Shown here: positions 1 to 56,950 of the stretch, one piece after another | Layout: the number at the start of each line of letters is the position of its first letter | How positions within the stretch are numbered: the stretch's first letter is position 1 | NCBI GenBank assembly: GCA_964360535.1 | Contig: CAYHXB010000001.1 | Coordinates: 1-56,950, forward strand | Reading direction: 5' to 3' | Length of the DNA stretch: 56,950 nt | Origin: an uncultured Candidatus Saccharibacteria bacterium | GTDB lineage: Bacteria; Patescibacteriota; Minisyncoccia; UBA6257; 2-01-FULL-56-20 | The notes under the pieces: generated by a model | The model's input: the letters and a program-made list of their open reading frames with translations, nothing else | Database searches by the model: none | What the model was told of the DNA's origin: nothing | Translations under genes and position numbers: made by a program

Positions 1-21
1 AAAAATTACAGAAACAAAATT

Positions 22-1545
22 ATGGAAAATTCACTTCCGCTAATAGCGGGCGGCGCGGTTTTAGGTTTATTAATAGGGTACTGGGCCAGGAACTTTCTGG
101 TTTCGAAACGGGCGAACTCAGTTGAAAAAAAGAGCAAGTTAGCTCTTGAAGAAGCGGAGCTGCAGGCCCGCAAAGTGGTTTTGGGCGCCGAAGAAAAGGC
201 GACTTCTATTTTGGCCGAAGTAAAAGAAGATGAGAAAAAAAGGCAATCCGAAATACGCGATATAGAAAAACGCTTGCTTCAACGAGAGGAATCTCTGGAC
301 AAAAAATTAAATTCCGTCGAAGAAGAAGAAAACAACCTTAAGAAAAAGGAAGAGTCGTTCAAGGAACGCGAGAATGAAATCGGCGAACTTAAGAAAAAAG
401 TTCAGACCGAATTCGAAAAATTAAGCGGCGTTACCAGGGAAGAAGCCAAAGAATCGCTTTTCCGCGAAGTAAAAGAACAAAGCAGGCAGGAACTGGCGGA
501 ATCGCTCCAGAAAATGGACCGCGAGCGGAGGGACGAAATAGAAAAGAAAGCGCTCGGCGTAATGACCACGGCGCTTCAGCGCTACGCGCGTTCGCACATT
601 TCGGAACTTACGACCACTGTTTTCCCGCTGGGCGACGAGGAATTCAAAGGCAAAATAATCGGGCGCGAAGGCAGAAACATCAGAGCGCTTGAGCGCGCCA
701 CCGGAGTGGAATTCGTAATTGACGAGACACCGGACAGCGTTGTTATTTCTTCATTCGACCCTTTCCGCAGGGAAGTTGCCCGCCTGGCGCTGGCCAAGCT
801 CGTAAAAGACGGCCGCATCCAGCCGGCAAAGATAGAGGAAAAAGTAGAGGAAGCCAAAGAAGAGCTCCAAAAGAGGGTTCTTGAAATAGGAGAGGAAGCC
901 GCCGCGGAAATCGGCGTCTATGATTTGCCGAAAGAAATTCTCCAGCTTCTGGGACGTTTGCATTTCAGGACAAGCTTCGGCCAGAACGTGCTGAATCACT
1001 CGCTGGAAATGGCGCATTTGGCCGGCATGATTGCCGCAGACCTTGGCCTTAATGTCCAGATAGCCAAAAGGGGAGCTCTTCTCCACGACATAGGCAAAGC
1101 CATCGACCACGAAGTCGAAGGAACACACGTGGACATCGGCAAGAAGCTTCTCAAGAAATATGATATAGACGAGCGTGTAATTGAGGCGATGCAGTCGCAC
1201 CATGACGAATATCCATACGCCACTCCGGAGGCATACGTAATTACTGCAGTCGACGCTTTGTCAGCGGCCAGGCCAGGCGCCAGGCGCGGCACTTTGGAGA
1301 ATTACGTCAAACGGCTCGGCGACTTGGAAAAAATTGCCGGAGAATTTCCGGGCGTCAAAAACGCCTATGCCATTTCGGCTGGCAGGGAACTCAGGGTCTT
1401 CGTGGTGCCTGAAAAGGTGGACGACTTCGGAGCGTTGGAAATGGCGCGCCAAATTGCCAACCGCATACAATCCGAGTTAAAATATCCCGGCGAGATTAAA
1501 GTCAACGTCATCCGCGAAATGCGCGCGGTGGAATACGCAAAGTAA
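22..1545 (+). CDS. rny: Ribonuclease Y (TM anchor, coiled coil, KH and HD domains)
   Basis: 507-aa ORF. It has an N-terminal hydrophobic helix, a Glu/Lys-rich coiled coil, a KH-like 'GKIIGREGRNIRALERATGVEFVID' and the HD motif 'LLHDIGKAIDHE'. Confidence 0.9.
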   Translation: MENSLPLIAGGAVLGLLIGYWARNFLVSKRANSVEKKSKLALEEAELQARKVVLGAEEKATSILAEVKEDEKKRQSEIRDIEKRLLQREESLDKKLNSVEEEENNLKKKEESFKERENEIGELKKKVQTEFEKLSGVTREEAKESLFREVKEQSRQELAESLQKMDRERRDEIEKKALGVMTTALQRYARSHISELTTTVFPLGDEEFKGKIIGREGRNIRALERATGVEFVIDETPDSVVISSFDPFRREVARLALAKLVKDGRIQPAKIEEKVEEAKEELQKRVLEIGEEAAAEIGVYDLPKEILQLLGRLHFRTSFGQNVLNHSLEMAHLAGMIAADLGLNVQIAKRGALLHDIGKAIDHEVEGTHVDIGKKLLKKYDIDERVIEAMQSHHDEYPYATPEAYVITAVDALSAARPGARRGTLENYVKRLGDLEKIAGEFPGVKNAYAISAGRELRVFVVPEKVDDFGALEMARQIANRIQSELKYPGEIKVNVIREMRAVEYAK

Positions 1546-1647
1546 AATTAAAAATGAAAATCTCAAAAATCAAAATTACAATTAAGAAATTTTAAAATTT
1601 TGAACTGTAATTTTACACTTTGATTTTTAAATTTTTAATTTATTACC

Positions 1648-3036
1648 ATGCTTCTTAAATTTTCCAAATTTTTTCTTTACGTTTCCGTATTCAGCGTCCT
1701 CATAGTAATGACTTCGACGTTTTTTCCGTTCATCGGCGGGAAAATGTATTTTTTCAGGGCAACAATCGAATTGTCGCTTATATTTCTTCTTTTCTGGTGG
1801 GGTTTTGAGGCTCCGGATGGCCATTTGTGGGCGCGTTGCAAGGAAATGTTCAAAAAGCCGCTCTTCGCGGCTGTTTCGGTTTTCGCCCTGGCTTTCACCC
1901 TGGCTTCGATTTTTGCTTTCGATTCGCACGCGGCCTTCTGGTCAAATTACGAGCGCGGTGAGGGTGGTTTCCAGATGCTTCATTTTTACGCTTTCTTTTT
2001 CCTTCTAGTTTTTCTTTTCAGGAATAAAAAGGATTGGGAAAGATTATTATGGACTTCCGTTTTTGCAGGCGTTGCCATGATACTTTACGGTGTCGGCGCA
2101 GCGGTTTTTGTGGTCAATCCGGACACCGGCGCTTTTTCAAATCCTTTCGGATTCGTCGGGCCGTACGCGACTCCTTCAAAGTTAGCGGCTTCTACTTTTT
2201 GGGGAAGGCTTTTTGATACTGAGCGTTTTCAGGGTTCGCTCGGTAACCCGGCTTACGTATCTCCATATCTTATTTTTTCCATTTTTTTCCTTTTATGGCT
2301 CTGGTTTTCCCAAAAAAGCAGGAATTTAGTCAAGAATATTTCCTACGGCGCGCTTAGTCTTTTCTTCATGGTATTTTTCTTTTTGGCGGCTACCAGGGGC
2401 GCGTTTGTTGGTCTGGCCGGCGCCGTGTTTGTTTTCCTGCTAGTTCTTGGCTTCGGACATATTAAAATAAGAAAATATGTTGGAGTCGGGATGGCCGTTT
2501 TGGCCATTATTCTAAGTTCACTTATTTATTATAGCCGCACTGATTTTGTAAAAAATCTGCCGGGTGGCCGCATGTTCGACCTTGGAGTGTCCGACCAGAC
2601 CTTCCAGACCAGACTTTGGACATGGAATTCGGCATGGCAGGGTTTTAAGGAGAAGCCGATTTTAGGGTGGGGCCCCGAGAATTTCTCAGCCGTTTTCGAC
2701 AAATATTTCGATACGAGGCACTACGTTCCTGGCAAAGGTTCAGAAACCTGGTTCGATTACGCGCATAGCGTCTTTTTTGACTATCTCGTTGAAACCGGAA
2801 TAATCGGATTCTTAAGTTTCCTCGGAATATTCGTGATTTTTTATCTGGAATGGTTTAGGAAACTGAAACATCAGAATCCGCTCTTTTGGGGACTTATGGC
2901 CGCGTTGCCTGTCAGTTATCTAATCCAGGGACTGGCGCTTTTCAACGTTTTTCCGATTTATATCAATTTATTTTTATTTCTGGCTTTCGCCTGCTACCAA
3001 CTTTATTATTCCGAACATAATTCTCCGCAATCATGA
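1648..3036 (+). CDS. O-antigen ligase/polymerase family (Wzy_C-type) polytopic membrane protein; paralog of 41557..42912
   Basis: 462-aa multi-TM ORF with 'LAATRGAFVGLAG' and 'ILGWGPENF' motifs. It shares long blocks with 41557..42912 ('RFQGSLGNP', 'GWGPENFS.VFDKYFDTR'). Confidence 0.75.
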   Translation: MLLKFSKFFLYVSVFSVLIVMTSTFFPFIGGKMYFFRATIELSLIFLLFWWGFEAPDGHLWARCKEMFKKPLFAAVSVFALAFTLASIFAFDSHAAFWSNYERGEGGFQMLHFYAFFFLLVFLFRNKKDWERLLWTSVFAGVAMILYGVGAAVFVVNPDTGAFSNPFGFVGPYATPSKLAASTFWGRLFDTERFQGSLGNPAYVSPYLIFSIFFLLWLWFSQKSRNLVKNISYGALSLFFMVFFFLAATRGAFVGLAGAVFVFLLVLGFGHIKIRKYVGVGMAVLAIILSSLIYYSRTDFVKNLPGGRMFDLGVSDQTFQTRLWTWNSAWQGFKEKPILGWGPENFSAVFDKYFDTRHYVPGKGSETWFDYAHSVFFDYLVETGIIGFLSFLGIFVIFYLEWFRKLKHQNPLFWGLMAALPVSYLIQGLALFNVFPIYINLFLFLAFACYQLYYSEHNSPQS

Positions 3037-3158
3037 ATCCCGTTAGAAACAACAATTCCATGAAATCAAAAAATATGTTTAATATTTCACACAAAAAGTC
3101 GTACACCACTCAAGCGGTTTATTCACGGTCGTCTTTGACGACCTGTTTCTAACGGGAT
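3037..3158 (+). repeat. Junction element copy 1: ~122 nt with 15-nt terminal inverted repeats (MITE-like or structured-RNA candidate)
   Basis: ATCCCGTTAGAAACA at 3037..3051 is the exact reverse complement of TGTTTCTAACGGGAT at 3144..3158. Internal hairpins lie at 3105..3118 and 3127..3143. Homologous copies lie at 36784..36906 and 44562..44683. Confidence 0.85.
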
Positions 3159-3786
3159 GAACAAGGACATAAAAAAAGCAGTTGCCGTTTCGATATCCAT
3201 TTTCCTGGCGCTGGTCGGTTATTATGGTTCTTATCTGCCGATGCAAAAGTCGATGCTTTTCATCACGGCCATGCAGAGGGCTGCCGGCATGAAAACCATA
3301 AACGACTTTGAGCAAAATTTTTCGATACCGCTTAATGTTCCTTCCCCGATAGGACAAGAAGAACTTGTGCGGAGCATGGCGAATACAATCGCCAACAGCT
3401 TCCAAAATGTTCCACAAAAAGAAGGCGTGGACGAATTGGTAAGATATGTGGAAAGTTACTTCAAACCTATAATTGACAGAAATAGGGGAATGAGTTTCGG
3501 CCAGGACATATACATTTTAGGGGCGATGAACGAATTCGCCTTCATTAAAACCGGAGACAAAAAATATCTGCAGGCAGCCGAGAATTATTTCAAGCGATCA
3601 GTTATTCTCGGTCCGAAACGCCCGCAGGGATTGTACGGTCTGCTTGATGTTTACAGAATGGAAGGAAACATAGAGGGATTTAAAATAACTGCCGAACAGA
3701 TTCTGTCGCAGTGGCCTGACGACGCGCGCACCAAGTCCGTTTATGACCAGTTCATGAAACTTGTTTCGCAGGATGCCAAGAAATAA
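3157..3786 (+). CDS. Hypothetical membrane-anchored protein with a TPR-like C-terminus; paralog of 42896..43489
   Basis: 209-aa ORF with one N-terminal TM helix. It shares 'SPIGQEE', '[11 protein letters not shown]' and 'WPDD' blocks with 42896..43489. Both copies follow a Wzy_C paralog. Confidence 0.6.
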
Positions 3787-3791
3787 AAAAA

Positions 3792-4817
3792 ATGACAGAC
3801 GAGGTTAAAAGAAAAAAAGCCCTCATAACGGGAGCCACGGGCCAGGACGGCAGTTACCTGATTGAATTGCTTCTGGACAAGGGATACGAAGTGCACGGCG
3901 TCATCCGGCGCGCTTCGACTTTCAATACAGGACGCATAGACCATATTTTCCAGGATCCGCATGAAAAAAATCTGCGTCTGATTTTGCACCACGGCGATCT
4001 GGCTGACGCGAACACCATTAGAAAGCTCATATATAAAGTGCAGCCGGACGAGATTTACAATCTCGGAGCGCAGTCGCATGTACGCGTCAGTTTCGACATT
4101 CCCGAATACACGGCCAACATAACCGGTCTAGGCGTGTTGCGTCTATTGGAAGCAATCAAAGATTTTGAAGAGTATACAGGAAAGAAAGTTAAATTCTACC
4201 AGGCCAGTTCCAGTGAAATGTTCGGCGCGGCATTGCCTCCGCAAAACGAGTTAACGCAATTTCAGCCAAGGAGTCCGTACGGCGTGGCCAAAGTATTCGG
4301 TTATTACACCACAAAGAATTATCGTGAAGCATACGGTATTTTCGGAGTCAACGGAATTCTTTTCAACCATGAAAGTCCGAGGAGGGGCGAAACTTTCGTC
4401 ACCAGAAAAATAGCCCGCGGCATAGCAAGAATTATGGCCGGGCTGGACAAGAAAATTTATCTCGGAAATCTTGATGCCCGCCGTGACTGGGGGTACGCTC
4501 CGGAGTACGTGGAAGCCGCCTGGCTGATGATGCAGCAGCCGGAGCCCGACGACTACGTAATAGGCACAGAGCAAAGCCATTCTGTCAGAGATTTGCTGGA
4601 TACCGCTTTCAGTTATGTCGGAATCAATGATTGGGAACAATATGTAGGGATAGACCCGCGCTATTTCCGGCCGACCGAAGTGGAGAATCTGGTAGCCGAT
4701 GCCAGCAAAGCGAAGAAAAAACTTGGATGGGAGCCGAAAGTGAAATTCGAAGAACTGATAAAGATGATGATGGATTCGGAGTTGAAGCACCACGGCCTGA
4801 ATCCACCGAAAAAATAA
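3792..4817 (+). CDS. gmd: GDP-mannose 4,6-dehydratase
   Basis: '[27 protein letters not shown]', 'SSSEMFG' and '[16 protein letters not shown]' are signature Gmd blocks. Confidence 0.9.
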
Positions 4818-4849
4818 GAAATGTCATGCAGCCCGACATTTCTTCATTT
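4818..4849 (+). terminator. Candidate intrinsic terminator after gmd
   Basis: GAAATGTC (4818..4825) pairs with GACATTTC (4835..4842) across an 8-nt loop and is followed by TTCATTT. The U tract is weak. Confidence 0.4.
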
Positions 4850-4888
4850 GGTTCCCTGCCTGCCGGCAGGCAGGGCTCGCACCAAATG
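4845..4888. repeat. GC-rich perfect palindrome CCCTGCCTGCC/GGCAGGCAGGG inside an outer 8-bp stem; cargo-less relative of the cysD GIY-YIG cassette arms
   Basis: A 22-nt perfect palindrome at 4854..4875 is flanked by CATTTGGT (4845..4852) and ACCAAATG (4881..4888). The core CCTGCCTGC/GCAGGCAGG is identical to the arms at 29270..29279 and 29550..29559. Confidence 0.8.
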
Positions 4889-4942
4889 GAATAGATTTTA
4901 ACTTGCAGACTTGCTGCCAAATGTAAAAAGCGGACTAACGAA

Positions 4943-6118
4943 ATGATAAAACTCATAAAATCAACTTTTTATCGCGAGAAGGAAACGAAAGACAAGCTGG
5001 CTCAATTCGTCAAAAAAGCCAGGCGTCTAAGCTTCAGCGCGGAATGTGAAAGCTTTGAAACTTTATTTGCCCGCTACCAGGGAAGAAAGCGATGCCTTTT
5101 TTTCAACAGCGGCAGTTCCGCGAATCTGGCTCTCATCCAGGCCCTTTTGAATCTGGGCAGGATAAAGAAAGGGGACAAAGTCGGGTTTTCGGCAGTTACA
5201 TGGCCCACGAATGTAATGCCGCTGATTCAGCTAGGTTTGATTCCGGTACCGGTGGACGTCGAACTGGAAACGCTAAACGTTTCAACAAGGACTCTTGGTG
5301 AAGTAATAAAAAAAGAAAAACTCAAGGCGTTTTTCACGACGAACCTCCTGGGATTTTCAAGCGACATAGGCGAGATAGCGAAACTTTGCCGTAGCAAAAA
5401 GATAATCCTTCTCGAAGACAACTGTGAATCGCTTGGCAGCGTTTATAAAGGGAAAAAGCTCGGCAATTTCGGCTTGGCAGGAACGTTTTCTTTTTACGTC
5501 GGACATCATATGTCGACCATAGAGGGCGGCGCCGTATGCACAGACGATAAGGAATTGGCCAAGATGCTTGGAATGGTCAGGGCGCACGGCTGGGACAGAA
5601 ATCTCAAGCCCGAAGAAAAGAGAGAAATCAGAGGACGGTTTAAAAAATTATCCGACTTTTACGCCCAGTATACTTTTTACGACCTTGGCTATAATTTCCG
5701 TCCGACCGAAGTACAGGGATTTTTGGGAAAACTCCAGCTGAAATTTCTGCCAGAAATAATCAGGAAGAGAAGCGAAAATTTCAAAAAAATCAGCAAGGCG
5801 ATTTACAAACGTTCCGACCTTTATTATCCTCTCCGTTTCGGACATATGGATTTTATTTCCAATTTCGCCGTGCCAGTTGTTTGCCGCTCCAAAAAGATAA
5901 GGAACAAGCTTGTCGAAAAATGCAAAAATTCGATAGAAGTTAGGCCGATAGTAGGAGGAGACATACTCAAGCAACCTTTCTTCCACAAATATTCCAAAAA
6001 GAAAGTTTATCTTCCAGTGGCTGACATTATTCATGAGCAGGGGATTTATTTCGGGAACAATCCCGAATTGAACGCCAAGGAAATAAAAAAAATAATCAAA
6101 GTTTTCACTTCAATATAA
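4943..6118 (+). CDS. colD: GDP-4-keto-6-deoxy-D-mannose 3-dehydratase-like (ColD-type DegT-family PLP/PMP enzyme)
   Basis: 'LLEDNCESLG' and 'RAHGWDRNL' are present. In 'FYVGHHMSTIEGG' a His occupies the position of the PLP lysine (compare 'FYANKIMTTGEGG' in 7529..8635), which is the ColD hallmark. It sits between gmd and an fcl-like gene. Confidence 0.75.
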   Translation: MIKLIKSTFYREKETKDKLAQFVKKARRLSFSAECESFETLFARYQGRKRCLFFNSGSSANLALIQALLNLGRIKKGDKVGFSAVTWPTNVMPLIQLGLIPVPVDVELETLNVSTRTLGEVIKKEKLKAFFTTNLLGFSSDIGEIAKLCRSKKIILLEDNCESLGSVYKGKKLGNFGLAGTFSFYVGHHMSTIEGGAVCTDDKELAKMLGMVRAHGWDRNLKPEEKREIRGRFKKLSDFYAQYTFYDLGYNFRPTEVQGFLGKLQLKFLPEIIRKRSENFKKISKAIYKRSDLYYPLRFGHMDFISNFAVPVVCRSKKIRNKLVEKCKNSIEVRPIVGGDILKQPFFHKYSKKKVYLPVADIIHEQGIYFGNNPELNAKEIKKIIKVFTSI

Positions 6119-7072
6119 ATGGACCTAAAAGACAAAAAAATTTTACTTACCGGGGCTGGCGGTTTTTTGGGCGGAGCTGTTTTTAAAAATCTCACTGCCA
6201 GAGGAGTGCCGGAGGCAAACATAATCACTCCACGCATAAAAGATTACGATCTTAGAAAGCGGGAAGTGTGCGACGAACTGACCAAGGGAATTGACGTTGT
6301 TCTTCACATTGCTGGAACCGTTGGCGGCGTTGGATTTAACCGTGACCATCCGGCGATTGTTTTTTACGACAATGCCGCCATGGCTCTGAATATGATTGAT
6401 TCGTCATATCGCGCCGGAGTAAAAAAATTCGTCGGCGTCGGTACGGTATGTGAATATCCAAAACTTACCCCAATTCCTTTCCGCGAAGAAGAGCTTTGGA
6501 ACGGCTATCCGGAAGACACCAACGCCCCTTACGGTCTTGCAAAAAAAATGATGCTTGTGCAATCAAGGGCTTACCGCGCCGAGTATGGATTCAACGCGGT
6601 GCATCTGCTTTTAACCAATCTTTACGGCCCGGGCGATAATTTCGACCCGAAGAATTCCCATGCTTTGGCCGCTTTGGTCAAAAAAACAGTTGAGGCAGCG
6701 GAAAACGGCGACAAATTTATAGACGTTTGGGGTACCGGAAAGGCCACGCGTGAATTTCTTTACGTGGACGATGCAGCGGAGGCGGTGGTTCTCGCCGCCG
6801 AGAAATATGACGGCGCAGACCCGGTTAATGTTGGTAATGGCGAAGAGATCTCAATAAAAAGCATGACTGAGACAATAATGCGTCTCACGAACTTTAAGGG
6901 AGAAATAAAATGGGATGCCTCGAAACCGGATGGACAGCCACGCCGAATGCTTGATGTCTCCCGCGCGGAAAAAGAGTTCGGTTTCAGCGCAAAAACCAGT
7001 TTTGAAACCGGCGTGCAAAAAACAATAGACTGGTATTTCGGGCACAGGCAGGAAACAAATGAATCTATATAA
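6119..7072 (+). CDS. GDP-L-fucose synthase family SDR (Fcl/ColC-type GDP-4-keto-6-deoxymannose epimerase/reductase)
   Basis: 'ILLTGAGGFLGGAV' Rossmann motif, 'APYGLAKKM' (YxxxK), 'LLLTNLYGPGDNF' and 'GTGKATREFLYVDD'. Its position next to the colD-like gene suggests GDP-colitose synthase. Confidence 0.8.
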   Translation: MDLKDKKILLTGAGGFLGGAVFKNLTARGVPEANIITPRIKDYDLRKREVCDELTKGIDVVLHIAGTVGGVGFNRDHPAIVFYDNAAMALNMIDSSYRAGVKKFVGVGTVCEYPKLTPIPFREEELWNGYPEDTNAPYGLAKKMMLVQSRAYRAEYGFNAVHLLLTNLYGPGDNFDPKNSHALAALVKKTVEAAENGDKFIDVWGTGKATREFLYVDDAAEAVVLAAEKYDGADPVNVGNGEEISIKSMTETIMRLTNFKGEIKWDASKPDGQPRRMLDVSRAEKEFGFSAKTSFETGVQKTIDWYFGHRQETNESI

Positions 7073-7523
7073 GCCGGTTAAGAAAAAGATTCCGGAAAAA
7101 ATTTACAGGAAAATCCGCCGCTCAATGCCGCTTGTCTGCGTTGATGTCGTAATAACTGACGGCAAAAGTTTTTTGCTGGCAAAAAGGACGAATGAACCCG
7201 AAAAAAATAAGTGGTGGATTCCCGGAGGGCGGCTTTTAAAAAACGAATTATTAAAAGAAGCGGCAGGGCGGTTGCTTAAGCAGGAAACAGGCCTTAAGGG
7301 GAAAATAGATGAATTGCTCGGATTCGACGAGATATTCCATTCACCCGGCTATTTTCCGGGAACAACGGCGCACAATGTCGCTTTCATATTCAAAGCGAAT
7401 GTTTCCAGAAACGGCAAATTAAAATTGGACAAACAAAATTCGGACGCAAAGTGGTTTTCAAAAATAAATTCCTCCTGGCATCCATACGTAAAAAAATTCC
7501 TTAGAGAAGCGGGCTTAAAATAA
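7059..7523 (+). CDS. NUDIX hydrolase, GDP-mannose mannosyl hydrolase-like
   Basis: The modified Nudix box 'GGRLLKNELLKEAAGRLLKQETGL' resembles the Gmm/NudD type as I recall it. The gene lies in a GDP-sugar operon. Confidence 0.65.
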   Translation: MNLYKPVKKKIPEKIYRKIRRSMPLVCVDVVITDGKSFLLAKRTNEPEKNKWWIPGGRLLKNELLKEAAGRLLKQETGLKGKIDELLGFDEIFHSPGYFPGTTAHNVAFIFKANVSRNGKLKLDKQNSDAKWFSKINSSWHPYVKKFLREAGLK

Positions 7524-7528
7524 GGAAG

Positions 7529-8635
7529 TTAAACTCCGTAAAATTCTTTTATTTTGGAAACCACGTAATCTTTTTCTTTATCCGTAAGATGAGACGATGA
7601 AGGCAGATAAAGACCCTGCTCGCCGAAACGGTCGGCGTTAGGAAACTTTTCGTTAGGATAATCCACTGAATAAACTGGTTGCTGGTGCATCGGAATGAAG
7701 AAAATCCTGGTTTCAATGCCATTTTCGGTCAGGAAATCAATCAATTCGTCGGTACGCGGGGCGAGCAGGCCGAACATCCAGAAAACCGCGAAAGTGTCGG
7801 GCAGTTCAGGAAAGAAAACCAAACCGGGAACATCTTTAAGTTTTTCCATGTAATAAGCCGCGTTTTTCCTTCTTTTATCGATGAGTTCATCAAGGCGTTC
7901 AAGCTGGGCAAGGCCCAAGGCGGCGCCGAGCGCCGGCATCCTCAAATTCCAGGCAATGGTTCTGTGCCAGAAATGTTTTTCGTCATCGAAATCATAGCCG
8001 CGGATGTGCCGAAGGTCGTTTGCCAGTTTGTCGTCATTAGTGAGAATCATTCCTCCTTCGCCGGTGGTCATAATTTTGTTGGCGTAGAAAGAGAAACAGC
8101 TGGCGATTCCGAACGTGCCGGAAAGTTTTCCCTTGTATTTAGAGCCGTGTACTTCGGCGGCGTCTTCGACTACCAGAAGATTATGCTTTTCGGCTATGCG
8201 CATTATTTCATCCATGTTGCATGGCTGGCCGTAAATATGCACCGGCATGATAACTTTGGTGCGCGGAGTTATCTTCTCCTCTATTTTCGAAACATCCATA
8301 TTAAGGTCGTTTTCAGAAGAATCCACGAAAACCGGTTTCGCTCCGCAATGAGTTGCCGCGGCAGCGGTGGCTATCATTGTGAATGTCGGCATTATCACTT
8401 CGTCCCCTTCTTTTATGTCGAGAGCTTTAAGCGCAAGAAAAAGAGCCGAACCGCCGGAGTTTACGGCTACAGCATGCTTCATCCCGAATTTTTGTGCGAA
8501 AGCGTTTTCAAAATTCTTTACCGGCGGAGCGATGGACGACAGATAATTTTTTCTTATCGTGTCGGTAACATAGTTTATTTCCTTTTCGGTTATGTCCGGC
8601 TCGCAGACATAAATTTTTATGGGATTATTTTCCAT
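7529..8635 (-). CDS. DegT/DnrJ/EryC1/StrS aminotransferase (GDP-perosamine synthase-like)
   Basis: 368-aa ORF. 'AVNSGGSALFLAL' and 'SFYANKIMTTGEGG' carry the PLP lysine. It lies directly downstream of a second gmd on the same strand. Confidence 0.8.
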   Translation of the reverse strand: MENNPIKIYVCEPDITEKEINYVTDTIRKNYLSSIAPPVKNFENAFAQKFGMKHAVAVNSGGSALFLALKALDIKEGDEVIMPTFTMIATAAAATHCGAKPVFVDSSENDLNMDVSKIEEKITPRTKVIMPVHIYGQPCNMDEIMRIAEKHNLLVVEDAAEVHGSKYKGKLSGTFGIASCFSFYANKIMTTGEGGMILTNDDKLANDLRHIRGYDFDDEKHFWHRTIAWNLRMPALGAALGLAQLERLDELIDKRRKNAAYYMEKLKDVPGLVFFPELPDTFAVFWMFGLLAPRTDELIDFLTENGIETRIFFIPMHQQPVYSVDYPNEKFPNADRFGEQGLYLPSSSHLTDKEKDYVVSKIKEFYGV

Positions 8636-8644
8636 TTGTTTATA

Positions 8645-9631
8645 TTAAGCCGCTGATTTTTTAAGTTCCAGTTCTCTTTTGGCTTCGGCGAGGTCGTTTT
8701 CGAGCATTACCTTTATAAGTTCTTTGAATTTTATTTTAGGATCAAATCCGAAGGCCTTCCGCGCTTTGGAAATGTCTCCGATGAGCACAGTATTCGAAGC
8801 TGGGCGGAGAAACTTCTGATTTATGCGCACATATTTCTGGGGGTCGAGATTTGCCTGACGGAAGGTTTCATCGAGGAATTCCTGAACCGAGTGGGCTTCG
8901 CCGGTGCAAATTATGTAATCGTCTGCCTGCGGCTGCTGCATGATATTCCAGGCAGCTTCCATATATTCGCCGGCATAACCCCAGTCTATCTGGGCGGAAA
9001 GGTCGCCGAGTTCGATTGCGTCCTGAAGACCGAGCGAAATACGCGCCGCGGATTTAGTGATTTTTCTGGTGACATATTCTTCGGGGCGGCGCGGCGATTC
9101 GTGATTGTAAAAAATGGCCGTGGCCACGAACATGCTATATGTCTCGCGGTAGAACTTGCTGACGACGCAGGCCAGAACTTTGCCGCAGGCATACGGACTC
9201 TGCGGGCGGAATGGAGTGTTTTCTGTCTGCGGATTTTCCGCGGCTTTGCCGAAGATATTGGATGACAGCGGCTGAAAGAATTTGATTTTCGGGTTGATTT
9301 GCCTGATTATTTCCAAAATCCGCCCGACAGCCGCGCCGGTTACATTGTATTGAAAATCAATCATATCATTGCTCCAGCCGACATGGTCTTGGTCGGCTTC
9401 GTTGTAAATTTCTTCAGGGTTCACTTCTTTGATAATCCGGTAAAGCGAAGTCGCGTCCAAAAGATCTCCGCGGTGGAGCGTTATTTTATCCAGAAGATGA
9501 ATTATGTTTTTGGTATTTCCGGTGGCGGACTTTCTGTAGAGGCCGTGAACCTCGTATCCTTTTTCCAAAAGGAGCTCCGCGAGATAAGAGCCGTCCTGCC
9601 CAGTGATTCCCAAAATAAGCGCTTTTTTCAT
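8645..9631 (-). CDS. gmd: GDP-mannose 4,6-dehydratase, second copy
   Basis: '[27 protein letters not shown]' and 'NHESPRRPEEYVTRKI'. Confidence 0.85.
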   Translation of the reverse strand: MKKALILGITGQDGSYLAELLLEKGYEVHGLYRKSATGNTKNIIHLLDKITLHRGDLLDATSLYRIIKEVNPEEIYNEADQDHVGWSNDMIDFQYNVTGAAVGRILEIIRQINPKIKFFQPLSSNIFGKAAENPQTENTPFRPQSPYACGKVLACVVSKFYRETYSMFVATAIFYNHESPRRPEEYVTRKITKSAARISLGLQDAIELGDLSAQIDWGYAGEYMEAAWNIMQQPQADDYIICTGEAHSVQEFLDETFRQANLDPQKYVRINQKFLRPASNTVLIGDISKARKAFGFDPKIKFKELIKVMLENDLAEAKRELELKKSAA

Positions 9632-9720
9632 CAGGTTTTTATGATACTAAAAGTTTTATAAAAATGAAAGAGGATGTATCCAATTCGTTGTGTAAGGCAA
9701 AATTCATATGTCATTAATAA

Positions 9721-9749
9721 TTGACTCTATGGCAGGCATTTATTATAAT
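9721..9749 (+). promoter_or_regulatory. Near-consensus sigma70-type promoter; the ATG lies 10 nt after the -10 box
   Basis: TTGACT (9721..9726), a 17-nt spacer, TATAAT (9744..9749), then the ATG at 9760. Confidence 0.6.
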
Positions 9750-9759
9750 TTTAACTCAA

Positions 9760-10710
9760 ATGACTTCTTCAATCGGTCCGGGTAAAAGAATACTTGTGAC
9801 AGGCGGCGCCGGCTATGTCGGCACGACGCTTGTTTCGGTTTTGCTGGAAAACGGATATAAGATCAGAGTTCTGGATATTCTCCGCCTGGGAGGACAGGGG
9901 CTTTTCCAATATTTCGGGAACAAAGATTTCGAGTTCGTTAAAGGAGATGTCAGGAATATTAAAGTTGTCAAAGAAGCGCTTAAAGACGTTGATGCAATTA
10001 TTCATTTGGCTGGCATAGTAGGTTTTCCGGCATGCAGAAAAGAACCGGAATTGGCGCGCGATATAAACGTTGAAGGAACGAGGATTCTCGCCGAAGCCGC
10101 CGGGAATATACCGATAATTTTTGCCTCGACGGGAAGCACTTACGGCAAAATGATAGAGGATTTATGCACCGAAACCAGTCAGCTCAATCCTTTGAGCGAC
10201 TATGCCAAGCATAAGGTGGAAGCAGAAGAGATTATAAAAAAGAACGGCGAATTCGTTATTTTCAGGTTTGCTACCGCTTTCGGCGTATCTCCGAGAATGA
10301 GGCTCGACCTTTTGCCGAACGACTTTACGTATCGCGCCGTCCGCGAAAAGACCCTAATTGTCTATGAAAAGCATTTTATGAGAACTTTCATCCATGTGCG
10401 CGATATGGCCAAAGCATTTGTTTTTGCGCTGAAAAACTACGACAAGATACGCGGCGAGGCCTACAATGTCGGTAGCAACGAACTGAATTATAGCAAAGAA
10501 GCCATCTGCAACCTTATCAGAAAGAAGGTGGATTATTATCTTCATTTTGCCGATGTGGGGCATGACTTGGACCAGAGGGATTATCTGGTTTCTTATGACA
10601 AGCTTCATGGCCTTGGGTTTCATCTTGAAGTTTCCATGGAGGAAGGCATAAACGAACTGATTAACGTTGCTCAAGTAATCGAAGTCCAGAGCCCGTATTA
10701 TAACGCCTGA
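9760..10710 (+). CDS. NAD-dependent epimerase/dehydratase family SDR
   Basis: 'ILVTGGAGYVGTTL' and 'YAKHK' (YxxxK). I moved the start from the TTG at 9721 to the ATG at 9760, because the TTG is the -35 box. Confidence 0.75.
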   Translation: MTSSIGPGKRILVTGGAGYVGTTLVSVLLENGYKIRVLDILRLGGQGLFQYFGNKDFEFVKGDVRNIKVVKEALKDVDAIIHLAGIVGFPACRKEPELARDINVEGTRILAEAAGNIPIIFASTGSTYGKMIEDLCTETSQLNPLSDYAKHKVEAEEIIKKNGEFVIFRFATAFGVSPRMRLDLLPNDFTYRAVREKTLIVYEKHFMRTFIHVRDMAKAFVFALKNYDKIRGEAYNVGSNELNYSKEAICNLIRKKVDYYLHFADVGHDLDQRDYLVSYDKLHGLGFHLEVSMEEGINELINVAQVIEVQSPYYNA

Positions 10711-10768
10711 TTGAATCAGGCATTTGATAAGATCCAGCCCGGATATTCGTTAACAGACGTATAAATTA

Positions 10769-11734
10769 ATGGAACGCGTAAAATTAAAGGGTGGATCTCT
10801 GTCCGGCACGTATAAGTGCGTTGAAGGCGGAAACACTTTTATCCGCAAGGAAGTTTCATTGGTGGAGAACAGGGAATTCGGGTTTTATCGCTGGTTCTCG
10901 CAGCTTAAAAAACTCCAACGCCTCGGGAAATTATTCCCGGGAATATTTCCGAAAGTCATCAATATAGGGATTGAAAAAGACACCGCTTATTTCGATTTGG
11001 AATTTATACCCAATTCGATGAGCGTTTACGAATACTTGCGGACTAATCCGGGGGATGATGGCGTGGAGAAAGTATTTAAAAAGATAATCGAGACTACCGA
11101 TACTCTATATTCGGCTAAAATAGAATCATTTAAAGGGGGATTCGACCTATATATAGACCAGGAAGTGAAAAGGGCTCTCGAGTTTTGCATGGACGATCCG
11201 GAATTCAAAGAATTCGCCGGCAATAAAACCATCATATTTAACGGCAAAGAGATTCCATCACTTTTGTCGCGCATGGACGAATTTTACGAACTTGCCCATA
11301 AGCACTACAAAAAACCAGAAGAATGTTTTACTCACGGCAACATCACGCTCGAAAATATTCTTTATGCGCCCGCCGCAGGTAAAATTATCCTTATTGACCT
11401 TTATGAGGAAAATTTCGTTGACACCGTTTACAATGAATATTCGCAAATACTCCAGTCGTGTAACAGCTACTACGAAGTTTATAATGAACTCAATCCTGTT
11501 GTTTCAGGGAATAAAGTTACAATAGAAACGGAGCGCTATCCCGGTATAGATTATTTCAATGAACTCTTTGATGATTTCTTAAAGAAACGGTTTTCTGAAG
11601 ATGAAATTATAGTTACAAAACTTTATGAAATTTCGCAGTTCACAAGAATGTTGCCTTTCAAAAAATACGTTGCCAAGAATAAAATGATGTTTTTCTATTC
11701 TTTGGCATCCAAACTTTTCGATGATATAAAATGA
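10769..11734 (+). CDS. Protein-kinase-like fold (APH/choline-kinase type) small-molecule kinase-like protein with an atypical catalytic loop
   Basis: 'FTHGNITLENILY' occupies the place of the H-x-D-x4-N loop (Asn instead of Asp). It is followed by 'IILIDLYEENF' (metal-binding Asp). Confidence 0.5.
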   Translation: MERVKLKGGSLSGTYKCVEGGNTFIRKEVSLVENREFGFYRWFSQLKKLQRLGKLFPGIFPKVINIGIEKDTAYFDLEFIPNSMSVYEYLRTNPGDDGVEKVFKKIIETTDTLYSAKIESFKGGFDLYIDQEVKRALEFCMDDPEFKEFAGNKTIIFNGKEIPSLLSRMDEFYELAHKHYKKPEECFTHGNITLENILYAPAAGKIILIDLYEENFVDTVYNEYSQILQSCNSYYEVYNELNPVVSGNKVTIETERYPGIDYFNELFDDFLKKRFSEDEIIVTKLYEISQFTRMLPFKKYVAKNKMMFFYSLASKLFDDIK

Positions 11735-11746
11735 AGACAGGCGAAA

Positions 11747-12922
11747 ATGAACCATAAAATCGAAGTCGAAAAATTTCATACAGATTCCTCGAAAAAAGGG
11801 ATAAAGAAATGGGTTGCCGAAACCGAACCGCCCGTTTCTTTTTTCGTTCAGATTTCGGATAACATTCTTGACCCCGAAAACCATGACCTTTTGGAAATCG
11901 GCCGCCAGGGGAAAGATTCCAGGCGTCTTATTATTGTGGATAAGAACGTTTACGGCCTTTACGGCGAAAAAATAGAAAATTATTTCAAGACCAGCGGAAT
12001 AAATTATAAGATTTTTCCGGTTGAATCATCCGAAGAAAAGAAAGATTTGGAAACACTCCTTCTTATTCTTGGCGCAATGGAAGAATTCAAGCTTGAACGT
12101 TCGGGCGAACCGGTTCTTGCAGTCGGCGGAGGAGTTCTTCTTGATGTCGTCGGAATCGCAGCTACGCTTTATCGCAGAGGTGTTCCTTATATACGCATTC
12201 CGACAACCCTTTTGGCTTTGGTGGATGCGAGCGTCGGCGTAAAGACAGGCATAAATCATTTCGGCAGGCGAAACAGATTGGGTTCGTATTACGGGCCGAT
12301 TGGGGCATATCTGGACCGCTCTTTCTTACGGACATTGGCACGCAAGGAAATTTCAAATGGATGCGGAGAAATACTCAAGATGGCCGTAGTAAAAGACAGC
12401 CGACTTTTTGAGCTTCTCGAGAAACACGGCGCAAGAATGATAGATGACAAATTCCAGAACGGACAAGAGCCAACCGAGGTTATCGAGCGTTCCATACAGG
12501 GTATGGTGGAAGAGCTCGCGCCGAATTTATGGGAAAAAGACATGAAACGGCTCGTAAATTTCGGCCATTCTTTCAGCGCGGTTGTTGAAATGCGGGCCTT
12601 GCCGGAACTTTCGCACGGCGAAGCAGTCGCGCTTGATGTTTTATATTCCTGTATCCTTTCGGCAAACCGCGGATTAATGAAGTCAAATGACATGGAACGC
12701 GTTGGAAAAACAATGAAGCTTCTTGAATTGCCGACATTCCATCCTCTTTTCGGAGATATCGGCACGCTTGAAGAAGCGCTCGCGGACACTGTGCGTCATC
12801 GGGACGGCGCGCAGGAACTTCCTATTCCTTTATCCATAGGAAGGGCGATATTTTTGAACGATTTCACCACGGTTGAACTTAAAAAGGCCTCTGATATAAT
12901 GAAAGAAAAATTTTCAACATGA
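11747..12922 (+). CDS. Sugar phosphate cyclase superfamily (DHQS-like; sedoheptulose-7-P cyclase/EEVS-like rather than AroB)
   Basis: 'GGGVLLDVVGIAATLYRRGVPYIRIPTTLLALVDASVGVKTGINH', 'RNRLGSYYGP' and 'SHGEAVALD'. The AroB 'GHTFGHA' motif is replaced by 'GHSFSAV'. Confidence 0.7.
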   Translation: MNHKIEVEKFHTDSSKKGIKKWVAETEPPVSFFVQISDNILDPENHDLLEIGRQGKDSRRLIIVDKNVYGLYGEKIENYFKTSGINYKIFPVESSEEKKDLETLLLILGAMEEFKLERSGEPVLAVGGGVLLDVVGIAATLYRRGVPYIRIPTTLLALVDASVGVKTGINHFGRRNRLGSYYGPIGAYLDRSFLRTLARKEISNGCGEILKMAVVKDSRLFELLEKHGARMIDDKFQNGQEPTEVIERSIQGMVEELAPNLWEKDMKRLVNFGHSFSAVVEMRALPELSHGEAVALDVLYSCILSANRGLMKSNDMERVGKTMKLLELPTFHPLFGDIGTLEEALADTVRHRDGAQELPIPLSIGRAIFLNDFTTVELKKASDIMKEKFST

Positions 12923-14004
12923 GCGACAGCTTTTTAGCGCGGCCATCAAATTTCGACACGCATTACACGCCTTCTCCCAAGCGCTATGATGCGTTTAAAT
13001 ACAGAAAATGCGGCAAGAGCGGTTTAAAACTGCCGCCCCTTTCGCTCGGCTTGTGGCAGAATTTCGGAGACGTGGACCCATATTCTAATTCCCGGGAAAT
13101 GATTCTTGGAGCGTTTGATATGGGAATCACTCATTTCGATTTGGGAAACAATTACGGGAGACCGCAGGGGTCGGCAGAAAAGACATTTGGACGCGTGCTT
13201 AAAGAAGATTTGGCGGCGTACAGAGACGAAATAATCGTATCAACGAAAGCCGGCTATGATATGTGGAAGGGTCCCTACGGCGAAAATTGTTCAAAGAAAC
13301 ACATTATCGCGAGTGTTGACCAAAGTTTGAAGCGACTTGGATTGGAATATGTTGATATTTTCTATTCTCACAAATTTGACGTGGATACTCCTCTTGAGGA
13401 AACCATGGAGGCCTTTGCCCAAATAGTTAAGCAGGGGAAAGCCCTTTACCTCGGTATTTCGTCTTATGGTCCGGCGGAAACAAAGCGGGCGCATAAAATA
13501 CTGAACGATATGGGAGTCCGTTCGTTATTACTACATCAGCCATCGTATTCAATGTTCAACCGCTGGATTGAAGAAGATTTATTGGACACACTCGAGAAGC
13601 TCGGAATGGGCGCTATTGTTTTTACTCCGTTAGCGCAGGGGCTTTTAAGCGATAAGTACGCAAACGGGAAAATCCCTGAAGTTTCACGCGCGAATAACAA
13701 AGACACATTACTTCCACCGAGTTTGGTTACGGAAAATGTTGTAAAGAAACTCCAGGGGCTTTCGGCCATCGCCAAAAAACGCGGACAGACACTTTCGCAG
13801 ATGGCGCTTTCCTGGGTGCTCCGCGACCCGCGCGTGGTTTCTGCGGTTGTAGGCGCGAGAACACTGGAACAAATTAAAGAAAATGTCCGCGCTTTGGACA
13901 ATTTGGCATTTTCGCCGGAAGAATTAAGAGAGATAGATAAATACGCAATTGATGTTTCAGGCGTAAATCTCTGGCCGCCGAATTGCCAGACATCACAAGT
14001 GTAG
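12919..14004 (+). CDS. Aldo/keto reductase
   Basis: 361-aa ORF with 'GITHFDLGNNYG', 'STKAGY', 'DIFYSHKFD' and 'LYLGISSY'. It has an ATGA start/stop overlap with the cyclase gene. Confidence 0.85.
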   Translation: MSDSFLARPSNFDTHYTPSPKRYDAFKYRKCGKSGLKLPPLSLGLWQNFGDVDPYSNSREMILGAFDMGITHFDLGNNYGRPQGSAEKTFGRVLKEDLAAYRDEIIVSTKAGYDMWKGPYGENCSKKHIIASVDQSLKRLGLEYVDIFYSHKFDVDTPLEETMEAFAQIVKQGKALYLGISSYGPAETKRAHKILNDMGVRSLLLHQPSYSMFNRWIEEDLLDTLEKLGMGAIVFTPLAQGLLSDKYANGKIPEVSRANNKDTLLPPSLVTENVVKKLQGLSAIAKKRGQTLSQMALSWVLRDPRVVSAVVGARTLEQIKENVRALDNLAFSPEELREIDKYAIDVSGVNLWPPNCQTSQV

Positions 14005-14019
14005 CTACTAACTAAGTAA

Positions 14020-14739
14020 CTAGTCCTTAAAATTCTCAAGAAAATACTGGAGTGTTTCCGGCGTGCCCAAATCCCAAAGTTTTTCCGCCTCGTCGATAAT
14101 AATTTTTTTACCGTCCTTGATCATTTCTTCGTAGACAGGAGCGATGTAAAATTCATTCTTCACGCGCTTGTTTTCTGCAATCATTTTCTCGGCGTATTTG
14201 ACGAAATCACTGCCGTGCCTGAAATAATACATCCCAGTGATGATGTGGTCTGAAATGCGCCTTTTCTCGGCGACCTCGCATACATAACCGTTTTCGTCTA
14301 GACGCGCGAAACTGAATCTGTCGCCAGGCATATTGGTAGTTGAAAGAATCCCGTCTATGCCCGAATCCATATTTTTTTCAATCGTGTCGTTGATATGCGA
14401 GACAATATATCCATCGCAATCTTTGACGACAATATCCTCGTCCGTGTCAATATATTGCTTTGCGACAAGAACCGTTGAAGCGGCGCCGGTCGGAGACGGG
14501 TCAAAAAGGCATACGCACTTCTCCCCATATTTTTCTTTAAGCTTTGCGCTTATCCCATATTCATTTTCGTGCTCGGGGTAAATAATAAAAATGATTTTGC
14601 CGGCGCGGGAGAGGTCCAAACTTTTAAGAGACCAATCAAGCATCCATTTGCCCTTAACGTCAATAATGGGCTTTGGTGTCGTTATGCCGATATTCTTGAA
14701 CCGGGTTCCAAAACCGGACATTGGAATTACGATAATCAT
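14020..14739 (-). CDS. Sugar-phosphate nucleotidyltransferase (GT-A-fold NTP transferase)
   Basis: 'IVIPMSGFGTRFKNIGITTPKPIIDV' N-terminal signature and C-terminal 'WDLGTPETL'. Confidence 0.7.
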   Translation of the reverse strand: MIIVIPMSGFGTRFKNIGITTPKPIIDVKGKWMLDWSLKSLDLSRAGKIIFIIYPEHENEYGISAKLKEKYGEKCVCLFDPSPTGAASTVLVAKQYIDTDEDIVVKDCDGYIVSHINDTIEKNMDSGIDGILSTTNMPGDRFSFARLDENGYVCEVAEKRRISDHIITGMYYFRHGSDFVKYAEKMIAENKRVKNEFYIAPVYEEMIKDGKKIIIDEAEKLWDLGTPETLQYFLENFKD

Positions 14740-14775
14740 GTTTGAATTCTATCGGAATATATTAAAAAAACAAAC

Positions 14776-14804
14776 TTGAACCCGGGCATAGATTGGGTTA
14801 ACAT
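14776..14804 (+). promoter_or_regulatory. Candidate promoter; the ATG lies 9 nt after the -10 box
   Basis: TTGAAC (14776..14781), 17 nt, TAACAT (14799..14804), then the ATG at 14814. Confidence 0.4.
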
Positions 14805-14813
14805 ACTTCTAAT

Positions 14814-15671
14814 ATGAAATTCGGACGGCTAATACTTACGCATCGCGAAGACCTCATTAACCAGCTTAAGGATTTTTATCTCGGAGGCAAAAGAACAGAA
14901 TTTTTGGTGATTGCCTGCGATGCGACGAAAGTTGACACAAAAAAGTTTTCCCAGAACGACACATTCCACATTGTTCCTTTTTTATTCCCTGGAATGGACG
15001 GCGCAACGATGACCGGCAGGCAATGGCGGGTATGGATAGAAATAGCTAAAAATTTCCCTGAAATCGACAGCTGGGTAATACACGATTACGACTTTGTAGC
15101 CAAGCCGAACGATTCGGAAATTTTAAGCCATTTGGCGCCGAACGAGTACGCCATGATTGGCGCCGCTTTCCCGGTCTGGAGAAAAGGAATGGGCTACACA
15201 AAAATAGACACTTATCCGTTCCCGCAAAGCCACCGTTATTGGCACCAAAATCTCACACTGGATGACACGCTGGTTAATAACACTCTCAATAGCGCATTCC
15301 CAGTAACTTTCCAGGGAATCAAAACCGTAGTCGGCGGATTCAGCGATTTTATCGCGACTTCAAAGACGAACATACTTTTTTTGGATGACCCCAAAGTGAA
15401 CAATCCTAAACTTGAGGGAGTTGAACAAATTCCTCACACTATTTGGCGTGCAATGGGAGTAAGACCGGTGGATATGAGGAATTTTTACAAAATGAAAGTT
15501 CTTATGGACGTGAAATATATTCCGTTTTCCGACGAATACGATATGCTCAATCCGGTCAAATTCTGGCCGGGCAAATCAATTCCCGCATTGCGTGAGAGAA
15601 TGAAAAACTTCGAGTATGCTTTTAAGACGCTGATTAAAAAATTAATCCGCTACAGAGGATGGCGCTGGTAA
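14814..15671 (+). CDS. Hypothetical protein (no family recognised; has a 'VIHDYDF' DxD-like motif)
   Basis: 285-aa ORF with codon usage consistent with its neighbours and no overlapping better ORF. Confidence 0.5.
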   Translation: MKFGRLILTHREDLINQLKDFYLGGKRTEFLVIACDATKVDTKKFSQNDTFHIVPFLFPGMDGATMTGRQWRVWIEIAKNFPEIDSWVIHDYDFVAKPNDSEILSHLAPNEYAMIGAAFPVWRKGMGYTKIDTYPFPQSHRYWHQNLTLDDTLVNNTLNSAFPVTFQGIKTVVGGFSDFIATSKTNILFLDDPKVNNPKLEGVEQIPHTIWRAMGVRPVDMRNFYKMKVLMDVKYIPFSDEYDMLNPVKFWPGKSIPALRERMKNFEYAFKTLIKKLIRYRGWRW

Positions 15672-15678
15672 TAAAGTT

Positions 15679-16413
15679 ATGAAAAACGAAGCCCTGGAAC
15701 AAATAAGAAAAGAAGCCAAGAATGTTGAAGGTCAGATATCTCCTCGCGAAGAAGAGTTTCTTTTTAACGCGGCGCTTAACGCGCGCGTAGCCGGAGAAAT
15801 TGTGGAAATCGGTTCGAGAACCGGCCGCTCGACCATATTTCTCGCGAAAGGCGCTTTGCTCGGCGGCCAAAATAAAAAAGTTTACGCGGTAGACCCCCAC
15901 TACGGAACTTATATGCATAAAGGTTTTAGCGACATAGGACTTGACCCTGACACGTTCGAAATTTTTTTGAAAAATATTTCCGACGCCAAGGTGGAAAACG
16001 TTGTCGTCCCAGTAAAGAAAACCTCTCGGGAAGCAATCAAGGGCTGGGACAAACCGATAAGTTTTCTTTTCATCGACGGAGACCATCGGTACGAAGGAGT
16101 TAAAAGCGATTACGAAATATGGTGGCCGCGCGTTTCGGAAGGAGGCGTTGTGGCATTTCATGATTCCACGTATGCCGGCGTCAAGGTATTCATGAAAGAG
16201 TTTTTACTGCGGGGGAATATATCAAAAGTTGGATTGGCGGATTCGATTACATATGTTGTTAAATCCACAGGAAAGCCCGTATCGGCCAATGCACGCTATG
16301 TTCTCGCTATCAATCACCTTTATGGCATTATAAGAAATATTCCTTTTCCTTCGTGGATAAGAAGGGGAGTTAAATATGCCGGGAAAAAGGTTGTACATTC
16401 AATCGCTGGATAA
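15679..16413 (+). CDS. Class I SAM-dependent methyltransferase
   Basis: 'IVEIGSRTGRSTIFLA' (motif I) and 'FIDGDHRYEGVKSDYEIWWPRVSEGGVVAFHD'. Confidence 0.75.
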   Translation: MKNEALEQIRKEAKNVEGQISPREEEFLFNAALNARVAGEIVEIGSRTGRSTIFLAKGALLGGQNKKVYAVDPHYGTYMHKGFSDIGLDPDTFEIFLKNISDAKVENVVVPVKKTSREAIKGWDKPISFLFIDGDHRYEGVKSDYEIWWPRVSEGGVVAFHDSTYAGVKVFMKEFLLRGNISKVGLADSITYVVKSTGKPVSANARYVLAINHLYGIIRNIPFPSWIRRGVKYAGKKVVHSIAG

Positions 16414-16438
16414 AATTATAAAAGCATATCCAAAAACA

Positions 16439-16603
16439 ATGTGGAAACAAAAATTGGCAATTTTTAAAGAAATATTCATGTTTCTCAAGGAAAGAAAGAA
16501 ATGGTGGCTTTTTCCCATAGTTATTTTTCTTTTTCTATTAGGCTCTTTACTTTTCTTTTCACAGGGTTCCGCTTTGGCGCCTTTCATCTATACGCTGTTT
16601 TAA
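16439..16603 (+). CDS. Small membrane protein, DUF5989/SxtK-like
   Basis: 'FLKERKKWWLFPIVIFLFLLGSLLFFSQGSALAPFIYTLF' matches my recollection of the DUF5989 family that accompanies carbamoyltransferases. Start chosen at the ATG at 16439. Confidence 0.55.
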   Translation: MWKQKLAIFKEIFMFLKERKKWWLFPIVIFLFLLGSLLFFSQGSALAPFIYTLF

Positions 16604-16621
16604 TCTCAATTCAATAAAATT

Positions 16622-17920
16622 TTACTGGGTCGTTTTAAGACCATCAAGTTCTCTTTGAATCGTTTCCAGCTTTTCCGTTTTTTCTTTTGCAGGTATGGAA
16701 AGATAATCATGCTCCAGAACGAATTTTCCAAGAATAAGGGCGGCTAGGCGGTTGCCGTTTGCATTCCAGTGACCGTCGCGGACATAGTATAAATCGGAAG
16801 CATTGAGCGATTTGCGGGGAGTTCTATCGGCGTACGATTCCATAAACGGCAGAAGGTCAAGATAGTCTATATGTTCTTTTTCGAAAAACGGGTCAAGTAT
16901 CTTATAAGGATTTTTATAGTCAAGATTCGGCGGCAAGAGGGGTGATACATTCGCCTGCAAAAAAGGATACACTTCCTCCTTTGAAGGGATGACCATCACC
17001 AGAAGGCGCGCGCCATGCTTGTCTGCAAGCGTTTTCAGCGTTTTCAGGTTTTCAAGATGGTTTTTCCAGGCGTCGGCGAGCCACGGATATTTCGACTCGG
17101 GCAGATACTCAAGATTTCCGCGTTCCCAAAAGCTTTTCTGTTCGGCCGATACTAGTCCAGAAGCTTTATCGCGTCCTATTACTTTAAGTAGAAGATTTTT
17201 TGCCGGGTTTTTTAGGGTTTTATAAAGTTCAAGATTGCTGAAAACACAAAGCGTCTTATTCATTATTCTAGGTATATTATAATTTAAATCACACGCGTTT
17301 ATTCGGTTTCGCTTGGCTATCTCGGCGATTTGTTCGTCGGTGTTCTCCGTAATTTCCCCAGTTTCAAGATTGCTCAAAAACCTTTTTGTTATCCGGATGC
17401 CGTCCACAACCGCGCTTTGAGGGAAGACATAATCGTCTCCCAAATCATTTGTAAAATAGCCGACAATTATAAGTTCCGGGTTCTTTTTGGTAACTTTCAT
17501 TACTTTTTCTGCCTTAAAAAGTTCCTGCTTGGTTCCGTAGCCCAGCACGCCGCATTTAAGCACGCGCCGTCCGCCGATTTCTTTTTCAAGAAGCGTGCCC
17601 CATTTTTGTTCGAACGGCGCCACACCCCAGGTAAACGAATCGCCGACGAGAAGAACGGAAACATTTTCGCCGTTATAAGGAGTGTCAAAACAACCTATAT
17701 TGTTGCTCCAGGCGTCAAAGGTTATATCGTCAACCCCGTTTTTTTGCGGAGGAATGTTTTCAACTATGTCATATTCGGCAACAGGGTCGCTTTTTAAATA
17801 ATTGCGGAGAGTGAGTTCTTGCGTCCCTCTGTGCGCTATGCGGAGCACAGCTTCTCCAATGGCTACGGCAACTATTAATCCGAACAGGACAAGCGATATT
17901 TTTATCAGCGTTTCTTTCAT
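16622..17920 (-). CDS. Membrane-anchored SGNH/GDSL-like hydrolase or acyltransferase
   Basis: N-terminal TM helix, 'LLVGDSFTWG' (block I Ser) and C-terminal 'RDGHWN' (DxxH block). Confidence 0.55.
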   Translation of the reverse strand: MKETLIKISLVLFGLIVAVAIGEAVLRIAHRGTQELTLRNYLKSDPVAEYDIVENIPPQKNGVDDITFDAWSNNIGCFDTPYNGENVSVLLVGDSFTWGVAPFEQKWGTLLEKEIGGRRVLKCGVLGYGTKQELFKAEKVMKVTKKNPELIIVGYFTNDLGDDYVFPQSAVVDGIRITKRFLSNLETGEITENTDEQIAEIAKRNRINACDLNYNIPRIMNKTLCVFSNLELYKTLKNPAKNLLLKVIGRDKASGLVSAEQKSFWERGNLEYLPESKYPWLADAWKNHLENLKTLKTLADKHGARLLVMVIPSKEEVYPFLQANVSPLLPPNLDYKNPYKILDPFFEKEHIDYLDLLPFMESYADRTPRKSLNASDLYYVRDGHWNANGNRLAALILGKFVLEHDYLSIPAKEKTEKLETIQRELDGLKTTQ

Positions 17921-18009
17921 TGTTTTCGGTTATCTTTTTCATTATAATGAATATCCATTATTTAAGCTAATTAATTACTCCGTTTGTTCCGATAATTATA
18001 TTAATTTTT

Positions 18010-19824
18010 ATGAAAATTTTAGGAATTTCCGCTTTTTATCACGATAGCGCGGCTTGTCTTGTTGAAGACGGCAAAATTATCGCGGCCGCGCAAGAAGAGC
18101 GTTTTACCAGGAAAAAGCACGACGAGCGTTTTCCCGCGAACGCCATTGAATTTTGTTTGAAACAGGGAAATATCGCCATAGATAAAATAGATTACATCGC
18201 TTTTTATGAAAAACCGTTTATTAAGTTTGAACGACTTTTGGAAACATATCTTGCCTACGCACCCAGCGGAATCAGGTCGTTCATAAAATCAATCCCTATA
18301 TGGCTCAAACAAAAGCTTTGGATAAAAGCCTACATTGCCCGTGAGCTGAATTATAACGGCAAGATAATTTTCCCCGAACATCACGAATCGCACGCCGCAT
18401 CTGCTTTTTTTGCATCTCCTTTCAAGGAAGCCGCGTTTCTGACGATTGACGGAGTCGGCGAATGGACTACCACGAGTTTCGGCGTTGGCAATGAAAATAC
18501 GATAAAAATGCTGGGAGAAATAAAGTTCCCTCATTCAATAGGCCTTTTATATTCCGCATTCACGTATTACACCGGCTTTAAGGTAAATTCCGGAGAATAT
18601 AAAGTAATGGGACTCGCGCCTTACGGCCAGCCGAAATACGCGGCTCTTATCAGAAAACACATTATTAAGCTCAAAGAAGACGGCTCCTTCGCGCTTAATA
18701 TGGAATATTTTAATTATGGAGCCGGGCTTACCATGACTAATGAAAAATTCCATTTGCTTTTCGGCGGTCCTCCGCGCAAGCCGGAAGCGCCGCTGACTCA
18801 GCGTGAAATGGATTTGGCAAAATCCGTCCAGGAAGTAACAGAAGAAGCCCTTTTAAAAATCGCCCGGCACGTGAAGAAAGAAACGAACCAAAAATTTTTG
18901 TGCCTTGCCGGCGGAGTCGCTCTGAACTGCGTCGCCAATTCCAAGATTTTGGAAGCGAAAATTTTCGACGATATTTGGATTCAGCCGGCTGCGGGGGATG
19001 CCGGAGGCGCTCTCGGAGCCGCGCTTTTTACCTGGTACCAGTATCTCGGCAATGGCAGAAAAGCGGACGGAATCAATGATTTCCAAAATGGTTCGTATTT
19101 TGGCCCGGAGTTTAATGATGATTCGATAAAAACTTTTTTGAAAACAAACGATATTCCATATGAACGCCTGGAAACTGAAAATCTTTTGGAGCGCACAGCC
19201 GATCTGATGGGAAATGAGAAAGTCATCGGCTGGTTTCAGGGAAGGATGGAATTCGGGCCGCGCGCTCTCGGCAACCGCTCCATTATCGGCGACGCCAGGT
19301 CGCCCAAAATGCAGGAAATTATGAATCTGAAAATAAAATTTCGGGAAAGCTTCAGGCCGTTCGCGCCTTCGGTGCTGATGGAAAAAGTTTCCGAATACTT
19401 TGATTTCAATCACAGCAGTCCATATATGCTTTTGACCGCTTTTGTAAAAAAAGATAAAAGAAAAAATATCGTTGAAGACGCGTCGCTTTTTGGCATAGAT
19501 AAGCTGAAAATAATCCGTTCGGATATACCGGCCGTCACGCACGTAGATTATTCGGCGCGACTCCAAACCGTTCACAAAGAAACGAATCCTCTTTATCACG
19601 CGCTTATTTCAAAGTTTTACGAAAAATACGGCTGTCCGGTAATTATAAACACTTCGTTTAACGTTCGCGGAGAACCAATAGTGTGCGCGCCGGAAGACGC
19701 CTACCGCTGTTTTATGCGGACTAATATAGATTATCTGGTTATGGGAAATTACGTGTTGGACAAGTCAAAACAAAAACCGCTCGAGGGAGATTCCGACTGG
19801 CAGAAAGAGTTCGAACTTGATTAA
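18010..19824 (+). CDS. Carbamoyltransferase (NodU/CmcH family)
   Basis: 604-aa ORF with 'MKILGISAFYHDSAACLVEDGKIIAAAQEERFTRKKHD' and 'NTSFNVRGEPIV'. Confidence 0.9.
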   Translation: MKILGISAFYHDSAACLVEDGKIIAAAQEERFTRKKHDERFPANAIEFCLKQGNIAIDKIDYIAFYEKPFIKFERLLETYLAYAPSGIRSFIKSIPIWLKQKLWIKAYIARELNYNGKIIFPEHHESHAASAFFASPFKEAAFLTIDGVGEWTTTSFGVGNENTIKMLGEIKFPHSIGLLYSAFTYYTGFKVNSGEYKVMGLAPYGQPKYAALIRKHIIKLKEDGSFALNMEYFNYGAGLTMTNEKFHLLFGGPPRKPEAPLTQREMDLAKSVQEVTEEALLKIARHVKKETNQKFLCLAGGVALNCVANSKILEAKIFDDIWIQPAAGDAGGALGAALFTWYQYLGNGRKADGINDFQNGSYFGPEFNDDSIKTFLKTNDIPYERLETENLLERTADLMGNEKVIGWFQGRMEFGPRALGNRSIIGDARSPKMQEIMNLKIKFRESFRPFAPSVLMEKVSEYFDFNHSSPYMLLTAFVKKDKRKNIVEDASLFGIDKLKIIRSDIPAVTHVDYSARLQTVHKETNPLYHALISKFYEKYGCPVIINTSFNVRGEPIVCAPEDAYRCFMRTNIDYLVMGNYVLDKSKQKPLEGDSDWQKEFELD

Positions 19825-19832
19825 CTTTTATC

Positions 19833-20291
19833 ATGAATAAAACTTTAACCCATTCGACAGGTTCGACAAACTCACTGCAGGCAAGCTCAGGGCAAGCAAA
19901 ACCCACAGTAAAAGAATTGCGCAATTTCGGTCTAATCCTTAGTTCTTGTTTTATGGCGCTGGGCATTGTCTTTTTTCTGTTAAGCAAACAGAGATATATT
20001 TATTTTGCCGAAGCCGGAATTGTCTTTTTACTCCTTTCTCTCTTAATACCGGCTTGGCTGGCGCCGGTAAGGCGCATATGGCTTGCGTTGGGCGAAGCGC
20101 TGGGATTTGTGGTAACGCGCATTATTTTATCAGTTCTTTTTTACTTGGTTGTAACGCCAACCGGCCTGCTCGGCAGAATATTCGGTAAAAAATTCCTAAA
20201 TTTTGATTTTTCTTCGCAGAAAGAGAGTTTCTGGGATACAACAAAGAAAGACGCGCCAGTCAGCAAAGAGAGCTCGGAAAGGCAGTTTTAA
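19833..20291 (+). CDS. SxtJ-like small membrane protein
   Basis: 152-aa ORF immediately after the carbamoyltransferase. 'LRNFGLI' is followed by 3-4 TM helices. Confidence 0.5.
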   Translation: MNKTLTHSTGSTNSLQASSGQAKPTVKELRNFGLILSSCFMALGIVFFLLSKQRYIYFAEAGIVFLLLSLLIPAWLAPVRRIWLALGEALGFVVTRIILSVLFYLVVTPTGLLGRIFGKKFLNFDFSSQKESFWDTTKKDAPVSKESSERQF

Positions 20292-20316
20292 CGCCGCCAA
20301 AGAGCCGAATTAATTG

Positions 20317-20345
20317 TTGACTTTGAATATCTGCCTGTTTATCAT
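20317..20345 (+). promoter_or_regulatory. Promoter of a probably leaderless transcript
   Basis: TTGACT (20317..20322), 17 nt, TATCAT (20340..20345), then the ATG at 20353, only 7 nt after the -10 box. Confidence 0.55.
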
Positions 20346-20352
20346 TCATTTT

Positions 20353-21318
20353 ATGACGTGGCAGGATTATTTTAAGGGAAAGAAAGTTTCCATTCCCGGA
20401 GGCGGAGGTTTTTTCGGTTCGCATATTGCGGAAAAATTACAGGGCGTTGCCGGAGAAATTTTTACTCCCCGCACCAAAGAAGGAATAGATTTCAGAAGGT
20501 ACGAAGATTGTAAGAATCATTTTCAGCAGACAAAACCGGATATCGTTATAAACTGCGCCGCGAATCAGGGCGGGATAGCGTACCATTCGGGAAGGCAGGC
20601 CGATATGTTCAAAGACAATGTTTTAATGAACACGTTTCTTATGAAAGCGGCGCAGGAATCCGGAGTTAAAAAATTCGTGAACATGGTTCCTGGATGCGCT
20701 TATCCCGGGTATCTTGAAAAGGAAGAAATGAACGAGGAAGATTTTTGGAACGGAAGAGTCCATGATTCCATTTTCAGTTACGGTGTTCCGAGAAAAATGA
20801 GCGTGTCTTACGGATTGGCGCTCAAAAAGCAGTTCAATTTCAATTCAATACATCTGATTTTGGCTAATCTTTTTGGGCCGAGAGAGCACTTCAATCCGGA
20901 TCAGTCGAAAGCGCTGGCGGCGATGATTAAAAAATTCTACGAAGCCAAAAAGAACAATATGCCGGAAGTCGTTATTTGGGGAACAGGCAAGCCGACACGG
21001 GACTGGCTATATGTAGAAGAGGCGGCTGAAGGCATTCTTCGCGCGACAGCCGTCTACGACGACGTGGAGCCGTTGAATATCTCAACGGGGAGAGGAATAT
21101 CCGTAAAAGACCTTGCCGAGACGATAAAAAAAGTTATTGGTTATGAGGGCAATATAGTTTATGACACATCCAAGCAAGATGGCGCCTTAAGGAAGGTTTT
21201 CGGAGTGACTAAAATGAAAGAAAAACTTGATTGGCTCCCGGAGAATAATTTTGAAGATTCAATAAAGAAAACAGTGGAATGGTTTGATAAGAATTACGAA
21301 TATGCTGTTTCCAATTAA
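20353..21318 (+). CDS. fcl: GDP-L-fucose synthase family SDR
   Basis: 'NCAANQGGIAYHSGRQADMFKDNVLMN', 'YGLALK' and 'WGTGKPTRDWLYVEE'. I moved the start from the TTG at 20314 (inside the promoter) to the ATG at 20353. Confidence 0.75.
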   Translation: MTWQDYFKGKKVSIPGGGGFFGSHIAEKLQGVAGEIFTPRTKEGIDFRRYEDCKNHFQQTKPDIVINCAANQGGIAYHSGRQADMFKDNVLMNTFLMKAAQESGVKKFVNMVPGCAYPGYLEKEEMNEEDFWNGRVHDSIFSYGVPRKMSVSYGLALKKQFNFNSIHLILANLFGPREHFNPDQSKALAAMIKKFYEAKKNNMPEVVIWGTGKPTRDWLYVEEAAEGILRATAVYDDVEPLNISTGRGISVKDLAETIKKVIGYEGNIVYDTSKQDGALRKVFGVTKMKEKLDWLPENNFEDSIKKTVEWFDKNYEYAVSN

Positions 21319-21333
21319 ATCTTAAATAATCCA

Positions 21334-22101
21334 ATGAAAATAGGAATTTTAGGGGGCAAGGGAATGCTTGGTTCCGATTTAACCGAGTTTCTCGGCAAGG
21401 AACACGATGTAACTCCTATAGGCAAAGACAATTACGAAGAAAACAAGGGAAAAGAATTCGATGTCTTCATAAACGCCAACGGCAACAGCCGCCGTTTTTG
21501 GGCGAATGAAAATCCGCTGAGTGACTTTGAGGCATCAACATTGTCGGTTTACAAAAGCTTATACGATTTCAAATTCGGAAAATACATTCACATTTCTTCA
21601 AGCGACGTTTACGAGAATCATTCAAACCCCGCCGCCACTTTGGAATCGGCTTCGATAAATTCGGCGAATCTTTCGCCGTACGGACTGCACAAATATATGA
21701 GCGAAATTATCGTGCGGAACAGGATAAAAAATCACGTCATTTTAAGGTCATCGATGATTTTGGGAAAAGTTTTGCGGAAAGGCCCACTTTTTGACATTAT
21801 GAACGGCAATCCGCTTTTCATCACGCTTGATTCAAGTTTGCAATTCATAACTACAGGCGCAATCGCAGATATATTGAAATTGTGCATGGATAAAAATATT
21901 TCCGGAGAAATTTTCAATATGGGCGGACGCGAAAGTTTTTCTTTCCGCGATTCCGAAAAATATTTCAAAAAGATTCCCGAATTGTCGCCGAATGCGGAAT
22001 TGCAGGAGTACGAAATGGATGTTTCAAAAATCTCTGGAATTTATACGGTAAAAACATCCGAGGAATACCTGAAAGACATGCTACCAGTCTGGAAAAAATA
22101 G
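21334..22101 (+). CDS. NAD(P)-dependent SDR-like protein (RmlD-like reductase fold)
   Basis: 'MKIGILGGKGMLGSDL' and 'YGLHK' (YxxxK). Confidence 0.55.
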   Translation: MKIGILGGKGMLGSDLTEFLGKEHDVTPIGKDNYEENKGKEFDVFINANGNSRRFWANENPLSDFEASTLSVYKSLYDFKFGKYIHISSSDVYENHSNPAATLESASINSANLSPYGLHKYMSEIIVRNRIKNHVILRSSMILGKVLRKGPLFDIMNGNPLFITLDSSLQFITTGAIADILKLCMDKNISGEIFNMGGRESFSFRDSEKYFKKIPELSPNAELQEYEMDVSKISGIYTVKTSEEYLKDMLPVWKK

Positions 22102-22104
22102 AAA

Positions 22105-23325
22105 ATGAAAATCGCAATCGTTTCGATAAATCTCGAATCCCAGGGCGGAGGTAACCGCCAGATTTTGGTTCTTGCGAGAAACCTCCAAAAAATGGGGAAT
22201 AAAGTCGTGATGTATGCGGTTGCCGCGAACACCGGAGTTTTTTCCAAGCTCCAGGAAGAGCTTGATTTGAGAATAATTCCTGTTCCTGGAGGGGATATAA
22301 ACTGGAAAGCGAAACAATCCGGATTCATCGGCAAAATACTTTCCAGATTGCATCATTACAATCAGGAGCTGAAAGCGGCGAAAAGCATTGCGGAAGCCAT
22401 AGACCCAGATTTCGACGCCGTTAATGTGCATGATTTTGCTTATCAGGTGGCTTATTTTTACAGAAAGAAGAATAAATCAGCGCGCATTATCTGGACGATG
22501 AACGAACCGCCGTATCTCCATCTTAAGAAAGACGATTTTATTTCCGACATCGGAAGCATTGTTTACAACAAACTAAGGGATATAACCGAAGGAAAATTCA
22601 TACGTGCGATTGACGCAGGAGCGGTTTTGGCTCCATTTCAGATGGAGTGGCTCCGTGAAAGGGGAGTCGCTGAATCAAGGATAGTAACAAGCGGCGTTGA
22701 TTTTAAAGATTTTTACGCGCCGGTTAAAAAACTGCCGAAAGATTTCAAAAAAGAGCCGCTGGAACTTTTAACTCTCGGCACGCCGAATAAATACCGCCGT
22801 TATGAAGACGCGATCAACGCCGCAAGGATACTACGCGACAAAGGGCTGAATTTCCGACTGAATATTGTGGCGAATAATGTCTGGAGAGAGGACGAATACT
22901 GCCGGACGCTCGAAAATCTGGTTAAAGAAAATAAGCTCGAAAATTTGGTAAAGCTCAATTTCGCCGGCGCTTCGGAAAAAGAACTCCGCAAACTTTACAA
23001 AAAGGCCCACATTTTTTTTCATCTCATACACGTTCCTCCCATCCGAAGCGGTTCCACCTTCGGCTTGGTGATGTGGGAAGCGATGGCGGCCGGAATTCTC
23101 GTTATAGCGAATCATGAACCTAAATTAGGCACCCAGTTGGCCGACGGAGAAAATGCGATTTTCGTAAAACCGAAAGACGCCGCCGACCTTGCCGAAAAAG
23201 TTGAAAAAATAGCCGACCAGCCCGAACTTTATTTCAAGATAGCAAAAAACGGACAGGAATTCATAAAGAAAAATATTTCCTGGGAAAAATACGCAGATGA
23301 AATGATGGATTTGTTCAAATCATGA
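22105..23325 (+). CDS. Glycosyltransferase family 4 (GT-B)
   Basis: 406-aa ORF. The C-terminal half carries 'FGLVMWEAMAAGILVIA...ENAIFVKP'. Confidence 0.8.
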   Translation: MKIAIVSINLESQGGGNRQILVLARNLQKMGNKVVMYAVAANTGVFSKLQEELDLRIIPVPGGDINWKAKQSGFIGKILSRLHHYNQELKAAKSIAEAIDPDFDAVNVHDFAYQVAYFYRKKNKSARIIWTMNEPPYLHLKKDDFISDIGSIVYNKLRDITEGKFIRAIDAGAVLAPFQMEWLRERGVAESRIVTSGVDFKDFYAPVKKLPKDFKKEPLELLTLGTPNKYRRYEDAINAARILRDKGLNFRLNIVANNVWREDEYCRTLENLVKENKLENLVKLNFAGASEKELRKLYKKAHIFFHLIHVPPIRSGSTFGLVMWEAMAAGILVIANHEPKLGTQLADGENAIFVKPKDAADLAEKVEKIADQPELYFKIAKNGQEFIKKNISWEKYADEMMDLFKS

Positions 23326-24380
23326 GAATTCTTTCGGAAATAAATTACGTAGGCGGACTCGGCGCCGACAGATGGATAGGCGAAGGATTCATGGACGCTT
23401 TTGAAACCTTAGGACACGAGCATTTCTGGCTTGAGGCCGGCAATAATCTGGAATCACGGCTGAAGGAAGTGAAACCCGATATTTTGATGACCAGTCAAGG
23501 GAGAGTCAGGAAAAACGACCTTCCGGCGCTGGCGTCATTCCGCAAAAACGGCGGGAAGGTGGTTTTAAGGGTGGATGCTTATTTTGATTCGGACCCGGAA
23601 ACGGCCGATATTCTTATAAATCACGATGTTGCCGACATATATTATGGAGAGGTGGAAGACGCCTGGATGGAGCGATTCAGAAAAACTACCGGCAAAAAAT
23701 ATGTCGTTATCGCCAATGCCGCCCATCATAAAATGCGTCCCGGCAAGCCGGTTCCCAAATACAAATGCGACATTGTTTTTATGGGAGACGCCAAAGTTCC
23801 CAAGAAAAAAGAAATCTTAAAGGTATTAGTTCCGCCATTGAGAAAAAAATACGACGTGAAGGTATTCGGCCCGAACTGGACACTGAAAGACAAGATTTTG
23901 AGAATAGCAGGATTTTTATTCAGGAAGGCCGGATTGGAAAGCGGAAAAAATTTCATCCAGAAAATAAGAATGACGGTGCCGCCCGAGGACGAGCCAGCGC
24001 TTTATTCTTCAGCAAAAATCTGCATTAACATTCATTCGCGCACCGAGGATATAAAAGACCACGTGATTTTGAACGAGCGGACTTTCAAAATTGCGGCCTG
24101 CGGGGGATTTGAGATATGCGATTTTGTCCCGCCTCTACGTAAATATTTCTCGGAAGACGAGATGGTGATGGCCTGCCCGTCAGCCAAGTCGGGCGATGCG
24201 GCCAGGGCTGACGATAAAAACGGCGATTGGATTAAAGATTGGTTTGAAAAAATAGATTACTATCTCAAGCACGACGATGAACGCCGCGCCATACAGGAAC
24301 GCGGGACAAAAAGAGCGCTTCGCGACCATACTTATATAAATCGCGTGCGTCAGTTGTTCGATTTACTCGGGATAAAATAA
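23322..24380 (+). CDS. CgeB-family (DUF3880-type) glycosyltransferase-like protein
   Basis: 'NERTFKIAACGGFEICD' and a C-terminal 'ERGTKRALRDHTYINRVRQL' block. Paralogous in style to 34758..35825. Confidence 0.6.
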   Translation: MRILSEINYVGGLGADRWIGEGFMDAFETLGHEHFWLEAGNNLESRLKEVKPDILMTSQGRVRKNDLPALASFRKNGGKVVLRVDAYFDSDPETADILINHDVADIYYGEVEDAWMERFRKTTGKKYVVIANAAHHKMRPGKPVPKYKCDIVFMGDAKVPKKKEILKVLVPPLRKKYDVKVFGPNWTLKDKILRIAGFLFRKAGLESGKNFIQKIRMTVPPEDEPALYSSAKICINIHSRTEDIKDHVILNERTFKIAACGGFEICDFVPPLRKYFSEDEMVMACPSAKSGDAARADDKNGDWIKDWFEKIDYYLKHDDERRAIQERGTKRALRDHTYINRVRQLFDLLGIK

Positions 24381-24384
24381 CTTT

Positions 24385-24433
24385 ATTATAAAAATAAAAG
24401 AGGGGAACGCGGCATGGTTAGCTGCGTTCCCCT
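24385..24433 (-). terminator. Intrinsic terminator of the HD-domain gene
   Basis: A 10-bp stem AGGGGAACGC/GCGTTCCCCT (24401..24410 and 24424..24433) is followed on the minus strand by CTTTTATTTTTAT. Confidence 0.75.
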
Positions 24434-24494
24434 CAGAGTCGTTTCTCCGCCGTCGCTGAAACTATGACGGACAATGTCGGCGTTGCGCCGGAGT

Positions 24495-25226
24495 TCAGTC
24501 GAATGGGTAAGGGCTGATGCCTTCCTGCTCGAGCTGTTGATTGAGCATCCGGAAGAAAATCCGGAATGTGGTCGCACGCTCGCCGGCGAGTTTTTTGCCG
24601 AGCTTCGTCCGCACGCAGACCGGAGTGTTTTGGTCTGCCCAGTCGAGCGAATAGGAGATATCTTTGAGGACGCTCTTGGGGCTGCGGTAGGTTGCTTCCG
24701 GGTCGTCCAGAAAATGCTTGTAGTCCACAACCGGCAGGTCATGGTAATGCTGGCCCGACCTCGGGAAGAGGTCGATATCCAGGTTGACGATGCGGTCGGC
24801 GTCCATCAGGGCGATGAGCACTTGTGGGTCGTCAGGCGAGTTGCGTCCATCGTGACCAAGAACCGCGTCAATCACAGTTCTTTGCCTCAATTCCGCACCT
24901 TCCTTTCTCGTCGGTGTCGGTGGCCGAAATTCGCTTTCGGTCAATAGCCAGTCGAGAACAAGTTTTTCAACTTTCTTTTTCGGGACCTCGCGCCGTCCAA
25001 CTCCGAATTTCTTTTGCAATACCCGGTCGGCGTTGTGGCACAGGCCAGCGGCGCCCGAGAGCAAAGCAAGCCGTTCAAAACCCCATTCCTTAAAGGCGAT
25101 TTGCCAGGCGATTTCTCCGACACGCGCAGCATGGACAAAGTCGTGATGTCCTACAAGTCCGACTTCTTCGTGGCTCTTGCGGACAGCGGCAAACAAAGCG
25201 GGCAGTTCTTCCCAGATGCGTTTCAT
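24495..25226 (-). CDS. HD-domain phosphohydrolase
   Basis: 'GHHDFVHAARV' and 'LMDADRIVNLD'. Start set at the ATG at 25226, which is preceded by AAGGAGAAGTC. GC-rich gene. Confidence 0.7.
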   Translation of the reverse strand: MKRIWEELPALFAAVRKSHEEVGLVGHHDFVHAARVGEIAWQIAFKEWGFERLALLSGAAGLCHNADRVLQKKFGVGRREVPKKKVEKLVLDWLLTESEFRPPTPTRKEGAELRQRTVIDAVLGHDGRNSPDDPQVLIALMDADRIVNLDIDLFPRSGQHYHDLPVVDYKHFLDDPEATYRSPKSVLKDISYSLDWADQNTPVCVRTKLGKKLAGERATTFRIFFRMLNQQLEQEGISPYPFD

Positions 25227-25273
25227 GACTTCTCCTTGATAGACTATCGTTGCGGGATTATTCAATTCTGCTG

Positions 25274-25341
25274 CGTTTCGCCTATATAAAACAGGCGAAC
25301 GTTGCTGTGCTAAATTATACAGAAATTTATGGAAATGTCAA
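25274..25341 (-). promoter_or_regulatory. Consensus promoter plus conserved leader hairpin, copy 1 of a duplicated cassette
   Basis: On the minus strand: TTGACA (25341..25336), 16 nt, TATAAT (25319..25314). A leader stem follows: plus-strand segments 25293..25301 (AGGCGAACG) and 25274..25283 (CGTTTCGCCT) are complementary apart from one bulged T. The 36-nt stretch 25292..25327 is identical to 27026..27061. Confidence 0.7.
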
Positions 25342-25355
25342 ATTATGCGTTGGTA

Positions 25356-25988
25356 CTATCGCAGTTCGTAAAATTTATTGTTGCAACTCTTGCAAGGTTC
25401 ACCTAAAAAGAATGTAATAATTTGGCAATTACTCGGCGGTGTAAAACGCATGATGTGATCCACATTCCAGCCCTTAATGAGCTTGATGATAGTAAGCATC
25501 CTGAACCCATGAGTCACCAGAAGAGTATTATTGCCGAACTCATTGCCATCAAGACCTTTCAGAAATAAAGATGTTTCTTTTTCGAAATCCACTAACGGCG
25601 TTGCTCCTTTTGGAAGATAGTCATACTTCAGAAGAAGCGCTTCGCTTTCGGGCGTTTCCGGTTTGCCCTGTATCTCGCCAGCATCTCGTTCGCTAAGGGA
25701 TTCACTGAAATACAAAGGCACCCCAAGTTTCTTGGCAAATATTTCGGCAGTGGTGCGAGCACGTTTTAATGGCGATGAAAAAATCACATCTACTTTCTCG
25801 CCCGAAGAAACGAACTCTTCTGCGGCTTCCTGTGACTGTTCTACGCCGAGTTTGCATATTGGCTCATCAATGGAACCGACACAGATGTTGTCGAGGTTCA
25901 TTTGCGTCTTGCCATGACGCATGAACATTATTTTATTCCCGACAGAATTGTCCTGAGATGGATTTCCGCAACGTGCGCAGATAAACAT
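25356..25988 (-). CDS. Histidine phosphatase (phosphoglycerate mutase-like) family protein with terminal CxxC pairs
   Basis: 'FMRHGKTQMN' (RHG motif) and 'LLVTHGF'. It has an N-terminal 'CARC' and a C-terminal 'CKSC'. The start at 25988 is uncertain; the alternative is 25928. Confidence 0.65.
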   Translation of the reverse strand: MFICARCGNPSQDNSVGNKIMFMRHGKTQMNLDNICVGSIDEPICKLGVEQSQEAAEEFVSSGEKVDVIFSSPLKRARTTAEIFAKKLGVPLYFSESLSERDAGEIQGKPETPESEALLLKYDYLPKGATPLVDFEKETSLFLKGLDGNEFGNNTLLVTHGFRMLTIIKLIKGWNVDHIMRFTPPSNCQIITFFLGEPCKSCNNKFYELR

Positions 25989-26021
25989 TGTGGTTTTTCT
26001 TATTATATTTATATAAATGTC

Positions 26022-26050
26022 AAATAAAAAGGCCAACCCGAAGGTCGGCC
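26022..26050 (-). terminator. Intrinsic terminator of the AEC transporter gene
   Basis: The minus-strand RNA reads GGCCGACC-UUCG-GGUUGGCC (UUCG tetraloop) and is followed by UUUUUAUUU. Confidence 0.8.
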
Positions 26051-26083
26051 CTGTTTCTCAATCTTTTTATCCACCCTTTATTT

Positions 26084-26986
26084 TTATATGAAATATATCA
26101 GGGCGGACAGGAACACGAGCGAGTAGGGCAGGCCGAGCGCCAGGAGGTTAGACACAAATTCCGTGTCCAAATCGTTCTCCTTAGCGAAGACAAGTCCCAT
26201 AATGCTCGTTGGTAGGCAGGTGCCGATGATGACCGCAGCGCGTTCCATTCCCGTAAGGCCGAAGAGCCAAACGAGAGTGAAGGCGACAGCCAAACTGCTA
26301 ACTGTTTGTAGCGCCAGCGTAATGGCAGGAAGCTTGAACGAACCAGACTTCGGTTCAAATTCAAGCGCAAGCATCGTCATTACCAAAAACACCAGTCCGC
26401 CGCCAGCGACATCAAGGATGCCGTAAAGCATCTGGTTATGGACATCGGTGAAGTTCAGCAGCAACCCGACTGGGATAGCCCAGACGAGAGGCGTCTTGAA
26501 CATCTGAATAAGCGATTGGCCTACAGCTGCCCTTCCTCCGGTGCCCTTGCCGAGCAAGACTGCAACGAAGTAAATCAGCGAAAATTCGATGAGTGCATTG
26601 CCGAAGTCCCAGAGGACTATCCGCGAAAGCCCCAGCTCGCCGAATACCGCGAACATCATTGCATAACCGACAGTTCCTCCTTCGAGGGTCGGGAAGGCAA
26701 TAATGAAACTCCCGCGCGTCTTACCCTTCAGGTTCAGCAGGTACGAAAGTGCGTATCCGATAGCCAAGAGAGACAAAACGCCGAGGACGGCAATTATCGG
26801 CAGATAAAGCAGATTCGGAGTGACGGTCGCCTGGGCGAGCGATTTGGTAATCACCGCCGGCGCCACCAGCCAGACAATCAGCTTACCGACTACATCGTTG
26901 TGTTCTTTTTTCAGCACGCCGCCTTGTTTTAGCAGATAAGCTGCTAGAAACATGACGAACAAGGGTGCAACTTTTTCGATAATCAT
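26084..26986 (-). CDS. AEC (auxin efflux carrier) family membrane transporter
   Basis: 300-aa ORF with about 10 TM helices. The N-terminal 'PLFVMFLAAYLLKQGGVLKKEH' is typical of the family as I recall it. GC-rich, with an AAGGA Shine-Dalgarno sequence upstream. Confidence 0.65.
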   Translation of the reverse strand: MIIEKVAPLFVMFLAAYLLKQGGVLKKEHNDVVGKLIVWLVAPAVITKSLAQATVTPNLLYLPIIAVLGVLSLLAIGYALSYLLNLKGKTRGSFIIAFPTLEGGTVGYAMMFAVFGELGLSRIVLWDFGNALIEFSLIYFVAVLLGKGTGGRAAVGQSLIQMFKTPLVWAIPVGLLLNFTDVHNQMLYGILDVAGGGLVFLVMTMLALEFEPKSGSFKLPAITLALQTVSSLAVAFTLVWLFGLTGMERAAVIIGTCLPTSIMGLVFAKENDLDTEFVSNLLALGLPYSLVFLSALIYFI

Positions 26987-27012
26987 GATTTTTCCTTGTA
27001 TTAATTTGTGGG

Positions 27013-27075
27013 CGTTCTCCTAAAGCAGGCGAACGTTGCTGTGCTAAATTATACAGAAATTCGTTAAAATGTCAA
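27013..27075 (-). promoter_or_regulatory. Consensus promoter plus conserved leader hairpin, copy 2
   Basis: On the minus strand: TTGACA (27075..27070), 16 nt, TATAAT (27053..27048). Leader stem: 27027..27035 pairs with 27013..27021. Confidence 0.7.
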
Positions 27076-27099
27076 ACAACCTCGCCAATGGCGGGATTA

Positions 27100-28323
27100 T
27101 TACTTGCTGATAACTTTGAACTTCGGCGCCGGGACAATGAACTTTCCCCCTCGTTTGAAAAATTCTTTTTCTTTTTTTCTGAAGGAATCGACGAAGCCCC
27201 AGGGAAGAACGAAGAAATAATCCGGCTTGTCGCGCTTTGCCTGCTCCTCGGTAATTATCGGAACGAGCGTGCCGACCGTGAATTTGCCCCATTTCTTCGG
27301 GTCTTTGTCGGCGGCGGCGGTTATCAGTTTGTTGGTCAGTCCGTAGTACTGGAGAATCGTGTTTCCTTTTGTGGACGCCCCATAGGCATAAACTTTTTTG
27401 CCTTTTTTAACTTCCTTTTTAATGAAATCAACAGTTTTCTTTTTGTTTTCTTCAAGCCGTTTTCCGAAGGCCTTGTAGTCAAATTTTGCTTCCGGGAATT
27501 TGATACTGCCTTTGTTCAGTTTCCTAGCGAAGAGGCGATAACTGCCGCCGTTGATGGAATTTTCCTCAACTTTGAAAATCTCCAAGCCGTTTTTCTCAAA
27601 AAGATAAACAAGCGACGGGTAAGAATAAAATTCCAAATGTTCGTGGCAGATATTGCCGATGTCGTTCTTGTCTATCATCGGCTTGAGCGTCATCAGCTGG
27701 GCGATGAAAAGCCCGTCGTCGGCCATAACCCTTTCGGCGTCGCGGACGAACTGGCTCGGGTCTTCCATGTCATAGAACATTCCTATGGCTGTGACTATTT
27801 TCGCTTTCGGCAAGCCGAGTTTCTCGTAAGTTTCCTTGTACCAGAAATCGTGGATTGTTTTGTCGGCGTTCTTTTTAAGTTTCGCCTGAAGGTTGTCGGC
27901 CGGCTCGCATCCCACGCGGACGTATTTTTTCGGTACGAATCCGAGCATGGTGCCGTCATTGGCGCCGATGTCCAGAAACACATCGCCTTTCCCGCCTGCG
28001 CCGATGCTTCGGCGGGCAGGTTTCGGCTTGGCCATTTTTATCGCCTGAGCGACTATTTGCTTGAGATCAGAAATGATAACCGGATTAATTCCGGACTCGT
28101 ACCAATAATGGCGTGAGTACATTATTTCCTGCGGAGCGGTGTGCTTTAACTGGAGGAGGTCACATTTCTTGTTCTGGCAGAGCACCAATTCAAGCGGGGC
28201 TTTGATGCCTTTATCCTTTTTGCTTTTGACGAAATCTGAAACGTAAAGGTTTCCGAGGTTGATAATGCTTTTAAGATTCTTTGAACCGCACAAACGGCAG
28301 GTCTTTCTGGTGATTGTTTTCAT
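27100..28323 (-). CDS. NDP-hexose C-methyltransferase-like class I SAM methyltransferase
   Basis: N-terminal zinc ribbon 'CRLCGSKNL...CQNKKC', the SAM motif 'FLDIGANDG', and a C-terminal Rossmann-like domain 'VYAYGASTKGNT'. Confidence 0.75.
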   Translation of the reverse strand: MKTITRKTCRLCGSKNLKSIINLGNLYVSDFVKSKKDKGIKAPLELVLCQNKKCDLLQLKHTAPQEIMYSRHYWYESGINPVIISDLKQIVAQAIKMAKPKPARRSIGAGGKGDVFLDIGANDGTMLGFVPKKYVRVGCEPADNLQAKLKKNADKTIHDFWYKETYEKLGLPKAKIVTAIGMFYDMEDPSQFVRDAERVMADDGLFIAQLMTLKPMIDKNDIGNICHEHLEFYSYPSLVYLFEKNGLEIFKVEENSINGGSYRLFARKLNKGSIKFPEAKFDYKAFGKRLEENKKKTVDFIKKEVKKGKKVYAYGASTKGNTILQYYGLTNKLITAAADKDPKKWGKFTVGTLVPIITEEQAKRDKPDYFFVLPWGFVDSFRKKEKEFFKRGGKFIVPAPKFKVISK

Positions 28324-28397
28324 GACTTATATGTTAGCGGAAACGGGGGAAAGGGGCAATTGCAATCTGGATATTTGCTGTGCAAAAGGGAACATAT

Positions 28398-28425
28398 TTG
28401 ACAGGTTCCCATAAGAGAGTATAAT
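28398..28425 (+). promoter_or_regulatory. Perfect-consensus promoter of the RHH-cysDN operon
   Basis: TTGACA (28398..28403), 16 nt, TATAAT (28420..28425), then the ATG at 28437. Confidence 0.7.
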
Positions 28426-28436
28426 TGCCTATAACT

Positions 28437-28649
28437 ATGAAGTACACAACGGTTTCCATACCCGACCCGCTCAATAAAAAGGTCCAGAAACTCATTAAAG
28501 ACAGCGGATTCGCATCCACGTCTTCTTTTGTTACTTTCGTTCTGCGTGAGATACTTGCAGGGCACGAAGACAAAAGTTCGTTCTCGGGAGCAGAAAGCGT
28601 CAAGGCACAACTGGAAGCACTCGGATATCTCAAAAAAAAGAAGTCGTAA
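28437..28649 (+). CDS. Ribbon-helix-helix (CopG/MetJ/Arc-type) DNA-binding protein
   Basis: 70 aa. 'TTVSIPDPLNKKVQKLIKDSGFASTSSFVTFVLREIL' fits a beta-strand, helix, helix pattern. Confidence 0.6.
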   Translation: MKYTTVSIPDPLNKKVQKLIKDSGFASTSSFVTFVLREILAGHEDKSSFSGAESVKAQLEALGYLKKKKS

Positions 28650-28665
28650 AACAAAAAACAAAACC

Positions 28666-29739
28666 ATGGACAAACACCTTAAAGAACTCGAAGAAAAAAG
28701 TATATCGGTAATCAGGGAAGCGAAAGCGCGTTTCAAAAACGTAGCCATGCTTTGGAGCATGGGCAAGGATTCCACTGTTACGCTCGGGCTTGCGAGAAAA
28801 GCTTTTCTCGGGCACATTCCTTTCCCCGTCATACATATAGATAACGGAATAGATTTTCCGGAGACATACGCGCTCCGCAAAAAAGTTTCCAAAGATTGGG
28901 GATTCGAAATGGTCGTCGAGAAGAGCATAGTCAAACAGGACAAAATATCAGGAGTGGATTGTTGTGGCGGAAACAAAACCGACGCGCTCAAAAAAGTTAT
29001 GGATGAGCGGAAAATTGACGCACTAATAGTTTCTATCCGCCGCGACGAGCACGGCATCCGCGCCAAGGAACGATACTTCTCTCCGCGCGACAAGGAATAC
29101 AAATGGGACTACAAGAACCAGGCGCCGGAGATTTGGGATTACCTTTCCGATTTTCCGGAAAGCGACCATGTCCGCATCCACCCGCTTCTCCACTGGCAGG
29201 AAATAGACGTCTGGAAATACCTCAAGGCGGAAAAACTTCCAGTGAATCCGCTTTACTTTTCACGGAACGGCCTGCCTGCGCCGCGCCCAACAACTTATGT
29301 CATCAGATGTGAAGACAATAGTTTTTATATTGGCCAAACAGAAAATATGCCCAAGCGTTGGCAGGAACATAAAGAAGGTAAAGCTACTTGGACGAAAGAG
29401 CATAAACCTACAGAAGTTATCCATTTTGAAGAATTTGCTACGAGAGATGAGGCGGTGAAAAGAGAGAAAGAGTTAAAAACAGGTTTTGGGCGTCAATGGC
29501 TAAAGCGAGAATATAAAAAGGGTGCTTTACAAAAATGGTACGCGCCGCGGCAGGCAGGCGAAAGGTTCCGCTCACTCGGATGCACGAAATGCACCGTGGC
29601 GATGAAATCCGACGCGAAAACTTTGGACGAAATAATCGCGGAAATTGAAAAAACAACCGACTCGGAACGCGGAGGCAGGGCACAGGACAAAGAAAAAGAA
29701 TATGTCATGCAGCAGCTCCGCGCGCTGGGGTATATGTAA
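28666..29739 (+). CDS. cysD: Sulfate adenylyltransferase subunit 2 (CysD) carrying an internal GIY-YIG domain
   Basis: PP-loop 'AMLWSMGKDSTV', 'RRDEHGIRAKERYFSPRD', 'WDYKNQAPEIW', 'ERFRSLGC' and a C-terminal 'SERGGRAQDKE'. An extra 96 codons at 29272..29559 encode 'YVIRCEDNSFYIGQTENMPKRWQEH...EAVKREKELK'. Confidence 0.8.
   Translation: MDKHLKELEEKSISVIREAKARFKNVAMLWSMGKDSTVTLGLARKAFLGHIPFPVIHIDNGIDFPETYALRKKVSKDWGFEMVVEKSIVKQDKISGVDCCGGNKTDALKKVMDERKIDALIVSIRRDEHGIRAKERYFSPRDKEYKWDYKNQAPEIWDYLSDFPESDHVRIHPLLHWQEIDVWKYLKAEKLPVNPLYFSRNGLPAPRPTTYVIRCEDNSFYIGQTENMPKRWQEHKEGKATWTKEHKPTEVIHFEEFATRDEAVKREKELKTGFGRQWLKREYKKGALQKWYAPRQAGERFRSLGCTKCTVAMKSDAKTLDEIIAEIEKTTDSERGGRAQDKEKEYVMQQLRALGYM
29270..29559 (+). 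mobile_element. In-frame GIY-YIG nuclease cassette bounded by GC-rich inverted repeats
   Basis: The left arm GCCTGCCTGC-gc-CGCG (29270..29285) pairs with the right arm CGCGGCAGGCAGGC (29546..29559). A GGC direct repeat lies at 29269..29271 and 29557..29559. The cargo is a complete small GIY-YIG domain. Confidence 0.5.
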
Positions 29740-29817
29740 GGATTTACAGCGATGTTATACGCAAACACACTGTCAATTTTCCCGGCGAGAAAATTGCGTT
29801 TGCTCTCGGCCTCGCTC

Positions 29818-29841
29818 GTCCCTCCTGCGAGCAGGAGGGAC
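29818..29841. repeat. GC-rich palindrome GTCCCTCCTGC-ga-GCAGGAGGGAC, a variant of the CCCTGCCTGC arm family
   Basis: 11-bp arms flanked by CTCGGCCT direct repeats (29806..29813 and 29852..29859), inside the 174-nt cysD-cysN spacer. Confidence 0.7.
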
Positions 29842-29913
29842 ACCATGCCCGCTCGGCCTGCGAGACAGTTTGCTTAATAACATCTTAATAAATTTTTTAT
29901 TTTTAAATTTCAA

Positions 29914-31080
29914 ATGACCCCATCAATCGTAGTTCTTGGGCACAAAGACCACGGCAAATCCACATTCCTCGGCAAGCTTCTTTTTGACACGAATTCGGTC
30001 CCGCACGACAAGGTAGAGATGACCAAAGAAATAGACGCGGAAGCGGGACGGCCTTTTGAGTGGGCGCACCTCCTCGACAGTTTCAAGGAGGAGCGCGAAC
30101 AGGAAATGACCTATGACACCGCATCCGTTTTCGTTAACGGCAAAAACGGCGCTCTATACATATTCATAGACGTGCCGGGGCATTCGGAGCTGGTGCATCA
30201 GATGATATCCGGGGCTTCGCGCGCAGATATGGCGATACTTATGGTTTCGGCGAAAGAAGGCATAGACGAAATGAGCATCGGGCATCTTATGCTCGCGGAA
30301 TTTTTGGGGATGAAAAAACTCATTGTCGGCGTCAACAAGATGGACGCGTTTGATTACAACGAAGCCGAATTTTTAAAAATAAAGGAAAAAATGGAAACTA
30401 TTCTTGCCGGCAAGTTCAATCCGGAGGATGTTTATTACATTCCGCTTTCGGCGCGCGAAGGGGAGAACGTCGCGAAAGTTTCGGACAAAATGCCGTGGTT
30501 CAAAGGAATGAGTATTTTTGAAAAAGTTGAAGACACGATAGCGAATATGAAAGCAGTTTCGCTGCCGATGCGCGCCATCGTCCAGGATGTTTATCCGAGA
30601 AACGGGGAATCCTTGGCGGCCATAAACGTCAAAAGCGGAGAACTTAAAAAAGGAGAATCGGTTATCGCTTTGCCTTCGGGAAAAACATTTACAGTATCAA
30701 ATTTACTTTCCGTTTCCGGTGATGACACCGAATCCATAAAGGAAGGCGAGAATGCCGGAATCGCGCTTGAAGCCGGTTCAGAAATATCCCGCGGAACAAT
30801 TATCGCTCCGGAGAAAAACGCTCCGCGTTCCGTTAAAGAGGCAGGGAGCGAAATTTTTCTTTTCGGAAATTTCAATCCTGCCGAGAAAATAACCATAGAA
30901 TGCGGTTTTTCCAAAGCCGAACATCAGGGAAGCATTCCTGCGGAAACAAACAAGATAATCGGATTAAGGCTGAATCTTTCAAATCCGCTTCTTTTGGACA
31001 CAGAAGAAACATTTCTCAACAAGTTTGTAATCAAGCAGGGAGGAGAGATAATAGGAGTAGGCAGGATAAAAAATATCTAA
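29914..31080 (+). CDS. cysN: Sulfate adenylyltransferase subunit 1-like translational-type GTPase (CysN-like, no APS-kinase domain)
   Basis: G1 'GHKDHGKST', G3 'DVPGH' and G4 'NKMD'. At 388 aa it has the GTPase and beta-barrel domains only. Confidence 0.7.
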   Translation: MTPSIVVLGHKDHGKSTFLGKLLFDTNSVPHDKVEMTKEIDAEAGRPFEWAHLLDSFKEEREQEMTYDTASVFVNGKNGALYIFIDVPGHSELVHQMISGASRADMAILMVSAKEGIDEMSIGHLMLAEFLGMKKLIVGVNKMDAFDYNEAEFLKIKEKMETILAGKFNPEDVYYIPLSAREGENVAKVSDKMPWFKGMSIFEKVEDTIANMKAVSLPMRAIVQDVYPRNGESLAAINVKSGELKKGESVIALPSGKTFTVSNLLSVSGDDTESIKEGENAGIALEAGSEISRGTIIAPEKNAPRSVKEAGSEIFLFGNFNPAEKITIECGFSKAEHQGSIPAETNKIIGLRLNLSNPLLLDTEETFLNKFVIKQGGEIIGVGRIKNI

Positions 31081-32432
31081 TGAAGAAACCGAACATAATA
31101 TTAATAACTCTGGACGCTTTGCGCGCCGACCATCTCGGTCTGTACGGTTATAAAAAGGACACCAGTCCGTTCATTGATTCTCTCGCGAAGAAGGGGGTTG
31201 TTTTCAAAAACGCTTTTTCCACAGGCGCTTCAACGCCGCAGTCATTCACGGGAATAATGACATCCACTTATCCGCTTGATTTCGGCGGGTATTCTCGGAT
31301 TACCGGCGAAAGAACGCTTATCTCCGAAGTTTTGCAAAAGGCCGGTTATCTGACGATGGGATTTCATTCAAACGCCTATCTTTCCCCGTATTTCGGTTAC
31401 GGCCGTGACTGGGACGTTTTTGATTATCTAAGCCACTTTAAGGAAGGCGCTACAGGGTCTGCCATGCGTTCCGGCAGTTGGCAGTCCAAAATCATAAAAA
31501 AGCTTTTTGACTGGGAAACGAGAGCTTCGGAGCGGCCAAGCATTTTCTGGCGTTTTATGGGCCTTTTTGAGCCATTCATCACCACTTTCAGGAAGATGTA
31601 TCTCAATATTGTCCGTCCGATACCCAATTACTACACCGCTTTTGAAATGAACGAAGCGATCAAAAATAAACTCCCTAAAAATTCTAAAAAACCTCTTTTT
31701 CTCTGGGTTCACTATATGGATGCGCACGACCCATACGGATTATTCATGCGCTACGGCAATAAAATTATTTTTAAGATAAAGTCATATCTTTCGGATTATC
31801 TTATGACTTTTTTCGGCGAATATCCGAAGATAAACAATCTTTTCAGGAAGCTTTATATCGGGATGTACGACGAGAGCATAAAAAACATAGACAAAGCGCT
31901 TGAAGAACTTTTCAAAGATCTTTCGGAAAAAGGAATAATAAACGGCGAAACGGCAATTTTTATAACCGCGGACCATGGCGAAGAATTCGGCGAACACGGA
32001 GGGTTCATACACATGCAAAAAGGGTTCAATGAAAACGTGCGCGTTCCACTTATTGTCGTCGCGCCGCAAAAATTTTCCGGAGCGCCAGGAGTCAGCGAAA
32101 TCCCGCGATCTCTGATTGATATTCCGGCGACGATGCTTTCTTTCGCTAAGATAAAAAAAATTTCAGGTTTCAAGGGAGAAAATATTTTTGACGGAAACGA
32201 CAGGGATATTTTTGTGGAGCTTTCTAGTCATGACCCCGATTTATCCGGAATCATAGTTGTTGGGAGAGTTGTTATATCGGAAGGTTATAAGCTGATAAAA
32301 ACCAAATCCGGAAACTTTTTATTCTCTCTTAAAGATGAAAGCGAAAAAGAAAACATCATTAACAAAGACAAAAACATAGTTTCCCGCTTGGGAAATAAAT
32401 TGGAAAAATTCGTAAAAACCCAAAGCACTTGA
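31080..32432 (+). CDS. Sulfatase-like alkaline-phosphatase-superfamily hydrolase/transferase
   Basis: 'NIILITLDALRADHLGLYGY', 'ASTPQSFTG' (S-x-P-x-S, lacking the Arg of C/S-x-P-x-R) and 'ITADHGEEFGEHG'. The ATG overlaps the cysN stop (TAATG). Confidence 0.7.
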   Translation: MKKPNIILITLDALRADHLGLYGYKKDTSPFIDSLAKKGVVFKNAFSTGASTPQSFTGIMTSTYPLDFGGYSRITGERTLISEVLQKAGYLTMGFHSNAYLSPYFGYGRDWDVFDYLSHFKEGATGSAMRSGSWQSKIIKKLFDWETRASERPSIFWRFMGLFEPFITTFRKMYLNIVRPIPNYYTAFEMNEAIKNKLPKNSKKPLFLWVHYMDAHDPYGLFMRYGNKIIFKIKSYLSDYLMTFFGEYPKINNLFRKLYIGMYDESIKNIDKALEELFKDLSEKGIINGETAIFITADHGEEFGEHGGFIHMQKGFNENVRVPLIVVAPQKFSGAPGVSEIPRSLIDIPATMLSFAKIKKISGFKGENIFDGNDRDIFVELSSHDPDLSGIIVVGRVVISEGYKLIKTKSGNFLFSLKDESEKENIINKDKNIVSRLGNKLEKFVKTQST

Positions 32433-32440
32433 TTGCGTTA

Positions 32441-33505
32441 ATGAATATATATATATTGCCTGCGGGGCGCGATCAATTCCCGGCTGATTATTTCATAGAT
32501 GGAAAAATTTCGTTCAGGCCGTACGATGGCGGCATTTCCTACGCGCCTTTTTGGAATAAGTTTTATGAACTTTGCGCGCAAAAAGGTATCCAAGTGAAGC
32601 TGTATAGCGAATGGGATAAAAGCAAAAGACAAAATGATGATATTTTAATTGTCTTGAACCATCCGGAGGAAAATTTTTTATGGCTCATTTATAACTGTTT
32701 AACCTATTTACTTAACAGGAAAAATTTTTTTCTGGAACGCAGAAATTTTTTATTTAAAAACCGACAATTTTTCAGAAAAAAGATTTTAATACAACTCGAG
32801 CCTCCGGCGATTGCGCCATATGTGTATTCGCATTTGGACAAAATCAAAAATTCAGGATTTTACGATAAGTTTTTCATTACTGTTAGAGTAAAGAACAAAG
32901 GCTGGGAATACTTGAATTATTTCGAATATAGAACAGAAAACATAATCAGCCAATATTTTAATTCACCGAAAACAAAATACATAACCATGATAAATTCCAA
33001 TGTGCGGCCACATTCATTGAGCAGCGAACTTTATGGAGAGCGTTTAAGGGCAATAAAATTTTTTAGTCAATTCGATGATTTCGATCTCTATGGATTTTAT
33101 TGGAATTCGCTTATACGCCACCCGCTTTATATTTTTTATGGAAAATATATTAAGCGTTCCTGGCGCGGAGCAGTACCTGATAAATTGAAAACATTGAGCG
33201 AATATAAGTTCGCTATATTATTCGAAAACTGCAGCTACCCGGGATGGATAAGTGAAAAAATTTTTGATTGCCTTGCTGTCGGCACAATACCGGTTTATCT
33301 AGGCGCGCCCGATATCAATAATCTAGTTCCCGCAAAATGCATTGTTGATTTTAAGGAATTTATGGATTACCCTAGATTGAATAAGTTTTTGAGAAATATT
33401 TCCGAACGGGAGCTAAATAATCGCCGAAAGCATATCCGCGAATTTCTTTCTTTGTCGCCCGATTCGTCTAAAATAAAAAATTTTGTGAAAAAAGTTACAG
33501 ACTAA
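32441..33505 (+). CDS. GT10-family alpha-1,3/4-fucosyltransferase-like protein
   Basis: 'YKFAILFENCSYPGWISEKIFDCLAVGTIPVYLGAPDI' matches the GT10 FEN...Y.TEK...IP.Y.G motif. An alternative TTG start lies at 32429. Confidence 0.7.
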   Translation: MNIYILPAGRDQFPADYFIDGKISFRPYDGGISYAPFWNKFYELCAQKGIQVKLYSEWDKSKRQNDDILIVLNHPEENFLWLIYNCLTYLLNRKNFFLERRNFLFKNRQFFRKKILIQLEPPAIAPYVYSHLDKIKNSGFYDKFFITVRVKNKGWEYLNYFEYRTENIISQYFNSPKTKYITMINSNVRPHSLSSELYGERLRAIKFFSQFDDFDLYGFYWNSLIRHPLYIFYGKYIKRSWRGAVPDKLKTLSEYKFAILFENCSYPGWISEKIFDCLAVGTIPVYLGAPDINNLVPAKCIVDFKEFMDYPRLNKFLRNISERELNNRRKHIREFLSLSPDSSKIKNFVKKVTD

Positions 33506-33508
33506 ATA

Positions 33509-34738
33509 ATGCCCGGGAAAAACGAAGGAAAACAACTGAAAATAGCCATAGTCCACTTCACTCTTTCCGCTCCGATGGGGGATACGCGATGCGTCGGTTC
33601 GTTTGCCGCTGCACTCCAAATGATGGGGCACAATGTTATGGTTTTTACGCCATCTTTCGATCCCGGGCCATTTTCCGAATTCTGGAAAAAAATAAAAATT
33701 ACGATTGTTCCTCAGAAAGAAACACTTGATTCCATTTTGAAAGAATTTTCTTCAACCAACGTTTTTAAAAAAATAATGGGAAAACTGAAAAACCATTATT
33801 GGTCGGTCCGTACTGCAAAAAACATAGCCCAAAAATTACCGCCGGACATTGATGTTCTCGACTGCCACAACGGCTATGCTTATCAAGTAGCGCGTTTTTA
33901 CAAGAGAATAAATCCGCACGTCAAAGCTATCTGGACTATGCATGATCCACCGGCCAATTACCGCCCCAAAAAGAATTTTTTGGTGGATATTTTAAGCAAA
34001 ATTTCTTTTTATCTCGAGCCGATGTTTGAAAAAAAATTCTACGACGCCGTCGACCATATAGTTGTTATGGATGAAAGAAGCTTTCCAATAGCTCAGAAAT
34101 TTTGTCCATCTGTGTCGCTCCTTTATCTCGGAATCGAGTACAGCCATTTTTTCAATGAAGTAAAATATAAAAGCGATGGTAAAACCGTGCGTTTAATAGC
34201 GATTGGCGCATTGAGTCCATACCGCCGTTTTGAAGATATAATCATGGCCACAAAAGAACTAAGGCGCCGCGGTTATGACGCCAGGGCTGATATAATTTGC
34301 CGCGATTTTTGGGAAAATAAAGGATACAGGAGCGAGTTCGAAAAATTTGTTCAGGATTCCGGAATAAAAAATTACATTAAGCTTGATTTTAAAGGCGTCA
34401 ACGAAAAAGAACTTCTTGATGTTTTTTGGAAAAGCGACATTTTTATTTTTCCGAACCACATTGAAATTTGGGGATTAGCGGCTTTTGAAGCGATGGCGGC
34501 CGGTCTGCCGCTTATTGTTTCCAGCGTGACAAGCGTGGCAGGGGTTTTGAAAGACGGCGAAAACGCGCTTTTTGTAGACCCTCTTCAGCCGAATCAAATA
34601 GCGGACAAAGTGGAACAGCTTACGAAAGACAGAAAATTATACGTAAAAATCGCTTCAAACGGACAAAAATTTACCAAGGACCATATAAGCTGGGACGCGT
34701 ATGTCAGGGATTTTACCGAAATAGCTTTCAAAAAATAA
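33509..34738 (+). CDS. Glycosyltransferase family 4 (GT-B)
   Basis: 'WGLAAFEAMAAGLPLIVSSV...ENALFVDP'. Confidence 0.8.
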   Translation: MPGKNEGKQLKIAIVHFTLSAPMGDTRCVGSFAAALQMMGHNVMVFTPSFDPGPFSEFWKKIKITIVPQKETLDSILKEFSSTNVFKKIMGKLKNHYWSVRTAKNIAQKLPPDIDVLDCHNGYAYQVARFYKRINPHVKAIWTMHDPPANYRPKKNFLVDILSKISFYLEPMFEKKFYDAVDHIVVMDERSFPIAQKFCPSVSLLYLGIEYSHFFNEVKYKSDGKTVRLIAIGALSPYRRFEDIIMATKELRRRGYDARADIICRDFWENKGYRSEFEKFVQDSGIKNYIKLDFKGVNEKELLDVFWKSDIFIFPNHIEIWGLAAFEAMAAGLPLIVSSVTSVAGVLKDGENALFVDPLQPNQIADKVEQLTKDRKLYVKIASNGQKFTKDHISWDAYVRDFTEIAFKK

Positions 34739-34757
34739 TAGTAAACATTTTAATTTC

Positions 34758-35825
34758 ATGAAAATAATTTATACCGGCATACAATATTCTTTTTACAAGA
34801 AAAGCTACGGCCTTAGCTTTGAGCACAATAATTTTTATTTAAGCCTGAAGAACATGCCGGGAGTTGAAGTAATTTATCTGCCTTTTGACCGCATTCTTGA
34901 AGTCGGCAAAAAACGCTTCAACGAAGAACTTAAAGAAGCCATAGACCGCGAGCAGCCGGACCTGCTGTTTGTTTTCATGCTGACAGACGAGGTCAATATG
35001 GAACTCCTCGACGAAATAAGGAAAAAAGGAAAAATGAAAACGCTGGCCTGGTTTTCCGACGACACCTGGCGTTATTACAGCTATTCAAAGCAATGGGCCG
35101 CGCATTTTGACTGGACAGTTACAGTTTACGCCCAGCCATACCAATGGTATCTGAGAGACGGATTCAAAAACGTCATCTATTCGCAATGGGCGGCCAACGT
35201 AAAGCTTTACAGGCCTGCAAACACCAGCCGCAAAACGGACGTCAGTTTCATCGGTTCCTGGAATAAAGAACGTGGTCGGATAGTCGCCGACCTTGTCAAA
35301 AAAGGAGTTCCAGTTTCTTCATTCGGCGCCGGCTGGAAAACTGGACGGCTGAGCGAAAACGACATGATACGCCTTTTTTACGAAAGCAAAGTAAATCTCG
35401 GGATAAATTCTCCCAACGCGGACTTTTCAATCAAATCAATCGGCAAACTTTTTTTCAGGAGGAGCGTTGAAAAAATAGTTCCCGATTTTTGGCACTTCCC
35501 GAGAAATTTCCGCTCATGGCTTGTCGGCAGGAAAATTTCTCAGATAAAGGCGAGAATTTTCGAGATACCGGCCTGCGGCGGATTTCTGCTTACGGGAAAA
35601 GCCGACGATTTGGACAAATTTTTTGAAATAGGAAAAGAAATAGCAGTTTATGAAAAGCCGGAAGATATTCCGAAAATTGTCCGTTATTATCTTTCTCATA
35701 ATGAAGAAAGGGAGCGTATGGCCAAAGCCGGCTATGAACGCGTCATCCGCGATCACACTTACGAAAAAAGACTGGAAGAAATTTTCAAAAAAATCGGACT
35801 GGAAAATGCCCATGGAAATGAATAA
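34758..35825 (+). CDS. CgeB-family (DUF3880-type) glycosyltransferase-like protein
   Basis: 'RIFEIPACGGFLLTGKADDL' and 'AKAGYERVIRDHTYEKRLEEIF'. Confidence 0.6.
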   Translation: MKIIYTGIQYSFYKKSYGLSFEHNNFYLSLKNMPGVEVIYLPFDRILEVGKKRFNEELKEAIDREQPDLLFVFMLTDEVNMELLDEIRKKGKMKTLAWFSDDTWRYYSYSKQWAAHFDWTVTVYAQPYQWYLRDGFKNVIYSQWAANVKLYRPANTSRKTDVSFIGSWNKERGRIVADLVKKGVPVSSFGAGWKTGRLSENDMIRLFYESKVNLGINSPNADFSIKSIGKLFFRRSVEKIVPDFWHFPRNFRSWLVGRKISQIKARIFEIPACGGFLLTGKADDLDKFFEIGKEIAVYEKPEDIPKIVRYYLSHNEERERMAKAGYERVIRDHTYEKRLEEIFKKIGLENAHGNE

Positions 35826-36783
35826 AAAACCGCTAGTTTCAATTTTGATAACCGCATACAATGCCGAGAAATTCATAAAAACGGCGCTGGAGTCGGCTTT
35901 GAGCCAAACCTATCCGAATGTCGAAGTCGTTATCGTCAATGACGGTTCAACCGACGGCACGGCTGGCGTTATGAAGCCGTATCTTAAAGACAAAAAAATT
36001 ATTTATTTCGAACAGCCCAATGGCGGAATTTCCATAGCGAGAAACAAAGCCTTTGAATTGTCACGCGGCTACTATATTACTTTTCTGGATGCAGACGATT
36101 TTTATGCTCCGGATAAAATTGAAAAAGAAGCCGAATTTCTTGAATCAAGTCCTGATTACGGCGCCGTCTACTGCCGTGTTTTGAGTTTTTACGACGGAGT
36201 TCCCGAGACCATGTACGGATATGACCGGCCGATGCCGGAAGGAGACATTTTCCGCGAGCTCTTAAAACACCAGTTCATAAATCCCGGTTCCGTTATGATG
36301 CGGCGCGAAGTTTTCGCTTCCGAGAACGGATTCAATCCGGATTTCCGCGACGCCGAGGACTGGGATTTGTGGAGGCGCTTGGCTTATCGGGGCGTCAAGT
36401 TCGGTTTCGTGAACAAGCCGCTACATCACAACAGGATAAGCAGAGGAACCCTTTCCGGCTTTCATAATCAGGTGAAGATGAAGAAAATGAACCTGATAAG
36501 CTTTGAAAATCTTTTTTCCAGAATGACGGAAGAAGAAAGGGAAAAATATGGAGCAAAAAAAATCATCCGTCTGCTAAGAATAAAATTGGGCGTGGCGCAT
36601 CTGCTTCTTTCAGAAAAGAAACAGGCGTTGGCTCTTTTTAAAGAAGCTTCGCGCGGAAGTATTTGGGCGATTTTTTATCCGTTCATATTGTTTTTTGTTT
36701 TATTAATGCCCGGCGGCTTCATTTCCTGGACCATAAAGTTCTTTTGGCAACTCAAGCATAAGATGCTATTTTATAAGGAATGA
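35818..36783 (+). CDS. Glycosyltransferase family 2
   Basis: 'VSILITAYNAEKFI' and 'FLDADDF' (DxD). Alternative in-frame ATGs lie at 35806 and 35812. The C-terminus has TM helices. Confidence 0.8.
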   Translation: MNKKPLVSILITAYNAEKFIKTALESALSQTYPNVEVVIVNDGSTDGTAGVMKPYLKDKKIIYFEQPNGGISIARNKAFELSRGYYITFLDADDFYAPDKIEKEAEFLESSPDYGAVYCRVLSFYDGVPETMYGYDRPMPEGDIFRELLKHQFINPGSVMMRREVFASENGFNPDFRDAEDWDLWRRLAYRGVKFGFVNKPLHHNRISRGTLSGFHNQVKMKKMNLISFENLFSRMTEEEREKYGAKKIIRLLRIKLGVAHLLLSEKKQALALFKEASRGSIWAIFYPFILFFVLLMPGGFISWTIKFFWQLKHKMLFYKE

Positions 36784-36906
36784 ATCCCGTTAGAGACAAA
36801 CATTCAATGATTTGCAAAATATCCCATATATTAACTCTCAAAAAGTCGGTTGCCGTTCAAGCGGCTTATTTACGGTTGTCTAAAGACAACCTGTCTCTAA
36901 CGGGAT
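36784..36906 (+). repeat. Junction element copy 2
   Basis: TIRs ATCCCGTTAGAGACA (36784..36798) and TGTCTCTAACGGGAT (36892..36906). Hairpins at 36852..36865 and 36874..36891. Confidence 0.85.
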
Positions 36907-37963
36907 GAAAAGAGAGAAGATTTTAATAACCGGAGGAGCGGGATTTATCGGTTCTCACACGGCCGACGCGCTTTCAGAAAAGGGATATTCCGTAGTCATT
37001 CTGGACAATCTTCAGCCGCCGGCGCACAAGGGGCGTTGGCCGAAATACGTTTTGAACAAGGGATTCACGCTCATACGCGGAGATGTTCGCAAAAGAGAAG
37101 ATTTGCTCAAGGCGCTTAAGGGCGTTTCTTACGTTTATCATCTGGCGGCCTACCAGGACCAGCGGCCTGATTTCAGCAAATTCTTTCACACTAACACGGT
37201 CAGTTCCGCGATTATTTATGAATTGATCGTTGAAAAGAAGCTACCGGTCAAAAAGGTTATTCTGGCCAGCACGCAGTTTGCCTACGGCGACGGCGTTTAC
37301 CAGTGCAAACACAACGGAAAGTTTTTCTTCCCTGAGGTCAGGACCGAAAAACAATTCAAATCGAAAAAGTTCGACATACTTTGCAAACACGGCCAGCATG
37401 CAAAGTATTATCCGCTCCGCGAAGAACAGCAGCTGACGCCGACCAATGCATACGGCCTTTCTAAGGAAGCCATTGAGCGGCTGGCGCTCCGTTTCGGCAA
37501 AACCTATGGCATACCGACGACGCTTCTACGCTATTCAATAGTCCAGGGACCTAGGCAGTCGCCGCTTAATCTTTATTCCGGCGCCCTCCGCATATTCGTC
37601 ACGCAGGCACTTTCCGGAAAGCCGATTACCGTTTACGAAGACGGCAATCAGACGCGCGATTTCGTTAACATAAACGATGTCGTCGCGGCAAATCTGCTTG
37701 CCATGAAAAACAAAAAAACAAACTTCGAAATTTTCAATGTCGGAGGAGGAAAGGCCTTAAAAGTGGTTGATTTCGCGAAACTCGTCAAAAAAATAATTCC
37801 TACGAAGTCACAAATAGTAATCGGAGGATTCAGGAGAACCGACACACGCCACGCCGTATCAGATGTTTCAAAACTTAAAAAACTCGGCTGGAAGCCGAAA
37901 TTCACTCCCGAAAAATCCGTTAAGGATTACGCCGAGTGGTATCGGAGCGAATATGGCGCGTAA
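36905..37963 (+). CDS. NAD-dependent epimerase/dehydratase family SDR
   Basis: 'ILITGGAGFIGSHT', 'YGLSKEAIE' (YxxxK) and 'DGNQTRDFVNINDV'. Confidence 0.8.
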   Translation: MKREKILITGGAGFIGSHTADALSEKGYSVVILDNLQPPAHKGRWPKYVLNKGFTLIRGDVRKREDLLKALKGVSYVYHLAAYQDQRPDFSKFFHTNTVSSAIIYELIVEKKLPVKKVILASTQFAYGDGVYQCKHNGKFFFPEVRTEKQFKSKKFDILCKHGQHAKYYPLREEQQLTPTNAYGLSKEAIERLALRFGKTYGIPTTLLRYSIVQGPRQSPLNLYSGALRIFVTQALSGKPITVYEDGNQTRDFVNINDVVAANLLAMKNKKTNFEIFNVGGGKALKVVDFAKLVKKIIPTKSQIVIGGFRRTDTRHAVSDVSKLKKLGWKPKFTPEKSVKDYAEWYRSEYGA

Positions 37964-38005
37964 CGGCGTTGCCGGGCTGATATCGCGGCCGAAGATATTT
38001 TTAAG

Positions 38006-39598
38006 ATGGGTCCTCAAATCAACATTTTTCTCGAAAATAAAAAGACACGCCTTATAGTGCTTGTCGTATTGGTGGCGCTTTACGGAGTTTTGCTGACGCA
38101 TAACATCACGGCGCCGTTTTCGGGGATTCTTGATGATGAACCGGCTTTATTCGGAATTGCGGTCAAGGCCTGGATAGCGTATTCTCCGATGGCATTCGGC
38201 TTCGGACTATGGCTCCCCAACTGGATATGGGGCGGAAACGGATATTTTTTCCAGCATCCCCAATTAATCGGTATCCCCCTCTACTTGTCGTATTTGTTTT
38301 TCGGCATCGGTGAATGGCAGACGCGGCTTCCAGCGATACTGTTTTCCCTTTTTTCGCTTGTCGTATTTTGGTTTTTGATTGAACGCGCGTTTCGCAATCA
38401 TTTTTTGACATTCACCGCGTCGTTCTTTTTTGCGCTTTTTCCCACTTCTGTTTTTTTTGGCAGAATGACGTCGTTTCACACGATAGTAGGGTTCTTCACT
38501 CTTCTCTCTTTCCTTCTTTTGCTTCTTATTGAAACAGAAAAGAAGCAAAAATATGTTTGGCTTTTTCTCTTAAGTGTTGTTGTCGGCGGCCTTGCGGACT
38601 GGACATATTTCTTGGCGGCGTTCGCGGCGTGGATATATGTACTTTTCAAGAAAGATATGGCGTATCACCGCGTTTTGTTATGGACGCTGCCGCTCGCAGT
38701 GGCAGCGTCCGTTTCAATAACCGCGCTTCAAGTGATTCTCGTGGGAGGCGTTGACGCAATTTGGCAGGTGCCGAGCACTTTTATCAATCGCACAACCCAA
38801 TATACTGCTTCGTTCATAAAGCTGATTTTATTCAGAGGAGAGAATGAAATCCGAATGTTCACCGGCATAGGTCTTACGCTTGCCTTGATTGGCGCCGTGT
38901 TTCTGTTCAGGAAGAAGGAACATCGGCTTTTCGCCGGAATGCTTGCGTTTCAGGGCGTGGTGTATCTTGCGTTAATCGGCGGCTGGTCTTTGGCCCAAAA
39001 CCACCCTTTTTGGAGTTTCCATCTTGTACCTTTTATCGCTCTGGCGGCCGCCTACGCGCTTCAAAAAGTTAAACATATTGCATTTATTGCGTTGGTTGCG
39101 ATATTCATTTTTGAAAGTTTCTGGTTCCTTTACGCATTGTTTAACACAAGGTCCTTTGAAAAAGACGATTACGCGCTTTTCAAAAAGGTCAGCCAGGAAG
39201 TTCCGGCCCAAGAACGCATTTGCTCGGGCAAAATAGGTCCTACATACGCCCAGACGTTTATTTTTGGCCATGATATGGAATACGGTTTGTGCGCCGATTC
39301 CCGTTATGCGGTAATGAGAAGATGGGGACCGGCAATTGATTATGCCAAAAATTTATCATACGGCCTTGAGAAGCCCTTTTCTTCAAACGCAAGAAAAAGC
39401 TCGCCGGAAGTCGCTCTTGTCATAGAAGCAGTGAAACTATTTCCGGAATTGAAGGCGCGCGTCGCGCATCTTATTGGAGATGGTGGCGCCGACTATCGCA
39501 GTAATATTGCGATTGCCGCAGAAGAGGAGTATCTTAGACAACAGCGTGGTTTCAGAGAAATAGAATGCTCAACCGATTTTTGTTTTTATATAAAATGA
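38006..39598 (+). CDS. GT-C fold glycosyltransferase-like membrane protein (ArnT/PMT, GT39/83-like)
   Basis: 530 aa with more than 10 TM helices. The acidic 'DDEP' motif sits in the first external loop, and there is a soluble C-terminal domain. Confidence 0.5.
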   Translation: MGPQINIFLENKKTRLIVLVVLVALYGVLLTHNITAPFSGILDDEPALFGIAVKAWIAYSPMAFGFGLWLPNWIWGGNGYFFQHPQLIGIPLYLSYLFFGIGEWQTRLPAILFSLFSLVVFWFLIERAFRNHFLTFTASFFFALFPTSVFFGRMTSFHTIVGFFTLLSFLLLLLIETEKKQKYVWLFLLSVVVGGLADWTYFLAAFAAWIYVLFKKDMAYHRVLLWTLPLAVAASVSITALQVILVGGVDAIWQVPSTFINRTTQYTASFIKLILFRGENEIRMFTGIGLTLALIGAVFLFRKKEHRLFAGMLAFQGVVYLALIGGWSLAQNHPFWSFHLVPFIALAAAYALQKVKHIAFIALVAIFIFESFWFLYALFNTRSFEKDDYALFKKVSQEVPAQERICSGKIGPTYAQTFIFGHDMEYGLCADSRYAVMRRWGPAIDYAKNLSYGLEKPFSSNARKSSPEVALVIEAVKLFPELKARVAHLIGDGGADYRSNIAIAAEEEYLRQQRGFREIECSTDFCFYIK

Positions 39599-39624
39599 AA
39601 CGAGAGTTCAGAATTTAAAAAACA

Positions 39625-40248
39625 ATGTTCAGGAAAATAAATCTTTTAATTCAAGGGATACTTACCTTTAAGGACTGGCATCTTTGGGTGGGGGACAGGT
39701 TCAAAATTCTGACGCCCGGGAAAATAACATTATTCAGATTGAGAAACGGCATATCGTTTTTTCTGACACAAGGAGAACAGGGATTCGGTTCGTTCCAGGA
39801 AATTTTTATTGAGGAGCGTTACAACAAATATTACAAAATAAAATCCGGAGACAAAATTGTTGACATCGGTTCTGGGATAGGAGAGTACATAGTGTATTCG
39901 GAAAAGCGCGGGGCAAACGCAGTCGGCTATGAAGCCGACGAGAAAAGATTTCTTTTCAGCAAGTTGAATATTTTGATTAACAAATGCAAGGGAGAAACTT
40001 TTCATAAACGCGTTGTTTCTCTCGATGATATTGGAAACAGCGATATAGATTTTTTAAAAATGGACATTGAGGGGGGCGAATTTAAAATCGCGGAAAACAC
40101 CAAAGATTTCCGGCGATTTAAAAATATCGCGATGGAATTTCATGATTTGCCGGAGCCGTTTGAAAATAAGCTTAAAGGACAGAATTTTGACGTCAAAACG
40201 GAATATACTTCCAAAGATTCCGGGTATCTTTACGCGACAAGAAAATAA
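39625..40248 (+). CDS. FkbM-family methyltransferase
   Basis: 'IVDIGSGIGEY' and 'FLKMDIEGGEFKI'. Confidence 0.75.
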   Translation: MFRKINLLIQGILTFKDWHLWVGDRFKILTPGKITLFRLRNGISFFLTQGEQGFGSFQEIFIEERYNKYYKIKSGDKIVDIGSGIGEYIVYSEKRGANAVGYEADEKRFLFSKLNILINKCKGETFHKRVVSLDDIGNSDIDFLKMDIEGGEFKIAENTKDFRRFKNIAMEFHDLPEPFENKLKGQNFDVKTEYTSKDSGYLYATRK

Positions 40249-40251
40249 AAT

Positions 40252-41496
40252 TCAGGCATACATGGCCATTCCCGCTATAAGCCAAATCAGGCGGAAAAGA
40301 GACATATTGTCGAACATAGCGGCGACTAAAAGTCCGGCAAGCGAAGAAAACAGGTAAGCAAGCCACAAGCGGTTTTGGAAAGCCGCATTTTTTATTTTTA
40401 TTGAAGTATTTTTGAAAGCGGAGAACAAAAGCAGGATGAATCCTGCCAATCCGACAGGTCCCGCGAGAACGAGAAATTCAAGAATGGTATTGTGCGGGCC
40501 TTGCGGTCCGGCGCCGACATTGACCGGTTCGTAATTTACGCCGAATCCTAGGGGGTGTTCCGCAAGTTTATTCGCATATATTTTCCAAAGTTCAAGACGG
40601 TGAGAGTCAGCCAGAAGTCCGAATACCGGTTTTCCGGCGAACGCCTTAGTATCGTTACTCAAAATTTCAGGATTATCCGCTACGGGAAAAATTCTGGTAA
40701 TAACCATATTTTTAACCTGTGGCTGCAATTGCAGTACGGAAAAACCCAGCAGAAAAACGATAGTCGCAGTCAATATTGTGGCTAATATTTTTTTTAATCC
40801 GGGTTTTATTAGGAAAAGAAACAGAAGAAACGCTACTCCAAATCCAAGCCATGAAGCTCTTGATTGGGTCCAGAGAATGATCGCAGACAAGCCGACTGCT
40901 GCCGTATAAATAAAAGCCGACGATTTTTTATCCGAACCTGTTTTTTGAAACAGGAAAACAACCATTAAAACCAAGCTCGGGATAAGATAATACCCGACAT
41001 TGGAAGGCCAGTTTTCGAAAAGATTGAATCGATACATCGCTATTATAAAATCGGCGTTAGGAAACAGGAGGGTGGGCAGGTAAACAAGCGTAGATAACTG
41101 CGCCAGCGCCGCTTTCTTGTAAAAGTTTCCATCAAAGCTTTGGAAAAACGAAACCAGAAAAATTATAAAAAAGACTTCGGCGAATCTGCCTATGTTTAGA
41201 ATGCCTTCTTTGGTAAAAGATGTTCCGTCAAAAAAATATCCGCTTAAGGATGCTATTATTAGTCCCAGGGAAACAAGCGACAGACCGATAAGTACTTTTT
41301 TGCTGGAAAGAAAATCTTTATATCCCGTTTTGAACCGGATGATTACATAAAGCGCGGCAATGGCCGAAAGCGCGAAAAGAATATCACTCGAGCGTTTTAT
41401 AAAAAACGGATATGAATTGTTCCTGACAATGAGAAGCGCGACTCCGGCCAGGAAAAGATATTTACCGACAACAATTATTTTTTCTTTGAGCTCCAT
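40252..41496 (-). CDS. O-antigen ligase family (Wzy_C) membrane protein
   Basis: 414 aa, polytopic, with 'WTQSRASWLGFG' and 'GPHNTILEFL'. Confidence 0.7.
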   Translation of the reverse strand: MELKEKIIVVGKYLFLAGVALLIVRNNSYPFFIKRSSDILFALSAIAALYVIIRFKTGYKDFLSSKKVLIGLSLVSLGLIIASLSGYFFDGTSFTKEGILNIGRFAEVFFIIFLVSFFQSFDGNFYKKAALAQLSTLVYLPTLLFPNADFIIAMYRFNLFENWPSNVGYYLIPSLVLMVVFLFQKTGSDKKSSAFIYTAAVGLSAIILWTQSRASWLGFGVAFLLFLFLIKPGLKKILATILTATIVFLLGFSVLQLQPQVKNMVITRIFPVADNPEILSNDTKAFAGKPVFGLLADSHRLELWKIYANKLAEHPLGFGVNYEPVNVGAGPQGPHNTILEFLVLAGPVGLAGFILLLFSAFKNTSIKIKNAAFQNRLWLAYLFSSLAGLLVAAMFDNMSLFRLIWLIAGMAMYA

Positions 41497-41556
41497 TCTG
41501 CTAAACTTTGATTATATACCAATCAGTCGGAATCGCCATATATTGATGCTGCATTT

Positions 41557-42912
41557 ATGAATTATCTCAAAATTTCCAGAGGTATTCTTTTCTTAATTCC
41601 TTTTACGGCTGTCATTGTCTTGCCTTGGACTATCTTCCCGTTTAATGTCGGCAAGTTCGTGTTTTTCCGCGCCTTGGTCGATTTATCGCTTATATTTTTT
41701 ATTTGGGCCTGGGCAAGCGGCAAAATAGTCATTGATCATAAATCGTTTATTAAACCAATAGCTATTGGTGTCGCAATTTTTGTTGCCATGTTTCTTTTGG
41801 CTTCTTTTTTTGCTTACGATCCATTAGCCGCTTTTTGGGGGAATTTTGAACGCGGCGAGTCAGGAGTCCAATTACTCCACTTACTTATTTTCTTTTTTCT
41901 GATGACTACGCTTTTTAGGAATGAGAATGACTGGCAAAAAATGCTGAAATCGATACTAGTTTCCGCATTTTTGTCGGTATTATACGGATTATTCACCGGT
42001 TCGGTAAGCGGTTTTATTGGTTACAGATTCTCGTTAAACGACCGTTTTCAAGGGAGTTTGGGAAATCCGGGGTATATGGCTCAGTTCATGATATTCGCTG
42101 TTTTTTTTGCAATTTATTTAATGCTTGGTTCCGAAACGAAATTTAAATCTTATTGGTACGGCTTCTTATCGGTATTTTTCTCTATATTTCTTTTATTGTC
42201 TCAAACTAGAGGGGCCCTTCTCGGCTTTGTCGCGGGTATATCGGCATTTTTAATTTATCTCATCATCGGAATACATAAGAAAAATCCGAAATTAATTTCT
42301 GGATTAATATTGCTGTTATTGTTCGCAAGTTTGATATTGTTAATTAACTCCCGTAATTTGCCATTCATAAAGAAGACACCGGTTATAGGTCAGATTGCCA
42401 ATATTTCGCTTGAGGCCGGGACAACCCGTATTTGGACTTGGGGAATCGCTGTTAAGGGAATTGTTGACAGGCCGATTTTTGGCTGGGGGCCGGAAAACTT
42501 CAGCGTTGTTTTTGATAAATACTTTGATACAAGATATTTTATCCCGTCAAGAGAAAATAGGTTTTACGATACATTGTTTGACAGAGCTCATAGCGTGATT
42601 TTCGATTATGGAGCAGAGATTGGACTTCTTGGACTTGCATCGTATCTGGGAATTTTCGTGCTTTACTACATCCAATTCTATAAATTTAACAAACAACAAA
42701 AAATCCACAACTTACGGAAAAATTCGTCAGTTACCGGTTATCGACCATTGTTTACCGAAGCAATCTTTTTTTCTATGCCAGTCGCTTATTTAATTGCTGG
42801 TTCAACTATTTTTGACGTTCTGCCGACATATATAATGTTATTCGTGTTTTTATCATTTGCAAATTACAAATTAATAAATTCCGATAATCAATTCAATGAA
42901 TATAAAAACTAA
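41557..42912 (+). CDS. O-antigen ligase/polymerase family (Wzy_C-type) membrane protein; paralog of 1648..3036
   Basis: 'LSQTRGALLGFVAG', 'IFGWGPENFSVVFDKYFDTR' and 'RFQGSLGNPGY'. Confidence 0.75.
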   Translation: MNYLKISRGILFLIPFTAVIVLPWTIFPFNVGKFVFFRALVDLSLIFFIWAWASGKIVIDHKSFIKPIAIGVAIFVAMFLLASFFAYDPLAAFWGNFERGESGVQLLHLLIFFFLMTTLFRNENDWQKMLKSILVSAFLSVLYGLFTGSVSGFIGYRFSLNDRFQGSLGNPGYMAQFMIFAVFFAIYLMLGSETKFKSYWYGFLSVFFSIFLLLSQTRGALLGFVAGISAFLIYLIIGIHKKNPKLISGLILLLLFASLILLINSRNLPFIKKTPVIGQIANISLEAGTTRIWTWGIAVKGIVDRPIFGWGPENFSVVFDKYFDTRYFIPSRENRFYDTLFDRAHSVIFDYGAEIGLLGLASYLGIFVLYYIQFYKFNKQQKIHNLRKNSSVTGYRPLFTEAIFFSMPVAYLIAGSTIFDVLPTYIMLFVFLSFANYKLINSDNQFNEYKN

Positions 42913-43489
42913 ACAATTAATAGCGTTAATGATAACGGCGATTTCTGTAGATTTGCTATATTCTTCCGCCTATCTGCCATATGTCAAAGCCAGTTTGTAT
43001 ACCACCGCTTCTGAAAATATAAGTCGGTACAAAACAGTCGATGATTTTAAAAACGCTTTTGATAAAGTATTTGATTTTTATTCGCCGATAGGCCAACAGG
43101 AAATTGAACGATTTTTAGGCGTCCATATTTTGAATATTATTCGTAATACCGAACAACCCAAGTCGGTTTCTGGCGCGCTTGTAAATTATGCCGAAGAGAT
43201 TTTTCACATTGATTATCCAACTTACCGTGGCCTTAACTTTGTGCAAAATTACATAATCTTGGGAAATATTCATTTGGAAAACTGGAGGCGCCATCATGAA
43301 CCGCAAGACGCTGTTTTAGCTGAAAAATATTTTTTGGATGGATTAAAATCAAGTCCAAAACGGCCGCAATTTCTTTACGGTCTTTTTGTCGTATATACTG
43401 AGAGCAACCAAAAAGAAAAGGCGATTTCTGTCGACAAGGAAATAATGAAATACTGGCCTACTGATCAAACCGTTAAAAAGGCCAAATAA
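42896..43489 (+). CDS. Hypothetical membrane-anchored protein; paralog of 3157..3786
   Basis: 'SPIGQQE', 'SPKRPQFLYGL' and 'WPTD'. It overlaps the upstream Wzy_C gene by 17 nt. Confidence 0.6.
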   Translation: MNIKTKQLIALMITAISVDLLYSSAYLPYVKASLYTTASENISRYKTVDDFKNAFDKVFDFYSPIGQQEIERFLGVHILNIIRNTEQPKSVSGALVNYAEEIFHIDYPTYRGLNFVQNYIILGNIHLENWRRHHEPQDAVLAEKYFLDGLKSSPKRPQFLYGLFVVYTESNQKEKAISVDKEIMKYWPTDQTVKKAK

Positions 43490-43531
43490 TTTTTTGACAC
43501 TATTCACGCTTTGTTTTATTATGTTTAAACA

Positions 43532-44551
43532 ATGATAGTAGTAAGAGCCCCGTTAAGAATAAGTTTTGTCGGAGGCGGAACGGATATCGGCGATTTTTAC
43601 CGCCAGCACCCGGGCCGCGTCATTTCCACGGCCATAGACAAGTTCGTCTACGTCGTCATAAACAGGACGCCTCTCATTCCGAAGGTGTCTGCGCGCTATT
43701 CCATTTCGGAAACTGTAGACAGACCTGACGACCTTCAGCATACCCGCATAAAAGCGGCTCTTTTGGATATGGGAATAGGAAAGGGAATAGAAATAGGTTC
43801 GTTTGCCAGTTTGCCGGCCAAGACCGGCCTTGGTTCGTCTTCGAGCTTTTCGGTAGCGCTTATGAAGGGATTGCACGCATTTAAAGGCAATAAACTGGAT
43901 AAGGGAGAAGCGGCCGAAGCGGCTTCCCGCCTTGAAATAGAACTTGTCGGTGAACCCATAGGCAAGCAGGACCAGTATGCGTCGGCTTTCGGAGGCCTTA
44001 ACGTCATCCAATTCAATGCGGACGAAAGCGTGGACGTTGACCCGGTTCTTTGGGACTACAAAAAACGCCTCGGTCTTGAAAACAGCATTTTGCTTTTTTA
44101 CACCGGTCTAACCAGATTAGCTTCAAGCGTTTTGACCGAGCAAAAGGCCAATATAGCTGTAAGCAATAAATTCGAAACTATGAAAGAGATGGCAAATTCC
44201 GTCCATGATTTCAGAGACGTTCTTCTTACTGGTGATTTTAAGAAGTTGGGAGAAATGCTTCATGAGGGCTGGCTCAAGAAAAAGACATTGGCTTCAAATG
44301 TTTCCAATTCTACAATTGATGATCTTTATAATGCCGGAATTAATGCCGGGGCTTGGGGCGGAAAAGTTCTTGGAGCGGGCGGAGGAGGATGCGTAATGTT
44401 CATTGGCCCGGAAGACAAAAAGCCGGTGATCCGCGAAGCCATTTCAAAAGTAGCCAAGGGAAAAAATCTAGATGAGTTCCGGGAAATTCCGATAAAATTC
44501 GTCCAGTCCGGAGCCGAGATAGTTTTCAATAGCGACGAAATAAGCAGATAA
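43532..44551 (+). CDS. hddA: GHMP kinase, D-glycero-alpha-D-manno-heptose 7-phosphate kinase-like
   Basis: 'RAPLRISFVGGGTD' and 'PAKTGLGSSSSFSVAL'. It lies in an operon with gmhA, gmhB and hddC. Confidence 0.75.
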   Translation: MIVVRAPLRISFVGGGTDIGDFYRQHPGRVISTAIDKFVYVVINRTPLIPKVSARYSISETVDRPDDLQHTRIKAALLDMGIGKGIEIGSFASLPAKTGLGSSSSFSVALMKGLHAFKGNKLDKGEAAEAASRLEIELVGEPIGKQDQYASAFGGLNVIQFNADESVDVDPVLWDYKKRLGLENSILLFYTGLTRLASSVLTEQKANIAVSNKFETMKEMANSVHDFRDVLLTGDFKKLGEMLHEGWLKKKTLASNVSNSTIDDLYNAGINAGAWGGKVLGAGGGGCVMFIGPEDKKPVIREAISKVAKGKNLDEFREIPIKFVQSGAEIVFNSDEISR

Positions 44552-44561
44552 TAAAAAATGA

Positions 44562-44683
44562 ATCCCGTAAGAAACAACAATTACATGGAATCCAAAAATA
44601 TGTTAAATATCACACATAAAAAGTCGTCCACCGCTCAAGCGGTTATTCACGATTGTCTAAAGACAATCTGTTTCTAGCGGGAT
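44562..44683 (+). repeat. Junction element copy 3
   Basis: TIRs ATCCCGTAAGAAACA (44562..44576) and TGTTTCTAGCGGGAT (44669..44683). Hairpins at 44630..44643 and 44651..44668. Confidence 0.85.
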
Positions 44684-45281
44684 GAAAGACTTTATCAACG
44701 AATTTTCGAAAAAATCTATAGTGGCTATAGAAAACCTACCACATGATGAAATAGCCAAGGCGCTTAATGTTTTGCAGGGGGTTTATGAAAACGATGGGCG
44801 TGTCTATGTCTTTGGAAATGGAGGCTCGTGGGCCATTGCTGGACACTGGGTGACGGATTTCAATAAAACAGTTTTCAGTAATCATCTTGATCAGCACAAC
44901 CGCCGTTTCATGGTTAGCCGTATTCCCGCAAGTGAAGAGGAATTAACCGCATGGGCGAACGATATTGGTTACGATATGGTATTCGCGGGGCCGTTGGAAA
45001 ACGTTCTTGAGGACGGTGATGTTGTTATTGCAATATCAAGCTCCGGCAATTCAAAAAATATTATCAATGCCGTAGAGGTAGCTAAAAAGCATAAAGTTCC
45101 CGTCATAGGGCTTTCTGGATTCGACGGCGGAAAACTTAACCAGCTTGCCGACATAAAAATACTCGTGCCGACTCCGAAAGGGGAATACGAAGTAGTGGAA
45201 AGCACGCATGACACGATGATGCACTTGATGACAAAGTACTTCAAGAATTATTTCGACCATTTAGTGGAGACGAAAAAATAA
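44682..45281 (+). CDS. gmhA: SIS-domain phosphoheptose isomerase
   Basis: 'VYVFGNGGSWAIAGH' and 'VVIAISSSGNSKNI'. Confidence 0.8.
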   Translation: MKDFINEFSKKSIVAIENLPHDEIAKALNVLQGVYENDGRVYVFGNGGSWAIAGHWVTDFNKTVFSNHLDQHNRRFMVSRIPASEEELTAWANDIGYDMVFAGPLENVLEDGDVVIAISSSGNSKNIINAVEVAKKHKVPVIGLSGFDGGKLNQLADIKILVPTPKGEYEVVESTHDTMMHLMTKYFKNYFDHLVETKK

Positions 45282-45282
45282 A

Positions 45283-45840
45283 ATGACAAGGGCGGTTTTT
45301 TTGGACCGTGACGGAACAATCAACACGGCGATTGAAAACATCCGGAGCGCAAATCAGTTGCGGATTTTGCCCGGCGCGGCCGCGGCTATAAAAAAACTAA
45401 ATCGCGCCGGTTTTCTGGCGATTGTAATCACCAATCAGCCGATAGTGGCGAGAGGATTAATTACGGAGAAAAAGTTGGATTTTATACACGCCGTGCTTGT
45501 AAAACGCCTCGGTAAAAATGGCGCAAAGCTCGATGCGATTTACTATTGTCCCCATCATCCCAATGCGAATCTGCAGAAATACCGAGTGCGGTGTCGGTGC
45601 AGGAAGCCGAACACAGGGTTGATAAAACAGGCGATAAAGCGTTTTCATATAAATTCAAAGAAAAGTTTTATGGTCGGCGACACGATGCCCGATATTGTGG
45701 TGGGTAAACGGGCGAAACTAAAAACAATTTTAGTAAAAACCGGAGGTTTCAAAAATCACAGGGGATACAATACAAGGCCGAATTTCGTCGTTAAAAATCT
45801 TCCCGAGGCGGTAAAAACAATTCTTCGCAATGGAAAATAA
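45283..45840 (+). CDS. gmhB: D-glycero-D-manno-heptose 1,7-bisphosphate phosphatase (HAD-IIIA)
   Basis: 'AVFLDRDGTIN', the Zn motif 'CPHHP...CRCRKP' and 'MVGDTMPDI'. Confidence 0.8.
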   Translation: MTRAVFLDRDGTINTAIENIRSANQLRILPGAAAAIKKLNRAGFLAIVITNQPIVARGLITEKKLDFIHAVLVKRLGKNGAKLDAIYYCPHHPNANLQKYRVRCRCRKPNTGLIKQAIKRFHINSKKSFMVGDTMPDIVVGKRAKLKTILVKTGGFKNHRGYNTRPNFVVKNLPEAVKTILRNGK

Positions 45841-46594
45841 AATAACACAGGCAGTTATACTCTCCGCGGGTTTCGGAACGCGCCTTAAACCGCTCACAGA
45901 TAACATTCCCAAAGTCATGGTGCCATTTTCCGGCAAACCGCTTCTTCAGTGGCACATTGAGCAATTAAAGAAACACGGCGTGGAAGAATTTTTCATAAAC
46001 CTCTTTTATTTGCCGGAAGTCGTAAAAAACTATTTCGGCGACGGTTCCAAATTCGGCGTCAAAATAAATTATTTTTTGGAACAGCCGGAGATACTCGGAA
46101 CTGCCGGAGGCATAAAAGATTTTTCCGCCAAAGGCGGATCCGCCTCGGGCGGAGATGGTTACTTGAAGAACAATTTCTTTGTAGTATACGGGGATGTTTT
46201 CAGTTTGCTTGATTATACAAAGATGGCGGAATCCTTTTTAAATAATAAAGATAATCCGATTGGCATGACTATCGTCGGATTCAACGACCATCCTCACGAT
46301 TCCGACCTGGTTCAGGTTGATAAGAACCTAAAATTCATAAAAGTATATCCTAAGCCGAATAAAGAACTTCCGGAGAACTGGCGGGCAATGCGGACAACTT
46401 TCGTATTTAATGAGCGGATTTTGAAATATATTCCAGAAAACAAGTATTACGAAATAGACCACCAGCTGCTGCCGGATATTCTGTCCAAAGGAGAAAAATT
46501 CTACGGCTATGAAACAACTGACTATTTGAAAGATATCGGAACTCCGGAACGCTACGCAGACGTACAGAAATATCTTTCGGAAAAGGGATTATAA
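45830..46594 (+). CDS. hddC: Heptose-1-phosphate nucleotidyltransferase-like (HddC-type)
   Basis: 'AVILSAGFGTRLKPLTDNIPKVMVPF' and 'GTAGGIKDF'. It contains a GC-rich palindromic segment at 46125..46152. Confidence 0.7.
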   Translation: MENKITQAVILSAGFGTRLKPLTDNIPKVMVPFSGKPLLQWHIEQLKKHGVEEFFINLFYLPEVVKNYFGDGSKFGVKINYFLEQPEILGTAGGIKDFSAKGGSASGGDGYLKNNFFVVYGDVFSLLDYTKMAESFLNNKDNPIGMTIVGFNDHPHDSDLVQVDKNLKFIKVYPKPNKELPENWRAMRTTFVFNERILKYIPENKYYEIDHQLLPDILSKGEKFYGYETTDYLKDIGTPERYADVQKYLSEKGL

Positions 46595-46610
46595 ATTAAG
46601 ATAAATTATA

Positions 46611-46653
46611 AAGCCGCACCTGGATTTCTCCAAAAGTGCGGCTTCTTTTTTTC
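46611..46653 (+). terminator. Intrinsic terminator after hddC (possibly bidirectional)
   Basis: A 9-bp stem AAGCCGCAC/GTGCGGCTT (46611..46619 and 46635..46643) is followed by CTTTTTTTCT. Confidence 0.7.
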
Positions 46654-46668
46654 TTGTTAACCTCGCGT

Positions 46669-47265
46669 TCAGCCGTTGTTGATATAGCCGACCGCTTCGG
46701 ACATTTCCACATTTAGCCTTCCGTCGTTTTTCGAGCCCCACGTTCCGATTTTGATGTGGGGTAGTCCAATGGGATCGTAGCGCCCCTTCACTTCAAAGTA
46801 GCGCGCCGGCGAATTTACACCACCGACGTACGCTCCCTCGCCGAAGCCACGACTTGCCATGCGGCGTGCCACTTCATCCTCGATGTCGCCTTGTGGAACA
46901 CATTGAATGAACTTGAGTTCGGCGTTCGGGTGCTGAGCCATCAGATCGAGAAGCATCTGCTGACCAACTTTCCGCGAAAACGTTGCCGTGATGATTAGCG
47001 ATCGTCCAATGTCAAGGTTCTCGTGCGCGCCAGCGAGGAGCAGGCGATAAGCCATCGCCATTTCCGTTGCATCGCGCTTCATCAACTCCAGTGATTCGTT
47101 GGGATGAGGATAGGGAATCCCCACCATCAACGCTCTCACCTCGTCTATGTCGATGTGGTGAACAGGATCCTTGTTGTCCTGGCCGAGTTTGACCAGGCCT
47201 TTGGCAAGCGTGGTTTTGCCGGAGAAAGGCCACCCACAAATTACAACAAGTGTCGGATGTTTCAT
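46669..47265 (-). CDS. P-loop NTPase/kinase (AAA_33-like)
   Basis: Walker A 'GWPFSGKTTLA'. GC-rich. Start at the ATG at 47265, which is preceded by GGAAAGGA. Confidence 0.55.
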   Translation of the reverse strand: MKHPTLVVICGWPFSGKTTLAKGLVKLGQDNKDPVHHIDIDEVRALMVGIPYPHPNESLELMKRDATEMAMAYRLLLAGAHENLDIGRSLIITATFSRKVGQQMLLDLMAQHPNAELKFIQCVPQGDIEDEVARRMASRGFGEGAYVGGVNSPARYFEVKGRYDPIGLPHIKIGTWGSKNDGRLNVEMSEAVGYINNG

Positions 47266-47446
47266 TCTAATTCCTTTCCGCGGGCATGCCGCGAGAGTAA
47301 GGGTTGAAATCAGTTGTATTCGTATATCAATCCGCAGGTTTTTAAGGCCTGTGAAGCTGCGCCAATTTAAGCATAAAATTGATAATTTGTCAAAGAGATT
47401 ATACAACCGCTTTATTCATTATCTTTTATCATTTATTCTTTACTTT

Positions 47447-48268
47447 ATGCCCAAGGTATCAATATTGATGGCCACGTACAACCGCGCGGGATTGATAGAT
47501 TCCGCCATTAAAAGCGCCCAAAATCAATCATTTAACGATTGGGAGCTTATAATTGCCGACGACGGTTCTGCAGATAATACTTCCGAAGTTGTCGCGGAGT
47601 GGCTTAAAAAAGAGCCTAGGATAATCTATACAAGAAGCGAAATTAACCAGGGCATTTCCAAAAACTACAACCGCGGTCTTCGCTTGGCGAAAGGGGAATA
47701 CGTAGCCATGCTGGACGACGACGACCCGTGGTGCGACCCCGACAAACTAAAAAAACAAATAGAATTTTTGGATAAAAATCCCGACTACGCAGGTTGCGGC
47801 GGTGGAATGATTGTCATTGATGGCGACGGCAAAGAAGTTTACAGATACCTCAAGCCGGAAACAGATGAAGCCATCCGGAATAAAATGCTCTTCGGAAATC
47901 CCATGGCTAACAGCACGACAATGTTTCGCCGGAGCGCCGGAGAGAAAGCCGGCTTATACGACGAATCAACGCGCTATTCGGGCGACCGCGATTTTTGGTT
48001 GAAGCTCGGACTTATCGGCAAGCTCAGAAATCTGCCGGAATATTTCTCGTATTACCTGATGGCCAATGACAACACTTCCATAATAAAAATAAGGCCGCAC
48101 CTCAAGGCCTCAATTATGGTTATGAAAAGATACAAGGACAAATATCCGGGATATTATCCGGCGCTCGTTTTCAACGAGCTCCAGTATTTTTACGCGTTCA
48201 TTCCCGAATCAATCAGGAAAAGAATACATCCGGCGCTCGCCAGGATGAAAAGAAGGCTTGCCGGGTAG
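47447..48268 (+). CDS. Glycosyltransferase family 2
   Basis: 'VSILMATYNRAGLI' and 'MLDDDDPW'. Confidence 0.8.
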   Translation: MPKVSILMATYNRAGLIDSAIKSAQNQSFNDWELIIADDGSADNTSEVVAEWLKKEPRIIYTRSEINQGISKNYNRGLRLAKGEYVAMLDDDDPWCDPDKLKKQIEFLDKNPDYAGCGGGMIVIDGDGKEVYRYLKPETDEAIRNKMLFGNPMANSTTMFRRSAGEKAGLYDESTRYSGDRDFWLKLGLIGKLRNLPEYFSYYLMANDNTSIIKIRPHLKASIMVMKRYKDKYPGYYPALVFNELQYFYAFIPESIRKRIHPALARMKRRLAG

Positions 48269-48290
48269 CAGCCGGCTTAAGGCAGCACAT

Positions 48291-49757
48291 TTATCCAGTC
48301 CGCAGGATGGATTTTATTTCTCCCCAAAGAGTTTCTTTGAGGAAATAGAGAATTGCAAGATAAAGAGTGCCGGCGGCGACCATGGCCACGATTACATTTA
48401 TACCTGCTTTCAGCGATATGAAAAGAAAAACCGCCGAAATAACTGACGCAAAAAATATTTTTCCTATTTTTAGGTTTAAATCAAAGCCGACTATTTTCCA
48501 TGTTATATACCAAAGATAAACCTCGGCGATTATTGACGAAAAAAGAGTTGCGAAGGCCGAACCATTTATCCCGTATCTCGGTATTAAAATTAAATCCAAT
48601 CCAACGTTAAGGATTCCGCCTATGGCGGCGTATATAGTCAGCAATTTTTGTTTGTTGTAAACAAAAACTATATTACTGAGTATGACCGCCATGAAGTTAA
48701 AGGCGAGAGTTAAAAGAAGAATGCGGAAAGACATTACCGAAGGTATATATTCAGCTCCGAAAATTAAATCAACTAAAGCCCCGGCGGCAACGATTCCACA
48801 AAGAGAAACTGGCAAAGAAAAAGAAAAAGAGAATCTCAGTATGTTTTTAAGCGCGATTTTTATCCTATCTTTTTCCTCTTTGAAGAACCTTGAGAATATA
48901 GGTAACGAGCTTTGAGCGGCTATGCCTCCAAAAAGATAAAGTAACTGTATAATTCTTGCCGAGGCAGAATAGAAACCGACATCTTCCGCCGAACGGAATA
49001 TGCCGATTATAAGAATGTCGGTGTTTAACATCAAAAGGCCGAGTACTCCAGAAATGGCGAACGGCCAAGCAGATGAAAGTATTTCTTTAACCAACGGCTT
49101 TGAAAAATGAGAAAATGCCTCAACTGCATCTTTCCGTAATACATAAATGGTTGCTATTAGGCCTAGCGCGGTTCCGAAAACGTAAGAAGCTGTAAACGAC
49201 ATTACTGTCGGTCTTATGCTGAGAGAAATAAATCCTGCAGTGACTATCGCCAAATTAGTAAACAAATACAAGCCGGCCTCAAGCTCCATTTTTTCCCTTG
49301 CCCTTATGAGCGAAAATCCAAAATTTCTGAGCGTATCGAATACTAGAATGGCTGCCATCATGCCTAGTAACCGTTCGACTCCCGACAAAGTCGAAATACG
49401 CGGAGCGACGAATATAACGACTATTACGCCGAGCGCCAGAAGAAAAAGTTTTATGAAAATAGAAGTAGAAATAATCTGGCTCTGCTTTAGGGCGTCTCCT
49501 TTTGTTTTCACGCTTTCTCTTGTGAGAATTGCATTTATTCCTATATCGACAAAGATTGTCAGAAAAGCGACAAGTGTTATACCGTATGAAAAAATACCCC
49601 ATCCAGCGGCGCCGAGAACGCGCGCCGCATAAATTATTATGGCGGCCCGAATAAAGCGGCCACCGACATTACCGAAAGCCAACCAAAAAGCGTTTTTGGC
49701 AAAAGTTTGCCTGTTGGTAATGTTACTGAAAAGAAAGTTCTTGATATATTTTCTCAT
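48291..49757 (-). CDS. Wzx-type polysaccharide flippase (MOP superfamily)
   Basis: 488 aa with about 12-14 TM helices. The N-terminal 'FAKNAFWLAFGNVGGRFIRAAIIIYAARVLG' is typical of polysaccharide biosynthesis proteins. Confidence 0.75.
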   Translation of the reverse strand: MRKYIKNFLFSNITNRQTFAKNAFWLAFGNVGGRFIRAAIIIYAARVLGAAGWGIFSYGITLVAFLTIFVDIGINAILTRESVKTKGDALKQSQIISTSIFIKLFLLALGVIVVIFVAPRISTLSGVERLLGMMAAILVFDTLRNFGFSLIRAREKMELEAGLYLFTNLAIVTAGFISLSIRPTVMSFTASYVFGTALGLIATIYVLRKDAVEAFSHFSKPLVKEILSSAWPFAISGVLGLLMLNTDILIIGIFRSAEDVGFYSASARIIQLLYLFGGIAAQSSLPIFSRFFKEEKDRIKIALKNILRFSFSFSLPVSLCGIVAAGALVDLIFGAEYIPSVMSFRILLLTLAFNFMAVILSNIVFVYNKQKLLTIYAAIGGILNVGLDLILIPRYGINGSAFATLFSSIIAEVYLWYITWKIVGFDLNLKIGKIFFASVISAVFLFISLKAGINVIVAMVAAGTLYLAILYFLKETLWGEIKSILRTG

Positions 49758-49777
49758 TTCGGTTTATACTTTCCTTT

Positions 49778-50479
49778 ATGAAAGGAATAATTTTAGCCGG
49801 TGGAGCCGGAACTCGTCTTCGCCCCATAACCTACGAAATTCCAAAGCCGCTTTTACCGGTGAAAAAAAAGCCGATTATTAGCCATCTTATAGAATTTTTT
49901 TTGAGACATGGCGTTTCTGAAATAGCAATTTTGGTAAGCCTGGCGCATAAAAAAGATTTTGAAAGCTGGAAAAAAAATCTGGAAGGGGAGTTAGCTGATG
50001 CGAACATTACCATATTTTTTGAGGAAAAACCAAGAGGAACTTTCGGTGGTTTAGAGCTTTTAAAGGACTGGATCGGGAACGAATCTTTCATTTTGTCCAA
50101 TGGCGACGAGCTTAAGGATTTCGATTTGTCATCAATGATAAATTTCCATAAAGAAAAAGGTGGAGTTGGAACAATCGCACTGGTGTCGGTTCCAAATCCG
50201 TCTGAATACGGCGTGCCTGTTTTGAATGGGCATTTGATTAAGGAATTTTTGGAAAAACCGAATCCTTCTCCGTCAAATTATATTTCTTCCGGGCTATATG
50301 TGCTTGAGTCGGAAGTTTTGAATTACGCGGATTTTTCTAATGATTTCATAATGATAGAAAAAGACATTTTTCCCGGCGTTGCAGTAGATGGCAGACTTGT
50401 CGGCTTCATTGTTGAAAACGGCCGCTGGTATGATTGCGGCAATTTAGACAGGTGGGAGAAAGCCATTAAAGAATGGTAA
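49778..50479 (+). CDS. Sugar-1-phosphate nucleotidyltransferase
   Basis: 'MKGIILAGGAGTRLRPITYEIPKPLLPV'. Confidence 0.8.
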   Translation: MKGIILAGGAGTRLRPITYEIPKPLLPVKKKPIISHLIEFFLRHGVSEIAILVSLAHKKDFESWKKNLEGELADANITIFFEEKPRGTFGGLELLKDWIGNESFILSNGDELKDFDLSSMINFHKEKGGVGTIALVSVPNPSEYGVPVLNGHLIKEFLEKPNPSPSNYISSGLYVLESEVLNYADFSNDFIMIEKDIFPGVAVDGRLVGFIVENGRWYDCGNLDRWEKAIKEW

Positions 50480-50484
50480 AAACG

Positions 50485-51408
50485 CTATTTCAAAGTTGAG
50501 ATAGTTTTCATTATTCCTTCCTCTAATTTTGTTTTTGGATGCCAGGCCAGCATTTTCCTGGCTTTATTGGCATGGAGGGCGGTTTTATAAACTTCTCCTT
50601 TGCGGTGCGGGGCGTAAACAGGCCCTGAACCGAACTGAAGCTCCTTGGCAATGGCGTCAAATATGCCCCTATCGCTGACTGGTTTGCCCCATCCCAGATT
50701 CAATATTTCATTCCTGCATTTTTTAAGCGCCGAAATATTGGCTTCGGTGATATCGCCGACATAAACATAATCGCGCATTTTTGTTCCGTCTCCGAATATA
50801 GTCGGGCGCTTGCCGGATTTCATCAGTCCGCCGAAGATAGCCACGACCCCGCCTTCGCCTTTGGGATTCTGGCGCGGTCCGTAAACGTTCGGATAGCGGA
50901 ATATCAGGTAATCAAAACCGAATTCGCGCGCGTAAAATTTTATAACTTCTTCTCCGAGCATTTTGGAAAATCCGTAGGGCGAAAGCGGAAGCAGTGGAGC
51001 GCTCTCGCTTACCGGTATTTTTTTCGGGCTTCCGTAAATGGCGCCACCGGTGGATGAAAAAATGAATTTCCTTTTTTTGCCGCGGCCATACTTGCCAAAA
51101 GAAACAAGCAGATTGACCGTTCCGATGACGTTCGTCTGAAAAGTGGAAATAGGATTTCTAATTGACTCAATAACCGAGGCAAGTGCCGCATGGTGATTGA
51201 CGACATCCGGCTTTTCAGCGCGGAAAATCCTATCGATATCTTTAAGATTATTTATATCGGCTTTGTAAAATTTGGCTTTCGGGTTGAGATTTTTTCTGAA
51301 GCCAGTAGAAAGATTGTCGATAACGATAACTTTGTGTCCGCCGCGAATATAGGAATCCACTATGTTGGAACCGATAAAACCTGCTCCGCCTGTTACTATA
51401 ATCTTCAT
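50485..51408 (-). CDS. UDP-glucose 4-epimerase-like SDR
   Basis: 'IIVTGGAGFIGSNI', 'YGFSKMLGE' and 'DGTKMRDYVYVGD'. Confidence 0.8.
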   Translation of the reverse strand: MKIIVTGGAGFIGSNIVDSYIRGGHKVIVIDNLSTGFRKNLNPKAKFYKADINNLKDIDRIFRAEKPDVVNHHAALASVIESIRNPISTFQTNVIGTVNLLVSFGKYGRGKKRKFIFSSTGGAIYGSPKKIPVSESAPLLPLSPYGFSKMLGEEVIKFYAREFGFDYLIFRYPNVYGPRQNPKGEGGVVAIFGGLMKSGKRPTIFGDGTKMRDYVYVGDITEANISALKKCRNEILNLGWGKPVSDRGIFDAIAKELQFGSGPVYAPHRKGEVYKTALHANKARKMLAWHPKTKLEEGIMKTISTLK

Positions 51409-51450
51409 ATTTTTATTATATAATAGTTGTAAGGGGTTTTAATAAACCAC

Positions 51451-52794
51451 TTATTTCTGGTTTATAAAAAACGATTTTAATGTTTTTAGAACGATAGTTA
51501 TGTCGAGAATAAACGAACGGTTTTTCAGGTAATAAATGTCGTATTTCAATTTTTCGGCTGCGTCTTCTTCGCTCGCGCCGTAGCGGTAGTTTACTTGCGC
51601 CCAGCCGGTAACCCCTGGTTTTATGAGATGTCTTACATCGTAGTGTGGTATTTTCCAGCGGAGAACCTTTATAAACTCGGGGCGTTCCGGCCTGGGGCCG
51701 ACTAAAGAAATTTCTCCTTTTATTATATTAATCAATTGGGGCAATTCGTCGAGATGTGTGTGCCTGAGAAAGCCACCAATTGCGGTCGTGCGCGGGTCGT
51801 TCTTTTCCGCCCATTTCGGTCCGCCTGATTCGGCGTCTATCTTCATAGTACGGAATTTATAAAGCACAAATTCTTTCCCGTTTTCTCCGACACGAACCTG
51901 TCTGTAAATTGCCGGGCCGGCCGAAGTTATTTTTACGAGAATCGCTATTAATATTTCGAGCGGCAGGAAAACGATGCCAAGCGCCAGTGCCAGCGCGAAT
52001 TCGGCACCTCTTTTAATGCTGCCATACGATTTTTCCTTTTCTACTATTTCGTCCAGGAACCATTCTTCGTTTATTTCATCCAATGGTATTTTATGAAAAA
52101 TTGTTTCATAGAAAGTCGGAATATCCACGATATCAATCCCGAGCATCAAAAGCCGGTAAAAAATTTTTGAGGCATCCGGTTCATTTTTGAAATAGCGCGG
52201 GATAACAATCAAATCCATGCCGTTATTCTTGATAAGATTTTCCCATTCAGAAATTTCTTTAAGGTAAGAAAAATCTTTCTTGTTTTTCAACCATACGGCA
52301 AGTTCATAACCGAGTTGCGGATTCTCTTTTATGAAATCCGAAATTTCTTCCGCTGAGTGGCTTGAGCCGACGAGCATTATTTTTGTCTTGGCGCTGATTG
52401 AAACGGTAATTCTGTTGAAAGAACGGCGCCAGATTATTTCGATAACAGCAAAGACTGCAAGAAATATAAGGAGATTAGTTTTCGGAGTTATCCCGAAGTA
52501 AGGTATCAGATAAAAGAAAAACATCGCGAGAACCGCGTTGACGGTAATCGCAAGCGACAGCGTTTTAAGGAATTCAATATTATTCCGGAGGCGTCTCGGG
52601 TCATAAAGTCCGGCCACGTAGAAAACTAAAAGCCACGGCATGAAAATCAAACTGAATGGTATCAGGTGCTGGTCGGTAAATTTCTCGAACTCTGAACCGT
52701 AGCGGATGACAAGCGCCAAAAATAAACTTAAGTAAAGCACCAGAACATCGCCAGCCAATATGAAGATATTCCTTATTTTATTCGCGGTTTTCAT
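51451..52794 (-). CDS. Polyprenyl-phosphate glycosyl-1-phosphate transferase (WbaP/sugar transferase family)
   Basis: 'DELPQLINIIKGEISLVGPRPERPEF' and 'KPGVTGWAQVN'. The N-terminus has TM helices. Confidence 0.85.
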   Translation of the reverse strand: MKTANKIRNIFILAGDVLVLYLSLFLALVIRYGSEFEKFTDQHLIPFSLIFMPWLLVFYVAGLYDPRRLRNNIEFLKTLSLAITVNAVLAMFFFYLIPYFGITPKTNLLIFLAVFAVIEIIWRRSFNRITVSISAKTKIMLVGSSHSAEEISDFIKENPQLGYELAVWLKNKKDFSYLKEISEWENLIKNNGMDLIVIPRYFKNEPDASKIFYRLLMLGIDIVDIPTFYETIFHKIPLDEINEEWFLDEIVEKEKSYGSIKRGAEFALALALGIVFLPLEILIAILVKITSAGPAIYRQVRVGENGKEFVLYKFRTMKIDAESGGPKWAEKNDPRTTAIGGFLRHTHLDELPQLINIIKGEISLVGPRPERPEFIKVLRWKIPHYDVRHLIKPGVTGWAQVNYRYGASEEDAAEKLKYDIYYLKNRSFILDITIVLKTLKSFFINQK

Positions 52795-53326
52795 AATGAT
52801 TTATGGGATTATAAAGCGGTTTCAACAAAAGCACATAAACATTAACAATGGCGAATCCGATTGACCAGATAAGCACAACTTGGCGTCCATATCCCCACAA
52901 TATTCCGATGAGAGCAAGGAAGCAATAAAGTATTCCGAACGCATTAACGCGTATTTTTTCGCGAAGGAGTTTGGAATACCCGATTGTTTCCGCCAATAAT
53001 ATGTATTTGAGAATAGCAACAATGAAAAGAAGATTGGAAACAACAACGAAGCTTTGAACCGAATTGAAGTTAAGAGCCATAATTATATAAATAATGACTA
53101 GCGCTACATCAACAAACTCCTGTTTCAGTTCCCATTTATGGGATATACTCGCAAAGCAACGCACCGAAAAATAAGTGTTCAGGACAAGCACTGCGTAAAA
53201 AAGAACCAACGGCCAGGACTTATTCCAATCAATTACCGATGTCATGGCCGTTAATCCGACAATTGAAAAAGCGCCAACTGCGGCTGCGGCGCGGCGAAGT
53301 CCGTAAGTTGTGAATTTATCTGACAT
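52778..53326 (-). CDS. Hypothetical polytopic membrane protein
   Basis: About 5 TM helices. Start set at the ATG at 53326 (MSDKF), overlapping the upstream GT2 stop by 11 nt. Confidence 0.45.
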   Translation of the reverse strand: MSDKFTTYGLRRAAAAVGAFSIVGLTAMTSVIDWNKSWPLVLFYAVLVLNTYFSVRCFASISHKWELKQEFVDVALVIIYIIMALNFNSVQSFVVVSNLLFIVAILKYILLAETIGYSKLLREKIRVNAFGILYCFLALIGILWGYGRQVVLIWSIGFAIVNVYVLLLKPLYNPINHYENRE

Positions 53327-54050
53327 CTTGATAATGTTCGGTGAACGGCTTTTTAAAAGCAACTTCCCATGCGAAATTAACCGCATATAACCAGTAAGTT
53401 TTAAAAATTCCTTCCTTCATGAGCCGGCGGCCGGAACTTTGAACCAAAAAATTCATTCGGAAAACAACCTTACCGTATTCATTCAGCCTTCTCGCGATAT
53501 CAGTGTCCTCTCCGTAGAATTTTATATTGGTGTTGAACCCACCCATTTTTTCGAGCGCGTTGCGGCGAGCCACGAAATTTCCTCCGAGTATCATATAGCC
53601 CACGAGGCGATAGGTGATTGGCGCGAACCACCAGCCGTAATCTGCCAGCAGTTTTTTAAATTTCGGCATGTCGTAGTAATGCCTTGGTCCGCTTAAGGCG
53701 ACTACAGATGGATTTTCGAATTGCGTGAAAACGGCCTCAATCCAACCCTCATTTAGAATGCAGTCGGCATCCAGATATGCCAGCAAATCGCCGCCGGCTT
53801 CTTTGAGCCCCCTTTGTCTTGCATGCACCAGGCCTTTGTTAGGCTCGTGAACTACGCGGACATTTTTATGTTTTTTGGCCGCTTCGGCGGTGCGGTCGGT
53901 AGAAGCGTTGTTGATGACTATTATTTCGGCCTCTCTCCCACTTCTTTTCAGTTCCCTTTGGATGGAAGCGATGCAGTTGCCGACATAATTTTCTTCATTA
54001 TGAGCCGGTATTACGAAACTTAGCTTGATTTTGTCAGTTGTGCGATTCAT
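53316..54050 (-). CDS. Glycosyltransferase family 2
   Basis: 'LSFVIPAHNEENYV' and 'YLDADC'. Confidence 0.8.
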   Translation of the reverse strand: MNRTTDKIKLSFVIPAHNEENYVGNCIASIQRELKRSGREAEIIVINNASTDRTAEAAKKHKNVRVVHEPNKGLVHARQRGLKEAGGDLLAYLDADCILNEGWIEAVFTQFENPSVVALSGPRHYYDMPKFKKLLADYGWWFAPITYRLVGYMILGGNFVARRNALEKMGGFNTNIKFYGEDTDIARRLNEYGKVVFRMNFLVQSSGRRLMKEGIFKTYWLYAVNFAWEVAFKKPFTEHYQDVR

Positions 54051-54119
54051 TTACCTTCCGGAATTAGATACTTCTTCCGGTTAGTCGCATTATAACCCCT
54101 TAGCCGCTATTTTTGAAGA

Positions 54120-54929
54120 TTAGATTGTGGCAACAAAATCTTCGATAGCTTGTGAAACCTCGGAAACATTATTCAACACGAGAATATGGTTGGCATTATC
54201 CAAGAGGATGAGCTTATGATTTTTTATTTTTTTGACCTCCTCGATAACATTTTTAACTGGCATAATGGTGTCTTTTTTACCATGAACAATGAGTGTTGGA
54301 ATAGATATATAGTCAAGATAATGTTCTCCCCTAAACTTATAGATATGGTCTAGACAATACACATAAACATGGAAGCTAGTATTTGGGACATCAGCCGCCA
54401 TCCTTCTTAAATTCCAATCACCAGTATTTTGATACTTAGAATAATCAACGTGCTTGCCGGTGTTTCCTGAAAATGGAATCTGGCTCATAATACCAGCAGA
54501 CCAACCGAGCAACGCGTGAACAATCCGTGCCCACCTAACTTTTTTGACGTTGAAGATGGGAGCTAAAAATATCGCTGACTCTACTTTGGTCTGATTCTGG
54601 ATTAAGAACTCCAATGCCATTATCACTCCGAAGGAATGACTGATCATGGTGAATTTTTCGATATGGAGATGTCTAATCAACTCATCTATGTCCTGAACGA
54701 AATCCCGTATTTCATAGTCCTGATAGCGCCTTGGCTTATTGGATTTACCATGGCCCCTCAAATCAAATGTTAGAATATTAAAATTTGCCTGGAATCTTTT
54801 TTCGTACTCCAACCAAGCCGATGAACTGCCGGTTAGCCCATGAATAAAAACGAGCGTTTTACGATTAGACAGAAAATCATTCGTTCTATAATAAATGTCC
54901 CCATTAAACAAGAAATGTTCTTTCATCAT
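54120..54929 (-). CDS. Alpha/beta hydrolase
   Basis: 'LVFIHGLTGSS' and the nucleophile elbow 'ISHSFG'. Confidence 0.75.
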   Translation of the reverse strand: MMKEHFLFNGDIYYRTNDFLSNRKTLVFIHGLTGSSSAWLEYEKRFQANFNILTFDLRGHGKSNKPRRYQDYEIRDFVQDIDELIRHLHIEKFTMISHSFGVIMALEFLIQNQTKVESAIFLAPIFNVKKVRWARIVHALLGWSAGIMSQIPFSGNTGKHVDYSKYQNTGDWNLRRMAADVPNTSFHVYVYCLDHIYKFRGEHYLDYISIPTLIVHGKKDTIMPVKNVIEEVKKIKNHKLILLDNANHILVLNNVSEVSQAIEDFVATI

Positions 54930-56107
54930 TTCACCCTACTTATCGCATTTTCGTAAATTTTTTCCCAGGATTTGGCGATGCTTTCGGAGCCGAAGTTTAT
55001 GGCAAATTTTCTCGCTCCAGTGCCGAGTTTTTTCCTTGTTTCGGGATTTTTAAAAAGAAAAATTATTTTTTTGGCGAGCGCTTCGTAGTCGCCGGGCTCA
55101 ATCAATATACCGTTATTTTTGTTTATGTATTCCGGAAGCGCCCTCGCTTTCACGCCGATAATCGGAAGGCCTGACGCCATGGCTTGCATCATTACCATGC
55201 TCTGTGTGTCGGAAGTGCTTGTTATGGCGAAAACTTCCGCGGCGTTATAGGCCTCTGCCAGAACAGGTTTTTCAACAAATCCCATGAATTTCACAGACGA
55301 ACCCACCCCAAGTTTTTTTGCGAGCAATTCAAGTTCATTGCGCGCCATCCCGTTGCCCGCTATTGCCAATTCGGCTCTTGGAAATTCTTTTTTGACCAGA
55401 GGCAAAGCTTTTATTATCACATCCACTTTTCTTTCAGGAGAAAGCCGGCCGGCATGGATTATTGTATGATCGCCAAATCCAAATTTTTTTCTAAGCCAAT
55501 TTTTGTTCGGCAAGACGGAAAATGTCTGTATATCCACCGGGTTAGAGATGATGTGCGATTCTTTATTGAATCCATAGAATTTCATCTCGTCTATAACCGA
55601 GCGCGAAGGCGCTGTTATAAAATCGCATTTTCCATAGTACCAATTGACATAGCGAAGCATCTTACCGGCGACCCATTTGCTTTCAATCGGGCTGTATTTG
55701 ACGAATTCCGTTACGGCAGTGTGATTCGTGCCTACGAGCGGCTTTTTCAATATTCTTGCCGACCAAAGCGCGTCCAGTCCGGCTCCGAAAAAAAGCTGGG
55801 TATGAATGACATCCGGATTAAATTTTCTGACGTTAAAATACACAAAGGGGTTTGGAATTACTGCTCTGCCCTGTCCGGTGCCCGACGGATACGGGACGGA
55901 AAACAATCTCTTTACGCTTATATTCTTGCCGAGGTTTATTTCTTCCGGTTTCAATCCGACTTTCGTGTAGTATCTTGCCGGATAGTGGGGGACATAAAAC
56001 CTTATTTCATGGCCCATTGAGGCCAGTTCTTTTGCTAGCGATATTATAGAGTCCGAAATACCCGATATTTCGGGGTAAAAATTATCCGAGAATATTGCTA
56101 TTTTCAT
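54926..56107 (-). CDS. Glycosyltransferase family 4 (GT-B)
   Basis: 'MKIAIFSDNFYPEISGISD' and 'QSMVMMQAMASGLPIIGV'. Confidence 0.85.
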   Translation of the reverse strand: MKIAIFSDNFYPEISGISDSIISLAKELASMGHEIRFYVPHYPARYYTKVGLKPEEINLGKNISVKRLFSVPYPSGTGQGRAVIPNPFVYFNVRKFNPDVIHTQLFFGAGLDALWSARILKKPLVGTNHTAVTEFVKYSPIESKWVAGKMLRYVNWYYGKCDFITAPSRSVIDEMKFYGFNKESHIISNPVDIQTFSVLPNKNWLRKKFGFGDHTIIHAGRLSPERKVDVIIKALPLVKKEFPRAELAIAGNGMARNELELLAKKLGVGSSVKFMGFVEKPVLAEAYNAAEVFAITSTSDTQSMVMMQAMASGLPIIGVKARALPEYINKNNGILIEPGDYEALAKKIIFLFKNPETRKKLGTGARKFAINFGSESIAKSWEKIYENAISRVK

Positions 56108-56124
56108 ATGCCGTAATATAATTA

Positions 56125-56950
56125 ATGCTAATGGAAAAACCTGAATTTGGGAACGTGGAGAAAAAACAGCTCTTCAAGGAAAGGGAAGAGGAATTTGAAG
56201 TTGCAGGAGGAAAGGCCAGGGTGGTGGAAATTGATCCGGATGAACCCAAAACCGACGTGCCGGTTTTCGTCGCGCCGTCCTGGGCTTGCTCGACAGAAGT
56301 TTATAGGCCCGTCCTGGAAGAACTGGCGCAGCAAAAACGAAAAGCAATTTCAATCGACCATCCGCGTATCGGCGGAGATTTGAGCTCGGCGCCGGAAGGA
56401 GCCATTGATAAATACCCAAAGGAAATACTAAGAAGGGCGCTTAATATCGTGGAAGTTCTCGACCAAAAAAACATAGAAAAAACCGACGCAATCGCGCATT
56501 CCATAGGTGCAGTAGACACGGTTGTTGCCGCCATGCTCCGGCCGGAAAAATTCAGAAACATCGTTTTTTACGGGGCGGCCGGCTTGATAGGAAAAGACAC
56601 ATTCCCCAGATTACTTAAAGGATTTGCCGGACAGGGCAAGAGGGCGGAAACTTTAAAAGAAATACCCGGCTATAAGGCAGAAGACGGAGAGGAAGTTCCC
56701 GGCTTAAAACCGATACCGATTACCGAAACCGAAAAGAAAGTCGCGGCGAAGGCAGCAACCGAAGCGCTGAAATATTTCGCCAAGAACCCTATTCGCGCGC
56801 TGAAGGAAGCCATGGCTTTGACTAATGAAAAAAGCCAAATCGAAGAAATGCTGAGATATCTTCATAATGAGAAAAAAATAGGCATCGTTATTATGCACGC
56901 CGTCGATGATCCGGTATTCGACCAAAACACAGTTAGAAAAATGCTGAAAG
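56125..56950 (+). CDS. Alpha/beta hydrolase-like protein, 3'-truncated by the window end (absent from the supplied ORF track)
   Basis: My own translation from the ATG at 56125 (or 56131) is open to the last base: 'MLMEKPEFGNVEKKQ...VFVAPSWACS...AIAHSIGAVD...'. 'HSIG' fits the G-x-S-x-G elbow. Confidence 0.6.
   Translation, partial: MLMEKPEFGNVEKKQLFKEREEEFEVAGGKARVVEIDPDEPKTDVPVFVAPSWACSTEVYRPVLEELAQQKRKAISIDHPRIGGDLSSAPEGAIDKYPKEILRRALNIVEVLDQKNIEKTDAIAHSIGAVDTVVAAMLRPEKFRNIVFYGAAGLIGKDTFPRLLKGFAGQGKRAETLKEIPGYKAEDGEEVPGLKPIPITETEKKVAAKAATEALKYFAKNPIRALKEAMALTNEKSQIEEMLRYLHNEKKIGIVIMHAVDDPVFDQNTVRKMLK

Follow-up and report, generated by a model that had tools for sequence, protein, structure and literature searches.

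The three copies of a short palindromic element found in the window (the whole 56,950-nt stretch of DNA analysed here, from an uncultured Candidatus Saccharibacteria bacterium) are probably non-autonomous, MITE-like miniatures of a GIY-YIG minigene element that is spread across the CPR and translationally coupled to its host genes, a reading held with good though not high confidence. It draws on the anatomy of the element, its family, the statistics of its target duplications, its empty sites, the covariation of its stems and the maintenance of an open frame, all of which were directly observed. A MITE was among the identities offered in the initial annotation, and in substance that proposal holds: the copies have terminal inverted repeats, 4-bp flanks resembling target-site duplications, unrelated loci, precise empty sites and a coding relative with identical arms. 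That annotation had not noted that the TGAA flanks are duplicated, that the start codon is rebuilt or that an open frame crosses the element, and it lacked the GIY-YIG long form.

Exactly three copies are present in the window, all on the plus strand and placed as originally described (Table 1). Scanned across the entire window with filters off, a covariance model trained on 58 family members recovered these three copies only (125, 122 and 100 bits; next best match, E=0.34), and a search for the arm pattern at 0-1 mismatch found the six arms of the three copies and nothing else in the window. The density of the element in the window is about one copy per 19 kb. Each copy, 120-121 nt long and lacking a mobility gene of its own, is bounded by 14-nt arms of the form TCCCGT(T/A)AGA(A/G)ACA...TGT(T/C)TCTA(A/G)CGGGA, i.e. 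T-CCCGTNAGANACA / TGTNTCTANCGGG-A, and carries the 4-bp direct repeat TGAA on both sides. The inverted repeats had been given as 15 nt; 14 of these were borne out, whereas the fifteenth pair (A...T) belongs to the flanking TGAA repeat. Pairing of the copy 3 arms includes one G.T pair and one A.A mismatch. Earlier estimates of similarity were accurate, copies 1 and 3 being 84.3% identical (82% over the interior) and copy 2 being 70.2% identical to either. Compared with dinucleotide shuffles, folding of the individual copies gave z scores of -5.6 to -6.6 on the plus strand and -4.5 to -5.4 on the minus strand. The final base of the element is the A of the downstream ATG in all copies (3157, 36905 and 44682), and the upstream TGA stop lies inside the left direct repeat of copies 1 and 2. 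The description of the element as essentially the whole intergenic spacer is therefore true of these two copies; copy 3 occupies most of its spacer only, because the upstream stop comes 10 nt earlier.

Table 1. Positions of the element copies and associated features in the window.
Feature	Position	Strand	Details
Copy 1, left direct repeat TGAA	3034..3037	+	Holds Wzy_C TGA stop 3034-3036; A3033 completes left ATG
Copy 1, element (120 nt)	3038..3157	+	Left arm 3038-3051, right arm 3144-3157
Copy 1, interior		+	A-rich variable region, internal ATG 3060-3062; P3 hairpin 3127-3143
Copy 1, read-through ORF (39 codons)	3033..3152	+	Left ATG to right-arm TAA 3150-3152, 4 nt ahead of host ATG
Copy 1, right direct repeat TGAA	3158..3161	+	With A3157, forms ATG of downstream 209-aa gene (3157-3786)
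Copy 2, left direct repeat TGAA	36781..36784	+	Holds GT2 gene TGA stop 36781-36783
Copy 2, element (121 nt)	36785..36905	+	Left arm 36785-36798, right arm 36892-36905
Copy 2, hairpins		+	Small hairpin 36852-36865; P3 36874-36891
Copy 2, read-through ORF (42 codons)	36780..36908	+	TGA 36906-36908 overlaps host ATG (ATGA)
Copy 2, right direct repeat TGAA	36906..36909	+	SDR/epimerase gene starts at 36905
Copy 3, left direct repeat TGAA	44559..44562	+	Upstream hddA-like stop is earlier, TAA 44549-44551
Copy 3, element (120 nt)	44563..44682	+	Left arm 44563-44576, P3 44651-44668, right arm 44669-44682
Copy 3, read-through ORF (39 codons)	44558..44677	+	TAG 44675-44677, 4 nt before host ATG
Copy 3, right direct repeat TGAA	44683..44686	+	gmhA starts at 44682

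Searches beyond the window, which the initial annotation had suggested, identified hundreds of copies in public genomes and metagenomes, nearly all in Patescibacteria (CPR), including at least 117 loci in the genome scan, mostly from this group, and 105 loci in the metagenome scan for the long form. Two sizes with identical arms were found, one of ~118 nt as in the window and one of ~275 nt that codes for a nuclease. Across the 1.6 Mb of fetched sequence, the spacing between paired arms was 100-129 nt (148 pairs) or 260-289 nt (112 pairs), and none exceeded 300 nt. The 57-kb window contains no long copy with these arms, and a short copy is also present on at least 12 metagenome contigs picked for a long copy. 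The glycan-operon setting noted earlier is true of the window copies but is incidental, as the genes downstream of 92 other copies fall into 148 Pfam families, none represented in more than four genes, and include rplB, rpoC, ftsZ and ssb. The end of the element that carries the P3 hairpin abuts the gene start in 99 of 123 short copies, the opposite end in one of 123. Most copies are solitary, tandem copies also occur, and orthologous sites are occupied in different species (L014/L045, L029/L111, L055/L101). The viral contig scan gave 0 matches to the element, PLSDB plasmids no DNA match to it, and phage records no tblastn match to the nuclease. Literature searches on the arm sequences, on CPR with MITE, and on GIY-YIG with terminal inverted repeats and target-site duplications or with MITE found no description of the element.

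The flanking repeats have the fixed length, 4 bp, of a target-site duplication. Of 206 distinct copies, 111 have identical 4-nt flanks, whereas permutation gave a mean of ~52 and never more than 67. Where the right flank is not TGAA, 31 of 87 flanks still match (2.9 expected), among them TGGA, TGAG, TGCA, TGTA, TCAA, TCCA, CGGG, TTTT and TGAT. About 46% of copies have no matching flanks, which could reflect decay of the left copy or another mode of spread. The terminal bases co-vary, the pair being T/A in 164 of the 206 copies, C/G in 31 and G/C in four. Pairs of the type GTGAAT/.../ATGAA and TTGGAT/.../ATGGA show that the rebuilt ATG takes its A from the element. Such pairs are incompatible with a 5-bp ATGAA duplication, and a model with 15-nt arms and a 2-bp GA duplication leaves unexplained that the fifth base co-varies (ATGAG with ATGAG); both models were rejected.

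Empty sites were also found. The hddA-gmhA junctions of four lineages with gmhA identities of 89-91% (L228, L236, L226 and L238) lack copy 3 exactly and read ...AAAAA-ATGA(A/G)AGAC.... Copy 3 is present in L235 (gmhA 99%), and L239 (88%) carries a different subtype at this site; copy 3 is nearer to copy 1 of the same genome (84%) than to this orthologous-site copy. Similarly, the site before murF is occupied in L088 and empty in L060, and the rpoB-rpoC gap is occupied in L101 and empty in L099, so that presence and absence with a precise empty site is seen at several loci, a pattern that fits insertion or precise excision alike.

The ~275-nt form contains an intact ORF of 88-94 aa encoding a GIY-YIG protein of the UPF0213/Slx1-like type. 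This protein scores 60.6 bits against Pfam GIY-YIG (PF01541) and 21.7 bits against the NCBIfam group I intron endonuclease model (cut-off, 56), and the closest solved structures are UPF0213 1zg2 and 1ywl and SLX1 7wme. At E<=1e-5, 3535 protein clusters match the nuclease, the best of them 94 aa long; the best clusters begin with a near-invariant MNPVRD, end with a near-invariant KRFLSLTG and have Tyr, Arg, His and Glu residues that do not vary. The arms are built into the gene, the left arm falling either within the opening codons (NPVRD) or within the 5′ leader, and the right arm coding for the last codons (SLTG) together with a stop that overlaps the host ATG. In the 1.6 Mb scanned, a partner with the same ends as the short form exists, and it codes for a GIY-YIG nuclease and not a known transposase. 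The window copies contain no GIY-YIG domain, their 39-42-aa peptides giving no Pfam match.

The long-form protein is of the UPF0213, COG2827 or prokaryotic Slx1-like type (YhbQ, BH0048, EF2693). UPF0213-type proteins have been described as the minimal stand-alone GIY-YIG domain, and the family has been treated as mainly vertically inherited repair-type nucleases (PMC1564403). The same study reported a recent insertion of such a domain in one HsdR gene, an 80%-identical homologue of which is without it (PMC1564403), a case that parallels the CysD insertion in the window. Inverted-repeat arms, target duplications, start-codon residence and miniature derivatives do not form part of that account.

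Shared features suggest that the short form was derived from the long form by deletion. Both forms have the motif (G/A)ATTTACGG with a 5′ stem half at core nt 84-88, and both have an internal ATG near +17 to +21. The P3 hairpin of cluster c14 (GGAAGCG...CGCTTCC, GGATGCGCTT...AAGCGCATCC) resembles the long-form stem halves GGAAGCGCTT / AAGCGCTTCC, and a partly deleted intermediate (L176, 7114-7316) still codes for MFYVYVLQSIKDKKLYTGFIGDLR. With the arms removed, an nhmmer DNA profile found no significant similarity between the short interiors and the long form, nor did an N-terminal nuclease protein profile searched against the short interiors (best E=0.22); the argument for deletion therefore proceeds from geometry, the short shared motifs and one intermediate. 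We infer that the GIY-YIG nuclease may mobilise the short copies in trans. The alternative that short copies are immobile, each a remnant of a full-length GIY-YIG gene that decayed in place, as homing-endonuclease genes do when they invade, degenerate and are lost, would account for the occurrence of long and short forms in the same type of site and the same orientation, for the L176 intermediate and for an open frame that could be mere inheritance. It is nevertheless quite improbable, since short copies at unrelated loci share an interior absent from the long form (CCATGATTT, AAAAAGTCG and a GCCGTT...GCGGC hairpin), as the interiors of copies 1 and 3 in the window illustrate; copies decaying independently would not become so alike. 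The resemblance of copy 3 to copy 1 over the L239 orthologous copy, with four intermediate lineages empty, also argues against it, as do the sharply bimodal sizes without a continuum and the grouping of short copies, so far, by short-form subfamily and not by locus or sister long copy.

In cluster c19, 51 of 60 short copies have an interior that is open in the frame stopping beside the host ATG, where shuffles predict 15.5, and in cluster c14 the figure is 12 of 15 (5.0 expected); these counts, like those given below for host starts and covariation, are not independent events because the copies share descent. Cluster c12 keeps the arms and P3, and its frame is open in five of 22 copies (5.4 expected), so coupling is not universal. 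Where the host start is ATGG, making an overlapping TGA impossible, the TAA frame is used in 11 of 11 copies; at ATGA starts the split is 28 to 20. These patterns suggest that the element is translationally coupled to the host gene. Substitution rates at the three codon positions are 0.25, 0.22 and 0.22, indicating no constraint on the peptide. That the 39-42-codon ORF instead encodes a functional small protein is scarcely credible: the three window copies and 51 of 60 subfamily members do have this frame open, but beyond the equal codon-position rates, the 3′ part is read in different frames among copies, the peptides lack a Pfam match, hairpin covariation changes the encoded residues and the ORF is missing from cluster c12.

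A Shine-Dalgarno motif was found at none of 27 ordinary gene starts in the window. Upstream of the left ATG, AAGG occurs in 18 of 72 cases compared with a 19% background, and the idea of a split ribosome binding site, with the stem placing a Shine-Dalgarno sequence near the AUG, was dropped. Translational hopping between the two AUGAA sites was likewise set aside, the stop-matched, maintained frame being a better fit to read-through and restart.

Pairing within the element is conserved by compensation. In the short form, P3 shows double compensatory changes at six of seven pairs, and position 10 of the arms pairs as G-C in 101 copies and as A-T in 16. In the long form, the nuclease ORF holds a stem of 13-14 bp whose pairs co-vary at synonymous positions (GC 50/AT 24, CG 62/TA 17, TA 45/CG 24). 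Rfam 15 gave no match in the window at gathering thresholds, and at E<=1 no match at element positions in five loci with diverse subtypes, so that the comparison proposed earlier returned no known family at the element. A structured intercistronic RNA, another of the original suggestions, has evidence on both sides: the terminal stem and 3′ hairpin are kept by compensation, but the interior is variable, no downstream function is shared, and mismatches of the G.U and A.C types are about equally frequent, without the asymmetry that would point to pairing in RNA over DNA. If the element were a host cis-acting structured RNA (a translational gate, thermosensor or RNase processing site), the terminal stem would hide the start codon, the hairpins would be kept for regulation and mobility would be the arrival route only. 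The strong folds, the compensatory changes holding P1 and P3, the pairing of the first two bases of the host AUG within P1 and the persistence of copies at the orthologous sites noted above all agree with such a role. We consider it unlikely. A riboswitch-like RNA is expected to have a conserved core and related downstream genes. The element has a hypervariable interior with no pocket-like core, a diversity of downstream genes and no matching Rfam family, and its G.U and A.C mismatch frequencies do not favour pairing in the sense-strand RNA. Close relatives manage without it at the same junction. Moreover, the same stems are conserved within the long-form coding sequence, and therefore belong to the element and not to any host gene.

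The function favoured in the initial annotation, a portable promoter with a 5′ untranslated region for the downstream gene, is highly improbable. The 5′ half is AT-rich and loose -35/-10-like hexamers can be picked by eye in each copy; a consensus scan, however, found no sigma-70-like site inside the three copies, with surrounding counts at the level of shuffles, and the part of the 58-sequence alignment that holds the proposed hexamers is its least conserved. The copies also lie within co-directional gene runs, the upstream genes ending 0-10 nt away. Several other identities were tried and rejected. An integron attC site would have the reverse polarity (5′-GTTAGAG...CTCTAAC-3′ in the element versus 5′-RYYYAAC...GTTRRRY-3′), and the flanks of the element are duplicated. 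A CRISPR-like array, with a 32-nt palindromic repeat and spacers of ~92 nt, is at odds with mostly solitary copies whose "spacers" are mutually homologous. As for an intrinsic terminator, P3 together with TGTTTCT scores as terminator-like in copies 1 and 3 alone, no more often than background, and the family mostly has TGTCTCT.

Taken together, the favoured interpretation is that the miniature would keep both arms and the two internal-stem halves, now joined as the P3 hairpin, and would have lost roughly 155 nt coding for the catalytic core. Insertion would occur into the tetranucleotide TGRR of the host start context (A-TGAA), with duplication of 4 bp. Having T as its first base and A as its last, the element would rebuild the host ATGAA at the right junction, and the left junction would retain the original ATG, plus the upstream TGA stop where the genes overlapped. 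Ribosomes starting at the left or internal ATG would traverse the element, stop at the right-arm TAA/TAG or the overlapping TGA, and then reinitiate at the host ATG. This read-through would melt a stem that otherwise buries the host ATG, in a genome devoid of Shine-Dalgarno sites.

A bolder reading, which we advance tentatively and as a possibility, is that the ~275-nt parent represents an unrecognised class of prokaryotic transposable element whose sole gene, the 94-aa Slx1-like GIY-YIG protein, acts on its own folded ends. These ends would consist of a 14-bp terminal stem stacked on the 13-14-bp internal stem, kept by covariation even in coding sequence. The start-codon TGRR would be targeted and 4 bp duplicated, so that the stop upstream and the start downstream are each regenerated, and the 120-nt copies would be non-autonomous derivatives made translationally transparent by a sequence-unconstrained frame ending at the host start. 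GIY-YIG enzymes are hydrolytic nucleases, and to our knowledge none catalyses transposition.

Bacterial MITEs that are co-transcribed with their neighbours include the Correia/NEMIS elements of Neisseria, ERIC/IRU of enterobacteria, YPALs of Yersinia and RUP of pneumococci. The present element resembles them in its size (100-170 bp), terminal inverted repeats, short target-site duplications, lack of a transposase gene and many copies per genome, and also in its location within transcription units, its long mRNA hairpin and its presence or absence at orthologous sites. It differs in that its only longer relative with the same arms in the 1.6 Mb scanned codes for a 94-aa GIY-YIG protein and is not a DDE insertion sequence, that ~80% of copies coincide precisely with a start codon, their orientation biased 99:1, and that it rebuilds the ATG, keeps a read-through frame and shows covariation of an internal hairpin.

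Free-standing GIY-YIG homing genes are known from the seg genes of phage T4 ('intronless homing'), and homing genes pass through a cycle of invasion, decay and loss. Like these, the long form is a small selfish GIY-YIG nuclease gene wedged between host genes whose transcripts it would share, and from which remnants are expected. Enzymes of the seg type, however, have a DNA-binding domain and one cognate site, and their genes have no inverted repeats or target duplication; the element has a bare domain of ~90 aa, 14-nt arms and 4-bp duplications, and is found at hundreds of unrelated gene starts. A free-standing homing endonuclease gene with a single cognate site was rejected as an identity on the same grounds. 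The palindromic elements of Rickettsia (RPEs) lie in-frame inside coding regions and are translated within the host protein, and we know of no conventional transposase for them. They share with the element a length of ~100-150 bp, a palindromic character and insertion compatible with host gene expression, but the element precedes the start codon as a separate coupled frame and has a protein-coding parent form. In hairpin elements moved by HUH enzymes (IS200/IS605 with PATE; REP/REPIN with RAYT), a Y1 HUH enzyme acts without target duplication and there are no such terminal inverted repeats. Hairpins near the ends, conservation of structure and not of sequence, and non-coding miniatures that far outnumber the coding form are common to both; the 4-bp duplications and GIY-YIG nuclease set the element apart.

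Genomes of CPR/Patescibacteria are tiny and tightly packed, and are usually called poor in mobile DNA. The GIY-YIG nuclease gene is common in ultra-small groundwater bacteria. Outside the window the element sits before essential genes (rplB, rpoC, ftsZ, ssb, murF), and it is missed by standard annotation; thousands of entries in these phyla named "GIY-YIG nuclease family protein" or "excinuclease ABC subunit C" are probably its coding form. In practical terms, the repeats break assemblies, mislead gene-start calls and create spurious ORFs of 94 aa or 40 aa. If the nuclease moves the element, it would be a new enzyme class among the few transposition mechanisms. If it does not, the element would still be a clear natural case of an insertion restoring the very signals it disrupts, both stop and start being duplicated, with a kept frame that passes ribosomes on to the host gene where Shine-Dalgarno sites are lacking.

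The initial annotation placed three copies of the element in the window and judged copies 1 and 3 to be about 80-85% identical, with copy 2 more diverged. Re-reading the sequence confirmed all three places, and the measured identities are 84.3% for copies 1 and 3 and 70.2% for copy 2 against either (mean column identity in the three-copy alignment, 83%). The arm motif occurs at only six positions in the window at 0-1 mismatch. A covariance model with 58 relatives as its training set, run over the window with filters off, matched the three copies only (125, 122 and 100 bits; next best E=0.34), and each copy is far more stably folded than its dinucleotide shuffles on both strands (z from -4.5 to -6.6). 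Comparison with Rfam gave no match to the element. The limits of the element were refined to A-TGAA-T[CCCG...CGGG]A-TGAA in all three copies, and its last base is in each case part of the ATG of the downstream gene. The earlier description of the element as essentially the whole spacer holds for copies 1 and 2, in which the upstream TGA lies inside the left TGAA, but not for copy 3, where the upstream gene ends 10 nt earlier. Since copy 3 nevertheless keeps the left ATGAA, this motif belongs to the junction of the element and not to the upstream gene.

Further copies were sought by scanning 185,579 species genomes with a two-arm pattern, which identified at least 117 loci of this short form (∼118 nt with 14-nt inverted arms). 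Among the matches listed, almost all are from Patescibacteria of many classes, and a few are in MAGs labelled Elusimicrobiota, Omnitrophota and others. Proteins of the window are also present on contigs from the 0.1 µm fraction, that is, ultra-small cells, of Hainich groundwater well H51, and their homologues carry names such as Liptonbacteria and Tagabacteria. A hairpin (P3) always adjoins one arm, and 123 distinct short copies were oriented by it. The three bases following this right arm are ATG in 107 of the 123 copies; 99 abut a gene start at the P3 end, as against one at the opposite end, and in 100 of 124 copies an ORF of 60 or more codons begins with these bases. Some copies are nested and others lie in tandem, the head-to-tail tandems with gaps of only 4-6 nt. 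In the Elusimicrobiota- and Omnitrophota-labelled MAGs and in the unassigned MAG of locus L047, the termini are C...G, the linkers or flanks GTGAC, GTT(T/C)AC or GTAAAC, and the copies lie off start codons.

A search for unpaired arms revealed a second, long form of ∼275 nt with identical arms, which encodes an intact protein (e.g. MNPVRDNKTYYVYVLRSTKDKRWYTGLTDDLRKRFKEHNAGHVGWTNGRGPFELIYYEMCKNITDARSREKYFKSGMGKRYLKNRLKRFLSLTG) scoring 60.6 bits against Pfam GIY-YIG. Among solved structures, those of BH0048 and EF2693 (both UPF0213) and of an SLX1 homologue are closest; the protein database has 3535 clusters at E<=1e-5, and almost all of the top ones measure exactly 94 aa. The coding form is a member of the UPF0213/Slx1-like minimal GIY-YIG family. 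The ends of the nuclease are almost invariant (MNPVRD at the left arm, KRFLSLTG at the right arm), and no variation is seen at the catalytic-type Tyr, Arg, His and Glu. A metagenome scan at the long spacing gave 105 loci, two of them in ERZ1292623, the Hainich H51 assembly of the window, and a further one from well H14. Of 106 long copies, about 95 contain an ORF of 80 codons or more, with its TGA or TAA stop at +2 to +4 past the right arm. Arm pairs in 1.6 Mb of retrieved sequence fall mostly into two spacing classes, 100-129 nt (148 pairs) and 260-289 nt (112 pairs), a bimodality that is partly an artefact of the search since the two scan patterns selected for these spacings. Spacings above 300 nt are absent from this DNA, and on at least 12 contigs chosen for a long copy a short copy is present as well. 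The same DNA has a handful of tiny arm-only hairpins (26-69 nt), whose arms enclose few or no other bases and which appear to be the extreme end of a deletion series.

The two forms share a structural position. In the long form, core nt ∼86-100 (codons L-R-K-R-F) and the last 14 nt ahead of the right arm (codons L-K-R-F-L) form a stem of 13-14 bp, which covaries at synonymous positions (GC 50, AT 24, TA 2, CG 1; CG 62, TA 17; TA 45, CG 24). P3 of the short form occupies the place of this stem, its 5′ half again starting at core nt 84-88, after the same (G/A)ATTTACGG. In the short-form cluster c14 the P3 sequence is still near the long-form halves (GGAAGCG...CGCTTCC, GGATGCGCTT...AAGCGCATCC); in c19, the cluster of the window copies, it has diverged (GGTCGTC, GGTTGTC, GATTGTC), and six of seven pairs show double compensatory changes. 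One 203-nt copy, L176, retains a recognisable GIY-YIG N-terminus (MFYVYVLQSIKDKKLYTGFIGDLR) in its 5′ part, with the centre replaced; L176 aside, neither DNA nor protein comparison detected similarity between the short-form interiors and the long form. At the P3 position of L176 lies a nested element of ∼105 nt with related arms (TCCCGTTAGAAGC...GCTTCTAACGGGA) and an AT-rich loop. The most economical reading of these sequences is that the short form would have arisen by deletion of the ∼155 nt lying between the stem halves. The short copies are a separate lineage, with interior motifs that the long form lacks and that recur across unrelated loci and genomes. Another subfamily, c12 (22 loci in MAGs labelled Saccharibacteria or Yanofskybacteria), combines the family arms and a 9-bp P3 with an interior that has no open frame, a conserved GCGGTGGCC box and an imperfect repeat of the right arm (TCTTAACGGGA); pairing of this repeat with the left arm could replace P1, the stem of the two arms.

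Several observations point to mobility. Of 206 distinct copies, short and long together, 111 have identical 4-nt flanks outside the terminal T...A; 2000 permutations gave a mean of 52 and at most 67. Left and right flanks pair as ATGAA/ATGAA (49), ATGGA/ATGGA (12) and ATGAG/ATGAG (4), and also as ATGCA, ATGTA, ATCCA, GCGGG and (G)TCAA; where the right flank is other than TGAA, the 4-nt flanks match in 31 of 87 copies versus 2.9 expected. The first and last bases of the element complement each other in 199 of 206 copies (T/A 164, C/G 31, G/C 4). Pairs such as GTGAAT/.../ATGAA and TTGGAT/.../ATGGA show a duplication of 4 bp, with the element itself contributing its last base as the A of the rebuilt ATG. 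Empty sites were found at the hddA-gmhA junction of copy 3 (four loci), before murF (occupied in L088, empty in L060) and between rpoB and rpoC (L101 occupied versus L099 empty). Copies 3 and 1, at different loci of one genome, share 84% identity, and the simplest history of the hddA-gmhA junction would be two independent insertions at one start codon, one of them from a copy-1-like source in the window genome. This junction seems prone to gaining inserts. In L228 the otherwise syntenic heptose operon also includes a gene that is absent from the window.

Coordinates and states of the element copies, junctions and associated features
Feature	Coordinates	gmhA identity	Observation
Copy 1 (window, +)	3038-3157		
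Copy 2 (window, +)	36785-36905		
Copy 3 (window, +)	44563-44682		
L235 hddA-gmhA junction		99%	same element as copy 3
L228 hddA-gmhA junction		91%	precisely empty
L236 hddA-gmhA junction		90%	precisely empty
L226 hddA-gmhA junction		89%	precisely empty
L238 hddA-gmhA junction		89%	precisely empty
L239 hddA-gmhA junction		88%	other subtype: G-C arms, unrelated interior
L230 hddA-gmhA junction (L231 alike)	1392-1500	86%	unrelated 109-nt spacer, no arms
Empty hddA-gmhA sequences			...AGATAAAAA/ATGAGAGAC... and ...CAATAAAA/ATGAAAGAC...
Empty target site			...AAAAATGAAAGAC...
L228 operon gene	2812-3177		121 aa, 23S_rRNA_IVP domain (PF05635)
L026	1827-1947		c12 copy
L012	7021-7138		c12 copy
L006	3150-3269		c12 copy
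L011	1302-1546		tandem
L047	∼1160-1420		tandem
L061	2828-3300		tandem
L206	6081-6768		tandem
L182, L188	right flanks		tandem
L176 (- strand)	7114-7316		203-nt copy
L050	1616-1641		arm-only mini-hairpin
L194	5235-5264		arm-only mini-hairpin
L192	226-269		arm-only mini-hairpin
L040	4717-4764		arm-only mini-hairpin
L221	1960-2028		arm-only mini-hairpin
CysD-like ORF (window, +)	28528-29739		PF01507 aa 72-357, PF01541 aa 255-320
Insert in CysD-like ORF	29270-29559		in-frame GIY-YIG
Left repeat of insert	29270-29285		GCCTGCCTGC(GCCGCG)
Right repeat of insert	29541-29559		(CGCGCCGCG)GCAGGCAGGC

About 80% of copies lie exactly on a start codon. In the window, TGAA is found at 70 sites in other non-coding DNA, as against 25 ATGAA starts, and the share of copies at start codons is higher than a TGAA preference combined with purging of disruptive copies would predict; either more than the tetranucleotide specifies the target, or copies at other sites disappear faster. 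A Shine-Dalgarno-like motif was present in none of the 14-nt regions upstream of 27 ordinary gene starts of the window (e.g. 3792, 14814, 22105 and 43532). Leaders of the window genes are rich in A and T, and ATGAA opens 25 of the 52 genes; from its sequence, the genome appears to use SD-independent initiation.

In an inserted copy the A and U of the host AUG are paired in P1, on which P3 is directly stacked. A frame is open from the left ATG across all three window copies; it includes a second ATG, ∼21 nt inside the element, and ends at TAA or TAG in the right arm (copies 1 and 3) or at an overlapping TGA (copy 2). Such an open frame spans the interior of 51 of 60 c19 copies (15.5 expected from dinucleotide shuffles) and of 12 of 15 c14 copies (5.0 expected). 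Substitutions are even across codon positions (0.25, 0.22, 0.22), and the read-through peptides match nothing. Where the host start is ATGG, with no overlapping TGA possible, the TAA frame is used in 11 of 11 copies, whereas at ATGA both frames are in use (28 to 20), a contrast with p of about 0.007 if copies were independent, which they are not. We read this pattern as selection for ribosome passage and termination at the host start, as would suit termination-reinitiation, and not for a peptide. Subfamily c12, which shares these arms and P3 but has an internal copy of the right arm in place of an open frame, must be accommodated by other means. The compensatory changes show no G.U-over-A.C bias, and the conserved pairing may therefore act in DNA, besides or instead of RNA, for example as a folded single strand or cruciform that would be recognised by a structure-specific Slx1-like nuclease.

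The window also contains a CysD/PAPS-reductase-like gene with an in-frame GIY-YIG nested in its PAPS_reduct domain. By eye, the insert is bounded by a GC-rich inverted repeat distinct from the arms of the element, and its nuclease is 39% identical to that of the start-codon element. The insert appears to represent a further type of GIY-YIG mini-element with arms of its own, translated in this case within the host protein.

The short element behaves like a MITE and has every structural feature by which a MITE is defined except a conventional transposase-encoding partner, none having been found among the arm pairs in the 1.6 Mb of DNA. GIY-YIG enzymes are not known to act as transposases. According to a 2006 survey (PMC1564403), the UPF0213/Slx1-like minimal GIY-YIG family is mainly vertically inherited, one HsdR gene having recently gained such a domain, a case that the CysD insertion resembles. 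The searchable literature, whose coverage is incomplete, yielded no account of the arms, of the duplicated flanks, of the residence at start codons or of the miniature form. There is a substantial chance that the parent element represents a new class of mobile element.

Follow-up and report, generated by a model that had tools for sequence, protein, structure and literature searches.

A hairpin-bounded GIY-YIG nuclease domain inserted in frame in cysD belongs to a widespread family of candidate mobile elements

The cysD gene (sulfate adenylyltransferase subunit 2; positions 28666–29739, plus strand) in the stretch of DNA analysed here, a window of 56,950 nucleotides, encodes 357 amino acids, of which 261 remain when an internal segment of 96 codons is set aside, and the question it raises is what these codons are and how they came to lie there. 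The reading frame is continuous, as the initial annotation had it: the product matches Pfam PAPS_reduct over residues 26–311 (E = 9e-36) around a nested GIY-YIG match (PF01541, residues 209–274, E = 7e-16), is matched by the NCBIfam CysD model in two separate stretches (E = 1.6e-88) and aligns with PDB entry 1zun (E = 4e-52). In an AF2 model, the CysD core was predicted with pLDDT > 90 and had 1zun as its best Foldseek match, while the inserted domain was modelled at low confidence (pLDDT 41–62). Canonical CysD in 1zun carries 34 additional residues at the exact position of the insert, which indicates that this site tolerates insertions.

Close orthologs define the inserted DNA. L083 (92% amino acid identity) and L084 (85%) both have an empty site and lack exactly these 288 nt, reading AACGG/CGAAAG where the window reads AACGG, 288 nt, CGAAAG, with no target duplication. 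Comparison with these empty sites and with over 180 further copies of the element sets its boundaries at 29271–29558 (plus strand; CCTGCC...GGCAGG), ambiguous by one C; the 288 nt and the complete GIY-YIG domain originally reported thus stand, but the coordinates 29272–29559 do not. The element has neither start nor stop codon and interrupts a GGC codon after its second position. Junction peptides predicted for the fused CysD are ...YFSRNGLPAPRPTTYVIR on the 5′ side and ...WYAPRQAGER on the 3′ side. GGC occurs at both ends because the host supplies GG/C and the element its own terminal GG, and the proposal that this triplet is a target-site duplication found no support in the empty sites or in the wider family, where other copies have GAC...GGT. 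The insert as an ancient feature of CysD was rejected, since among the best-scoring 120 homologs listed the other 119 lack it, being 254–274 aa long and without GIY-YIG. No exact same-strain empty junction of the cysD site occurred in the metagenome contigs searched. On sequence comparison, the extra 96 codons are best read as one copy of a widespread family of small mobile DNA elements.

Complementary GC-rich arms are present at both ends of the insert, as first noted. The 5′ terminal arm, CCTGCCTGCGCCGCG (29271–29285, plus strand; translated ..LPAPR), is conserved in its nucleotide sequence between phyla and pairs with the 3′ terminal arm, CGCGGCAGGCAGG (29546–29558, plus strand; translated ..PRQAG), through 9 bp, a 2-nt GC bulge and 4 bp. 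Written with their flanking letters, the arms read (G)CCTGCCTGC-GC-CGCG at 29270/29271–29285 and CGCGGCAGGCAGG(C) at 29546–29558/29559, and the terminal stem was recovered in both the MFE and centroid folds of single-stranded DNA. Exact matches to GCCTGCCTGC in the window were confined to the two cysD arm sites, and with up to one mismatch there were 12 matches compared to 2.0 expected, a number reached in 0 of 100 shuffles. Arm codon entropy was 0–0.5 bits, as against 1.8–2.6 bits at invariant core residues, and subterminal arms covaried, with the observed difference between own-pair and cross-pair duplex energy reached in 1/5000 and 0/5000 permutations. The nuclease core had a dN/dS of 0.03–0.15, that is, purifying selection at the protein level. 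What is conserved is the nucleic acid in the arms and the protein in the nuclease. A hairpin at 29818–29841 (GTCCCTCCTGC/GCAGGAGGGAC), originally taken for a variant of the arms, turned out on sequence comparison to be a different palindrome.

The cargo between the arms carries the GIY-YIG catalytic core (Y, Y, R, H, E) at 29290–29487 on the plus strand, followed by the family motif ELKTGFGRxWLKRE to about position 29517. Searched by itself, the insert matched PF01541 with E about 1e-16 (1.1e-16; 61 bits, cut-off 22.6), and the match was significant in every element host tested. Y9, Y19, R29, H33, E65 and the KTGFGR motif are kept in 66–68 of 68 copies, such that the catalytic residues are both present here and conserved family-wide. 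The nearest solved structures are the UPF0213 proteins 1ywl and 1zg2 (E about 1e-17), with a weak match to SLX1, and an NCBIfam search gave no specific family. In Pfam, GIY-YIG was the only domain detected in the 96 residues, with no NUMOD, HTH or zinc finger to bind DNA, and a GIY-YIG homing endonuclease of the I-TevI type, which has such a module linked, was rejected on this ground (TIGR01453, 18.8 bits vs. a cut-off of 56). Free-standing relatives of the domain exist (P0013–P0015). Judged by its sequence, the cargo is probably a minimal (about 85 aa) Slx1/UPF0213/Ssn-like GIY-YIG nuclease without start codon, stop codon or promoter.

The same arms and cargo recur in frame in dozens of unrelated host genes. 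We counted 126 confirmed loci among GTDB species representatives, in Patescibacteria, Proteobacteria, Bacteroidota, Planctomycetota, Verrucomicrobiota, Acidobacteria, Nitrospira and one archaeal MAG, as well as at least 120 metagenome copies; 68 genome and 120 metagenome copies share the same termini and architecture, with element lengths of 279–354 bp. At the protein level, 141 clusters contained the element at E ≤ 1e-30, with the domain internal in nearly all of them and host proteins of 130–1300 aa. The element occupies at least 45 distinct sites, with the same DNA termini, in genes that are unrelated and come from many phyla. One carrier, Pleomorphovibrio marinus SW125, is in culture and has its copy in hsdR (locus L012). 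No element was found on IMG/VR viral contigs, nor on PLSDB plasmids by tblastn at E ≤ 1e-10.

Insertions follow a frame rule. All 68 genome copies have lengths of 3n and leave a stop-free host ORF after in-silico excision, and in an independent sample of 120 metagenome copies found by their arms only, 117 were 3n, 115 were stop-free and 95 were preceded by GA. Surviving copies are thus almost always 3n, stop-free and in frame with a host ORF that is open on both sides. The first residue of the element is Leu in 64/68 copies and the last are Q-A-G, followed by a host residue that varies. Together with the dN/dS values, this frame conservation suggests, indirectly, that the fusion protein is made.

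The frame rule also bears on whether the segment might be removed before the mature protein is formed, by protein splicing, by RNA splicing or processing, or by ribosomal bypassing between matching codons. The niche is intein-like, with in-frame insertions in conserved or essential proteins, an RNA stem formed by the arms would place the junctions side by side, and the cysD copy, alone, has GGC codons at both ends. Removal is nonetheless very improbable: RNA excision is disfavored because it needs neither a 3n length nor frame continuity downstream, Rfam covariance models over 28400–30200 gave no match at E ≤ 1, and the overall fold was not significant (z = −0.68). Take-off and landing codons mismatch in most copies, which have GAC...GGT unlike the GGC...GGC of cysD, and no stop follows the 5′ junction. 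A HINT domain is absent, as are conserved Cys/Ser/Thr or His-Asn residues at the junctions, and the insert is therefore expected to persist in the mature protein. Four specific candidates were rejected, in line with the earlier view that this is neither an intein nor a group I intron: an intein, given the Leu-Pro... and ...Gln-Ala-Gly junctions around GIY-YIG only; a group I/II intron or known RNA, on the Rfam and folding results; an archaeal bulge-helix-bulge intron, given a single 2-nt bulge on one strand and a frame continuity that RNA excision would not need; and a ribosomal bypass between two GGC codons, a codon match peculiar to cysD.

We also assessed target sites and relationships among copies. 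Insertion occurs after a G-A or G-G dinucleotide, with consensus GA^YG and without target duplication (de-duplicated to 45 sites, G36 A31 / Y36 G30, where the slash marks the insertion point), although this preference, which reads as Asp-Gly/Ala, could reflect insertion-tolerant protein sites and not nuclease specificity. Nucleotide identity between elements in different host genes did not exceed about 78%, L033 and L066, which share a Fic site, were 84.5% identical, and copies sharing one site were often saturated at synonymous positions; the low identity across hosts and this saturation indicate that jumps are rare or old. The nearest relative was at the same site of the orthologous host gene in a different phylum for 26/35 elements and in another gene for 9/35, and the MsrB site was occupied twice independently.

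The prevalence of same-site relatives is what would be expected if the embedded nuclease were homing, cutting empty alleles of the same host gene, perhaps targeted by a DNA-binding host, and being copied by double-strand-break repair, with new sites arising rarely and illegitimately. The large number of restriction or defence hosts that bind DNA and move horizontally, the lack of target duplication and the long-term purifying selection would fit such a cycle. We consider homing unlikely, however, as the 45 or more unrelated sites have only GA^YG in common, 9/35 elements have their nearest relative in a different gene and the MsrB site received two independent insertions, while homing offers no role for conserved, covarying terminal hairpins, nor for cargo-less minis with the same ends spread through ORFs, and the DNA-binding module of GIY-YIG homing enzymes is absent.

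Host identity raises a different possibility. Hosts include HsdR/M/S, methylases, DUF1156, helicases, SNF2, Type ISP and UvrB proteins, and further ArgRS, AlaRS, LeuRS, MsrB, RibD_C, Fic, radical SAM, cobalamin adenosyltransferase and others, with restriction and defence genes strongly enriched and many hosts in defence operons. This enrichment could mean that the host uses the domain, in which case GIY-YIG would be a domesticated or exapted module kept for a useful nuclease or nucleic-acid-binding activity, especially in restriction and defence hosts, and the hairpin ends would be relics of insertion. Most hosts act on DNA, purifying selection has lasted over deep divergence, and a subfamily in Bacteroidota HsdR is armless and fixed, all of which would agree with exaptation. 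Yet the same element occurs in CysD, MsrB, RibD_C, cobalamin adenosyltransferase and three aminoacyl-tRNA synthetases, where use of a DNase is not obvious, close orthologs manage without the insert, and the arms remain under nucleotide-level constraint that is unexpected for a relic, which leaves exaptation with a low probability.

Hairpins with the same ends but no cargo accompany the elements. A 30-nt mini-hairpin with related termini (CCTGCCCGC..GCAGGCGGG; 27991–28020, minus strand), found by the arm pattern, lies in frame in the 407-aa methyltransferase gene next to cysD (27100–28323, minus strand), where it adds PARRSIGAGG, and exactly these 10 residues are missing from the L084 ortholog (78% identical). 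The cargo-less palindrome originally reported at 4854–4875 is also present with the same termini: CCCTGCCTGCCGGCAGGCAGGG is perfect, consists of two abutting arms and lies between genes (flanking ORFs 3792–4817 and 4943–6118). Within 497 kb of loci we found 52 mini-hairpins of 18–45 nt, 50 of them inside long ORFs (42 of these 3n), with the 4854–4875 palindrome being one of the two outside.

Taken together, the whole is best explained, at a probability of roughly 0.7, by a family of hairpin-bounded mobile elements in which a nuclease ORF forms the ‘loop’ and is translated within host proteins. Under this explanation, the nuclease would be produced solely as a domain embedded in its host protein. 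In CysD it would project from the indel-tolerant loop, joined to it by linkers that the arms encode, the peptides LPAPRP and (A)RQAG. If the SsnA-NTS and IS200/IS605 systems are a guide, the arms may pair in single-stranded DNA, which would juxtapose the junctions GA^C and GG^Y, each of the same G-R^Y form as the empty target. Cutting by the nuclease at the juxtaposed junctions would then let the element be excised or copied and enter a new G-R^Y site, and host ligation or repair would finish the transposition event. To our knowledge, GIY-YIG enzymes are hydrolytic and have no strand-transfer chemistry, so rejoining would need another activity. Cargo-less mini-hairpins with the same termini would be non-autonomous riders mobilized in trans. 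We infer this mechanism, including a nuclease that drives mobility and would make the element ‘autonomous’, from analogy with those systems. A tentative extension, to which we give slightly less than an even chance, is that the family represents a novel class of mobile elements in prokaryotes: a DNA transposon, bounded by a hairpin, with a GIY-YIG single-strand nuclease as its only gene and ‘transposase’ and no expression signals of its own, obligately resident in host frames as an unspliced domain, occupying the intein niche without protein splicing and mobilizing in-frame mini-hairpins.

If true, these elements would add to introns and inteins a third means by which selfish nuclease genes persist within essential genes: the element is simply kept in the protein, and depends on the tolerance of loops and on a strict 3n, stop-free design. 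A GIY-YIG enzyme would join the short list of prokaryotic transposition catalysts, and in-frame palindromes like those of Rickettsia would gain a first autonomous partner. The family would also explain GC-rich in-frame mini-insertions in proteins of many uncultured phyla, offer a natural catalogue of insertion-tolerant sites, e.g. in HsdR, UvrB and aminoacyl-tRNA synthetases, and be a source of compact hairpin-guided nucleases that are possible ssDNA tools. Annotation is affected too: the inserts inflate ‘domain architectures’ and, in restriction and defence systems, can be mistaken for nuclease fusions that have a function.

Among known systems, IS200/IS605 and REP-RAYT resemble the family in behavior only, through terminal or subterminal hairpins, insertion at a short motif, lack of target duplication and small non-autonomous derivatives. 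The only encoded domain here is a hydrolytic GIY-YIG, not the covalent HUH (Y1) tyrosine transposase of those systems, and the element is intragenic and read through by the host ORF. Inteins with homing endonucleases are likewise selfish nuclease DNA in frame in conserved or essential hosts (aminoacyl-tRNA synthetases, UvrB, helicases), translated with the host and present or absent among close orthologs, but the element lacks HINT and splice nucleophiles, has DNA inverted repeats at its ends and occupies many unrelated sites. Rickettsia palindromic elements, with which the insert had been likened from the start, are an apt comparison because cargo-less mini-hairpins with the same ends sit in frame in ORFs: in both cases short palindromes (here 18–45 nt) are inserted in frame and kept in the protein, and both the cargo element and the mini-hairpins are in-ORF palindromes that keep the frame and are polymorphic among orthologs. 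We know of no enzyme carried by Rickettsia palindromic elements and of no autonomous partner for them, whereas the palindrome described here encloses a conserved nuclease ORF and has the same termini across many phyla.

Our literature search found no description of the family, which is apparently undescribed so far, and only two precedents, the Ssn-NTS work and a case of 2006. The latter is HsdR MCA0838 of Methylococcus capsulatus, whose inserted Slx1-like GIY-YIG was judged ‘very recently inserted’ (Dunin-Horkawicz et al. 2006, PMC1564403). As published, it is an isolated curiosity of domain architecture, with terminal repeats, family, other hosts and frame rule undescribed (PMC1564403).

SsnA of Neisseria meningitidis is a single-domain GIY-YIG protein encoded by a gene flanked by hairpin repeats, and a hairpin-guided, ssDNA-specific nuclease that binds the hairpin and cuts adjacent ssDNA (Chenal et al. 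2025, PMC11893778). Its authors likened the NTS-ssnA-NTS layout to an insertion sequence, found NTS repeats only rarely within genes (2%) and proposed Ssn nucleases as ssDNA tools (PMC11893778). The SRM consensus HGTCWYN(0-2)YYVSBRHN(0-5)WNVSBRGN(0-2)RNCYNB, searched as a regular expression, had no match in the arms, the mini-hairpin or the 4854 palindrome and one unrelated match in the whole window. Both systems have a minimal single-domain GIY-YIG of about 100 aa and GC-rich hairpin repeats that bracket the gene and are dispersed in the genome, here as arms at both ends and as cargo-less copies in the window and at related loci, and the free-standing relative P0013 is itself followed by a cluster of similar hairpins. 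The ssnA gene is free-standing, has a start and a stop codon and is flanked on each side by complete hairpins, and its product of about 100 aa stands alone. The element domain, in contrast, is internal to its hosts, a single hairpin is split between its two flanks, and its ORF, without start or stop, is almost always intragenic and in frame.

The cysD ORF is continuous (28666-29739, +; ORF and profile matches), and its product matches Pfam PAPS_reduct over aa 26-311 (E 9e-36), the NCBIfam CysD profile in two separate stretches (E 1.6e-88) and PDB 1zun (E 4e-52), with a GIY-YIG domain (PF01541) nested at aa 209-274 (E 7e-16). This confirmed the initial annotation of a GIY-YIG insert in a continuous cysD frame, the 96 extra codons scoring E 1.1e-16 against Pfam by themselves. 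An ENA groundwater assembly has the identical 357-aa protein with the same neighbours (22-kb contig), and an assembly artefact is therefore unlikely. When CysD with the insert taken out was used as the search query, one of the best 120 homologs was the identical 357-aa protein and the other 119 were 254-274 aa long without GIY-YIG, including P0018 (92% identity) and P0019 (85% identity), which argues against an insert ancestral to CysD. The empty site is exact in one related locus (L083, AACGG^CGAAAG), and a second locus also has the site without the insert (L084, AACGG^AAAACG); compared with the occupied site of the window, AACGG[CCTGCC...288 nt...GGCAGG]CGAAAG, they place the element at 29271-29558 with a one-C ambiguity, between the second and third bases of a Gly codon, with no target duplication. 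These results show that the segment is an insertion and not a CysD feature, and that the insertion is polymorphic. The sequence of the 5′ arm is CCTGCCTGC-GC-CGCG (29271-29285, +) and that of the 3′ arm CGCGGCAGGCAGG (29546-29558, +). Exact matches to the 10-mer GCCTGCCTGC occurred in the window only at these two arms, while 12 matches with at most one mismatch were found against 2.0 expected, a six-fold over-representation reached in 0 of 100 shuffles. In an AF2 model of CysD with the insert, the core had pLDDT >90 and matched 1zun (TM 0.84 on target), and the insert showed GIY-YIG-like secondary structure at low confidence. Canonical CysD (1zun) has 34 additional residues exactly at the insertion point (query 201 and 299 vs. 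chain 232 and 267), and the site is by this alignment a naturally indel-tolerant loop.

With one genome scanned per GTDB species, 126 element loci were confirmed, and 80 of them were fetched for analysis. Homologs of the 96 aa share the same LPAPRP...(A)RQAG ends within unrelated flanks (HsdM, HsdS, DUF899), and the loci come from Saccharibacteria, other Patescibacteria, Gamma- and Deltaproteobacteria, Bacteroidota, Planctomycetota, Verrucomicrobiota, Acidobacteria and Nitrospira, with one from an archaeal MAG and one from a cultured isolate, Pleomorphovibrio marinus SW125. On either side of the domain, its reading frame in these loci continues without a stop for tens to a thousand codons. Arms were recognisable in 68 copies, with termini 5′-CCTGCCTGCGCCGCG and CGCGGCAGGCAGG-3′; all 68 were multiples of three in length (279-354 nt), 67 started at codon position 3, and the host ORF was free of stops once the element had been removed in silico. 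Among 1.8 billion representative proteins, a profile search returned 141 clusters (E ≤ 1e-30), and in nearly all of them the domain is enclosed within proteins of 130-1100 aa. We also sampled metagenome contigs picked by arm sequences alone, and so blind to coding potential, which yielded at least 120 copies: length was a multiple of three in 117/120, the element frame was free of stops in 115/120 (103 of these 115 staying open over 30 or more codons on each side or up to a contig end), GA directly preceded the element in 95/120 and CG or TG directly followed it in 87/120. The reading of a palindrome-bounded in-frame element is supported and greatly extended: the family is large, crosses phyla and has fixed DNA termini, and its in-frame, stop-free design is obligate. 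No copies were found in IMG/VR viral contigs, nor in PLSDB plasmids by tblastn at E ≤ 1e-10.

One element is 354 nt long (L024), and three carry an extra hairpin nested near the 3′ arm (L050, L055, L057). A Zetaproteobacteria MAG (L031) has two GIY-YIG elements about 100 nt apart in one ORF (2617-2904 and 3001-3282), both with the variant arm type TTACCTGC...AGGCAGGCAGGC. The Hainich groundwater sample that also holds the window's cysD (ERZ1292623) contains, on another contig, a different, 282-nt copy in a short ORF (L117, 3960-4241, −), and therefore more than one element lineage is present in the community, possibly in the genome.

The arms are constrained at the nucleotide level and the nuclease at the protein level. 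At nearly invariant residues the arm codons are frozen (CTG CCT GCG CCG ... CGG CAG GCA, entropy 0-0.5 bits), and at nuclease core residues that are just as invariant, synonymous codons vary freely (1.8-2.6 bits). Subterminal arm parts differ by lineage, yet each pairs more strongly with its own partner than with the partners of other copies (duplex energy −17.8 vs. −16.5 kcal/mol, reached in 1 of 5000 permutations; −12.3 vs. −10.9 with the conserved termini left out, 0 of 5000), and this preference together with the frozen codons indicates that the arms act as nucleic acid. Of the 68 copies, 66-68 retain Y9, Y19, R29, H33, E65 and the motif ELKTGFGRxW, so the catalytic residues are not missing, and dN/dS was 0.03-0.15 for pairs with unsaturated dS. 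Host exaptation of the nuclease domain is improbable. The element ORF has no start codon, its sole Met lying after the GIY motif, and protein-level constraint under these circumstances implies read-through translation from the host gene; the fusion protein is presumably made. That the segment is removed before the mature protein is made is very improbable. An intein was rejected, as there is no HINT domain and there are no junction nucleophiles, as was a ribosomal bypass site, since take-off and landing codons are unmatched in most copies; there was also no Rfam match, and the fold z was not significant, which discounts a known RNA family or significantly stable fold.

The 68 copies occupy 45 distinct sites. 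Restriction and defence hosts (Pfam) include type I HsdR (several sites), HsdM, HsdS, N6/N4 methylases, DUF1156 methylases, SNF2 helicases, Type ISP enzymes and a PD-(D/E)XK nuclease; housekeeping and other hosts are UvrB, arginyl-, alanyl- and leucyl-tRNA synthetases, MsrB, RibD_C, a radical-SAM enzyme, an AMP-binding enzyme, cobalamin adenosyltransferase and Fic. Flanks at the 45 de-duplicated sites follow GA^YG (G 36/45, A 31, Y 36, G 30), the target usually being Asp, then Gly, Ala or Glu. G-R^Y is common to the empty target and both element junctions (GA^C, GG^Y), which would fit a single cleavage specificity. For 26/35 elements the nearest relative occupied the same site in an orthologous gene and for 9/35 it was in another gene, and the two MsrB copies were each nearer to copies in other genes than to each other, which shows both persistence and hopping. 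Jumps are not frequent, because identity between elements in different genes is at most about 78%, except for the L033/L066 pair (84.5%) at a shared Fic site. Homing instead of transposition is unlikely. We infer that, in ssDNA, the nuclease would recognise its own hairpin and cut there, and that this cleavage would drive mobility. Elements in SNF2 helicase genes (L009, L013, L057) were closest to those in DUF1156 methylase genes (L015, L025, L048, L007, L010, L028). These genes are typical neighbours in DISARM-like defence operons, and the kinship suggests that elements may hop locally between adjacent genes.

The same loci often contain cargo-less mini-hairpins of 18-45 nt that end in CCTGCCTGC...GCAGGCAGG or its CCTGTCTGC variant. 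We counted 52 in 497 kb, 50 of them inside ORFs with 150 or more open codons, and 42 had a length divisible by three. One in the methyltransferase gene adjoining cysD (27991-28020, −) adds PARRSIGAGG, which is exactly absent from a 78%-identical ortholog; an example between genes is the 4854-4875 palindrome. The family thus has in-frame derivatives without cargo. Downstream of a free-standing, 94-aa nuclease relative with its own ATG and stop (P0013) lies a group of such hairpins; in this region (L086, 2001-2420) the relative and an upstream AAA_14/DUF4143 gene overlap at the latter's stop, and the related hairpins form a tandem cluster, an Ssn/REP-BIME-like arrangement. Some host genes encoding methylases, DUF1156 proteins and HsdR hold up to 6-8 different in-frame GC-rich hairpins per gene (L002/L004 at about 3280-4060, L028, L032, L023). 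An armless subfamily of the GIY-YIG domain sits in frame in Bacteroidota-type HsdR (L037, L058, L061, L073, L075, L078, L079 and L069, e.g. 2930-3240 in the last), with a complete mini-hairpin CCTGTCTGCGTGCAACGCACAGGCAG about 40 nt upstream; possibly it is an old copy, immobilised or domesticated. In the window, a GC-rich mini-hairpin of a second, different family sits in frame in a nucleotidyltransferase gene (46124-46153, in ORF 45830-46594, +), where TCCGCCAAAGGCGGA-TCCGCCTCGGGCGGA encodes SAKGGSASGG; its motif TCCGCCAAAGGCGGAT also occurs inside a methylase gene of L002. The 174-nt cysD-cysN spacer (29740-29913) is full of nested inverted repeats, including 29818-29841, and probably holds another palindromic (MITE-like) insertion unrelated to the GIY-YIG arms; the gap is only about 22 nt in the 92%-identical relative (L083). 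ARAGORN found no tRNA or tmRNA genes in the whole 57-kb window (1-56950).

The mini-hairpins resemble RPE-type in-frame palindromes, which are not known to carry an enzyme. The closest solved structures to the element's domain are UPF0213 proteins. A 2006 survey reported an inserted Slx1-like GIY-YIG domain in one HsdR, MCA0838, an 80%-identical homolog of which lacks the domain, and described no repeats, family or frame rule for it (PMC1564403). Full-text searches, largely of literature outside subscription journals, found no description of the family, so an earlier description is possible. The closest characterised system is Ssn-NTS, in which genes for minimal GIY-YIG proteins lie between hairpin repeats, SsnA cleaves ssDNA next to the hairpin to which it binds, and the NTS-ssnA-NTS layout is IS-like according to its authors (PMC11893778). 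Unlike Ssn-NTS, the element is intragenic, lacks expression signals, uses two halves of one hairpin and has arms that do not match the SRM consensus, the published repeat consensus of that system.

Follow-up and report, generated by a model that had tools for sequence, protein, structure and literature searches.

Three gene junctions of the window, by which we mean the whole stretch of 56,950 nt that was analysed, are occupied by copies of one short repeat; the second copy, for instance, lies between the genes of a family-2 glycosyltransferase and an epimerase. Each copy is delimited by two terminal inverted repeats of 15 nt (ATCCCGTTAGARACA), whose outer 11 nt are almost invariant, and contains two hairpins, A and B, and a mini-ORF that starts at its left ATG. 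The first-pass annotation had located the three copies, and every base and coordinate that it gave for them was found again on the plus strand. Their parts and the adjoining genes are collected in Table 1.

Table 1. Parts of the three copies and adjoining genes, in window coordinates.
Feature	Position	Strand	Remarks
Gene 5' of copy 1	1648-3036		Wzy_C/O-antigen-ligase-like; its TGA falls within the left ATGAA
Copy 1, both ATGAA pentamers included	3033..3161	+	
Copy 1 left ATGAA	3033..3037	+	Duplicated target pentamer; the upstream stop TGA (3034-3036) and the mini-ORF's ATG lie within it
Copy 1 5' terminal inverted repeat	3037..3051	+	ATCCCGTTAGAAACA; 5' strand of the closing helix
Copy 1 hairpin A	3105..3118	+	ACCAC-TCAA-GCGGT; one A:C mismatch
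Copy 1 hairpin B	3127..3143	+	GGTCGTC-ttt-GACGACC; adjoins the 3' repeat
Copy 1 3' terminal inverted repeat	3144..3158	+	TGTTTCTAACGGGAT; TAA 3150-3152 terminates the mini-ORF
Copy 1 right ATGAA	3157..3161	+	Start codon of the downstream gene
Copy 1 stop-free mini-ORF	3033..3152	+	39 codons, MNPVRNNNS...TTCF; stop codon 7 nt upstream of the next ATG
ORF 3' of copy 1	3157-3786		209 aa; begins at the right ATG
Gene 5' of copy 2	35650-36783		Family-2 glycosyltransferase; stop TGA 36781-36783
Copy 2	36780..36909	+	
Copy 2 left ATGAA	36780..36784	+	
Copy 2 5' terminal inverted repeat	36784..36798	+	ATCCCGTTAGAGACA
Copy 2 hairpin A	36852..36865	+	GCCGT-TCAA-GCGGC; one T:G pair
Copy 2 hairpin B	36874..36891	+	GGTTGTC-taaa-GACAACC
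Copy 2 3' terminal inverted repeat	36892..36906	+	TGTCTCTAACGGGAT
Copy 2 right ATGAA	36905..36909	+	Start codon of the epimerase gene
Copy 2 stop-free mini-ORF	36780..36908	+	42 codons, MNPVRDKHS...SLTG; its stop TGA (36906-36908) overlaps the epimerase start as ATGA
Gene 3' of copy 2	36905-37963		NAD-dependent epimerase
Gene 5' of copy 3	43532-44551		GHMP-kinase; TAA stop 9 nt before the left ATG
Copy 3	44558..44686	+	
Copy 3 left ATGAA	44558..44562	+	Does not serve as upstream stop
Copy 3 5' terminal inverted repeat	44562..44576	+	ATCCCGTAAGAAACA; one private change
Copy 3 hairpin A	44630..44643	+	ACCGC-TCAA-GCGGT
Copy 3 hairpin B	44651..44668	+	GATTGTC-taaa-GACAATC
Copy 3 3' terminal inverted repeat	44669..44683	+	TGTTTCTAGCGGGAT; one private change; TAG 44675-44677 terminates the mini-ORF
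Copy 3 right ATGAA	44682..44686	+	Start codon of the SIS-domain gene
Copy 3 stop-free mini-ORF	44558..44677	+	39 codons; called as protein P0001 by a gene caller (public NCBI record)
Gene 3' of copy 3	44682-45281		SIS-domain

With these three, 18 elements were compiled across all the loci examined. The distinct copies of the family found in the window (family 1) number 15 and lie on at least 7 contigs; beyond them there were one decayed ortholog, two copies of a sister family and one short variant. The copies come from metagenomic contigs, those of Hainich groundwater among them, and from Patescibacteria MAGs, and the hosts are Patescibacteria, relatives of Paceibacteria and Liptonbacteria. 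Each insertion adds 121-126 nt. Copies are single rather than tandem; at locus L013 three of them stand at successive gene junctions within 5.2 kb. Of the 14 copies compared (the L038 copy was left out), 9 have perfect inverted repeats; those of the sister family measure 20 nt or longer, and at least three related families can be told apart by their inverted repeat (ATCCCGTTAGAG, ATCCCACACATAAC, and ACCCCATTAGAGGC). At locus L036 an unrelated repeat occupies the same junctions.

Scans of genome collections and metagenomes with a strict internal pattern gave 5 new copies on three distinct contigs, and 4 more were recovered by baiting with the peptides of the mini-ORF; more families would have been caught with the inverted repeats as the pattern than with the internal one. 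When IMG/VR was scanned with both inverted repeats there were 0 matches, and the 14 obtained with one inverted repeat were all chance matches to that repeat alone. Plasmid and phage collections held no similar sequence. At the gathering threshold no family of Rfam 15 matched anywhere in the window, and at an E-value threshold just noise far below significance was obtained. Inside the element there was neither a promoter or terminator consistent across copies nor a consistent Shine-Dalgarno sequence. Hairpin A or B was occasionally scored as a weak terminator. No other match to the inverted repeats, and no autonomous element or transposase associated with them, turned up in the window or in about 300 kb of related loci, so that we infer transposition solely from the anatomy of the element and the polymorphism of its sites; an autonomous partner would share the bounding repeats ATCCCGTTAGAG...CTCTAACGGGAT. 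Among the genes downstream of the copies are those of an epimerase and a SIS-domain protein, ssb, a PAP2 gene, pheS, pheT, and the gene of the CCA-adding enzyme, and a further one is located 3' of the gene for an ABC substrate-binding protein. Since the adjoining genes are functionally unrelated, the element is not the mark of a regulon.

The pentamer (A/T)TGRA is present on both flanks of the element. A start codon is occupied by 17 of the 18 elements, exactly in 16 of them and as a mutated one (ATAAA) in L012, and the right ATG opens an ORF of 71-681 aa in 15 of 17 copies. As background, about 35% of the long ORFs in the window begin with ATGAA, and about 10% of its ATGAA pentamers are located at ORF starts. 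The left pentamer either retains the original upstream context of the gene or overlaps the upstream stop as ATGA, and the host gene starts from the right pentamer, its regenerated and working start codon. All 18 elements are co-directional with the adjoining genes.

Filled and empty states could be compared at four orthologous junctions. Upstream of pheS, loci L039 and L040 have an empty ATGGA where L037 has ATGGA-element-ATGGA; the pheS-pheT junction is filled in L037 and empty in L040; the junction between pheT and the CCA-adding enzyme gene is empty in L039 and L040 and holds family 1 in L038 and family 2 in L037, at an identical ATGAA; and the S18-PAP2 junction is filled in L030 and empty in L034. 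Empty ATGAA sites correspond to ATGAA...ATGAA when filled, and in L037 the left pentamer reproduces even the non-consensus ATGGA of the empty site. The two pentamers of L005b differ, with ATGAA at the left and ATGGA at the right. The length of the duplication is bounded only at 2 to 5 nt because the ends of the repeats overlap the pentamer. The first-pass annotation had favoured a transcribed RNA structure for this junction element; the pentamer on both sides and the empty orthologous sites identify it as a mobile element instead of a fixed regulatory RNA of the junction. In L040, with its empty pheS-pheT site, pheT is called from an internal TTG.

The folding of the element was compared with randomized sequences. 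The fold of each copy far outdid dinucleotide shuffles (z = -5.6 to -6.9, with 0 of 200 as good). In the alignment of 14 copies, 90.7% of the cells were paired, where column shuffles reached 84% and slid partners 34-42%, and 12 pairs were changed on both sides versus 6.6 ± 1.6 in the shuffles, none of which (0 of 500) reached this number. Paired substitutions had been claimed for three helices from the three copies of the window. For the closing helix and hairpin B the claim held, and in the larger set of 15 copies pairing persists in both while the sequence varies. The closing helix had 95.7% of its cells paired and 3 covarying positions, with the variants AGAAACA/TGTTTCT (copy 1), AGAGACA/TGTCTCT (copy 2), AGAGGTA/TACCTCT, and AGAAGC/GCTTCT; copy 3 shows one T:G pair and a mismatch, which is A:A. 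In hairpin B, where two positions are altered only as pairs among the three copies of the window, covariation extends to 5 of 7 positions, and each of the 5' arms GGTCGTC, GGTTGTC, GATTGTC, GGTCGCT, GGTCGTT, and GGATGCGCT has its matching partner arm. This hairpin keeps its structure and not its sequence, and it lies near the right end, with a conserved TTTACG just before it. Hairpin A, with its TCAA loop, is present at the three sites reported for the window; as a covarying helix of the family it did not stand, being specific to one subfamily (about 7 of 15 copies, 70% of cells paired), and both intermediates of its outer pair were seen, A:C in L005a and G:T in L006a. The AAAAAGTCG box might instead have paired with the 3' arm of hairpin B, an alternative that was rejected, as it showed no covariation. 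The closing helix and the adjoining hairpin B make up a quasi-continuous helix of about 22 bp in which the downstream AUG is buried.

Such covariation, real in the closing helix and hairpin B, would be expected of a cis-acting structured RNA selected by the host in the operon transcript, for instance an element for coupling or processing or a target of RNase III, whose three helices would be maintained through selection on the plus-strand fold. All the copies are co-oriented with the genes and inside likely transcripts, and the helix of about 22 bp may suit RNase III in size; transcribed Correia repeats are substrates of this enzyme. We nevertheless consider such an RNA unlikely. The T:G pairs had been taken to favour a plus-strand RNA, an argument that fails, since single-sided changes in all helices amount to 9 G:T/T:G versus 5 A:C/C:A (one-sided binomial P about 0.2), which is no significant strand asymmetry, and since the minus strand folds as well as the plus strand or better. 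Moreover, hairpin A of copy 1 has A:C as its single mismatch, which would pair as G-U on the minus strand, contrary to the same argument. The flanking genes share no function, the same junctions lack the element in close relatives instead of keeping it at orthologous positions, half of the copies are without hairpin A, and no curated Rfam family was matched. The distribution of the changes also speaks against it: every uncompensated change is private to a single copy, most compensated changes are common to several copies (subfamilies), and the old orthologous copy of L034, at the S6-ssb junction that is also occupied in L005, has lost its left repeat and with it the left arm of the closing helix. 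These three observations suggest that selection acts on pairing as the element spreads rather than in place, for the host. The covariation of the arms could also stem from arm-to-arm correction without any selection on pairing.

Mobility could also be explained by single-stranded DNA and a transposase of the HUH/Y1 type of IS200/IS605, acting on a PATE-like element that inserts 3' of ATGRA. The right end of the element would then carry its own copy of the pentamer, resulting in an apparent duplication, and hairpin B would be the subterminal hairpin bound by the protein. The strict asymmetric pentamer target and the strict orientation agree with this, as do the structural conservation of hairpin B near one end, with TTTACG before it, and the copy with non-identical pentamers (ATGAA and ATGGA). 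However, perfect terminal inverted repeats of 15-24 nt are present, which IS200/IS605 elements are not known to have; no conserved hairpin is found near the left end, and the left pentamer of L037 matches the target, the non-consensus ATGGA of the empty site. No TnpA was noticed in an unsystematic look at the loci examined. With perfect repeats, a hairpin at the right end only and a left pentamer that copies the target, the element was rejected as a member of the IS200/IS605-derived PATEs, and we consider this origin improbable.

In 13 of 18 elements, among them the decayed L034 copy and one of family 2, the frame of the left ATG stays free of stops up to position -7 or +1 relative to the regenerated ATG. 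Across the central region, frame 0 has 7 stops, frame 1 has 29, and frame 2 has 23, and when the elements were reversed in silico 0 of 15 copies were open. A conservative, tree-aware neutral simulation, in which indels were ignored, gave 5-6 of 15 copies open versus 11 observed (P = 0.02-0.09); once shared ancestry is allowed for, the openness of the mini-ORF is just moderately significant. Premature stops were found in five elements (L005b, L006b, L010a, L013a, and L010c), and none of the three copies with a period divisible by 3 is open. TAA, TGA, and ATG each occur in a different frame of the right end, CTCTAACGGGATGAA. Translational bypassing of the T4 gene 60 type was rejected, as the codon that precedes the stop does not occur again at the right end.

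An open frame in 13 of 18 elements, and the five such ORFs that gene callers have annotated in public data, could be read as a small protein-coding gene (39-44 aa, MNPVR...) that is incidentally flanked by inverted repeats. This is very doubtful. The 39-44 codons are not conserved; beyond MNPVR, which the inverted repeat itself specifies, conservation of the peptide does not exceed that of the DNA; indels shift the frame between copies, and the C-terminus reads ...TTCF, ...SLTG or ...ATCL; and the paired changes of the stems freely alter residues. The peptides had no match in Pfam and only 5 relatives among 5.8 billion protein clusters. Hardly credible, finally, is an integron attC-like or other site-specific recombination site at gene-cassette boundaries, which was rejected: successive junctions are occupied (three in 5.2 kb of L013), and the element is an imperfect palindrome of the 57-141-nt class whose GTTAGAG and CTCTAAC resemble attC core sites, but in attC RYYYAAC is 5' and GTTRRRY 3', an order that is inverted here on both strands (GTTAGAG 5', CTCTAAC 3'), the neighbours are housekeeping operon genes in conserved synteny (rpsF-ssb-rpsR, pheS-pheT), and insertion is precisely at the start codon with a duplicated pentamer.

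The reading that we prefer, with a probability of roughly 0.7, is that of a non-autonomous, MITE-like mobile DNA that inserts at start codons in Patescibacteria, together with a relay step in translation and a selection step in propagation. It has the size of a MITE and no transposase gene, its sole ORF being the 39-44 codons described; it has terminal inverted repeats and a target-site duplication (ATGGA to ATGGA...ATGGA), and its dispersed copies vary in presence and absence. Judging from the regenerated codon and the usual lack of stop codons, the host gene is probably still translatable after insertion. The stop-free frame suggests that the mini-ORF acts as a relay, passing ribosomes to the host gene as has been proposed for the MIRUs of mycobacteria, a step to which we give about even odds. 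Whether they initiate at the left ATG or terminate at the TGA that overlaps it, ribosomes would pass through the element by translating the mini-ORF, which is stop-free and unconstrained in sequence. Their passage would melt the closing helix, in which the right AUG is otherwise buried; termination would take place either at the TAA (-7) within the right repeat or, where ATGA is formed, at its TGA (+1), and re-initiation at the host gene would follow, by which the insertion would be kept nearly harmless.

As for the pairing of the ends and hairpin B, we rather favour that it is required by the element when it is copied or moved and not by the host in place. The folded DNA (or RNA) would be the substrate of a transposase supplied in trans, and new copies would inherit the compensated stems of their source copy and later decay by single-sided mutations. 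More tentatively, and with clear reserve, the element may represent a class of "translationally transparent" MITEs, which would combine homing to start codons, regeneration of the codon, a relay mini-ORF, a right end open to the three frames and a dependence enforced by the helix. The three-frame TAA/TGA/ATG right end would deliver any crossing ribosome to the host gene, and the covarying closing helix would make downstream translation strictly dependent on the relay. If this is true, transparent MITEs could make their way through very small genomes, whose operons are tightly packed. The three related families and the unrelated repeat of L036 hint at a wider habit in Patescibacteria.

We know of no MITE families in Patescibacteria, and full-text searches of the literature yielded nothing on them in this group. 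The genomes of these bacteria are tiny and gene-dense, and an element that targets start codons yet still allows the gene to be expressed would illustrate how operons almost without intergenic space can be colonised by selfish DNA. It would further offer a natural system in which to study how termination and re-initiation are coupled over about 125 nt of structured RNA. For annotation, the starts of genes downstream of such junctions can be misplaced by gene callers, and the ORFs of 39-44 codons are currently annotated as hypothetical proteins. That the arms of an interspersed repeat covary does not by itself count as evidence for a functional RNA of the host.

Among known systems, Correia/nemis of Neisseria and ERIC/IRU of enterobacteria (about 127 bp), bacterial MITEs that are transcribed along with adjoining genes and form long hairpins as RNA, are similar in size (about 105-160 bp) and in their terminal inverted repeats. 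They share with the element the short target duplication, the many dispersed intergenic copies, the presence/absence variation among relatives, ends that pair into a stable stem once transcribed and the absence of an own transposase. Those families duplicate TA and are found at variable distances from genes and in both orientations, whereas the element has an (A/T)TGRA target, stands at a start codon in 17 of 18 cases and in one orientation in 18 of 18, keeps one frame stop-free and has no similarity in Rfam, plasmids or phages.

The MIRUs are short intergenic repeats within polycistronic operons, with small ORFs whose ends overlap the neighbouring stop and start codons, short direct repeats and empty orthologous sites, and translational coupling has been proposed for them (Supply et al. 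1997, summarised in PMC3184786). The element shares with them the overlap of ORF ends, the direct repeats, the empty sites and the logic of coupling. Copies 1 and 2 show the ATGA overlap of the MIRU kind at their left ends, and copy 2 has it at its right end as well; elsewhere the mini-ORF stops 7 nt before the ATG, and the resemblance is functional only. MIRUs differ in being of 40-100 bp, often tandem (VNTR), with imperfect inverted repeats and in Actinobacteria, while the element has single copies, perfect 15-nt repeats, a conserved internal hairpin, and a pentamer target and belongs to Patescibacteria; it has neither the tandem (VNTR) arrangement nor a mycobacterial host, and homology to MIRUs is unlikely.

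REP2 of Neisseria and the inverted-repeat elements of Borrelia give the downstream gene a promoter, a ribosome-binding site as well as an ATG (PMC3184786). Like them, the element is a repeat directly upstream of genes with a working ATG and has internal stem-loops; unlike them, it has no consistent promoter or Shine-Dalgarno sequence, and its ATG is the duplicated start codon of the host. The Rickettsia palindromic elements (RPEs), for their part, are palindromic mobile repeats that survive by being translated through, as would be the case here. RPEs insert in frame and join the host protein, whereas the element, whose copies of fusion-compatible length contain stop codons, remains outside the host ORF as a mini-ORF of its own.

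The three copies of the element in the window are 129-130 nt long and all lie on the plus strand, and the bases quoted for them in the first-pass annotation were all correct. The closing helix, formed by the paired terminal inverted repeats, has AGAAACA/TGTTTCT in copy 1, AGAGACA/TGTCTCT in copy 2, and one T:G pair plus one A:A mismatch in copy 3. The arms of hairpin B read GGTCGTC/GACGACC, GGTTGTC/GACAACC, and GATTGTC/GACAATC, and the loop of hairpin A is TCAA. Each copy folded far better than its dinucleotide shuffles (z -5.6 to -6.9), the minus strand folded as well as the plus strand or better, and no match to the element was found in Rfam.

Further copies were collected by scanning genome collections and metagenomes with patterns internal to the element, which gave copies in two MAGs, one of Patescibacteria (L005) and one of Paceibacterota (L006), and in metagenome contigs (L008-L010). 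Peptides predicted from the left-ATG frame across the element, used as bait in a protein collection, gave five called mini-ORFs and three further loci (L011-L013). All collected loci were then searched with profile and covariance models, and 15 distinct copies of the main family (family 1) were obtained, together with the relatives listed in the table. The viral, plasmid, and phage collections yielded no genuine copies. The sister family (family 2) has in common with family 1 the ends ATGAATCCC...GGGATGAA and the ATGAA flanks, and carries its own inverted repeat (ATCCCACACATAAC..., at least 20 nt), whose inner parts differ between its two copies (AAGGAT/ATCCTT and TTGCAC/GTGCAA); the mini-ORF is open in one of the two. 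The short variant has the inverted repeat ACCCCATTAGAGGC/GCCTCTAACGGGGT with TTGA on either side; it sits at TTGAAG in an intergenic spacer rather than at an annotated start codon, and its empty site is seen in L040 and L038.

Location of the window copies and of related elements in other loci
Feature	Location	Strand	Found by
Element copy 1	window 3033-3161	+	sequence inspection and repeat searches
Element copy 2	window 36780-36909	+	sequence inspection and repeat searches
Element copy 3	window 44558-44686	+	sequence inspection and repeat searches
Decayed orthologous copy	L034 7222-7329		profile/covariance-model searches
Sister family copy	L010 6297-6434		profile/covariance-model searches
Sister family copy	L008 5368-5503 (= L037 12407-12542)	- (L008)	profile/covariance-model searches
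Short G+C-rich variant, 76 nt	L008 3771-3846 (= L037 14062-14141)	- (L008)	weak partial nhmmer match, read by eye

Insertion was examined at the pentamers on either side of the element. They are identical to each other, mostly ATGAA (ATGGA twice in L006b), with the exceptions of L005b (ATGAA/ATGGA) and L012, mutated on the right. The left pentamer overlaps the upstream stop as ATGA (window copies 1 and 2) or lies 4-29 nt after it, and in 15 of 17 copies an ORF 71-681 aa long opens downstream at the right ATG, the other two being L012 and the short variant. In L012 (2326-2330) the right ATGAA has become ATAAA; the downstream start codon is lost, TAA still closes the mini-ORF, and the next called gene begins 205 nt beyond. 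Filled and empty sites were compared in syntenic loci of relatives with protein identity of 79-84%. Upstream of pheS, the empty site (L039, L040) reads ...AAAC ATGGA AA... and the filled one (L037) ...AAAC ATGGA-element-ATGGA AA.... The junction from pheS to pheT is empty in L040 and filled in L037, and that from S18 to PAP2 is empty in L034 and filled in L030. The junction from pheT to the CCA-adding enzyme gene is empty in L039 and L040 and filled at the same ATGAA by family 1 in L038 and by family 2 in L037, so that two families independently struck one start codon. Considering this together with the small size, the pentamer duplication, the terminal inverted repeats, and the dispersed copies adjoining functionally unrelated genes, the element fits a mobile element of MITE-like type that strongly prefers (A/T)TGRA as its target. 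The duplication is 2 to 5 nt long, a range that cannot be narrowed because the inverted-repeat ends overlap the pentamer. No autonomous partner with the same inverted repeats was found in the window and about 300 kb of related loci. ATGAA begins about 35% of the long ORFs in the window; since ORF starts account for only about 10% of the ATGAA pentamers in the window, the fact that copies survive at start codons alone implies selection.

Covariation had been proposed for three helices. It was evaluated on an alignment of 14 copies (A5), with column shuffles and partners slid by 1-3 columns as controls. Paired cells amounted to 90.7%, versus 83.9% in column shuffles and 34-42% with slid partners, and the excess of pairs changed on both sides holds in this larger set (12 versus 6.6 ± 1.6, with 0 of 500 shuffles reaching 12). 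Pairing is kept in two of the three helices. Of the cells in the closing helix, 95.7% are paired; the 11 outermost positions are nearly invariant, and covariation is seen at positions 12 and 13 (either A-T or G-C at each) and 14 (C-G or T-A). Hairpin B occurs in all but one of the 14 copies, without exception preceded by TTTACG and followed immediately by the 3' repeat, and has both-side changes at five of its seven positions; L013a carries an entirely different 9-bp stem (GGATGCGCT/AGCGCATCC). The proposal is not supported for hairpin A as a general feature, with just 70% of cells paired and the form ACCGC-TCAA-GCGGT confined to one subfamily.

The T:G pairs had also been taken as a sign of a plus-strand RNA. 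We counted the single-sided changes in all helices as G:T or T:G versus A:C or C:A, and obtained 3 versus 2 in the closing helix, 2 versus 1 in hairpin B, and 4 versus 2 in hairpin A. The total of 9 versus 5 is not significant (one-sided binomial P about 0.2), and the outer pair of hairpin A shifts between A-T and G-C via both intermediates; therefore, the strand argument is unsupported. The plus-strand RNA reading is only partly supported: it retains the covariation but not the strand, on which covariation is uninformative. More telling is how the changes are distributed: no single-sided change is found in more than one copy, and the double-sided ones are mostly common to groups of copies, as judged on the tree of the neutral simulation described below. 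The decayed L034 copy, at the S6-ssb junction, is the ortholog of L005a; its left repeat is gone, as is most of hairpin B. Such private changes and decay are expected if pairing matters during propagation of the element and is relaxed after insertion. The covariation belongs to the inverted repeats and one internal hairpin of a mobile element.

Tolerance of the insertion seems to involve translation. Insertion would cut the gene off from the context in which it was originally initiated, and that context would now drive the left ATG; the right ATG lacks a Shine-Dalgarno sequence, and its A and U lie base-paired in a 15-bp helix. Stops are strikingly few in the left-ATG frame: in 13 of 18 elements, including the decayed copy in L034 and one from family 2, it stays open as far as the TAA in the right repeat, 7 nt short of the ATG, or the TGA in the right ATGA. 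Stops in the central region number 7, 29, and 23 in frames 0, 1, and 2, the seven of frame 0 all falling in four copies. The right end CTCTAACGGGATGAA holds TAA, TGA, and ATG each in a different frame, and copies of 126, 127, 129, and 130 nt all finish in one of the two stop frames. Three copies have a period divisible by 3, with which the peptide would fuse to the host protein, and all of them have internal stops. The element has the orientation of the genes in 18 of 18 cases, which would be explained by the reversed element being open in none of 15 copies. The peptides are no more conserved than the DNA, shift frame between copies through indels, and have no match in Pfam. A tree-aware neutral simulation, conservative in that it omits indels, expected 5-6 of 15 copies open versus 11 observed (P 0.02-0.09 depending on the root). 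These data suggest a relay mini-ORF that hands ribosomes to the host gene: ribosomes would translate across the element, melting the helix, stop next to the regenerated ATG, and re-initiate there.

Other features were seen in the window and in the related loci. The S6-ssb and S18-PAP2 junctions, filled by the ATCCCGTTAGAG element in L005/L030, are both occupied in L036 (644-759 and 1558-1670) by another repeat, an imperfect palindrome about 110 nt long (GTAATCAGCATAAATCCGCAAAAATCAGCATGAATCAGCG...); several repeat families may have their hot spots at these two junctions. In the window, a 97-nt A+T-rich imperfect palindrome (1545-1641; 48-nt arms, 75% complementary) occupies the gap from ORF 22-1545 to the Wzy-like gene 1648-3036, and could represent a further junction repeat or else a terminator. 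Also in the window, a 56-nt direct repeat (TAAAACAGGCGAACGTTGCTGTGCTAAATTATACAGAAATT..., 91% identical) occurs in a pair of intergenic regions separated by 1.7 kb (25287-25342 and 27021-27076). L037 (12047-12400) and L038 (3386-3720) have in common about 330 nt from pheT to the element, absent in L039 and L040, with a G+C-rich hairpin (GCGCCCCTCTCGTTGCCGAGAAGGGCG) at the beginning and a called ORF of 61-66 aa on the opposite strand. An ORF of 122-124 aa lies between pheS and pheT in L038 (1077-1445) and L039 (9630-10004), and not in L037 or L040. The pheT of L040 was called from an internal TTG, the ATGAAATTTTCT start aligning with L037 being missed by the gene caller. The LepA homologue of L037 (4489-6753, 754 aa) has a PDDEXK_3 match flanked by two GTP_EFTU matches and looks like a GTPase domain with an inserted nuclease domain; its L039 orthologue (4873-6681, 602 aa) is without PDDEXK_3.

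With respect to known systems, membership among integron attC sites or IS200/IS605-type elements was rejected, as the element does not match defining features of either. In anatomy the element is nearest to the transcribed bacterial MITEs (Correia, ERIC), and in logic to the mycobacterial MIRUs, which have small ORFs with ends that overlap the neighbouring genes in a polycistron, and which also show short direct repeats and empty sites (PMC3184786). Full-text literature searches turned up no account of MITEs in Patescibacteria. Unlike Correia, ERIC, and MIRUs, the element has a pentamer target at start codons, strict orientation, inverted repeats that are perfect and covary in their inner part, a conserved hairpin B, and a different host phylum. 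Its interest, a moderate one, lies in the way it targets start codons and in what looks like a translational relay.

Follow-up and report, generated by a model that had tools for sequence, protein, structure and literature searches.

The three dispersed repeats carried by the DNA analysed here (a 56,950-nt stretch from an uncultured Candidatus Saccharibacteria bacterium, hereafter the window) are most probably copies of a non-autonomous transposon (MITE) of about 120 bases that is widespread in Patescibacteria (CPR); we put the probability of this reading at roughly 0.8. They belong to a previously undescribed MITE family of groundwater Patescibacteria, which occupies an unusual niche, the start codon. 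The sequence flanking the element is a genuine 4-bp target-site duplication, and the ATG at its right end is a chimera, composed of the terminal A of the element and the TG of the duplicated target.

Copies 1 (3038..3157) and 2 (36785..36905) were delimited by alignment, profile match and a terminal T/A pair, and copy 3 (44563..44682, a T...A element of 120 nt) by a profile hit at 44564-44681 together with the covarying terminal T/A; all three lie on the plus strand. They align over approximately 125 nt with a mean column identity of 81%, and the sequences outside the flanking ATGAA are unrelated. A 15-nt inverted repeat, ATCCCGTTAGARACA, occurs at six places in the window, all of them at copy ends. 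The internal motif AAAAAGTCG..CC..TCAAGCGG is present three times (0.05 expected). The left (TCCCGTAAGAAACA, 44563..44576) and right (TGTTTCTAGCGGGA, 44669..44682) terminal inverted repeats of copy 3 form the two arms of a closing helix. Adjoining the right repeat is a subterminal hairpin, P2 (GATTGTC-TAAA-GACAATC, 44651..44668), which in copies 1 and 2 is located at 3127-3143 and 36874-36891.

As the first-pass annotation had reported, ATGAA stands on both sides of each copy (3033-3037/3157-3161, 36780-36784/36905-36909 and 44558-44562/44682-44686). The duplication itself comprises TGAA, at 3034-3037 and 3158-3161 in copy 1, at 36781-36784 and 36906-36909 in copy 2, and at 44559..44562 and 44683..44686 in copy 3; in the last case the left TGAA, with A44558, represents the original start codon, and the TG of the right one completes the rebuilt ATG (44682-44684). 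The ORF list places the starts of the downstream genes exactly at the right ATGs (3157, 36905 and 44682), the last base of copy 3 being the A of the start codon of a gmhA-like gene. Since the Pfam epimerase and SIS domains begin at profile positions 1-9 of the downstream proteins, the right ATG is a real gene start. On the other side, the TGA of the left ATGAA is used as the stop codon of the upstream genes of copies 1 and 2 (1648-3036 and 35650-36783) and is not used by the hddA-like gene (43532-44551), which stops at a TAA 6 nt before copy 3. All of these neighbours are ordinary co-directional housekeeping genes.

In each copy the left ATG opens a mini-ORF (3033-3152, 36780-36908 and 44558..44677), which in copy 3 starts at the duplicated original start codon. 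Translation reproduced the previously described peptides of 39, 42 and 39 codons and their stops, namely TAA (3150-3152), TGA (36906-36908, overlapping the downstream ATG as ATGA) and a TAG (44675-44677) held by the right repeat, and the -1/+1 indel pair that distinguishes copies 1 and 3 is visible in the alignment.

The extent of the family was assessed with a metagenome scan whose pattern consisted of the repeat cores (CCCGTNAGARACA, gap 78-108, TGTYTCTNNNGGG), and included neither flanking nor internal sequence; only elements with two intact repeats could match it, and P2 lay outside it. At least 120 loci, mostly groundwater and sediment contigs, matched this pattern. Searching with a profile derived from well-oriented copies produced 141 hits, none of them on both strands, and 136 were full length; the 130 unique full-length copies among the matches listed constitute the census set for all counts out of 130, and the genes around them were called as ORFs of at least 60 codons. 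These copies represent a single MITE superfamily, and the groundwater and sediment contigs that carry it number well over a hundred. The listed elements are 112-140 nt long (mode 120-123 nt), a typical element measuring about 117-126 nt from its first T to its last A, their density is roughly one copy per 10-20 kb, and 20 of them have a near-identical relative at another site, which is a mark of recent activity. In a genome scan with the internal motif, five matches arose by chance and two were true copies, one from a MAG labelled "Patescibacteria group" and one from a "Candidatus Paceibacterota" MAG; each has ATGAA flanks and an open mini-ORF. This poor yield results from the lack of conservation of the interior outside the window's subfamily. 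Two scans of IMG/VR produced chance coding matches or nothing.

The terminal inverted repeats are 14-15 bp long, with ends TCCCGTTAGARACA (as a pair, TCCCGTTAGARACA ... TGTYTCTAACGGGA). An alignment of 128 copies revealed conserved repeats, a subfamily-specific, A/T-rich and variable interior without conservation between subfamilies, a conserved ACGG, and P2 stacked on the right repeat. The closing helix is 99% paired in these copies (the repeats were demanded by the search pattern). P2 is 93% paired, with 8 of 8 pairs varying on both sides, compared with 32-45% in slid controls; its structure is kept in every subfamily, and it is found at the right end only, approximately 14 nt from the terminus. 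Compared with shuffled sequences, the fold of each window copy into its closing helix has z = -5.6 to -6.9, whichever strand is folded.

The base beside CCCG is always complementary to the base beside CGGG (T/A in 127, C/G in 2 and G/C in 1 of the 130 listed copies), and for this reason the terminal base pair is part of the inverted repeat. In sibling elements whose termini are C/G, the codon recreated is GTG rather than ATG, e.g. at the RNase HII gene of locus L018. Beyond the terminal pair, the left and right flanks are exactly identical at 4 bp in 78 of the 130 listed copies and at 5 bp in 6. The earlier interpretation of the flank as a 5-bp duplication was therefore correct as to its nature, since the two sides covary and the flank is not part of the element, but not as to its length. 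It had also been asked whether further copies would always be flanked by ATGAA. TGAA accounts for 61% of the duplications in the listed copies, followed by TGGA (16%), TGAG (7%) and TGAC (5%), but the other flanks are still matching pairs: TGGA, TGAG, TGAT, TGCA and TAAA change jointly on both sides, and TCCA and TTCA, which also match, mark reversed copies. This spectrum roughly parallels the beginnings of genes in the genome of the window. The left ATG is kept in 81 and the right ATG in 115 of the 130 listed copies, i.e. the left copy decays.

The right repeat had been described as including the AT of the ATG. Its A is indeed inside the element, but the T is not; its partner in the helix is the final base of the left duplication, the pair being A-U in 110 of 128 copies and G-U in 14. 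The helix thus reaches one pair into the duplication, and both the A and the U of the start codon are paired.

The position of the element on start codons, inferred initially from three copies, is borne out by the census. Of the 130 listed copies, 104 have a right ATG that begins an ORF of at least 60 codons, and another 6 are reversed, with a minus-strand ORF starting at the other end; the remaining 20, several of which lie at locus ends, show neither arrangement. For the 113 listed copies with enough flanking sequence the corresponding numbers are 90, 6 and 17. Evidence also comes from filled and empty sites. The start codons of two window genes on the minus strand (52792..52794 and 51406..51408) are empty, and their orthologues in locus L087 (87% and 90% amino acid identity, respectively) carry a copy, in the former case exactly there; the right ATG of the L087 insertions aligns with the start codon of the element-free window orthologues. 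On the timescale on which species diverge, the element is mobile. For the window's own copies, an exact-protein look-up for empty sites returned the same strain only, with the element present.

A co-directional upstream ORF of at least 60 codons ends within 60 nt of the left end in 87 listed copies. In 73 of these the stop falls between -30 and +8; it is the duplicated TGA in 20 of them and the left repeat's TAG in 12. Of the approximately 50 genes in the window, 22 begin with ATGAA, and the same pentanucleotide occurs 186 times inside genes and 31 times in intergenic regions. A preference for ATGAA combined with the loss of gene-disrupting insertions predicts that about 42% of copies would be situated at gene starts; the observed value is about 85%. 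These two factors do not fully explain the association with start codons.

Insertion proceeds by a 4-bp staggered cut that duplicates the target, in most cases the TGAA at the head of a gene beginning with ATGAA. The left copy retains the original ATG and, at ATGA junctions, the TGA of the upstream gene, and on the right the terminal A of the element rebuilds the start codon with the duplicated TG. A rebuilt start, a preserved stop and, in a second frame, the TAG of the left repeat mean that neither neighbouring gene is damaged, and both reading frames remain intact after insertion, as the first-pass annotation had anticipated. Copies at start codons may persist in compact genomes without Shine-Dalgarno sequences, as the ends of the element recreate stop and start codons.

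The window copies contain no transposase gene, their only ORF being the mini-ORF of 39-42 codons, and the family has the other hallmarks of MITEs: inverted repeats, a duplication of fixed length (4 bp), dispersed copies, and filled and empty sites (the two L087/window pairs). Searches of the window, of approximately 0.8 Mb of loci and of IMG/VR yielded neither an autonomous element nor a transposase with such ends, and we therefore infer that the element is mobilized by a transposase acting in trans. Lone or widely spaced repeat halves in the loci are sibling short elements or decayed copies rather than insertion sequences. Sibling families share the termini and 4-bp duplications and differ in length. 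One of them, a GC-rich element of 66 nt with TCAA, TTGA or CCTG duplications, resides in intergenic 3' regions, away from start codons; if both families share a transposase, this enzyme would not need start codons per se. Tandem head-to-tail copies have one TGAA in common.

Rfam gave no hits over the window at the gathering threshold, and chance-level matches only (E at least 0.26) at a permissive E-value around two of the copies. Literature searches and reviews of MITEs disclosed no start-codon-targeting MITE and no MITE of Patescibacteria. In its length (about 120 nt), lack of a transposase gene, inverted repeats, target duplication, numerous dispersed copies, presence/absence variation and ability to form a long hairpin when transcribed, the element resembles known bacterial MITEs such as ERIC, RUP, Nezha and MITEAba12. 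It differs from them in its patescibacterial host, its insertion exactly at the start codon, a terminal base that rebuilds ATG, a 17:1 orientation bias and a covarying subterminal hairpin.

The Correia elements (NEMIS) of Neisseria, which are MITEs of 100-160 bp that are often situated just 5' of genes, co-transcribed with them and folded into a long helix, may be regarded as the nearest functional analogue. Their helix is cut by RNase III, which alters the fate of the mRNA. Their repeats are 26 bp long and unrelated in sequence to those described here, their duplication is TA, and they contain an IHF site. The ends (TCCCGTTAGARACA) and the TGAA-like duplication of the element described here exclude its identity with Correia/NEMIS. 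A MITE review notes functional promoters in Correia elements. In contrast, our element has a 4-bp duplication beginning with TG, has no promoter consensus and is placed on the start codon itself.

By position, the closest counterpart is arguably REP2. The REP2 repeats of Neisseria and the IR-A/IR-B repeats of Borrelia are dispersed sequences of 120-180 bp located directly upstream of ORFs, to which they supply the ATG; they contain internal stem-loops and translated open frames, and REP2 lacks terminal inverted repeats and has its own promoter and ribosome-binding site (Delihas 2011, PMC3184786). The present element, unlike REP2, has inverted repeats and a duplication, and supplies only the A of the ATG. 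Its assignment to this type was rejected on the grounds of these repeats, the lack of a promoter consensus and the lack of a Shine-Dalgarno-like 4-mer upstream of the right ATG (0 of 130 listed copies). Rickettsia palindromic elements (RPE) are another example of palindromic mobile repeats that are compatible with translation in gene-dense genomes (PMC10969869). RPEs, however, interrupt coding regions without shifting the frame and are translated as a segment of the protein, whereas our element remains outside the protein, with the frame of the gene, read from the right end, closed inside the element in 124 of the 130 listed copies. The sibling copy at the RNase HII gene of L018 resembles an in-frame N-terminal extension.

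Integron attC sites and REP/BIME sequences were also considered. In attC sites, which follow the cassette ORF, the core sites are ordered RYYYAAC ... GTTRRRY; here GTTAGAG is on the left and CTCTAAC on the right, i.e. in the opposite order, and the neighbours are ordinary co-directional genes. REP/BIME were set aside on anatomy. Neither sequence nor anatomy identifies the element with Correia, ERIC, REP2, RPE, PATE or attC.

A MITE with symmetric ends should insert in both orientations. The observed ratio of 104 forward to 6 reversed listed copies (approximately 17:1, relative to the gene) and the covarying P2 are not explained by transposition alone, and because symmetric ends cannot generate such a bias, its source must be either the interior or P2. 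Replication-strand bias can be ruled out as the cause, since loci L110 and L125 contain copies on both DNA strands, each forward with respect to its own gene. An internal promoter was likewise rejected: the three window copies contain no sigma-70-like consensus, and the interior is unconserved between subfamilies. Taken together with the scarcity of in-frame read-through, the orientation bias suggests selection on how the transcribed element is read. It is conceivable, though we hold this only tentatively, that the family is a transposon lineage specialized on start codons in CPR genomes without Shine-Dalgarno sequences, and that its orientation, hairpin and frames have been selected for the passage of ribosomes. 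The right repeat stops two frames, and the frame of the gene is closed.

A slightly less probable explanation is that the element is an RNA device selected by the host, a structured junction that couples translation of the downstream gene to upstream translation or to processing, e.g. at an RNase III site. The window copies fold with -37 to -44 kcal/mol into a helix of 15-16 bp that takes in the A and U of the AUG, most upstream genes stop within or just before its left arm, the orientation follows the gene and not the strand, with the strong bias noted above, and both the structure of P2 and the closure of the gene's frame are maintained across subfamilies and copies. The numbers of G-U and A-C mismatches (26 and 29 in P2, 11 and 6 in the closing helix) reveal no strand bias. 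The pairing constraint is consequently not assignable to the plus-strand RNA, and RNA-level selection detected by such an asymmetry was rejected; the pattern fits a DNA-level requirement on master copies, followed by random decay of the individual copies. Further arguments against an RNA device are the unconserved interior, the lack of an internal promoter consensus, and the presence or absence of the element between close relatives, whose genes evidently work without it. P2 is weakly terminator-like, being flagged only in TGTTTCT variants, and its function as an intrinsic terminator was rejected, as no real U-tract follows it.

The first-pass annotation had viewed the mini-ORF as always open and as a built-in termination-reinitiation relay. 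According to this model, translation of the mini-ORF melts the helix, and reinitiation at the downstream gene makes insertions viable. It is well known from the MS2 coat/replicase genes and from operon junctions with ATGA overlaps that translation can be coupled by the unmasking of a sequestered start. Here, too, the AUG is held in a helix whose partner strand lies under the upstream ribosome, and stops are located 4 nt before the ATG or overlap it; the difference is that the helix would be brought by a mobile element, and that many copies have no need of the coupling, which is deduced from sequence only. The left ATG is the original start of the gene and hence should be translated. Shine-Dalgarno motifs precede 6 of 50 host genes, a frequency equal to background, so that the accessibility of the start site is probably what matters, and a helix over the AUG should matter as well.

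Statistics of the mini-ORF frame also suggest that it is not neutral. The interior is open in this frame in 57 of the 130 listed copies (44%), compared with approximately 11% of shuffles and 9-32 of 130 in the other five frames. Openness is tied to retention of the left ATG (42 of 81 copies with it versus 15 of 49 without it, p = 0.03). In a count of 41 spanning mini-ORFs, 24 end at the TAA of the right repeat, 4 nt ahead of the ATG, and 17 overlap the ATG as ATGA. Where the distance between the two ATGs is divisible by three, and an open frame would be fused to the gene, it is open in 1 of 30 copies (i.e. closed in 29), compared with 56 of 100 otherwise (p = 5e-8; p = 1e-6 to 1e-3 when counted per cluster). 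The closure pattern could partly be produced by open master copies and later frameshifts, and is suggestive only. Translation of the mini-ORF frame may thus be visible to selection in some subfamilies, including that of the window.

As a general mechanism, however, the relay is improbable. The claim that the mini-ORF is always open does not survive the census: the left ATG has been lost in 49 of the 130 listed copies, and of the 81 that retain it the ORF spans the element in only 42. Early in-frame stops, an observation that by the annotation's own account would refute the claim, are common; the stop falls in the first 12 codons in 22 of the 81 (at codon 8, GACAACTAA, in 11 cases) and mid-way in 17, giving internal stops in 39. 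In whole subfamilies that were recently active, as their near-identical copies in more than one place show, the stop is at codon 7-13, and among the 20 youngest listed copies 5 have both the ATG and a spanning ORF. There is no enrichment of open ORFs where a relay would be most needed, i.e. without an upstream ORF ending nearby (10 of 37, versus 25 of 61 with one), the peptide is unconserved beyond the residues encoded by the repeats, and the excess of open frames could descend from open master copies. On the basis of the same counts (left ATG in 81 of 130, spanning in 42 of those) a conserved upstream ORF or leader peptide was rejected. The mini-ORF is an automatic outcome of the duplication of a live start codon, a tolerated or optional feature and not the mechanism of the family.

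What remains of the proposal is restricted to some subfamilies, including the window's, in which the mini-ORF runs to the stop of the right repeat and could hand ribosomes on. A ribosome starting at the left ATG, or ending at the upstream stop, would open the left arm of the helix, and this would free the right arm and the AUG. Such a relay via a spanning mini-ORF is plausible for the subfamily of the window.

Transposition in single-stranded form (of the IS200/IS605 type, as in PATE-like elements), or guided by the target, would account for a fixed orientation and for a hairpin acting as the recognition structure. P2 meets this description as a structure-conserved subterminal hairpin, the orientation bias relative to an asymmetric target is strong, and G-T and A-C mismatches are equally frequent. 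IS200/IS605 elements are not known to generate a duplication or to have terminal inverted repeats; PATEs derived from them carry similar subterminal hairpins at both ends. Our element has a true duplication, with covarying left and right flanks, and near-perfect terminal repeats of 14 bp, and lacks a matching hairpin at the left end, on account of which its classification as a PATE of this type was rejected. Moreover, the six reversed copies are located on start codons of the other strand, which points to selection on position and not to a strand-fixed target. We consider this mode of transposition very unlikely.

A search with five mini-ORF peptides detected three other called peptides, one of them without a recorded contig, from copies with differing interiors and the same ends, and the mini-ORF of copy 3 corresponds to P0001 in a public collection. 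A reading of the mini-ORF as a genuine small-protein gene, and of the repeat as a duplicated gene, is scarcely credible: the ORF is open in the three window copies and in five relatives found early, and public data include one copy as a called protein, but the calls number 4 among 5.8 billion proteins, conservation of the peptide is confined to residues specified by the inverted repeat, and the family survey, in which frameshifting indels and stops are common, contradicts it.

The most probable identity of the repeats is therefore that of a MITE, and this has several implications. Patescibacteria have tiny, gene-dense genomes and are thought to hold few mobile elements. The element is a natural example of a transposon that avoids harm through codon-level design at start codons. 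Its copies yield spurious gene calls of 39-42 codons and can mislead the annotation of start codons in CPR genomes. The constraints on its orientation and frames offer a sequence-only handle on translation start and coupling in uncultured organisms without Shine-Dalgarno sequences. If specialization of the lineage on start codons is true, the element would constitute a mobile, translation-compatible gene junction, which may impose coupling on the gene behind it.

All three window copies of the ~120-nt MITE lie inside cell-envelope sugar operons (stretches 1648-3786, 35650-37963 and 43532-46594), where they neighbour an O-antigen ligase-like gene and genes for a GT2 glycosyltransferase, an NAD epimerase, a GHMP heptose kinase, a SIS isomerase, a HAD phosphatase and a nucleotidyltransferase. 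The mini-ORF of copy 3, i.e. the frame opened by the left ATG across the element (window 44558-44677), is called as a 39-aa protein (P0001) in a public protein collection; copies of the element give rise to spurious small-gene calls.

In several metagenome loci the copies are arranged head-to-tail (L054, 469; L080, 8809/8931; L087, 5399; L098, 2124; L021, 4819/4905), with one common TGAA or TGGA between neighbours, as if the duplication of a resident copy served as the target for new insertions. A back-to-back pair was found in L125 (778-896, minus strand; 972-1091, plus strand) between divergent genes, each copy being forward to its own gene, with a -10-like box (TGATATAAT) between the two. 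In the plus-strand copy the duplication measures 3 bp, and a 42-codon ORF in a different phase is still open and ends with ATGA. In the copy at L110 11012-11149, the loop of P2 (the subterminal hairpin adjoining the right repeat) is enlarged by ~20 additional bases (CCTACCTGCTGGTAGGCAGGCCCA), which form a hairpin extension of their own.

A second, GC-rich family of 66-nt elements shares the termini of the MITE (CCCCGTTAGAAAT...ATTTCTAACGGGG) and has 4-bp duplications (TCAA/TTGA/CCTG). Its members, frequently present as tandem pairs, occupy intergenic 3' or divergent regions, not start codons (L093, 3537-3675, 4469-4610 and 6713-6778; L058, 1933-1998; L101, 7932-7997).

Another sibling element, of 83 nt with C/G termini (L018, about 597-679), sits on the start codon of an RNase HII gene (592-1281); on the right, the rebuilt start codon of this gene reads GTG. 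On the left, the ATG shares the gene's reading frame, which stays open across the whole element, and initiation there would lengthen RNase HII by 29 codons (MNPVRN...).

Shine-Dalgarno motifs are essentially absent from the window genes: GGAG, GAGG, AGGA or AAGG occurs at -18 to -4 in 6/50 gene starts (~50 ORF-based starts in the window), the rate of random positions (10%). Taken together with the A/T-rich sequence upstream of these starts, this background rate suggests that the organism initiates translation independently of Shine-Dalgarno motifs.
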